From the human T2T-CHM13v2.0 reference genome, Homo sapiens, in assembly GCF_009914755.1 (NCBI RefSeq), contig NC_060925.1: DNA of 64,000 bases; one strand, given 5' to 3'. How positions within the stretch are numbered: position 1 is the stretch's first letter; every line of letters starts with the position of its first letter. Below are positions 1 through 64,000 of the stretch, piece after piece. The translations under genes were made by a program, and so were the position numbers. The notes under the pieces were generated by a model. It was not told where the DNA came from and made no database searches. It saw only the letters and a program-made list of their open reading frames with translations.

Positions 1-149
1 ACTCAAACTCCACAGTCATATGGTGCTGACATTTCTTCATTTGAGTATAGAGATGGGAAACGTGCATATTTTTTTCTGTGAATAACATGTAACCTACGAA
101 AAAGGCAAGTTTTCTTTTCTGAAAGAAACTTACTCATTTTTGTTATTTT

Positions 150-3210
<3,061 letters not shown>

Positions 3211-3319
3211 CCAGAACTAGCCAAAGATCAGACAAAGCAATATGAATGAACTGAAAACCCAGGCCGGTGCCTGGTTGGTTTTGAGTAAGATTCATTGGTT
3301 GGGTGAGTGGGAAGCAAGC

Positions 3320-3342
3320 TGACCTTTGGAACAGTGACATCA
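3320..3342 (+). promoter_or_regulatory. Candidate TMCO2 proximal promoter elements (nuclear-receptor half-site and CRE-like site)
   Basis: TGACCTTTG 3320-3328 and TGACATCA 3335-3342, about 120-140 bp upstream of the ATG in CpG-poor sequence. Confidence 0.35.
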
Positions 3343-3435
3343 CAAAGCACAGCTCACAATGGCTCTGGAATACCTAGGCCTCCAGACTACTCCCCCTAAC
3401 TCATATTTAGATTCCTGAAGCTTCTGCACATGTAG

Positions 3436-3747
<312 letters not shown>

Positions 3748-4720
3748 TAGTTCTCTCCCATATTGCTGCCACCAGTTTTAAGATCATGCAGATGTGCAAA
3801 GGCGAACCTTTGTCTCTTAAGTTGGCAAAAACTAGGTTATCCTTGAAAATCTCCACCAATTAGGCTTTGGGCATAAAAATGCTTTTCTCACAATGGTCTT
3901 TGGCTTGTCTTCTGTAATAAAATAGACCAAACATGTTGGTAACCTGAAAAGACAGCCTTACCCTCAAAAATTTTTGATCACTTATTCATCTTTGAGTGCT
4001 ACTATGTTTATACAATAGGCACCAAAGTAGCTAGGATCATGAGTATGGCCTTTCTTACTATGCCATTGTTCTGTAACTGATAAGGAGGCATATGTATTAA
4101 GTCATCACAATGTGTTCATTATTGTGTTTTGACAAGATAAGGCTCCATAAGTATATAGGAGCTCTTTGGGGAGTAGGAATTTAACTGGCTGGGATTGTGA
4201 GAGACAGGATTTTACATACTTCTGTGTAGTCACCAATAATAATAGTTGACATACAATATAGTTGAATGCTTTGAGAATCTCAAAAATTCCATGAAATGGA
4301 TGGAGATTATTTTCACATGACAAGTGAAGAAACTGAGGTGCACTGAGGTTCAGTGGAAACTTAAGGTGACAGGCTTTTAAAACGGCTTTCTTAGAGTGAC
4401 AAGTTTACTTGATAAATGCAGAGAGAAGTTGTTATTGGATCATTTTTTAGCATTCACTTATTTTCATATGTCACTATTGTTTAGTAATCATGGTCACGGG
4501 GCCTTTCTATTTTAAACCATCACAATCCTGCATAACAGTCAGGGAGAGATTATTTGCTCCATTTTGTAGATGAGAGAACTTGATTGCTACCCACCCAAGT
4601 TCACATAGTTTGTAAGAGCTGGCAAAATTGGAGTTTGAATCGAATTTTTAGGATTTGAAATTCAGTTCTTCTCCAAAATCTCATTTAATGCAAACCAACT
4701 GACCTAAATCTTGAACAGGA

Positions 4721-4771
<51 letters not shown>

Positions 4772-4794
4772 CGCATGCGCATATATATGTGTAT
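4721..4794. repeat. (TG)n microsatellite extending into an alternating purine-pyrimidine tract
   Basis: about 23 TG units followed by ACGCGCATGCGCATATATATGTGTAT. Confidence 0.95.
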
Positions 4795-4858
4795 TGTGAG
4801 GATTAAAGAAGATATTGTATGTGTAAATCTTAGCACATATATTCAATAAGTGGTGCTA

Positions 4859-5066
<208 letters not shown>

Positions 5067-5158
5067 TTATAATAAGGAACAAGATGATTTTTTTTCTTAT
5101 CCTAGCAAGAATCTGTCCTACTATACATATTCTTTTGTTATTTATTTATTTATTTTGA

Positions 5159-5564
<406 letters not shown>

Positions 5565-6440
5565 TGATCCTCCTGCCTCAGCCTCCTGAGCAGTTGGAAC
5601 CATAGGCATGCACCACCAGGCTTGGCTAATTTTAAAAATTTTTTTGTAGAGACAGGGTCTCGCTACGTTCACTATGTTGCTCAGGCTGGTCTTTAACTCC
5701 TGGCCTCATGCAATCCTCCCATCTCAGCCTCTCAAAGTGCTGGATGCAGTGGTCCACACCTATAATTTATTTTATATAAATAAAATATATATATATATAC
5801 ATTAATTTTTTTAAGAGACAGGGTCTGGCTATCTTGCCCAGGCTGAAGTGCAGTAGCCATTCACAGGTGCCATCATAGCACACTACTCCTGGGCTCAGGT
5901 GATCCTCCCACCTTACCCTCCCTAGTAGCTGGGACTATATGTGTGTGCCATTGTACCCAGATCTCTCCTAGTATATTTTAAAAACCTTTTCCATGACCAA
6001 GAAATCCAGTTTTTCAGACTACTATGTCCTAAAGTGTACTTGGAAGTGTGAATTTCTGGATTCCTGTCCTGGCTCTGCCACTTCCAATATATAACCTTGG
6101 ACAATGACAGAGTTCAAACTAGAAGGTATATAGTTATCCAGTTGTGTTTTTTCTGCATAAATAGATCATGCAAAGGCAAAGTTACTTCCAGACATTCAGA
6201 AAATGGTTATCTATTATTACAATCTTGATTAAATGCAAATAATAATCCTGCCTGACCTGCCTACCTCTCCAGTTTGCAGTGAAAATCAAAAGATGAAATA
6301 GGCGTGAAAATATTTTGCTAAGGCCGGGCATGGTGGCTTACGCCTGTAATCCCAGCATTTTGGGAGGCCACGATGGGCGGATCACGAGGTCAGGAGATTG
6401 AGAACATCCTGGCTAACACGGTGAAACCTCGTCTCTATTA

Positions 6441-6644
<204 letters not shown>

Positions 6645-6750
6645 TTATTGGAATGAGGAATTATTGTTACTATTAGGTTTTTGTTTTGTTTTTCTCTTAT
6701 AGATAGTAAACTGTAGCAACTAACACTCAACTTCTGTTGTTCCATTTTAG

Positions 6751-7062
<312 letters not shown>

Positions 7063-7126
7063 AATGTGATGGACTCCAATCTTTTCCAGGAAAGCACTGT
7101 TTCCCTCATGTGTGCAGTGGTGTATC

Positions 7127-7132
7127 AATAAA
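7127..7132 (+). terminator. TMCO2: TMCO2 polyadenylation signal
   Basis: AATAAA 65 nt after the stop codon. Confidence 0.7.
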
Positions 7133-7775
7133 GATAGAGAACGCTATTGAAATTACCGTGCAAAGACTAGCTCTCTATTTAGTAGGGCTGAGCTTCTACT
7201 TGTATGGATGGTGGGGTATAGTGGGGTATAGTGGTAGTTAAAAATGTCTCTAGGATTGTGGTGTACACTCAGCAGGCTGGAGACCATAAGCTGCCATAGA
7301 TGGGAGAGGATAGCTGGGCTGGAATCTAAGGCTGTAGGAAGAGAAGGGAGGGTGGTCAGGTACATGGCCTTGAGGTCCATGCTGACGAGGTTAGACTAAA
7401 TATAATAAAAAGTAGGAAAGTGCTGTTTGAGGGCCCTGCAGTGGACTGTCCTTTAGAGGTAGGCTGACCCCTGTGCTGGTCTTTGGCCTAAAGGTATATA
7501 TGCAGTCCAGGGGTCTCCTGCATTAATTACTCAAAAGTGGGCAAGGGTGGGAGTAGATACAGACTGACATAAAGGAGACTAATTTTATCCAACTTTTACT
7601 GATACCTACTCTATGCTAAGCATTGTGATAATCCCTAGGCATCTTTCCTGAGTGCTTCAGGAGCATTCAGTTTGGCTGGATGGACAAGTAATTTCAGATC
7701 AGGGAATTATAATACAGTGGGGTCATAACTTTTTTTTTTTTTTTTTTTTTTTTGAGTCAGAGTCTCGCTTTGTAA

Positions 7776-7991
<216 letters not shown>

Positions 7992-8372
7992 TAACCAAGT
8001 GCGGGGATTACAGGCATGAGCCACTGCACCTGGCCATAACATCTTGAACTGAAGAGAATTCTCCTTGGCAGGGAGGGAAGAATGTAGAGATTCCACTCAA
8101 TGAGTATGTACCCTGAGAGAGAGAGATGGCCCGCCTGGGAGGTGGCAAAAAATGGTTCTCTCAGCAGGCCTCAGATTCCACCAACCTTATAGTGTGTGCA
8201 TTTTTGCCCCAATAAATGAGATCATGGTCATCTGAAACACTGTGTAACTATCTGGCACCTAAATGAAATATTTCATACCCACAGAGGAGGTCTACAGAAA
8301 AAAAACATTTCATCTGGTATGCAGATAAAGTGATTTGTTGCCTTCCTGGAGAAAAACTGGCTATGCTGCTCA

Positions 8373-8561
<189 letters not shown>

Positions 8562-8865
8562 TCAGGGGGCTGAAGCAGGAGGGTCACTTGAGCCTAGGAG
8601 ATTGCTGCAGCAAGCAGCCTGGATGGCAGAGTGAGACCCTGTCTGTCTTTAAAAAAAAAAATAGCAGTCTCCAAAGGGGCATCTTCCTAAGGGAAGGGTA
8701 ATCTTGACCATTTGTAATTTCTGCCTGATCCACTGGAGTTAAAATGCCACCCCTGGATGAGACTTCACTGTATCGTGTACTAAATGCAAAAACAGGTGGG
8801 TGAATACAGGGTGGGGCCAGGAAAGGCTTTGCAAAGGAAGTGACATCGAGGTGTCCCATAAATGA

Positions 8866-9449
<584 letters not shown>

Positions 9450-9745
9450 TAGCCAGGATGGTCTCGATCTCCTGACCTCATGATCCACCCGCCTCGGCCT
9501 CCCAAAGTGCTGGAATTACAGCCGTGAGCCACCGCGCCCGGCCAAAAAAGAAGAGTTTTGAAGAGTAGACTGATGTCAGGTAATGAAGGACCTCGAAGGT
9601 CATACCATATATACCATATATAGGTTGGGCTTTATACTATCATAAATGGACCATTACAGGGTTTTTGTTTTTGTTCTTTTTTAACAGGGAGTAACACAGA
9701 ATTAGTAGCCTATATGAGAGACAGAACGTATGAGCTAGAAAGTAG

Positions 9746-9994
<249 letters not shown>

Positions 9995-10539
9995 TGATCC
10001 ACCCACCTCGGCCTCCCAAAATGCTAGGATTACGGGCGTAAGCCACTGCGCCCAGCCAAGGGGGATCATTCTTTTCTTGAGGCCAGAGCACTTATGGCCA
10101 GAGTTTCAATTAAGGGACCTTGAATGCTTGGTAAGCAGAGAATCAAGGCAAGATAGGGAAAAAGCTTGAGAGCAACTCTATGATTTAGGTTAGACAGGGT
10201 AGATGGACTACCCTACAGCAATGTCTATCACTCTAGGGATAATAATCTTTATCTTTCAAATTCAGTCATTTTCCTTTATTTATTTTTATAGAGATGAAGT
10301 CTCACTGTGTTGCCTAGGCTGGTCTCGAACTCCTGCACTCAAGCAATTATCCCACCTTGGCCTCCCAAAGAACTGAGATTACAGGTGTGAGCCAGCACAC
10401 CCTGCCAGTCTTTCTCCTTTAGCAAAATCCTGCCAACAGCCTGTTTTGAGGTTCCCATTTTTAGACTCCACACAGGCCAGCCCTTCTATTAGTACTGTCT
10501 TTCTGAAAAGAGAAACAAGTGATTATTCACTTTCCATAA

Positions 10540-11270
10540 TTCACTAGTTCTCCACTGCCACCACATTAGTCTGCACTACCATCTCTCACCTGGATTCTTT
10601 TTTCTTTTTTTCTGATATCCTTGGCAACTGCTAAATCACCTGGATTCTTGAAATGGCCTCCTAACTGCACTCCCTCCTTCCATTCCCCATTAAATTTATT
10701 CTCCACGTTGTAATGAGAAGGATTGTCTGCTCAAAACTCTGCAATGCTCTGCTCAAAATCCTGCAATGGCTTATTCTTTCATTCTAAGTAAAAGTCTTTT
10801 AACTAAAAGACTGCATGATGGCATGGATCTGCACTCCCCCTCTTCCTTACTCTTTCCACAGCCTCTTGCCATTCCTCAGATATGATAAGCATTGGCCAAT
10901 CTCAGGGCCTTTGCACTTGCTCTTCACTCTGACTGGCAATTTCCTCAGATATCCACACAGCTTCTTCTCTTACTTTTTTTGGGGGACTCAAATGCCAGTT
11001 AATCTGAGAAGGCTTCCTTGACCAACTTATGTAAAGCAGCATCCCTCACACCAACATGCTGTATTGCCTTTTTGCTGCTTTTTCTTCATAGCACTTATCA
11101 CCACTTCCACTTTTACTATTAAATATTTGCTTATTATTTATCAAACACTGCATCCACCCCAGCTAAGAATGTAAGCTCCAGGAGAGGGGCTTTGGTTCAC
11201 TGCTATATCCCTGGCACCTGGAAATGCGTCTGGCATTTCGCAGACATTCAGTATTTATTGAATGAATGAA
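10540..11270 (+). mobile_element. L2 LINE 3' remnant
   Basis: ctcagggcctttgcacttgc, tgtaagctcc, tatttattgaatgaatgaa L2 3'-end motifs. Confidence 0.7.
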
Positions 11271-11699
11271 TTCCAGTCAGTCTTGGCTTTTTGACACCTC
11301 GGCCTCCTACTCTCCTATCTCTTCAGACACATGGTGACAGATCAATGCTATGATGCCCCTCTCCCAAGCAGTAGCTAACCTTTATTGGGCACTCAGGGCC
11401 ATCTACATTGCTAGGAGCTTTACATGAATTTTCTCATTTGATCCTAACAGTATGAGAAAGTAAGTACATACTATGTTATTCTCATTTTACTGATGAGGAT
11501 CTGATGCACAGATTAAAGAACGTGCTAATACATGGTGCGGCCGTGGCTGGCAATCAAGCAGCTTGACTCTAAACCTGTGCCCTTAGCCACAAAGCTTGGG
11601 TGGTAGAAGCTCCTGTGAGGCTTTGGACTCACAGACAGCTGAAGTCAAGAGTGAAGAGGGCATAGCAATGATGGCCTGAGGGAGAGAAAATTTTGAAAA

Positions 11700-12800
11700 A
11701 GTGTTTACCCCTCATATATTTAAGTTGGTATCTAACTGGTTCCATCATAAATTCAAATAGTTGCAATGGATGTAAATTCTTGCAAATTGTAAATACTGAC
11801 ATTTTAAGATAAAACTGTTAAATCACTCTTTATAATGTATCCAAGAGAATCTACATAACAACTGAATAACCACCATTATGCATTAAAACATACACTAATG
11901 AGCTCTTCAACATTGTTCTTTTATTATCTCTAACATATTTAGATTGTACTCTAACAAAAAATGTTATTCAAATATAGTACTTTGATGTTTGAACAACCTT
12001 TTCTTGATCACTTCTTCGCAATAAAAATATGACATATGTAGTAAACCTTAAAAAATTTCGTGTAACTTTATGGCTCTACGCTGGAATTCTTCTGAAGTGA
12101 GTAATCATCACAATCATCTTTAGTATATAATGGATCAAAATGACACGATTGCAAATATTGATAACACACAGTTATAAAAGGTGAAATTCTATTGGGAACA
12201 CATCTCTTAGTGAGATAGATGGGGCTGACCCACCAATTAATTCATTTATCTGGATGAATAGTTCCTACTGGTAGATTAACAGGGTTCATTTTCAATTCTG
12301 TTGTTTTCACAGATACAAGTGCTGAGAAATGGTTTTACATAAATAGGTGAGAATGCTAGTAGTTTTGTTGTAAGCATGTCAATCAATCGTTTGGTTTCTT
12401 TCCGAGTTGCATGCCAAAAACCAAATAGTGTTCCTTCATCAGCTGACAATTCATGGGCCACCATTAATTTTGTTGAAAGCAAAGAACTGGAAACCATCTG
12501 ACTTGAAAAGAATTTGTTATCCTGTTATTAGAGTCATTCACTTTCTCTAGTGACTTTTAATTATACTAATTACTCTCAGAGGCATTTAGGCAGGGTTGAA
12601 AAATTCAAGATATTAATTTCAACACATCTTTAGCATCACAATATCACAGTAATTTAAATATATTTTAGTTGTAGCTATTTAGCTCACTTTATTGTAAATA
12701 ATAATTATGCTAATTAGCAACGATAGTATGTTTAACCAATTAATCATCAGATTAACTTTCGGTCAGAATAATGGACTTCAATTTTTAAGTCAAAGCAATG
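11700..12800 (-). mobile_element. hAT-Charlie-type DNA transposon fossil
   Basis: Minus-strand frameshifted translation FWHATRKE..RL...TKLLAF/TYLCK/FSALVSVKT/NRIE.EP resembles the hAT C-terminal dimerisation domain; boundaries approximate. Confidence 0.6.
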
Positions 12801-13149
12801 TACAGGCGTCCCAGTCACCATATTTCACTTCTGAATTCCAAGAGAGAAATGGCGTTGCGCCTTACTGACGCAAATATGTACCTAGATAAAGTAAGACGCT
12901 TTCATTTCAGGTATGTCTAACCCACGCTATCCTTGCTTTGTTCCAGGGCACTCTCGCAGGGAAAACGCCGCCTCTGACTACACTTGGGGTGGTTAAGACG
13001 AGATCTTCAAATGAAAATTCTCAACGCTACCGTCCACTCTCTCATACGCTTGAATTCCGAACACCCCAATACTGGCCAAAAGACTCCATTTCTCATGCTT
13101 GGTCTTGCTTTTGAGGTAGCTCTAACTCAGAGGCACGATTTTTAGAGCC

Positions 13150-14060
<911 letters not shown>

Positions 14061-14231
14061 TTTTCTGTAACGTTATCATGGGACCCAATCCCTTTAGGGC
14101 CTGGAGGAAGGCTTGGGCTCTTGTGCCCTCCCTGCAGCTTCCTTGGGATCCTTGGGCCCAGACTTGGCCTCCTTTATCTTTGGAATAAGCCTTTAAAAGG
14201 ATTTAGACACCCAACTTCCTCATGACATTTA

Positions 14232-14656
<425 letters not shown>

Positions 14657-15590
14657 TTAAATGAAATATATTTCTCGTTTTTCATAAAATCAACATTATT
14701 TTAGTTTAAATATTAAAATGGTAAAATAAAAAGTGAAAGTTAACAATTTACCTGAGATAACCATGGTTTAGAGATCTGAACTTTTATTTATTTATTTTTA
14801 ATCTTTATTTATTTATTTAATTTTAGAGTCTAGCTCTGTCACCAGGCTGGAGTACAGTGGCGTTATCTCGGCTCACTGCAAGAAACTAGGAGGGACGAGG
14901 GAGAGTCTGCAAGGGGAAGAGTGTGTCTGTGACACTGCCAGCAGCGCGCAGAGGGAGGGATGTTCAAATGATTCTCCTGCCTCAGCATCCCGAGTAGCTA
15001 GGATTACAGGCACGTGCCACCACGCCCAGCTAATTTTAGTATTTTTAGTAGAGACGGGGTTTCACCATCTTGGCCAGGATAGAATATTTATTGTATTTAG
15101 AGACAGGGGCTCACTCTGCCACCCAGACTGGAGCACAGTAGCATCATCATAGCTCAAGGCAGCCTCGAACTCGTGGGCTCAAACGACCCCTCCACCTCCA
15201 CCTCAGCCTTCTGAGTTGCTAGGACCACAGGTGCGGATCACTGTGCCTGGCTAATTGTTTGATTTTTTTGTAGAGATGTTGCCCGGGGTGGTCTGGAGTT
15301 CCTGGACTCAAGTCATCTTGCCGCCTCCACCTCCCAAAGGGCTGGGATTACAGGCATGAGCCACCGTGCTCGATCTCCCCTCAGCTTTTATTGGCACACA
15401 ACAATATATAGGGAAAGCATGTTGTAGTGGCCCATTATTTTGTTTGGTATCCATTCTCTGTATTACATTTCCTGGACTGAAATTACCCTTACCTTTTATA
15501 ATTTAGTATAATGAGATAGTTGATCTTTCTCCTTTTTTTTTTTTTTTTTTTTTTTTTAAGGAGATAGATTCTCTGTCACCCAGGGTGTAG

Positions 15591-15863
<273 letters not shown>

Positions 15864-16292
15864 TGATATGTTTCCATCTGGTGATCCTCAAGTTTCTGGC
15901 ATTTAGGACCAAATTTAATGAGCAGCCTCAGTATCTGTTCATACTCACAGTTAGCATGTGTGCTTCTCCTTTGCATGAATTTGTTTTCCGTATTATAGGA
16001 GGTATGTAATACCCAGAATGAGTAGTACATGTAACAAAGTTGTGATGTTAACAGCTTTGGTTTACATATACAAACTGAAGTGTGATGACAACCCTGATTA
16101 TAGTTTTACCAGTCAGGTCACCTCAGGTTCTCTTGTTCTGCTTTTATTTTCCTGCATCAGTCGTTTCATGTACTTGATCAAGTGCAATATTTGTGTAGGT
16201 ATAAAGCAAATTCAACAGATATAAGTGGCAAGCTATAAACCATTCGATGTTTGATCATAAATGACTATTGTAATAAACAACTATTTCACTAA

Positions 16293-16523
<231 letters not shown>

Positions 16524-17158
16524 TAACACAAAAGAGGGTACCACACTTACAAGTCCCAGAATGCTTTCTTAACCTTTGTTATTGATAGTAACGGCTGTGG
16601 AGCAAAAAAGACAGAAACATAACTGCTTAGTCAGTTGAAAACTATAGAATATGGGAACTATTACCCTGAAGCCAGGTAGGAAAAAGATCCTCTTCCATTA
16701 GGATCCAGCTGAGATGTCATGTCTTCTAAGCAACCATTTGAAACTCCCTGCCTGACGAATGTGGATAGGGTAGCATTCTATCATTATTCCTGTCAGAGTA
16801 CTTATCTCATTATGTTGAATTTGCCTGGATTTTTTTTTTTTTCTTCTGGCACAGTCTTGCTCTGTCACCCAGGCTGAAGTACAGTGGCGTGATCTTGGCT
16901 CACTGCAACCTCTGCTTCCTAGGCGCAAATGATCCTCCCACCTCAGCCTCCCGAGTAGTTGGGACTACAGTTGCATGCCACCATACCGTCTCAGAGTGCT
17001 GGGATTATAGGCATGAGCCACACTGTACCTGGCCTGATTTGACTGTTTAATTGGCAGACTGGTAGTTCCTTAAAGAAATAGTTAGGTCTTGTTCATCATT
17101 TTATACCTAGTGCCTGGCATGTAATCAGCATATAGTTCCTATTTATTGAATGAAATAA

Positions 17159-17367
<209 letters not shown>

Positions 17368-20300
17368 TAGTAGAGACGGGGTTTCACCATGTTAGCCAGG
17401 ATGGTCTCGATCTCTTGACCTCGTGATCTGCCTGCCTTGGCCTCCCAAAGTACTGGGATTACAGTCATGAGCCACTGTGCCCTGCCACTTTTATTTTTAT
17501 CATCCTGATCATCATCATCATCATTTCTCTAGAACTTTTAGATCTACTAGTACCACTAAGAGAAAGATTCCTAAATTTAAAAGAATTATGATCAGCTACC
17601 ATCATTGTTTCATGAGTTAAAGAAACTGGCTTTATGTAGCTGTGGTAAATGACAGAATTGTCTAGCTCATCACAAAATTTTTCTTAACAAGTATGGAATA
17701 ATAAGACTAGTGTGGTTAGATCCAAATTATTAGAAACTGCACTTATTTCTTCAAGGTGATGGAAAATGGCAATGCTTCTAGAAGAGTTAAATTTTGGTAT
17801 TTAGAAAAATTAATAAATGATTTGGAAAACAAAGTCTCATTGGCTTTGGGGATACACAGCTATTGCTATTAAGTAATCTTTTCAATAAAGACTTGGCTTT
17901 AGTTAATTTATCTGAGCATTGCTTCTGTTAGGGACATGTCACAAGTAGGAAATCATCCTTCAGAGACAGATGGAAGTAGAAGTGGTTAATTTAGACACTA
18001 TTCTTTTTTTTTTTTTTTTAAATAGATGAAAGAGAGTTTACTTATGTATTTATATAATGGCCTTGGTCCAAAAAAGACTAAAGGGAGCTCAAAAAAGAAT
18101 TATAGTAACTTTAAAAAATACATTAAACATATCCAAGATCTTAAATGTATCATTCTCCCCAAAAGCTAGTTGCTTCCAAACTTGACTTAATATTTTGCAT
18201 GTTTTCCCTCCATTGCTTGGTAAGTGTATTTGCCTCTTCTTTCTGCAGTTGATGTCTGACGGCTGAGTTTTGCTGTTTTGTCAACTGACATTTCCCCTTC
18301 TGTTTCACCAGTTCCAGAGAATTGTTGAACAACTTACAACACTACCTGAAGAAGTAATACTCAAGAGTTCTTGTTCTATACTGATTAATAGCTCCCATAT
18401 TTTCTTCATCTCTGAAAAGTCTGAATTCTCTGTTTAATAATGACAAGGCAATTAGATGAGGTAGACACTATTCTCTTTCTGATGTTTGCTTCTTGGAAGT
18501 CCTTTGACTTTACCCACTACAGGGCCATAGTAAAATAATAGGAAAAGCATTTTCAATCTCCTTGGTTGTCCCTGGTAAATAGTGCCAGGAAAGATAGACA
18601 GTAGCTTGGTAATTATGGTTGGTGACCATAGGAATGGCTGTTTGTTCTAGGGGATGACAGAAATAGGGAGAATACATATATAAAGTGAGAGCTTTGTAAT
18701 GTACTGTGGCTCAAACTAGAAGCAGTACTGATGGGCTAAGGTTGGGAACAGTAATAGTTAATAGTCGTCATGATTTTCACTTCATACATAGTTTTTATAT
18801 GTATTGTTTGATGTTTACAACAGTGAAGTGGAAAGGATAGGCATTATTATTCCCTTCTTATGAATGAGGAAGCAAAGGCTTGGATAAATTAAAGGGTTTG
18901 CATGTTTAATTGCCAAGGGACATGCTAATAAGTAGGATAACTGGGTTTCAAACTCTGTTCTGCTGAGTCTTTAAAATGACATTGAAAAATCCATTCTTGA
19001 AACTCTAAAGACTGCAACATGAATGTGCTAAATTTATCTCTGGGGATTTTCTGGCTGCATTTATGCTTGGCAGGAAGAATATTTTGGGTAACTTTGAAAC
19101 CTTGTTTTGTTTGGAAACAAGTTCATTAATTTCTATTTTGTGTTGATTAGAATTAATAGGTTTGTATGTTTTGGTCACAGAGATCAAGTGAGAAGATTAG
19201 CTTCGACTTTTTTTTTTTTTTTTTTTGCCGTAGTACTTTCTACCTGAGGGAACCTAAATAGAGTCATTGTGTGGCCATTTATGGTTGCCACTGTTCACAT
19301 AAATATGACACTGCACCCAGACAGAAAATTCCAGCCTCTCTGAGACACTTTCTCTAATATCTCACAGATATCAATAAAGGGCCCACTGAAGAAATGGAAT
19401 GGCTGGGGAGCAGAGTAGGTCAGGGTCGAAAAGTTTAAATTGTTGCTTCTCTAATTTTTGCATGTTTCTATGTGAGCAGTTTCACCTTCTTGAGCCTAAG
19501 TTTTCTCATCTTTAAAATGAGAAGTGGGCTGGGTACGGTGGCTCACGCCTGTATTCCCAGCACTTTGAGAGGCCGAGGTGGGGGCGGATTACCTGAGGTC
19601 AGAAGTTTGAGACCAGCCTGACCAACATGGCGAAACCCTGTCTCTACTAAAAATACAAAAATTAGCCTGGCGTGTTGGCACATGCCTGTAGTCGCAGCTA
19701 CTCAGGAGGCTGAGACACAAGAATTGCTTGAACCCGGGAGGTGGAGGCTGCAGTGAGCTGAGATTGCAACACTGCACTCCAGCCTGGGTGACAGAGTGAG
19801 ACTCCATCTCAAAAATAAATAAAAATAAAATAAGAAGTGTGTGGATGTTAAGCCATACCTTGTATGGTTTGTGGCAAGGACTAAGTGAGTGAGATAGCGT
19901 AAATGAAGCTCAATGCGTAGGAATTACTTAGTCATTGGGTTTCTTTGGACAAGTTACTTCAACCTCTCAGTTAAAGTAACCTTTCAGTTAAAGAGTTTCA
20001 GTTGCCTCATCTATTAAATAGAGATGATTATACCCTTTTCCCTGCCTGTTTTTCAAGACTGTAGTAGTGAAGCCAGGCATGATGACTCAATCCTGTAATC
20101 ATAGCACTTCGAGAGGCTCAGGTGGGAGGATCACTTGAGCCCAGGAGTTTGAGACCAGCCTGGGAAACATAGTGATACCCCATCTTTGCAAAAAAATTTT
20201 TAAAAAATCAACTGAGTGTGGTGATGTGCACCTGCAGTTCTAGCTACTTGGAGGCTGAGGTGGGAGGGTTGCTGGAGCCCAGGAGATGGAGGCTGCAGTG

Positions 20301-21199
20301 AGCTGTGATCACACTGCTGTACCCCCGCCTGGTGACAGAGTGAGATCCTGTCTCAAAAAAAAAAAAAAAAAAAAAAAGAATGTAGTGAAATAATATATGT
20401 CAAAGCGCTGGAATTATTTTTTCTGGGATCATTAATTTTGCCATAGAACAACCCTGGGAGCATGCTTAGTGAAATTGTCAACATAGAGACATTGTACAGT
20501 TCACCATGCTTTGTTTTTCAGTCCCCAAAAGAAACTAAACATGCTTTGTTTTTCAGTCCCCAAAAGGTTTGCAGTATCAGTTTTCAAATGCATTTATAGA
20601 TCATTCAGAATTCATATTAAAACTACCCTTGATGCTTATTTAAATACTGGACTTTTAATAATAGTTGCTGTGGCCTTTACTAAAAGCATTATAAGTCCTT
20701 AATTATACATTATTTATTAGTATTGGGAATTGGCTGAAAGAAATACCATCCCAGGTCAATTAGATCAACAACTACAGCATATGTCAGACAGTGGTACCAA
20801 AGCATGTCTTTTGGGAAAACAAGGTTTATGTCTAAGATTGAATTAGTTGTAGTAAAGTGGAAATACCTGGAGGTAGTGTTAGGGGAGCCTTTTGAAAAGC
20901 AATTTATTGGGGCTGAGTGCAGTAGCTCATGCCTGTAATCCCAGCACTTTGGGAGGCCACAGTGAGAGGACTGCTTGAGGCCAGCCTGGGCAACATAGTG
21001 AGACCCCATCTGTACAAAAAATTAAAATTAGCCAAGTATGGTGGTGCATACAGTCCTGGCTACTTGGGGGGCTGACATGGAAAGATCCTTTGAACCCAGG
21101 AGTTCAAAAATTCAGTAAGCTATGATCATAACACTGCTCCCTAGCCTGAGTGACAGAGTGAGACTCTGTCTCTTAAAAAAAGAAAACAATTTATTAAAG

Positions 21200-21360
21200 C
21201 AATGATTTTCAAACTTTAGTGTACATCAGGTTTACCTAGAAACTGCTGGGCCCCACTTCCAGCTTCTGATTTGGTACATCTGGGGTAGGGCCTGAGACTT
21301 TGCATTTCTAAGAAATTCCCAGATGCTGTTGCTGCTGTCCAGAGACCATATTTGAGACCC
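21200..21360. mobile_element. MER5A-like hAT MITE (a second copy lies near 32880-33045)
   Basis: tgctgggccccac...ttctgat...tggggtagggcctgaga.tttgcatttctaa motif. Confidence 0.7.
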
Positions 21361-23261
21361 ATGATATTAAACCAATCCAATGTACTGGTAACAGTCTAAA
21401 AGATGGATAGTTTAAAGTGTGGGTGAGATTGTGGGAAAACAGAAACACTGGAGTACTGCTGATGGGAGTGTAATTTGTTATAAACACTTTAGGAAATATC
21501 CTGATAATACCAAATAAAGTTGAAGTCCACCATGGATGGATCTAAGAAAATTTAGAATATAAAAAGCAAATCATAGACTGATAAGTATAATATGATGTCA
21601 TTTATATACATTCTTTAAAAGCATACATAAATCACTATATTATTTGTAGATACATGTATGAAAATGGGAATTAGATTGGAAGGGTACCCATGAAATATGA
21701 TAGTACCAAAACCCCTCAAACCATGAGGAACTATGTCTGAACCAGTGGGAATATTGTGCTTCTAGTCAAGGAATGTGATTGATCATTGTGTTCCTAAGCT
21801 GCTGTCCTACAGAGAGAAAAAATAAATTGATTCCTCTTGACAAATGAGTTCCACAAAGTTGTATGTGTTTTGGGCGGTAGAATTCTTAAACATGCATTCT
21901 TCTCAAATTTTGAGCTGCTTCCTAGCTCCTAATGTCCTGGTTATTTAGTGAATGTCTGTGTTCACTTTATCTGCCCAAGACCAAGACAAAGGGTGGTGCT
22001 GAGGAAGAGCCTTCTCCTGTGAAAGCCGGGCCCCTACCTCACCTCTTCCTGACCCAGCAAAGACACAGATAATCCCATTCTGTTCCCCAGTTTAGTAAGT
22101 GGACATGACTCTCCACTTCTGTGCTTTGTTCTGATGGAAAAGGACTATTTTCTTTCACAGAAAAGACAATTACGGAGCCATATTAATGTGGTTCAAATTC
22201 CATTTCTATCACTCATTAGCTGTTGGATTTCGAACAAGTTTTTTTTTTTTTTTTTTTTTTTTTTTTGAGACAGGGTCTCATTCTGTCACCCAGGCTGGAG
22301 TGCAGGCACGATCATGGCCCACTGCAGCCTCGACATCCCAGGCTCAAGCAATCCTTCTACCTCAGCTCCCCCGAGTAGCTGGGACCACAGAATCATGCCA
22401 CCATAATTGGCTCATTTTTGTATTTCTTGTAGGGACAGGTTTCACCATGTTGTCCAGGCTGGTCTCGAATTCCTGAGCACAAGCAATCTTGCTTTGCCTT
22501 GGCCTCCCAAAGTGCTGGGATTACAGGCATATGCTACCATACCCAGCTGTTTAACCTTTCTAAGTTTAGTTTGTGATTTTGTTGTGGTCTTTTGACAAAA
22601 GGTTTTTTTTTGTTTTGTTTTAGAACAGCTTTATTGAGATAATTCATGTACCATACAATTCATATACCATACAATTCATCCATATATAGTGTACAGACAA
22701 AAATGTTATATTAACCACCTAAATTTAGTATCTCAATGGTTAGTACTCATCTAAATGCATAATTTATGCTAAATGTGAAATAGGTCTATTTTTTAAAAAA
22801 TTATTTTATTTTGTTATTTTATTTTATTTTATTTTATTTTATTTTATTTTATTTTATTTGAGACAGGGTCTCAGTTTATTGCCTTGCTGGAGTGCAGTGT
22901 CACAATCACGGCTCACTGGAGCCTTGACTTCCCAGGCTCAGGCAATCCTGTCACCTCAGTCCCCCAAGTAGCTGGGTCTACAGGTACGCACTATCAGGCC
23001 CAGCTAATTTTTAAATTTTTTGTAGAGATGGGGTCTCAACTCACCTTGTTGCCCAGGCTGGTCTTGAATTCCTGGCCTCAAGCGATGCTTCTGTCTCAGT
23101 CTCCCAAAGTGCTGGGATTACAGGCATGAGCCACCGTACTGGCCTCTTTTGTTTTTTTAATAGAGATGATTATTTTGTCCTTTCTTTCTTTATACCATGC
23201 TTTCTCATATGATAGTTTCTAGTACTGTTCAACTGTGATCAAAGTATGCTTTGTTTTATAG

Positions 23262-23348
23262 CTTATTCTTCTCTTTGGAGGAATACCTTATCTCTGGAGA
23301 CTTTCTGGACGGTTCTGTGGTTATGCTGGCTTTGGACCAGAATATGAG
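23262..23348 (+). CDS. ZMPSTE24: ZMPSTE24 exon 3
   Basis: ttatag / [29 protein letters not shown] / gtatgt; 87 nt. Confidence 0.97.
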
Positions 23349-23894
23349 GTATGTGATTCATTAGCATGTATTTGTCATGGTATTTCTTTTAGCTTGGCAG
23401 GCTTTCCACTAAAGTTAATTTTTTGGCTTCTGCCAATGTTAAGATTTGCCTCTCTGTTTGCGTAGTCCTTGGTTACCCATGCTGTATTGGCATAACATTA
23501 GTTACAATAACAAATCCCAGAATATCACAGGCTTATTTGCAATGGTTTATTTCTCAATCACGTAATAGTCCAGTGTGAGTATTTTTAGTTATCAGGTGAC
23601 TTTCTTCCATGTGGTAAGCCAAGAATCCAGGCTCTTTATCTTAGGGATTTGTCTGTATGATTTAAGGTACCTTTCATATAGTGCCTGTGTAATAAAAAAG
23701 GAATTGTTTTGTTTCTCATTTACTTCTCTCAAAAGTAAACTTTTTTGAAGGCAGGGATGATATTTCAGACCTTATGTTATCCATAGAATCAAGCATATTG
23801 CTTGGGATGTAGTAAGTAAGTGCTCAGCAAATACTTGTTGATTTGTTTGCCAGTAGTTCATAAAAACTGGATTTTTGTTTTTTCTTTTGTTTAG

Positions 23895-24014
<120 letters not shown>

Positions 24015-24168
24015 TAATAAAGAATACAAATGTTCTCTTTTAAATGTGAAAAACTTCTGTGCTTTTGTCCTGTACTGTTTATAATTTAAACATAATTTAC
24101 TATTTCAGAGTATGAATTGAGAAAAAAGGGAACTACAGATATGGTAAAGATCATAGCTGAAAGTCTTG

Positions 24169-24718
<550 letters not shown>

Positions 24719-25366
24719 CTAAAAGCCAGTTGTGGTGGCATGCACCTGAAGTCCCAGCTACTTGGGAGGCTAAAGCAGGAGGATTGCTTGAGCCCAGGAG
24801 GTTGAGGCTACGGTGAGCCATCATTGTGCCACTGTACTCCAACCTGGGCAACAGAGCCAGACCTGTCTCTTAAAAAAAAAAAAGAAATTTATGTTATAAA
24901 CTCCTTTAGCACTAATATCTATTGTTTTTCAGCTACTAATCATTTGTTTGTTTGCGACAGGGTCTCGTTCTGTCACCTAGGCTGGAGTGCAGTGGCAGGA
25001 TCATGGCTCACTGTAGCCACGACCTTCCAGATTCAAGCAATCCTCCCACCTCAGCCTGCCTAGTATCTGGGACTATAGATGAATTATACTACACTGGGTT
25101 AATTTTTTTATTATTATTTTTAGTAGTGACAGGGTCTCACTATGTTGCCCAGGCTGGCCTGGAACTACTGGGCTCAAGCAATCCTCCCATCTAGGCCTTC
25201 CAAAGTGCTGGAATTACAGTTGTGAGCCACTGCACTCGTCCTCAGTTAATAAGGTTTAAATGAATTTTCAGCTGTAAAATGCAAGACATTTACCCATTGT
25301 CTTAAGCTGCCTAATGTCATATAATATAGTTTCACTGCATGTTAATTTTAAAAATTGCTTTAATAA

Positions 25367-25648
<282 letters not shown>

Positions 25649-26009
25649 TGAGATTACTGTAATCTTCATTGGCATGTAAACAGTTCTTAAGAAGCAGCTG
25701 AAATATAAATAGGTGCTTATATACATTTCCCCCTTGGTTTCTGCTTTTGATTGTAGACACAGGAGTATTGACTGACCATAAATTTCCTTCTCCTTATGCT
25801 AACTCTTCAGGTCATAGAAACTAGTTGTTAGTCACTTTTAATGATTCAGTTGTCAGGCAGTTTTGGGTTGTGCATTTGCGAGTTGCCACCAGAATGACTA
25901 AGTGTGATAATTTAATGACTCCTGACTGACCTCCACTGCCTAAAATCATGGTTATTTTGAAGAGAAATGAGATTTAAGAGGGACAAGAGAAAGAAAGCAT
26001 ATACTTAAC

Positions 26010-26262
26010 TGGCTTTCTTCTGCTTCCCTTCCCTTGCCTTTCCCTTCCACGTTAGACACTCTCTCCCTTCTTTGCCCCATCTACTTCCCCTTCCCCTTCT
26101 ATCTTTTACCCATTCTTCTTCCTTTCCTTCTCCTGTCTTCCCTTTTCTCCCCAACTGCCACCTATTCCTGCCTCTCTTCTCCTTTCCTTTTCCCTCTCAC
26201 TCTTTTCCCCCTGATTTTTCCCTCCCTCACATCTCCTATTCCTCTTCTCTTTCCATACTCTC
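26010..26262 (+). repeat. Polypyrimidine (CT-rich) low-complexity tract
   Basis: About 250 nt almost all C/T; source of the spurious Pro/Leu/Phe-rich ORFs. Confidence 0.85.
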
Positions 26263-26311
26263 AAGTGCTTCACAACACAAACACTACAACACAGTCAAAA
26301 TGGTCTGTTCA

Positions 26312-26443
<132 letters not shown>

Positions 26444-27291
26444 TTAAAAAACCCAAATGAAAAAACCCAAAGTGGTCTGTTCAGTGCACCCAGAAATTAT
26501 CATCTATCAGCTCTTCAGCTCCACTGATGAGGTTTATTTTATTTTAGAGATAGGGCCTCCCTGTGTTGCCCAGGCTGGAGTACAGTGGCTATTTCACAGG
26601 CATGATCATAGTGCACTACAGCTTTGAGCTCCTGGGCTCAAGCAGTCCTCCTGCCTTGGCCTCCTGAGTAGCTGGGACTACAGGTGTGTGACACCATGCC
26701 CAAGCTGAGGTTTATTTTAGTCTGAATTACATAATGCTCATTGTTTCATTTTCCATTGATGGGATCAAGATCAGAAAATGGGCGCTAGTTGGATTTACAG
26801 GTATCTATTGTATGGCAAATTAAAGTAAGATGAAAAAGAGCAGAGAAAATGCTCTAAAAATGCTTAAGGAAGTGCTATTTCAACCACATTGTACAATTAT
26901 GAACTACAGGTAATTAATTTTAGCTGATAAGCCAACCAAGTAACAGCACACAATCAAGTTCTACTAATTCTTTTTTGGGAAAGACTTCAGGTCTATTGTG
27001 ATTACGCTAAAAGGTAGAACTGCGTGTTATGATTGACTCATGAAGCATCAGAAATCCCCAAGATAGTTTTGAAAGGACTATACTTATTACCACCTAGAGA
27101 TTTTAATCACTGTTAGTAGCATTATCCTTTAAAATAAAATTCATAAGTTTACTCTGTTATCAGACTACTCATTTCAATTTAATTCATCAGACAGATATTA
27201 TGCTCTTACTATCTGGTACTATTTGGGCCTGGGAATACCAGAGCAAGTAAGTTCCTTGTTCTCAAGTTTGAGGTCAACATAGTTGTTTTAA

Positions 27292-27528
<237 letters not shown>

Positions 27529-28341
27529 TAAGAAAGTTTTATCCAAGTGGTTTGTTTTATTTGATACTTTATTCTTAAAATTTTAATAAAAGAATTAATC
27601 AGTTTTTGTTTTTTTCTTTTTAAAATTTGTTATTTAAAGGCTAGGAGTTTACCTTTTGGCTTTTTAAGATTTACAGAAATTGATAACATAGGCCAGGGAT
27701 AGAAACTGGTGGCTTGATACCAAATCCTGCTCTTGTCTGCAGCTATGTTTGTTTGGTTTTACAGTATTGTTTTAAATTTTTGGCCAAGGCTTTTTCACTC
27801 TCTGTTATGTTATCTTATATATTAGACTGATTTATTCACTTCTGTTATCTGCCTAGTTCTTTTAGGTAGTTAAGTTGGACTCTTGAATAGTCAAATTCTG
27901 TTTAGTATTAGTTTGGAGGCTCTTAAACAAAGCCAGTGTTATTGGCCTTGTCTCCTCCAAGAAAATATCCAGTGTTCTGGAGGACTCACCTGAAGATTGA
28001 TTACCAAAGACTGCAGTACCACTGAGTACTGCAGATTTGTTATACTCTGCTTTTTTGATGATTACTTTTGAGATTTAAGTGGTCTCTTGACCGTTACTCA
28101 AATCTTGACTTCCCATTAACACCCAGTCTATTACTTTCTTTGAGACTTTGGTAGTTGACTATTAAAGTCTCAAAGAAGACTACGGAGATGTAGAGAGAAA
28201 CTGTTGTAAGGTTCTATGACTTTCAGAATTTATAAAGTCCATATAAATGAATGTAATAGTTCTGTTCCTGCCACTTACCAGTTATAGGATCTTGGACAAG
28301 TGACTTCACCCTTCTGGGTTTCAGTTGTATTTCCTCTAAGC

Positions 28342-28560
28342 TATGGTTTCACAAATGTTTTTTGTAAAGGGCTAGATAGTAAATATTTTAGCTTTGCGGG
28401 CCACTTGTTCTCTGTTGCAACTATTCAGTGCTACTATTATAGCGCAAAAGCAGCCATAGACAATACTAAACAAATGAGTGTGGCTGTGTTCCAATAAAAC
28501 TTTATGAAAATAAATGGCAGATTGGATTTGGCCTGTGAGCTACAGTTTGCTGATCCCTGC
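28342..28560. mobile_element. MER58A-like hAT MITE
   Basis: tgtaaagggctagatagtaaatattttagctttgcgggcca...gtggctgtgttccaataaaacttta. Confidence 0.7.
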
Positions 28561-28992
28561 TCTAAAATAAAATATTACCAGTGAGAAGCAGCAGTGTTAG
28601 ATGAAGGAATAGAAGCAGAAACAATCACAGGGTTAGAGGAGAACAGAGATGGTCACAACTGAAAAGAATGAATCAACAGCAACTGGAAGAACATAGAAAT
28701 TTCAGACATCTGGCTGGGCGCTGTGGCTCACGCCTGTAATCCCAGCACTTTGGGAGGCCAAGGCAGGCGGATCACCTGAGGTCAGGCGTTCGAGACCAGC
28801 CTGGCCAACATGGTGAAACCCTGTCTTTACTAAAATACAAAAAATTAGCTGGGCGTGGTGGTGCGTGCCTGTAATCCCAGCTACTTGGGAGGCTGAGGCA
28901 GGAGAATCGCTTGAACCTGGAGGTGGAGGTTGTGGTGAGCCAAGATCAAGCCATTGCACTCTAGCCTGGGCAACAAGAGCCAAATTCTGTCT

Positions 28993-29063
<71 letters not shown>

Positions 29064-29899
29064 AGACATTTAGTGGCTCCTGAGGATATACAGCCCAACT
29101 AAAGGCACGATTGGAGTAGCTTAAAAGTCTGTGGAGAAATGGTAGAATAAGCCAGTTCATACTTACTTCTTTAGCCTCTGAAATAACTACTCTTTTTTTT
29201 TTTAGGTAATATTAAACTAGAAATTTAATCATTAATCAGTACAACAGAATAGTCTCTAAGCTGCTTTTACTGAAGGAGCAACCTAAGTTGCTGATCCCTT
29301 AAGTTACAATCAGATAACGTGAAATAATAGTTAATGCTATGACAGTGGAGGTAGTCAATAGAATATGTGAAATATATCGGTGCTATTTTCTTTTTATCTT
29401 TTTTTTTCCCCCTACAACATCCAGAGTATGAGAGCTATTTTCATTTTAGATAAAATAGTCAGGGAAGGCTTTATGGAAGGTTATGACCTGAGCTGGGTGT
29501 TAATGGGAAGTCAAGATTTGAGTAGGTTGGGGGCAGCATTTCAGACGTCAGGCTTCAGGGTCAAAAGGCTTGGGTTTGAATCATAGCTCTACCACAGATT
29601 ACCAGTGCTGGGCTTGGTGGCTCCAGCCTGTAATCCCATCTACTGGGGAGGCTGAGGTGGAAGGTCAGGAGTTCGAGACAAACTACTTGTGTGACTTTGC
29701 GCAACTTAGCTTTGCCAAACAGCAGTTTACTCACCTATAATGTATGTTTTAATTGTTGTTAACAACAGTAACAATTCTCAAAAATATTTTGAATGAATGA
29801 ATGTTGTTGCTGACAATAACAACACACATTACATATTTGTAAATTGGTAGGGAGATTGTAGTGAAAAGCCAAGAATCTTGCTCTCAAAATATTATCAGA

Positions 29900-31990
<2,091 letters not shown>

Positions 31991-32141
31991 GCTAAGAGAT
32001 TAAGAGGAAGCATTCTAAACAAAAAATGGCAATGCCTTACATTTTTGTAGAATGTTTTTGTTTTTGGAGTTCTCAAATATGTTACTTCATACCTCAAGCG
32101 ATATCATTAATCCATTCAGTAAATAAACATCATTGAATATA

Positions 32142-32520
32142 CAGTCATGCATTGCTTAATAATGGCAATATGTTCTGAGAAATGCGCCATTAGGCTTTTC
32201 GTTGTCATGCAAACACCATTATACTCATACAAACCTAGATGGTGTTACCTACTGCACACCTAGGTTGTATGGTATAGCCTCTTGCTTCTAGACTACAAAC
32301 CTATCTAGCGTGTTACTATACTGAATACTGTAGGCAATTGTAGCATGATGATTAGCATTTGTGTATCTAAACATAGAAAAGATAGTGTGCTCTGCTACAA
32401 CATTACGGTGGCTATGAGGTCACTAGGTGATAGGAATTTTTCAGCTTTATTATAATTTTGTGGGACCACTGTCCTATATGTAGTCTGTTGACCGAAATGT
32501 CATTATGCGGTACATGACTG
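32142..32520. mobile_element. Tigger3a/MER7-like Tc1-mariner MITE
   Basis: TIRs CAGTCATGC...CATGACTG flanked on both sides by TA target duplications (32140-32141, 32521-32522). Confidence 0.8.
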
Positions 32521-33831
32521 TATGCGACATGCCAGGCACAGCGATATAAAAAGCTTACAGTACAGTACAGGGATTCTTTTTTTTTTTTTTTTTTGAGACG
32601 GAATCTTGCTGTGTCACCCAGGCTGGAGTGCAGTGGTGCAATCTTGGCTCACTTCAAGCTCCGCCTCCCGGGTTCACACCATTCTCCTGCCTCAGCCTCC
32701 TGAGTAGCTGGGACTACAGGCGCCCGCCAGCACACCCGGCTAATTTTTTTGTATTTTTAGTAGAGACAAGGTTTCACCGTGTTAGCCAGGATGGTCTCGA
32801 TCTCCTGACCTCATGATCCACCTGCCTCGGCCTCCCAAAGTGCTGGGATTACAGGCATGAGCCACCGCACCCTGCCAGGGATTCTTAAACTTTAGTAAGT
32901 ATAAAAGTCCCTCGAGAGTTTGTTAAAAGACAGATTCCTGGGCTTCATTCCCAGAGATTCTGACTTAGTAGGTGTTTCCAGTATCTACTTCTAACAAGTA
33001 CCCCTAGGTGATTTTGGCGTATTCCTTGGACCACACTTTGAGATACCTGGACCGGTGGGAGATAGTAAGACATTAATTTACTTTTATTTGTGTGCATACA
33101 ATCTGCTTACTTTCATAAATAACTTCAGATAGTGTTTAATAAATATTTTTAAATTAATTAAAAAATTTAGGATTAGCAGCCAGGCGTGGTAGCTCACACC
33201 TGTAATCCTAGCACTTTGGGAGGCCCAGGTAGGCAGATCACCTGAGGTCAGGAGTTCGAGACCAGCCTGGCCAACATGATGAAACCCCGTCTCTACTAAA
33301 AATACAAAAATTAGCTGGGTGTGGTGGCGTGTGCATGTAATCCCAGCTACCCAGGAGGTTGAGGCAGGAGAATCGCTGGAACCCGGGAGGCGGAGGCTGC
33401 AGTGAGCAGAGATCGCACTACTGCCAGCCTAGGCAACAGAGCAAGACTCCATCTCAAAAAAAAAAAAAAAAAAAAAAAAATTTAGGATCAGGAAAGATAG
33501 AGATAGAAGGATACCCTGTGTTCAAAGGGTAACACAGACAAAATAAACAAACATGTTTGGCTCTTCCTGGCAACCAAACCAAAAAGAAATGTAATAATGC
33601 AATAAATAAATAATAGCTTCTATTTGTCAAAGTTTTACTACTAAACATACTGCCTAGTACTTTTCATTAGAAATATGAGTAGATAGAAAATTCATGTTTT
33701 TTGTGAGAGACTTCAAATTCCCAAGAGAAATAAATGTTTATCATTTCTTTTTTGAAAAAAGTATATGAATAACAGTAGTAGTATAAAGATCAGACAGCAT
33801 ATTATTGCTTCACTTAGAATATCTCGTGTAA

Positions 33832-34109
<278 letters not shown>

Positions 34110-34834
34110 CTAACCCAATGAGGTAGATATTAGGCTCGCTTCATAAATAGGAAACTAAAGCTTAAAGAAATTAAGAAAGTTTTCTAAATTGACAGAACTA
34201 ATACATGGCAGAGCCAAGATTTGAACCCAAAGTCTGTGCTCTTAATCACTATACTCAACTCACTGCACATTGTAGGACATTTAGAAATCAAAGAAGTGCA
34301 TAAAGAAGAAAATAAAAATCAACCATAGTTCAGGTACTGTTAGCTGCTATTAAAAATTTAGGTATGGGCCAGCTGTGGTGATTCACACCTGTAATCCCAG
34401 CACTTTGGGATGCCAAGGCAGGAGAATTGCTTGAGCCCAGGAGTTAGAGACCAGCCTGGGCAACATAGCAAGACCCTGTCTCTACAAAAAATTAGCCGGG
34501 CATGGTGGTATGTGTCTGTAGTCCTAGCTACTCAGGAGGATGAGTCAGGAGGATTGATTGAGCTCAGGAGGTCAAGGCTGCAGTGAGCCATGATTATGCC
34601 ATTGCATTGCAGCCTAGACGACAGAGAGACCCTGTCTCAAAAGAAAAAAAGGTATGTCTTCTTCCAGTCTTTATAAAAATTGCTTTAATTATAGAAGTAG
34701 GTATGCTGATTTTAAAAGTCTTTGGGAAAAGAAAGGAAACAAAAATCTATAATTTTAGAATTTAGTGATAAACATTTCAGTATTTTGGTATGTTTCCTAA
34801 TAGGCATGGGCTTATGCTTTTCTGTTAATATTTG

Positions 34835-36431
<1,597 letters not shown>

Positions 36432-36826
36432 TACATGCACATTTTTTCTTGACGATAATGGAACCTGATATACGTGAAGTTTTGTATCCTTCACAATATA
36501 TTGGTGAGCTTTTTCTTGTTAAAATTCTTTGGAAGTATAATTTTTTTCTGGCAGCTTAAAATTCCATTTCATAGTTTTACTATAATTGAATCATTTGTAA
36601 CTGTTGGATGTTTAGGCTTTACTTATTTACTTACTGCTATAAAGCTGTGATGAGCACATTTATTGGCAAAAAACAGACACTCTCCACTGCTGGTGGTGAA
36701 TTATGTTGATATGATTTTTCTTCACATATTAAATGATTTGAAAATGTTAATGTCCTTTCCAGTAATTCAATTTCTAGGAGTCTCTCCAAAGGACCCCAAA
36801 CTTTTTAATTATATTCCATGCTTTGA

Positions 36827-37093
<267 letters not shown>

Positions 37094-38189
37094 TAACATC
37101 AATTTCTAGGCAGTGAGTGTTGAATTCAGGGAGACTATCAGATGAAAACCATGGCTCCTTTATAGTTCTGGTATTTAGGAGAGATCACCACTATTATTAC
37201 ATGCTAACTACCTTGCAAGCTTTTATAGAATGTGGATATTAAAATTGGAAGCTCTTATAAGAAAATTCATATGATTATAAGCTATCTTTAAAACAGGAAC
37301 TTGTGTGTATATATATATATGTGTGTGTATATATATATATAATTTCTTATGTGTTTATGATCAAAGAATTCCCACAAGCAAGATAAAGAGAAGATAAACA
37401 TCTAATTTTTAGCTTTATTAAGACAGTAATTGTAGGCTTTGGCAATGGAGAGACTTGGATTTGAATCCTGGTTCTGTCATTTAGTAGCTTTGTATCCTTG
37501 GATACGTTGTGTAATTTAGTCTGTTTTATTTGTTTAACACCCATTTATGAAATGTATACTCTGTGCTGAGAGACTTTACTTGGCACTAGGTACACAAAAA
37601 TAAAAAGGAATACCTTCCTCTTAAGCTTACAGTCTAAAGGGGAAATAGTCATGCAATCACAGTACAATACGTGAATTGCTACTGTCAAGCTTTAGATTCT
37701 AGATATAGTAACTGGAGCACAAGAAAAGACATTTCTCAAATCTGACCTGAGAGTCTGAGAAAGCTGCTTCTGAATCCTTTTCGTGGATAAGATTGACTGA
37801 TATTGATTAGCAGAATTTAAAGTATCAAGACTAAATGGGGGAGAGGGGACAATGATAAGAAACAATACAAACTGTCAGAAATGATCATCAGTATTTGTAT
37901 GTGTGATGGAATGTGCCATTGCCTTTGGTGTCATACAGAGATGATTTTAGATGCCTGTTCACTCACTGTCTGTGTAACTCTGTGCAAGTAAGTTAAGCTT
38001 TCATTTATTTATGTATTTATTTATTTTGAGATGAGGTCTTGTTATGTTTTCCAGGCTGGTCGAACTGCTGGCCTCAAGTTACCCGCCTGCCTTGGCCTCC
38101 CAAAGTGCTGGGATTATAGGCGTGTGCCACCGCACCCCGCCAAGCTTTCTAAATCTTTGATTTCTTAACTGAAAGATGAGGCCAGTAGG

Positions 38190-38410
38190 GTTTCTCAAGC
38201 CCCACGCTATTTTTTTGAGCCAGATAATTTTTTTGTTGTGGGAGGTATCTTGTGCATCACAGGATGTTTAGCAGCATCCCTGGTCTCTCCCCACTAGGGG
38301 CCATTTCCCCTACAACCTCTACAAATTGTAACAACAAAAATGTCTCAGAATATTGCCAGATGTCCCCTAAAGGTAGCGGTGGGGCCGAGTCTCCCCTGGT
38401 TGAGAAATAC
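38190..38410. mobile_element. MER20-like hAT MITE
   Basis: ggatgtttagcagcatccctggtctct.cccactag...aaaaatgtctcaga.attgcca.atgtcccct...gttgagaa. Confidence 0.75.
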
Positions 38411-39465
38411 TAGGCTAAAGATACCTACATTTTAGGGTTTTGAAGATTAAATGAAATAATATGTGTGAAATACCTTGTACTCTCTACCCAAATGTAGAGA
38501 GTACCAGAAAATGATTAGCATCTGAGCATCTGTTTTGACACTAAAAACAGGTTCTAGTAAAGTACCTAGCCTGTTATAAATATGTAGATGAAATAAAATT
38601 CTGTGAAGGGATTAGAAGACATCTTAAAGTCATCTTATAAATAGGAAAACTGAAGTCCAGAAAGAATAACCCAGTGATAACACTAGAGAATCATGCAAGT
38701 TTAGAAAGTTAATCTGCTTATGGTCAGGCACTGTGGCCCATACCTGTAATCCCAGCACTTTGGAAGGCCAAGACAGGCAGATAACTTGAGGCCAGGAGTT
38801 CGAGACCAGCCTGGCCAACATGACGAAACCCCTGTCTCTACAAAAAAATACAAAAATTAGTTGGGCATGATAGCGCACGCCTGTAATCCCAGTACTCAGG
38901 AGGCTGAGGCACAAGAGTTGCTTGAACCTGGGAGGTGGAGGTTACAGTGAACTGAGATCCTGCCTCTGCACTCCAGCCTGGGTGACAAAGTGAGACCCTG
39001 TCTTAAAAAAAAAAAAAAATTGCTGATCCTTTTGTTACTTTTTTTGTTTTTGTTTTTGTTTGCTTTTCTGGAAGTTTGTTAGATCTTTCTCTGTTTCAGT
39101 GTTCTAAAATTTCACATACCTTGATGGGGATCTGTTTTCATCTACCATGTTATATGCATCACACTGTTTTCATCCACTGTAATATATGCATTAGGCCCTT
39201 TTATTCTGGAAATCGAGGTCCTATGGTTGTAAGAAATTTTCTGAAATTATTTTGTTGATTTTTCTCCTCTCCATTTTTTAAATTCTGTGTTTTCAGGGCT
39301 CCTCTTACTCGAGTGCTGGATTTGTTATACTGAACTCTCCTATCTTTTTAACCCTCTTTTCCATTTTAAATATATCTCTTTCTGCTTTCTAGAATTCCCT
39401 CATCATCTTCCAATCCTTTATTGTATTGAACTTTCTTTCTTTTTTTTTTTTTTTTTGAGATGTAG

Positions 39466-39729
<264 letters not shown>

Positions 39730-40468
39730 TGAGTCACCATGCCTGGCCTTCAGCTTGGATTTCTAATAATTTTTTTATCTGAATTTTCCAATTTACAGCA
39801 TTTCGTTACTTTTTCTTAGGTGCAATGTCTTAATTTTCTAAACTTTCTCTTTATATAATTTATTTCATGTTGCTTTTTTTGTGGATCAGATCTTCTGTGT
39901 TAACAGCTTACCTCATATATCTGGTAAATCCTTGGTTATTTGCTCCTTAGTAAGAGAATGGGACTAGGCCCCACACAGCGGCTCATGCCTGTAATCCCAG
40001 CACTTTGGGAGGCCAAGGCAGGTGGATCACCTGCAGTCAGGAGTTCGAGACCAGCCTGACTCACATGGTGAAACCCTGTCTCTACTAAAAATACAAAAAT
40101 TAGCCGGGTGTGGTGGCATGCGCCTGTAATCCCAGCTACTCAGGAGGCTGAAGCACAAGAATCACTTGAACCCAGGAGGTGGAGGTTGCCGTGAGCCGAG
40201 ATCGTGCCGTTGCACTCCAGCTTGGGCAACAAGAGTGAAACTCCATCTAAAATAAATAATAATAACTACTGTTAACATTTGTATATACTTTCAGTCTACT
40301 TTTTATATTTGTATATTTTTATATACACATTCACATTGTTTCATAATTAGAATCATACTATATATTTTTAGTTTGTGTCTTACTTTCTTCACCTAATCAT
40401 TTTCCAATGTCAAAACATCATCCCTTTTTTTTTTTTTTTTTGAGAGGGAGTCTCACTTTTTCACCTAG

Positions 40469-40618
<150 letters not shown>

Positions 40619-41419
40619 TGAGATGGAGTCTTGCTCTGTCTCCTAGGCTGGAGTGCAATGGCGTGATCTCAGCTCACTGGTGATCTCAGCTCACTGCAGC
40701 CTCTGATTCTCCTGCCTCAGCCTCCAGAGCAGCTGCAATTACAGGCGCATACCACGATACCCTGCTAATTTTTTGTATTTTGGTAGAGACAGGGTTTCAC
40801 CATGTTGGTCAGTCTGGTCTCGGTCTCCTGACCTCGTGATCCACCCACCTTGACCTCTCAAAGTGCTGGGATTGCAGGCATGAGCCACCATGCCCAGCAA
40901 TATTTTGTATTTTTAGTAGAGATGGGATTTTGCTATGTTGGCCAGGCTAGTCTGGAACTCCTGGCTTCAAGTTATCTGTCTGCCTCGGTTTCCCAAAGTG
41001 TTGAGATTACAGGCGTGAGCCACTGCAATTGGCCCTAATCTTTGAAAACAAAATTTCTAATGATTTTGTAATATAATGTGACTGTCATATAACTTTATCA
41101 TGATTTATTTAACTATTGTCCCATTATAAAGATTTCTATTTCTTCCAGTTTTTTTTTTCCTAATCTAAGTTAGTCTAGACTGTGAGCTTTATGTAGTCTG
41201 GGAATGTCCATCTTGTTCGTCATTCTATCTATCTTCAGTGCTTAACCCACTGTCTCATGTGGAGCAGTGGTTCAGGGAATGTTTTGTTAAGACAATCAAC
41301 AGTTTTGAACAAAACTGATTATTTCTTTAAGTTAAAATCTATGAAGGGCTATTACTGGGTTAAAAGATAAAACTTTTTAAAGGTTCTCAATAATTTATTT
41401 TTGATTTTTTTTTATTCAG

Positions 41420-41524
41420 AATAAGAAACAAGGATGTAAAAATGAGGAGGTACTCGCTGTACTAGGCCATGAACTGGGGCACTGGAAGTTGGGACATACA
41501 GTCAAAAATATCATTATTAGCCAG
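41420..41524 (+). CDS. ZMPSTE24: ZMPSTE24 exon 8 with HExxH zinc-binding motif
   Basis: [35 protein letters not shown]; HELGH at 41468-41482; donor gtaagt; 105 nt. Confidence 0.98.
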
Positions 41525-41850
41525 GTAAGTGTGGAGTGACAATTCTTTTTTTATGGCATGATAGTCAAATTAGAACTATGGCAGGCATGAGAGGTCATAT
41601 AAGAGAGGCCAAGGCAGACACCACAGCCAGGCTACCTGGTTTCCTATCACAGCTCCCTGACTTACTACCTGTGTGACCTCAGGCAAGTTCCTTAACCTCT
41701 GCCTCTGTCCCCTCATTGAATGATAATACCTCATAGGACTGGTTAAGAATTAAGTGAGTTAATACATGTAAAGAGTTTAGACTAGCACCTGGAACATGGT
41801 GAGTACTATATAAATTATTGTTATCACCACCATCATCACCTCCAGAGTAA

Positions 41851-42039
<189 letters not shown>

Positions 42040-42042
42040 TGA

Positions 42043-42920
<878 letters not shown>

Positions 42921-42957
42921 TAATCCCGGCACTTTGGGAAGTTGAGATGGTGGATCA

Positions 42958-43311
<354 letters not shown>

Positions 43312-43381
43312 CTATATCATGTTGACTAGTTCTGAGCATATGTGGCCTTAACTGAATCTTCAGTGGATTTTCAGACCTTTA

Positions 43382-43528
<147 letters not shown>

Positions 43529-43699
43529 TTAGCTGGGCTTGGTGGTATGCACCTGTAGTCCCAGCTACTTGGGAGGCTGGGATGGGAGGATGGCTTGAGT
43601 CCAGGAGATCAAGGCTGCAGTGAGCCATGATCACACCACTGCACTTCCAGCCTGGGTGACAGACCCTGTCTCTAAAAAAAATTAAAATAAAAAGGCCAG

Positions 43700-45530
43700 C
43701 TGGTTCTGGGTGATGGATTATATGGGAAGACTTGTGAACTCCTGTGGGCACTTTCCTATATCTTTAGGTATAGAAATGCATTCCTTGGCCTGAAGCTATG
43801 TTGTGTGGATACATGGCACTGAGTAAGATTAAATAAGTCCAGGTCCAAGTTCAATTGAGTTTTCAGTCTAATAAGGAAAATCACTGCCCCTTCCATGAGG
43901 GAAAGGGTTCCAATGGAATCAGCCTACCACAAGGTGGCTAAATGGTCCCTGAGATGTGGTACCTTATCAAGGCTGGGATTGATTGCTTCTCTGGACAGAT
44001 TGGGCATATGGCATGCGCCAGTGAGGAGGGTATCTGTGTTGACTAATACATTAACTCCATCTTTGTCGCTGTGGCCACTCTATTCATAAGTCCCTTGACC
44101 AAGTCATGGAGCGGCTACAGAGAAAGGCTAGCTGACCTTCACAGAGCAGGTGTCTTCCCCACTTGACCAAGAGCCTCCTTGACCATGGGACTCTTTGGGT
44201 GAACATTAACATTAGGCCAACTGTAGTCAAACTCTATAGTCCAAACAGTAATTTTGGAAGTTTTTCACATACCTCTTTTCCAAATCTCGTTAGCCATCCT
44301 CTACTTTTTTCCAAGGCCCTAATAATTCAGCCGAACCATTTTTTTCCCACTGCCAATAAATTAGGATATATATCCTTGCCTCAGGCTCTCTCTCCTCCCA
44401 GGCTGAGTAGACAGTGAGATATACACCTTAAAGTTCACCTCACCGAGAGTAATTCCCTTCACCACTGCCTTCCAAGACCATCCCTGAGTGGCTCTGTAAT
44501 ACCACAGCAGTCCACTTTCATCTGGTGCCAGCATATTGTATTAAGTTATTGTAAAATAGGCTCTGATTTTGTTCCTGTTCAACTAATTGATTATAGGGAA
44601 CAGCATATGAGTAAGGGTTGGTTGAGGGTTGTTGGTGGTAGGAGTTGGTGTACTAGAGTATGAGCCATCTGCTTATTTAACTTACTGGTGCCTTCATAAC
44701 TTGCTTCATTTCCACTCTTATATCTACCACTTGTCCTTGATGATGAAGTGCTTCTGCGCATAGCAGTTTCCTGGCTAGGCAGATTAACAGATTAACATAG
44801 CACCCAGTTCAGAAGGGATAGTTCAGTTTGCAGGATCACAGTATCCCATGGCCAGGAATTCAGTCTGTAGTAGGGCCCAGTAGCAAACCAAAAGTTATTT
44901 TTCAAAAGGACAATGGTTACTTGACAAAAGTGGATGCATAGATTATAAGTGTAGGAGACTTCACTGAGTTTTCTGTTGGAGCTTGTCATATTGGATCCAC
45001 TGAGTTATAAGGATGAGTGTCGAAGCTGCTTGTCCTGGGGCAGCTGGTGAGCCTTCTTATGCTCTAAGCCCCATTCTAAGCTGACAGCTTCTTGGGTCAT
45101 CTCGTTTGGGTCAAATGGTTTGAAGCAACACACTTAAATAAGGTACATGTGGCCTCCAAGATCCTAATTTGCACAGAAAAAGAATGTTGTGTGTTCTCCA
45201 ACCTTACTCCAAGAGGTTGTATTTTGGTATAGATTTTTTATTTTTTTCTCCTCTCATTTATTGATCAAGATGGATCTACTTTTCCCCCTGACCTTTCTAA
45301 CTATCTGGTACAGCTCCAGTGGGCCTAGAGAGGATTCAAGGGAAGCCTGTTTCTTTGGAGCCTCCGCTTCAAAGTCAGGTGGGAGGCGTTGTATCTGATT
45401 ACAGTGTTATAAAACAAGGCCAGAATCCATTCTAGCCCTTCACCCTTTTACAGAGAGAAAATATCCCATTGCTATTGACCACTTCAAACCCTCAATGATA
45501 GGAGCCTCAACTTAAGCTTGCCCTTATAGA
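43700..45530 (-). mobile_element. ERVL-type endogenous retrovirus internal (pol) fossil
   Basis: Minus-strand decayed translation YE*SGHSDKDG...CPIC...DHLATLW*ADSIG..SWKGQ matches ERVL RNase H/integrase motifs; boundaries approximate. Confidence 0.6.
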
Positions 45531-45564
45531 AAATGATACAGTTTATACATTTGGGAACATTTTA

Positions 45565-45895
<331 letters not shown>

Positions 45896-45899
45896 TTAA

Positions 45900-46281
<382 letters not shown>

Positions 46282-46360
46282 TTATACTTTATGGATGCTA
46301 CTGATCCCATAGTGAAATCAGCTTGGTAATAACTTAGAAATTTCATGTCCTTCTTTCTAG

Positions 46361-46519
<159 letters not shown>

Positions 46520-47309
46520 TAAAATTATCACACATATGCTCTTGCCTGCTTCAAATCTAGAGCTTTCAGGATAGTGAAAAAGGAAATAGAACAGTACAGT
46601 TTTAACAAATAGATGAAACAAAGTCTTTTAGTCCCCTGATTCACTGGTCAGTATGACAAAGTAGCAGAAAAATTCAAGCCCAAATAAATAAACGTTTGCA
46701 TACTCTTAGGAAAGTATAAGTAGAAAACTAGACTTCAGTGGTGAACACCTAAAAGGACTCGGTAGATGGAGATTAACTATTGGAATGTTGTGTCCTAGGC
46801 CACATATTCACCAGTGCTTGGGTAAAAATCTTATGTGTATGAGGGGACAAAGCAAACACTAATTGGTACAGCTCAGTAAGGGAGGCTTAGTGACTGTTCC
46901 TCTGCTCCATGACCACCTGCCTCCATATAGCCTGAGGGATCCACCCAAACCCACAAAATCAAAATCGGGTATTTTGTGGTAAATGAAACTTAAGAACATT
47001 GCTCTGTGTTAGCTCATTAGGGGTATTCCGTGTGAGTGATAATACATAGGTTAATGTGAGACTATATAACAAACCTGACAATGGCATCATTTCATGATGT
47101 TTGGTAAGGCTTCCAAATTAAGCTAAGAAATAATATTGAAGATCTTGAGGTATCTCCATTCAGAAGAATTCTTTCTTGGGATAGATTGTAGAGTTAAGAT
47201 GAGCTAAATGAATTATATTTTTCTATTATGTATGGTGGGGACACCAGGAAAGAAAAATGGAGGGGCATAGATCATATTCATATAGCATTGTCCACATAAA
47301 CAAAAATAA

Positions 47310-47471
<162 letters not shown>

Positions 47472-47903
47472 TGAATAGCTGGGACTACAGGCACCCATCA
47501 CCACGCCCAGCTAATTTTTGTATTTTTACTAGAGACAGGGTTTCACCATGTTGGCCAGGTTGGTCTCGAACTCCTGACCTCAGGTGATCCACCTGCCTCA
47601 GCTTCCCAAAAGTGCTGGGATTACAGGTGTGAGGCACCACACCCGGCCTGAGCATGACTTTTGAGTCTCATGTCAGCACTCAAAAGTTTCAGATTTTGGA
47701 ACATTTCAGATTTCAAGTTTTTGGTTAGGGATGTTTAACTTTTATATGTGTTTCTGGCCTGTTTGCTTGGGGGAGAATAAGGCTCAATTTATAATTTCCT
47801 CACCCTAGGTCCCCTAAATATTAGTGACCTTTCTTTTGTCCTGCCATTCCTCTTATCCCAAGCCAAACTTCTCTACAGTCTCAGCTCATGGAACCTTTAG
47901 TAA

Positions 47904-48176
<273 letters not shown>

Positions 48177-49690
48177 GATGTCCAGGATCTGTGACTGAAG
48201 ACATTTCTGATTATTTCTGTCCTGGCAGCATGTTCCAGCTCTTGATGTTTTTAAACTTTTTTTTAGAAGAAAAATTAAGTACAGAAAAGCCCAGATTTAA
48301 ATACATTTAATATGTCATTTTAAAAATGATTTTAATAATTCATTTCTTAAAACACTGAATGAATTTTGAAGCTTAATGTTTTTAAAGGCATAGTTTTATC
48401 TTTGACATCTAATTTACCATCAAGTTGTAAAATTATTTGGAAAAATACAGAACTCGTTTTATTTGTATACTTATATGGAATCTGCATGTGAGGTGTTTGA
48501 GGGCATATGTTTGAAAGAGGGAGCATCACCACAGGAATCCTTTCTGTGAGGTGGAAACAGTGGTCCTGAATCATTGTGCTCACACCTAACTTGAAATCTG
48601 GTCTTACTTTCATGCTGTTATGATTTCACCTGGTGAATCAGTGTTTTAAATAAGAAAGGTAATAGTTGGTAAGGCCAATGTTATTTAAATGAAAGTAGTT
48701 AGAAAAATGCTCTCCTATTCTACCAAATTTTTAATTTCTTTCTTCCCTTTCTTGCTACACAGTGATCAAGAGTTTCTCATAGTGCTTTGAAGTTAGAAAT
48801 TATGTATAGGATATTTTAAATCATTGAGTTTTGTGGGGTTTTTTTGTTTGTTTGTTTCTTTTGTTTTTTGGAAAATCCGTGTCTTTATCTTTTTTTCCCA
48901 CGTGGTAGATATGATCCCATTGGAGGTAAATTGTAGCTTCTTCTCATTCATGCAGTAAATAATACATCCTTTCACTCAGCAGAGATGGCCATATTAAACA
49001 CGTTTTGCTATGTTAAAAGTGGCAGAACAGGAAAGACGAATTAAAAATAACATTTTTTAAGCGACATAAGGATGAAATACTGATGAATCTCTGTGACATT
49101 ACAGGGAAAAAAATATAGTTTTCTATCTCTTTCAAGGGCAGAAGAGTTTTCATTTTTATTTTTGTAATTTTATCTGTAAGTCATAAATATTACTTAATCA
49201 GGCCTGATTCTACTTTTGAAAATTACAGTTCTTGAAATGCAGATAATGTTTACTTTGAAAACAAATGTCATGAATGATTTCCAGTTTTTAAAGCTATATG
49301 TTTCACTGCTTCATATCTCTGTCCACTTTCTGAATGAGAACTTATTTTGTGCCTAGAGCTCTCACTCACTGATAATGCTTATTACCTTCTGGGCATTTAT
49401 TCCAAAGTGGGATCAACTGTACGCCTTTGGTATCTGACCATAAAGTCTTTTGCTCCGCTGACATTTGGGTGATGTCTTCACATGGAAATATAATAAAAAT
49501 AAAAATCTAGTTTAATACTGCATTATTTATTTTCCTAAGGCTAAAGAGGAGCAGTCCTATGCTTTTATTCAGCATCCTTTATCTGTGACTTCATGCTCTG
49601 ATAACTGCCTTTCCTTCCTTCTGTGCCTTTGAATACAAATTTCAGTTCTGCAAAAGTGAAACATTAAACATTGCCAACGCAAATGTATGT
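48177..49690 (+). other. ZMPSTE24: ZMPSTE24 3' UTR with polyadenylation signals
   Basis: Repeat-free AU-rich sequence; tandem AATAAA 49492-49503; ATTAAA 49663-49668 followed by a GU/U-rich element. Confidence 0.75.
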
Positions 49691-50493
49691 ACTTTGTCTT
49701 TAGTTTGATATTTGTGTATCATTTTTTTAATTTGTGTATCATTTGTTACCTGAACATATGTTTATTACCTGAGAGGAACTGGGTGCTAGCAATGAAGAGT
49801 GGAATGAAGAAATAGCCCTAATGATGAGTGGTGTCAGTGCCACCACTGTGCTTTACACAGAGTCTCTTCAGTGTCTTGCTCCTGCTTTGCTCCAGAGTAT
49901 CACCAGTTCTTGCAGATATTTCCTTGGAAGCTTCATTTGGAATCATTCCTTCTCTATTTTTATAACCTCAAATTGTTGGGCCTGCCTGGTCTGCTCCAGC
50001 TGCCTCTTTGGTTTTCCTTACATATGGTGGCAGTAATTAGCTTTTAAATATGTGACTGACTTAGTCACCCACACTTTATGGATGGCAGAGGCATAGGGAT
50101 GGCCAAAAGGATACTGGTAGGTTCCTAAGAAATTGACCAATCAAGGGAAGAGTAGATAGGCCCACCAACGAAGGAATAGATGGCACTCTGCACCCTAAGA
50201 AAGACCTGGTGGATGTGCAGCAGGGGCAAAATTGAGTAGGTCAAAGCCTTGGGTAAAATGGCACAACTCCAGCAGAGTTAAGCTCTGAATCTAAGGTTGA
50301 ATCTCTGTTGTGTGTATATACTGGCTTTATCTGAGTTGGCCCTTTGCTGAGGTCTGAGAACTGCTTGTAAATTCTGCCTCTGTTTAGGATAGGAGAATTC
50401 CCAGGATCAGTTCAGTGGTTTTAGTACCAAATGATGGTCCCCGCTTGCCCTTATATTTTATATGCTCACTGTTACCCCTGATCCTACATGTGA

Positions 50494-53865
<3,372 letters not shown>

Positions 53866-56055
53866 TCAGCAGCAGCAGGTGTGGGACTCTCCCCACAGGC
53901 TGCATTCTAGAGGTGCAGTGTGGTGTTGAACCTTTGCAAAGGGGCTGGGCTGTCTTGGTGCAATGCCCTTTCTGTTAAGCTTCTAAATCCCCCTTTTCCT
54001 AATTGTAAACAGGGGAATTGAGTTCCTACTTTTTTTTTTTTTTTTTTTTTTTTTGCATCAGACTGTTGCCTCCCAAGATTCAGCTGTCAAAGGGCAGGTC
54101 CCTGTTCTCAGTAGGTGAGGGAATAAAACTCGGACACTGGGCCATCTCAGAACACATCTCAGCCACACACAAGTGGAGACCAGATCCCTTCCTTCCTGGT
54201 TTGATGATTGGTGGGATCTTCCTCTGAGCATCCTGAACATATTCATTTAATAAATATTTATTGAGCACCTGCTGTGTGCCAGGCACTGTTTGATGTGCTG
54301 CAGAATAGAACAGCAAATAAGAGCAAAAGTTTCCACCCTCGTGGAGCTTATATTCTAGTGCTTTATGTTGAATAGTGCTAAGTGTGGAAGACAAATAATA
54401 AAGCAGAATGGTATTCTGGAATATCAGGGTAAGGATGAGGTCAGTTTTTGAATAAAGACCTGAAGCAAGGTCACTGGCAGTGATATTTTGGGGAAGAACA
54501 TTCCAAACAGGGCATGGCTTGTGTGTTGTACACGTGTTAGAGGGACAGCATAGGCTGGTATGGCTGCAGTGGAATGTACCAGAGTCTAAGCACAGAGTTG
54601 AGTTTAGAAAGGCATATAGGAGATTCGTAGATCACAGCAAATGGTCTGAGTGAAATTTACCCACCAGGGAGTCTTACGTAGGCTACCAACCACTGGTCCT
54701 TAGGGATTAGCCCCCTTTCAGCCCCTTCAAATTGCTGTCAGAAGGAATGAGGTGTAACTGCATGAGATTTGTGAATCATCAGCCTCTCTGTGGTGCTGAA
54801 ACCCTCCAGTGGACCATCTCTGGGAATGCTGCAGAGAGGGATAAGGAAAGGGCCCCAGGTAAGGTGCATCAAGAGACTTCAAGGAGTAGAGTGGCTCTCT
54901 AAACCTAAGGTTCCAGGCACTAGGAGCAAGTGAGGGATCCAGCCTAGGGAAGGGAGAACCCTCCTCCCCACCAGGTATGTAATACCTGAGAGCCTGCCCA
55001 AGGCTTGGCTTCAGCTGCCTCCTGCAGCTCACATCCTCTCCCTTCCTCCTCTGTGCCCTGCACTCCAGGGGGCCCTTGGCGGCTACAGTGGCAGCATGGC
55101 CTTCTCTGGGGACTGAGATGCTGTAACTTGGGAATTGCCCAAGCACTGAGGGTGAAGCCACATCAGTGGCCCTCAGTCTAACCCCACTGTGTCCCTCCTG
55201 TGTCCCTGGATTGGGGTAGGGGGGGCTGAGATGTCACTAGTGATAAATGTGTGTTGAGGGGAGGAGGGAGGAGGGAGGATGGGCTAGTGGAGGGCAGTGG
55301 GGAGGAGGAGGAGGGCAAGGATGCGTCAGCATAGAGGGGACTTGGAGCCAAGTTTGTGGTAAGGTGGGAGGGTCTAGGCTTCCGCACATGCTTGGACTTC
55401 AGGCTGGAGTCCCCGAGCCTCAGCCCCTTCCCCCCCTTCCCCTCCTCTTCCTCCTTGAAGGCCTACAGAGCTATGGGCTGGGAACCCCCAGGTGGTACAG
55501 ATCAGATCTGAGCTAGTCTCTCCCGGACTTTTTTCATCCAAGTCCATATCTGTTTTTCTCATGAACCTGGAAACCCCTGGAAGGCAAGAACAAGGTCTTC
55601 CAATCTTTCACTACCAGCTCCTACCCCAGGGCCAGCACACCGTGGGTGCTGAAACTCACAGAGGACCTTCCAAGTGGCAGACCCCGGCGAGACACTGGGT
55701 GTGCTATACTGGCATGAACAAGATACAGGTGAGTCCTTGCCACAGTTGTACAAAGGCTCAAAAGGGATTCACCCAAAGTTACACAGCAGGTCAGCATCCT
55801 GCTTCCATTCCTAGGTTCCTCCCACAGATGTTCCTCAAAACTGCCATGCTATCCTAATGCTCAGAATTCAGGTGCCCAGAGAAAACGCCCCATCCTTCCC
55901 TCCCCCTCCAGAGCCTCTGTCCTTCCTGCCTGGGCAATGGAGGCCCAGCAACAACTGCCCCATCCACAAGAAGAGAAGCCCAACAACTCCTCTATCCTAG
56001 TTAACTCCAGGATAGAGTAACTCCAATATCCTGGTTTGTACCCAACTTGGGAGCT

Positions 56056-56061
56056 TTTATT
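56056..56061 (-). terminator. COL9A2: COL9A2 polyadenylation signal
   Basis: TTTATT on plus = AATAAA on minus, about 630 nt after the stop. Confidence 0.65.
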
Positions 56062-56687
56062 TACAGAAAGGCCTGGGTGGATCGGGGAGAAAGGGGTGGG
56101 GAGTTATGCGAGAAAGAGAAGGGAGATGATGTTTAAATACTGAGCTGGGAGGCAGGGAAGGAAGTAGTGGGGCTGGCTTAAGGGTATAGCCGCCTCAGGG
56201 GAGTCACCCAGCAGCAGTCACCTGGTAGGTCCAGAGAGTGAGATGGGATCAGGAACTGGCATAGACCTCAGTCATTGGTCCTCAAGCTGAGGGGTGGAAC
56301 TGTAGCTGGGCAGGGCCCGGGCCTCCCGAGGTGCCCATGTCCCACTGACCCAAGGACAAGATGGCCAGTGGAGAAAGGTGCAGATTAAGATGTTTGTTTT
56401 GGTAACAGCCGAATGATGCTCGCTGGAAGGAAAGCCGCCCTATTCCTTCAGCGCTTCGACTCCATCGACACCACTTGCCCTGTGTGTTGGCCTCACTTTT
56501 TCACCCATCAGTGCTCTACCTCCCCTTCCCCCATGTTTTAGAATTCCTTTTCCTTAGGACTCCTGAGTCCCAGACAGAAGGTCCTGGGGGAGATGGTTTC
56601 CTGGACTGGGGATGGGTGCATGTCCACCCAGAGGGGACCTGGTCCTTCCCGCCAGGATGCCTGCCAGGCTCTGTCTGGGCCTGATGC

Positions 56688-56912
<225 letters not shown>

Positions 56913-57317
56913 TTAGGGGCACCTCTTGTCTCAGGCCCAGAATTTTGAAGGTGGGGAAACTTTTCAGATGGAGAAAATGAGGCCAAAACACCATAGGAGA
57001 AAGGACTCTGCCCCAGAGGCAGAGATTCTGTGATTGTCCCCTACCCCCAGCTCCCAATCAGTGAGCTTTGGGAGCAAACATCCCTTCCATCACCTCTGTG
57101 AAGTGATGGTGGTGGATCCTGGGAAGTCCTGAGAGGCCCAGCTTCCAGAGCTGGAACCACCCAGAGACTCCGGGGTGCTCCAAAGGGGTGCAGAAGCTGG
57201 GTATCAAGGACTGAGCTGGCTGAGCGTGAGGCCGCCATGGAGGAGACCGCAGTGTCCACACGTCATTAATTCCCAAGCTGAGGAACACACTGCAGCTGGG
57301 CAGGGCCAATGGCTTAC

Positions 57318-57395
57318 CTGGGATCCCTGGGGGCCCAGGCATCCCGGGGTGCCCCCGTCCCACTTCTCCTGGATCACCCTTCTCTCCACGTTTTC
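57318..57395 (-). CDS. COL9A2: COL9A2 exon 31
   Basis: GKRGEKGDPGEVGRGHPGMPGPPGIP; 78 nt; donor gtaagc. Confidence 0.96.
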
Positions 57396-58088
57396 CTGTA
57401 GACAAAAAAGGAAATCTTCATTTTTCAGAATTGGAAAATGCTTTTCCTCTATTTTTTGCTATGTTTCACGCAAAGAAATTATTCCTGTTTTGTGCTAGTT
57501 TGTAATAGAGGAAAGTTGGAAATGGTCACGCAGGGCTTGTTAAATAAAGGAAGGTGCAGACAAAGGATGGAAGATTATGTAACCAATAAAGTTTATTACA
57601 GGAAAGCAAGCATAACAATATCTAGCATTTACTGTGTCTCAGTGAACTAAGACAAACTCTATGTAAACTACTCTAAGGATAGTCCTCACTGCCACATGAT
57701 GAGGTTGGTACTTTCAGTGTCCCCATTTTACAGATAGTAAACCTAAGGCCCAGGGAAATTAGCAGGTAACTCGTCTGAGAGCCACGATGAGAAAGGGGAG
57801 TCTGGATTCACACCCGTGTGTGGCTCCAGCCTGCCTGCTTTACTGCTCTGCTGGTCTGCCGCCCCATCTCTATTGACATGGAAAGATGCTTATGGGGTAC
57901 CACTAAGCACATTCAAAAACAAACCCCAGAAACCCCGAGTGATAACATAGTACATTCATTGCCATCCGTTTGCTACTAGGAAAGAGCCCAGGAGTGTCTC
58001 CTGGACCATGTGGCTGAGGAACCGGGGAAGGGTCTGTATGTCATCCTGAGAAGGGAATGGGGAAAGGGCCGGCCTGGACAAATCCTCA

Positions 58089-58349
<261 letters not shown>

Positions 58350-58636
58350 CTATGAGATGGGTGTCAGCAGTAACACTAGGGGAGGCAGAGCATTCCGATG
58401 GGCCCTGGCCCCTAGGTTTGCAGACAGAAAAGCACCACCTTCCGTGGGCTCTGTTTTGCGGAAGTCAAAGGCCCAGAGTGACTTATTCAAGGTCCCAAAA
58501 CCCTTCAGAGACTGGACTGGAAGGAGCCCCCAGGACTCCAGATTTTCAGACAAGTGAACACGTGGAGGCTCCGGGAGGGGGTGAGGGGGCGGCGATGCCC
58601 TCGAACTGACTGTGAGGAGGGGTTGCTGCCCCTCAC

Positions 58637-58691
58637 CTTGCAGCATCTTCAGCGCCACATCCACGATGTGCTGGTCAGTGGCATCCCGGCC
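58637..58691 (-). CDS. COL9A2: COL9A2 exon 29 (NC2)
   Basis: GRDATDQHIVDVALKMLQ; 55 nt. Confidence 0.95.
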
Positions 58692-59017
58692 CTGAAAGCA
58701 GAGGCCTTTCAGGAAGAAGCCCCTGGCTACAAGGGCCCACCGCTCCTATCCCACCTGGCTGAGCGTGAGGCCGCCATGGAGGAGACTCTGGTGTTGAGTC
58801 ATTAATTCCCAAGCTGAGGAACAGATTGTACCTGGGCAGGGCCAAGGGCTTACTTGGGAAGGTCGCGGGGTAATCCCTCAGGCTGCACTCACAGCCTTCC
58901 TGTCTGCTCTGGGGCTTGGAACCAGTCTCGGGGAAGTCGGTGAGTCTCTGGGAATCCCTAGCCTTTGGCGGGTAAGCCGCACCCCAGAACAGATCTACCT
59001 AGAAGAAGCACCTCCTA

Positions 59018-59308
<291 letters not shown>

Positions 59309-59312
59309 TCAC

Positions 59313-59345
59313 CTGTCCCTTGGGCCCCGGCTCGCCGGACTCGCC
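59313..59345 (-). CDS. COL9A2: COL9A2 exon 27
   Basis: GESGEPGPKGQ; 33 nt; cag/gtgagt. Confidence 0.95.
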
Positions 59346-59433
59346 CTGCAGGCACAAGGAGCAGCGGTCACGAAGCCGCGGGGACCCCGGGGCCAGCCGC
59401 CGCTCCCCGCCCTTCCCTAGGCCGCGCGCTCAC

Positions 59434-59478
59434 CTTCTCGCCTTTCTCTCCGGGGAGGCCGGCCACCCCTGGGTCACC
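59434..59478 (-). CDS. COL9A2: COL9A2 exon 26
   Basis: GDPGVAGLPGEKGEK; 45 nt. Confidence 0.95.
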
Positions 59479-59569
59479 CTGCAGAGAGAACCACGGGTCA
59501 GACGCGCGGTGGCGGCGGGGACGCAGAGCAGGGTTGGGGGTCGCTGGGAACAGGGGTGCTGGAACTCAC

Positions 59570-59605
59570 CACTTTGCCGCGGGGCCCGGTCTTCCCTGGG
59601 GAGCC
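59570..59605 (-). CDS. COL9A2: COL9A2 exon 25
   Basis: GSPGKTGPRGKV; 36 nt. Confidence 0.95.
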
Positions 59606-59825
59606 CTGGAGAAAGCGGGCAGTGAGGGGTTTGGCGAGCTCCCCCCTCCACGGGGTCCCCCACCTAACTTTCGGCCACACCCCTCTTTCCAACTCCGCCT
59701 CGCCGACCAGACCAGAACCCTGAGATCCGCAGGTTTGGAGGCTCCGGAAGGATCTGAGTCCTGCCGACCCCACTCCCCCTGTTATAGGGCCCCTTTCCCA
59801 GGTGTTTCCCAGCCCCATCTGGCAC

Positions 59826-59897
59826 CTTGTCTCCTTTGACGCCTGGCAAGCCTTGGGGCCCTGGAATTCCGGGGGGGCCCTGCTCCCCCTTAGGGCC
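59826..59897 (-). CDS. COL9A2: COL9A2 exon 24
   Basis: [24 protein letters not shown]; 72 nt; weak gtgcca donor. Confidence 0.94.
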
Positions 59898-59981
59898 CTG
59901 AGGAGAAAAGAAACCAAAGGAATAAATGGAATGAGGGGCCTGGATATGACGCCCTGCCCACCTTAGCTGGCCTGCACTCAC

Positions 59982-60035
59982 CTGCCTTCCCTGAGGGCCT
60001 GGTTGCCCCACTGGACCCCTCTCGCCTTGGTCACC
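59982..60035 (-). CDS. COL9A2: COL9A2 exon 23
   Basis: [18 protein letters not shown]; 54 nt. Confidence 0.95.
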
Positions 60036-60299
60036 CTGAAATGGAAAGAGAAGGTCACAACCTCAGCAGCTCTCAGCAGGGGTAGCCTCCCGCACCGAGG
60101 CCTGGCACCGCATGGTCAGGGTGCCCTCCATTCCTGCTGTCACTGGCAGGGGGTCCTTTCTCCACTTGGCAGACCAGCAAAGCAAACCTAGGCCCTGCCT
60201 GGGGAGGCATCTCACGGGCTGCACGGAGCAGATGCTGTATCCAGCAGTGCCAGCTGCCGCAGAGGCCCCCGGGGAGGGGCCATTGTGCCAGGCACTTAC

Positions 60300-60353
60300 C
60301 TTCTGTCCCATGATGCCCTGGGGACCAATTTCTCCTCGAGGCCCTGGCTCTCC
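60300..60353 (-). CDS. COL9A2: COL9A2 exon 22
   Basis: GEPGPRGEIGPQGIMGQK; 54 nt. Confidence 0.95.
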
Positions 60354-60379
60354 CTGGAGGAAGGAGAAATTGGGGCTAA

Positions 60380-60842
<463 letters not shown>

Positions 60843-61221
60843 TGAGCCACCGCGCCCGGCGTGATCATTTATTTCATGTCTATTTCTTCCATTAAACTAT
60901 ACCCTCCATATGAAGAGGAGACTCATAGTTGCAAGTGTTTAGTGAATGTTTATGCAATGAATAAATGAACGAACAACTCTGCCTGTTGGATTCCCAGCCC
61001 ATCAACTTGGCCATCTAGGAAAGTCACACTCCAGAACAGAGCCAGTCCCCACCCTCCCTGCAATGTACATAGGGAAACAGGCCCAGGGAGGAGAAAGAGC
61101 TTCCCTGAATCATTGGGTCAGGGCAGAGCCAGACTAACTCGGAGCTCTCCCTAGGTTAGGGCTCCACCCCATGGCCTCACCCTAAAGCAGGAACCCTTGT
61201 GTCAGTGCAGGGGGCATTTAC

Positions 61222-61275
61222 CTCTTTCCCAGGGGGACCAGAGAATCCAGGAAGGCCCTGCGGGCCCGGCTCACC
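61222..61275 (-). CDS. COL9A2: COL9A2 exon 21
   Basis: [18 protein letters not shown]; 54 nt. Confidence 0.95.
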
Positions 61276-61649
61276 CTGCAGGAAAACAGTTCTCAGGTCA
61301 GTCTGGGTGGCCCAGTCAGGCCCTTGGCCTCAGGGAAACCCAACGAAGCCTAAACAGAGCCTGGAACCAGATGAGCTGGGACGGGGGAGAGGGTATTCTT
61401 GGTTCAATCCTCTTGGCTCCTGATTTTCCTGTTTGTTTCTCCTCTGGATTTTAAGCCATGCCATCCTATCTGCACTGAGGCAGGCTGAGGAGTGCATGAT
61501 GGGTGGGAGGTGGCAGGAGGGAGGTGGTTAGGCCCAAGGGGCTTATGTTCTGGCTGAGCCTCTGAGACTTGGCTGAGGCCTGGGCCTTGCTGTCTTCCTG
61601 GCCCCAGACTTCCTTGCTCAATTCTGTCCCCAGCTTGGGATCGCCTCAC

Positions 61650-61694
61650 CTGGTCTCCAGGGCCTCCTTTTGTCCCAGGCTGGCCTGGCACACC
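61650..61694 (-). CDS. COL9A2: COL9A2 exon 20
   Basis: GVPGQPGTKGGPGDQ; 45 nt. Confidence 0.95.
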
Positions 61695-62951
61695 CTGCAG
61701 AAAGAAGTTGAAGTCAGTTTCTGCCCTGGCATGAGGGAGCCCCATGCACCTGCTGCTTTGCTTCCCATCCCCAATCCAGATTTCCCCCACCTGTGGGAGC
61801 TGAACAAGAGAAGGTCCAGCCACGGCATGATGAACTTAACTGTACATTCCCACAGTGGTGGCAGAGGAGTGGGGCACAGAGAATGGCCTGTCTTCCAGGA
61901 CCTGGGGTCTACGTGGAAGAGATGGATATGTGCTCTCAGGTGCCTGAGCCCATGTGAGTGCACGCAGGAACACAAGTCTGCATGTGTGCACAGAAACAGG
62001 TTTGGCCACTCAGTACCCCCACAGGGAGGGAGGGCAGGCTCCCATGGACTGGACTCCAGGAGGTATGGAATGGAGATGGCCCTGAACGATAAGAAGGCAC
62101 AAAGAGACCAGAAAGGGCATTTCAAACAGAGGGACCAGCAAAGGCCTAAAGGTGTGGAGGCAGAAAAGCCAAGGCCTGTTGAGAAGGGAAAGGACAGAGA
62201 GGGGCCATTGCTGATATGGCAGGAGGGGCAGGTTGGGGTCAGATTATGGTGGTCATTGAATGGTAAGATGAGCCATGAAGACAAAGATTGCATCTGTCCT
62301 ATTTATAATTGTTTACCTGCCACTTAGTATACCTCAGATACTCAATAACTATTTTTTTTTTTTTTTTTGAGATGGAGTCTTGCTCTGTTACCCAGGCTGG
62401 AGTGCAGTGGTGTAATCTTGGCTCAGTGCAACCTCCGCCTCCTGGGCTCAAGCAATTCTCCTGCCTCAGCCTCCTGAGTAGCTGAGATTACAGGCATGAG
62501 CCGCCACGCCCAGCTAATTTTTGTATTTTTAGTAGAGACGGGGTGTCACCACATTGGCCAGGCTGGTTTTGAACTCCTGACCTCAAGTGATCCACTCAGC
62601 TGAGCCTCCTGAAGTGCTGGGATTATAGGCATGAGCCACTGCACCCGACCTCAATAACTACTTATTGAAGGACTGGACTGAATGACTTTTTCCTGGAGGC
62701 GGTGGGGAGCCATGGAAGGTGCTATAGTGCAGAAATGGTCAGATCCCATTTAGCCAACATGGAGGACTGGAATGGCCAAAGAGAAGGCTAGAGTAATTGT
62801 CCAAGTAATGAAGCCTTCGCCAGGCCAGGGGCCACAGAGTTGGTAACAAGGCAAGAGGTGGTGATTGAGCAAGAGCCCCGGGTGTGTGTGGATTCTAACC
62901 TCATCAGCCACTAGCCCCTGGCCAGCCCCTGTGGCTCCACCTGACACTTAC

Positions 62952-63005
62952 CGCTAGGCCCTGGTGGCCTGGACTTCCGGGCCGTCCCGCCTGTCCTGCA
63001 CTGCC
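62952..63005 (-). CDS. COL9A2: COL9A2 exon 19 (codon 326 = CGG Arg)
   Basis: GSAGQAGRPGSPGHQGLA; 54 nt. Confidence 0.95.
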
Positions 63006-63208
63006 CTGGGATAGACAGATAACCAAAGATACAAATTAAAGCTCCAGCCAGAGGGCCATGGCTTCTACCCAGATGCAGGTAGGGAAACTGAGATCCAGAG
63101 GCAAGAAAGGGCATGTCCATGACCTGAGGACCCCAGGCTCTTGGTGTCTAGAATCCAGGACTCAAGGTCCTGCCCCTGCCCCAGTCCCATCAGCAGCCCC
63201 ACTCCTAC

Positions 63209-63262
63209 CTTCATGCCAGGCGTGCCTGGGGTCCCATCCTTGCCGTTGATGCCTGGGGGGCC
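63209..63262 (-). CDS. COL9A2: COL9A2 exon 18
   Basis: GPPGINGKDGTPGTPGMK; 54 nt. Confidence 0.95.
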
Positions 63263-63697
63263 CTACCCAGGAGGAAAGTTCAAGGGAGAGTGATAATGCG
63301 GAGATGTCTGGGGTCTGGCCACCCACCCCTGTTCCTCTGAGACAGCTGCAGTGTGCAGGGAGGGAGTGGCTCTGGTCATCCCAGGAAGCCCCACTGGCCA
63401 ACTGGGGGAGGGGAGTTGAAGTGGGAAGGGGATGAGGGTCACGGAACACAGTCCTTCCCTAGTGTGGAGGGTGGTGTCCCCGACTGCTGCAAGCTCCCCA
63501 TGACCTCCCGTATGTCATCACCCCTGTTTACAGGTGAAGAAACTGAGGCACAGAAAGGGAGGCATTTCCTGAGGTTATGGAGCCAGCCCACCAGTTGCAG
63601 AGTTCAGACTAGCATCCCAGGCTTCTCTTCTGGGGGTTTGGACAAAGCAGCTGGGCCCTGGCCTCTGTCCTGGTGGGCCTAGGCCTCTGGCACCTAC

Positions 63698-63751
63698 CGT
63701 TGCTCCTTTCGGGCCTGTGATCCCCTGGGGTCCACGAATACCTGGGCTGCC
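63698..63751 (-). CDS. COL9A2: COL9A2 exon 17 (gene continues beyond the window)
   Basis: GSPGIRGPQGITGPKGAT; 54 nt. Confidence 0.95.
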
Positions 63752-64000
63752 CTGCAAAGCGGAGAGAGATCAGGTCACCCTCAGGATGTTGGGCCCCTGT
63801 CTGGCTGTGCAGAGAGGGGAACCACTGAGAACAGTGGCCTCTAGGTCCCAGAGTTCCTCTGGCACAGGCCACACCATGCAGGGGCCGGAGGAGAGAGCCT
63901 TGGGAGTACCCTTCCTGCCCTGGCACCAGCAGGAGGGAGGAGAAGTCAGTGCCAGGAGGCCAGGCTGGGCTGAGCCAGAGCAGGGGTGGGAGCCAGAATC

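What the first reader, a model, noticed from the sequence alone, without database searches (positions are those of the whole stretch)
14881..14962. 82-bp copy of the ZMPSTE24 transcription-start region pasted into an intron-1 Alu: candidate RNA-templated repair scar
Seen: 14881-14962 is 81/82 identical to 13538-13619 (T13554 vs G14897), in the same orientation, 1343 bp downstream. It sits inside an antisense Alu and replaces about 14 nt of consensus (CTCACTGCA[A..CCTCCGCCTCCCGG..G]TTCAA). Junction microhomologies are only 1 nt, and there is no A-tail or TSD, so it is not ordinary TPRT. The donor begins about 30 nt after the ETS site at an initiator-like tgtAGAAA; from memory an annotated ZMPSTE24 5' end lies about here (unverified). 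It ends exactly at the uORF ATG. Inference: a double-strand break patched with the gene's own short capped/promoter-proximal nascent RNA, or with local DNA by Pol theta/MMBIR. It also creates a second copy of core-promoter sequence, and short TSS reads or primers will multi-map here.
Basis: partly seen in the sequence, partly recalled or inferred. Interest (0 to 1): 0.8.

Follow-up and report, generated by a model that had tools for sequence, protein, structure and literature searches.

The report
Templated repair scar in ZMPSTE24 intron Alu
An 82-base piece of the ZMPSTE24 5' leader was copied once into an Alu repeat 1.3 kb downstream while a DNA break was mended; it is a real but apparently functionless scar, and the sequence alone cannot say whether DNA or the gene's own RNA served as template.

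Summary
Window 14881-14962 is an 81/82 direct copy of 13538-13619. These are the only two copies in the 3.1-Gb assembly. The copy replaces 14 nt that all 16 comparison Alus carry. Each junction has a 1-nt overlap, and there is no target-site duplication or A-tail. It is a templated-insertion break-repair scar, not retrotransposition, and it is much younger than its host Alu (1.2% versus 7.8-10.9% divergence).

The transcription-start claim is only partly right. The current RefSeq start (13713) and the two main CAGE clusters (13651-13676, 13679-13748) all lie downstream of the donor. However, an older RefSeq NM_005857 model began at 13527/13528, 10-11 nt before the donor start. The ATG that ends the donor opens a uORF reported as translated. 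So the donor is nt ~11-93 of a minor, longer leader.

The copy leaves out the ETS site and the GC box, so it is not a second core promoter.

My odds on the template:
- local DNA template switching: about 0.5
- reverse-transcribed own 5' leader RNA: about 0.3
- captured excised DNA fragment: about 0.1

I could not date the event because no primate or pangenome sequence was available. It is a new member of a known kind, of modest interest.

The parts
13538..13619 (+). Donor: 82 nt of the ZMPSTE24 upstream leader/promoter, -175 to -94 from the RefSeq select start, nt ~11-93 of an older RefSeq mRNA model
   Evidence: hub gene table
14881..14962 (+). Inserted copy, 81/82 identical to the donor and in the same orientation; 80 nt are unambiguous, plus 1 ambiguous base at each junction
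14827..14880 (-). Host Alu (antisense), tail-proximal part up to the left junction; its T-rich tail lies at about 14786-14826
14963..15081 (-). Host Alu, remainder after the right junction; 5'-truncated, abutting the tail of an older antisense Alu
14354..14650 (+). Sense Alu that forms an imperfect inverted repeat with the host Alu (arms 40 nt at 88% and 117 nt at 86%, spacer about 230 nt); possible cause of the break or fork stall
   Evidence: (I2, I6)
13501..13508 (+). ETS-type motif CCGGAAGT, outside the copied stretch
13527..13528 (+). 5' end of the older RefSeq NM_005857 model (0- or 1-based numbering unresolved)
13617..13688 (+). uORF (23 codons plus stop) listed as translated; its ATG is the last 3 nt of the donor
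13610..13627 (+). Four G-runs (G-quadruplex-type motif) straddling the donor's right end; includes the GC box at 13620-13627
   Evidence: (read directly)
13651..13676 (+). Secondary CAGE start range (hg19 40723846-40723871)
13679..13748 (+). Primary CAGE start range (hg19 40723874-40723943); contains the RefSeq select start 13713
   Evidence: hub gene table

Best explanation
This is a one-off germline break-repair scar. A double-strand break or stalled fork arose inside the antisense intron-1 Alu, which is one arm of a hairpin-capable inverted Alu pair. Fourteen nt of Alu were lost. A free 3' end switched template, with no more than 1 nt of pairing, to ZMPSTE24 leader DNA 1.3 kb upstream, on the sister chromatid or on the resected upstream flank of the same molecule. 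It copied 80-82 nt, then switched back and was sealed. Shown: the anatomy, the polarity (the Alu is the interrupted partner), the uniqueness, and that the event is younger than the Alu. Inferred: that the template was DNA; that the route was of the FoSTeS/MMBIR or synthesis-dependent end-joining type; that the donor may have been accessible because transcription opens it (displaced + strand next to a G-run motif); and that the copy has no function.
For: The patch anatomy is 14 nt lost, 80-82 nt gained, 1-nt overlaps, and no target-site duplication or A-tail. The donor is intact, lies in cis 1343 nt away and has the same orientation. A template switch between nearby strands predicts this directly. 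The class-2 RNA-derived patches of Onozawa and Aplan come from distant loci. There are only two copies in the genome. The host Alu lies in an inverted Alu pair that folds as single-stranded DNA to -172.9 kcal/mol, against -68.8 +/- 5.5 for 20 shuffles, with the insert as a bulge in the stem. From recall, not from a call, such pairs stall forks and break. The donor lies upstream of the current RefSeq start and of both main CAGE ranges, so it is not part of the bulk of ZMPSTE24 RNA. The copy omits the ETS site and GC box, which argues against promoter function.
Against: A 1-nt overlap at both junctions is below what MMBIR or Pol theta joints usually show. The MMBIR-type insertions screened by Osia 2021 are inverted copies within 100 bp, and Pol theta insertions are, from recall, shorter and templated closer to the break. 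A template picked at random from local DNA would begin 0-11 nt after the most upstream annotated mRNA 5' end in only 12 of 3000-10000 positions (0.1-0.4%). It would lie wholly inside the 222-nt leader in 1.4-4.7% of positions (a post-hoc calculation). That coincidence favours a transcription-defined template. No outgroup, pangenome or read data were available.
Confidence: 0.5

Rival explanations
1. RNA-templated patch. A minor ZMPSTE24 transcript starting at or near 13527-13538, still tethered to the locus while polymerase crosses intron 1, is reverse-transcribed from a 1-nt primed site at 13619 to, or nearly to, its 5' end. The cDNA fills the break in the Alu.
For: The donor is nt ~11-93 of an older RefSeq NM_005857 model whose 5' end maps to 13527/13528. 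Transcripts covering the donor's 3' end exist, because the uORF starting at 13617 is listed as translated by ribosome profiling. A review also reports a translated ZMPSTE24 uORF in human heart (one passage, second-hand). The ETS motif lies 19-30 nt upstream, and 13537/13538 is a pyrimidine-purine step. The junctions match class-2 templated sequence insertions: no target-site duplication, no poly(A), a microdeletion and minimal microhomology. The size is within the 73-414 bp reported for them. The chance of a start this close to an annotated 5' end is 0.1-0.4% for a random local template.
Against: The donor start misses the annotated older 5' end by 10-11 nt. No data show a start at 13538. The two main CAGE ranges and the current RefSeq start are 113-175 nt downstream of it. 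Reported RNA-derived patches come from distant loci, not from 1.3 kb away in cis. No splice junction, non-templated base or other RNA-only mark is present. No processed copy of exon 1 exists elsewhere to show past 5' ends.
Confidence: 0.3
2. Capture of a free double-stranded DNA fragment. Two nearby cuts in the open promoter (for example concerted meiotic or topoisomerase cuts) release an ~82-bp piece from a sister chromatid or homologue. Non-homologous end joining ligates it into a simultaneous break in the Alu, and the donor is restored or segregates away.
For: Near-blunt joints at both ends (1-nt overlap) and a small deletion at the acceptor are what end joining gives. The donor lies in open, GC-rich promoter DNA close to the acceptor. 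Double-cut fragments reinserted nearby have been described in mouse meiosis (recalled, not seen here).
Against: It needs three or four coincident breaks. The same orientation is only a 1-in-2 outcome. Nothing in the sequence marks the donor ends as cut sites. Human meiotic breaks are, from recall, mostly directed away from promoters.
Confidence: 0.1
3. Assembly artefact or private somatic change of the CHM13 cell line, not a feature of human chromosomes.
For: Only one assembly could be examined.
Against: The copy differs from the donor by one base. Its junctions are clean inside an otherwise colinear Alu. An 82-nt unique-sequence insert is not a typical long-read collapse or expansion error.
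Confidence: 0.03

Closest known systems
Class 2 templated sequence insertions / insertion polymorphisms (Onozawa and Aplan; PMC5110952, parts 1-2 of the text read)
   Same: The donor is left intact. There is no target-site duplication, no poly(A) and no L1 cleavage site. There is a microdeletion and minimal microhomology at the joints. The 82 nt is within the reported experimental range of 73-414 bp. The donor is transcribed sequence.
   Different: Those donors are 'distant regions of the genome'; here the donor is 1343 nt away in cis in the same gene. RNA origin is not shown here.
FoSTeS/MMBIR templated insertions (for example the MMB-TIs of Osia et al. 2021, PMC8421209; passages only)
   Same: A short insertion copied from a nearby template and joined by microhomology, leaving a deletion-plus-insertion scar. 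Such events are found as germline variants.
   Different: The signature screened there is an inverted copy within 100 bp and from 10 nt up to read length. Here the copy is direct, 1343 nt away, with only 1-nt overlaps, and no larger rearrangement is attached.
Polymerase-theta end-joining templated insertions (Schimmel et al. 2019: title seen only in a reference list; features recalled)
   Same: A deletion with a templated filler copied from flanking DNA. A direct copy is what priming on the opposite resected end predicts.
   Different: From recall, the fillers are usually under ~30-60 nt, templated within tens of nt of the break, and primed by at least 2 nt.
L1-mediated retrocopies / class 1 templated insertions
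   Same: A copy of transcribed sequence placed elsewhere.
   Different: The defining marks are absent: no target-site duplication of 5 nt or more, no poly(A), no TTTT/A target. There is a deletion instead of a duplication at the target.
Transcript-RNA-templated break repair (for example PMC11390984, PMC5059474, PMC10011834; search listing and abstract starts only)
   Same: Use of the broken gene's own nascent RNA in cis is the idea behind the RNA reading.
   Different: In those systems the RNA is homologous to the broken site and restores it. Here an ectopic part of the transcript (its 5' leader) would have been pasted in without homology.

Membership tests
Class 2 templated sequence insertion (TSI/TSIP) | Inserted sequence templated from elsewhere, donor left intact | tested here: met
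Class 2 templated sequence insertion (TSI/TSIP) | No target-site duplication, no poly(A) tract or signal; end-joining marks (microdeletion, microhomology) | tested here: met
   criteria
Class 2 templated sequence insertion (TSI/TSIP) | Donor from a distant genomic region | tested here: not met
   The donor is 1343 nt upstream in cis
Class 2 templated sequence insertion (TSI/TSIP) | Reverse-transcribed RNA origin | not testable with these tools
   The donor has no intron. It lies within an older mRNA model, but no RNA-only mark is present
L1 target-primed reverse transcription (class 1 TSIP, processed retrocopy) | Target-site duplication of 5 nt or more | tested here: not met
   14 nt are deleted and the flanks are not duplicated
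L1 target-primed reverse transcription (class 1 TSIP, processed retrocopy) | Poly(A) tail and TTTT/A-type target | tested here: not met
FoSTeS/MMBIR templated insertion | Insertion copied from a nearby template | tested here: met
FoSTeS/MMBIR templated insertion | Microhomology (usually 2 nt or more) at each template switch | tested here: inconclusive
   Only 1 nt at each junction, about what chance gives
FoSTeS/MMBIR templated insertion | Inverted copy within 100 bp (the MMBSearch signature) | tested here: not met
   Direct copy at 1343 nt. This is a detection criterion of one tool, not a limit of the mechanism
Polymerase-theta templated insertion | Short filler templated from the immediate flanks of the break | tested here: not met
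   80-82 nt from 1.3 kb away; the typical values are recalled, not taken from a call
   It is 10-11 nt downstream of an older RefSeq 5' end and 113-175 nt upstream of the main CAGE ranges and the RefSeq select start. No single-base TSS data were available
Duplicated core promoter | The copy carries the promoter's factor sites | tested here: not met
   The ETS motif (13501-13508) and GC box (13620-13627) lie outside 13538-13619

The most novel reading that the evidence does not exclude
The patch was reverse-transcribed from the 5' leader of ZMPSTE24's own nascent, upstream-initiated transcript while that transcript was tethered over intron 1. On this reading the donor's left edge marks an RNA 5' end. 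That would make it a natural germline example of non-homologous, cis RNA-templated break filling in humans. It would also define a searchable genome-wide signature: leader-anchored copies in first introns.
Probability: 0.3. Interest if true: 0.7.

Novelty: new member of a known kind. Interest (0 to 1): 0.35.

Why it matters
Templated insertions are footprints of error-prone break repair. Germline examples with a clean donor and acceptor show which templates repair enzymes reach for. This one is unusually legible: unique sequence pasted into an Alu, so the direction of copying is certain. Its donor sits at the very start of a minor mRNA leader, so a few public data sets (ape and pangenome alignments, capped-RNA 5' ends) could decide between a DNA and an RNA template. 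If the template was RNA, the case supports RNA-templated end joining in the human germline and gives a signature to scan for. If it was DNA, this is one more ordinary template-switch scar. In practice, reads or primers of about 80 nt or less from the upstream ZMPSTE24 leader map to two places that differ by one base.

Tried and rejected
- Ordinary retrotransposition is rejected: no target-site duplication, no A-tail, and a 14-nt target deletion.
- Tandem or segmental duplication is rejected: the 1261 nt between the copies are not duplicated.
- Copying in the reverse direction (intron to promoter) is rejected: the intron copy interrupts a colinear Alu.
- A processed ZMPSTE24 pseudogene that could reveal old mRNA 5' ends was sought. 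BLAST of 13380-13871 against the assembly found only the locus itself and the 82-nt copy.
- My own recollection that an older RefSeq 5' end coincides exactly with 13538 was not borne out. The tool-derived position is 13527/13528.
- Text searches for hg19/hg38 coordinates found only unrelated numbers.
- Searches for ZMPSTE24 with 'transcription start site/promoter' and with 'intron 1/Alu' found no description of this insert. That covers only the held library's main texts.
- These papers were not held: van Heesch 2019, Mudge 2022, Konermann 2015. The supplement of PMC8844112 had no ZMPSTE24 rows.
It found 1 event, this one, which is too little for a rate.
- No primate, GRCh38 or pangenome sequence was reachable. 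So the date, the polymorphism status and the ancestral base at 13554/14897 remain open.

Full report
**1. The observation**

Window 13538-13619 and 14881-14962 are direct repeats of 82 nt, 81/82 identical (T13554 versus G14897), 1343 nt apart. Both ends of the unit occur exactly twice in the window, where shuffles give 0.03 and 0.00 matches. A search of the whole 3.1-Gb assembly finds only these two places. Five non-self pairs in the window reach at least 95% identity over at least 40 nt. Four are Alu against Alu and this is the fifth. Extending the same screen to 264 kb (window plus 200 kb downstream) gave no second low-copy local pair.

**2. Anatomy and direction of copying**

I aligned the host element (antisense Alu, body 14827-14880 and 14963-15081) with 16 other Alus from the window.
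- All 16 of 16 have a 14-nt segment between ...CTGCAA and GTTCAA.... The host lacks it and has the insert instead.
- One base at each junction (A14881, G14962) could belong to either partner.
- There are no non-templated bases, no duplicated flank, no A/T run and no L1-type target.
- The intron copy interrupts an otherwise colinear repeat, so it is the derived copy and the promoter-side copy is the donor.
- The host Alu is 5'-truncated and abuts the tail of an older Alu.
- The host Alu forms an imperfect inverted repeat with the sense Alu at 14354-14650 (arms 40 nt at 88% and 117 nt at 86%, about 230 nt apart).
- As single-stranded DNA the pair folds to -172.9 kcal/mol against -68.8 +/- 5.5 for 20 shuffles, with the insert as a bulge in the stem.

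From recall, not from a call, such pairs stall forks and break.

**3. Age**

With the insert masked, the host Alu differs from the majority of the 16 comparison Alus at 19/175 sites, or 12/153 outside CpG. Donor and copy differ at 1/82 sites (Poisson 95% interval 0.03-6.8%). If the insert were as old as the Alu, 6.4-8.9 differences would be expected in the copy lineage alone, and P(1 or fewer) is 0.012 to 0.0013. The event is therefore much younger than its host. I could not decide how young, or whether it is fixed, because no other human or primate sequence was available.

**4. Where the donor lies relative to transcription**

*Current annotation.* The hub table puts the RefSeq select start at 13713, so the donor is at -175 to -94.

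*Anchoring hg19 to the window.* Ji et al. 2015 (PMC4739776) give a list of non-canonical translated ORFs in supplementary file 1. It contains 'ZMPSTE24:NM_005857:chr1:+:90:161' at hg19 40723811-40723883, which is 72 nt.
- Seven 72-nt stop-terminated frames exist in window 13400-13800.
- Only 13617-13688 starts with ATG or a near-cognate codon.
- Only that placement puts array probe cg25275331 (hg19 40723935; PMC6710292 Table 2) on a CpG.
- This fixes hg19 minus window at 40,710,195, assuming no indel across these ~220 nt.

*Main CAGE ranges.* With this offset, the CAGE ranges in Horlbeck et al. 2016 (PMC5094855, supplementary file 3, sheet 'Human hg19') fall as follows:

| Range | Window position | Note |
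|---|---|---|
| Primary | 13679-13748 | contains 13713 |
| Secondary | 13651-13676 | |

Both are downstream of the donor end.

*Older RefSeq model.* Transcript position 90 of the uORF puts the 5' end of the RefSeq model then in use at 13527 or 13528. That is 10-11 nt before the donor start. The donor is therefore nt ~11-93 of a longer, minor leader. That leader exists as RNA: the uORF at 13617, the only ATG between 13538 and the coding ATG, is listed as translated. A review reports a translated ZMPSTE24 uORF in human heart (one passage, second-hand; the primary paper was not held).

*My own recollection.* I recalled that an older 5' end coincides exactly with 13538. This was not confirmed.

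**5. What the copy does not contain**

The ETS motif (13501-13508) and the GC box (13620-13627) flank the donor but are not copied. The copy is not a second core promoter, and I see no reason to expect function. The donor's right end falls inside a run of four G-tracts (13610-13627).

**6. Mechanism**

What is shown is a patch: a break in the Alu, 14 nt lost, 80-82 nt copied from 1.3 kb upstream, and near-blunt joints. This excludes TPRT and simple duplication. The template is not shown.

*For a DNA template.* Nearness in cis and the same orientation are what template switching between neighbouring strands predicts. This holds for replicative FoSTeS/MMBIR and for priming of one resected end on the other. 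The RNA-derived class-2 insertions of Onozawa and Aplan come from distant loci. The donor lies outside the bulk of ZMPSTE24 transcripts.

*For an RNA or transcription-defined template.* A random local template would start within 0-11 nt of the most upstream annotated 5' end in only 0.1-0.4% of positions. It would lie wholly inside the leader in 1.4-4.7% of positions. This test was chosen after seeing the data. The joints and the size fit class-2 insertions.

*An intermediate possibility.* The template could be DNA made single-stranded by transcription, namely the displaced + strand between the upstream start and the G-tracts. This would explain both the cis position and the edges. It is inference only.

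My odds:

| Explanation | Probability |
|---|---|
| Local DNA template, including the transcription-opened variant | about 0.5 |
| Own 5' leader RNA, reverse-transcribed | about 0.3 |
| Captured excised DNA fragment | about 0.1 |
| Artefact or cell-line-private change | about 0.03 |
| Unassigned | remainder |

**7. Comparison with known kinds**

The scar meets the junction criteria of class-2 templated sequence insertions but fails their 'distant donor' criterion. It shares the logic of MMBIR and Pol-theta templated insertions but lies outside their usual orientation, distance, length and microhomology (the Pol-theta values are recalled). It fails every mark of L1-mediated insertion. I file it as a new member of the known kind 'templated-insertion repair scar'.

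My searches found no description of this particular insert:
- ZMPSTE24 with 'transcription start site/promoter'
- ZMPSTE24 with 'intron 1/Alu'
- templated or RNA-templated insertion

These cover only the main texts of the held library. bioRxiv supplements and most structural-variant catalogues could not be consulted and may list it.

**8. Verdict**

The reading as a repair scar is sound. The transcription-start anchoring is approximate: it holds for a minor upstream leader, not for the main start. The RNA template remains a live but unproven minority reading. Interest is modest unless the RNA reading is confirmed.

Noticed in passing
window 13199-13238: A 19-nt unit (GCGGCCCACTCAGTCAGTT) appears twice in tandem in the ZMPSTE24 upstream region. 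This was read from the sequence only.
   Followed up: no
window 13572-13594 vs 13690-13712; also 13584-13592 vs 13664-13672: The promoter holds internal look-alike blocks of the form GGGA.GAGTGT...TGTG.CAC, about 118 nt apart. The second block ends immediately before the RefSeq select start at 13713. A 9-nt CTGTGACAC repeat lies 80 nt apart. This may be an old internal duplication of the start region. Read only.
   Followed up: no
window 13610-13627: Four consecutive G-tracts (a G-quadruplex-type motif) on the + strand lie between the minor upstream start and the main CAGE ranges, overlapping the GC box. The donor's right end falls inside the motif.
   Followed up: partly
window 14354-15081: An inverted Alu pair with a ~230-nt AT-rich spacer folds far below shuffled controls as single-stranded DNA (z = -19). 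This is a candidate fragile spot in ZMPSTE24 intron 1.
   Followed up: partly
window 13617-13688: The ZMPSTE24 uORF (23 codons) lies wholly upstream of the current RefSeq select start (13713). The present annotation therefore no longer contains a uORF that ribosome profiling listed as translated. Ji 2015 supplementary file 2 also pairs it with a mouse Zmpste24 uORF.
   Followed up: partly
window 15081-15372: The host Alu is 5'-truncated exactly at the T-rich tail of an older, more diverged antisense Alu, as if it had inserted into that tail.
   Followed up: no
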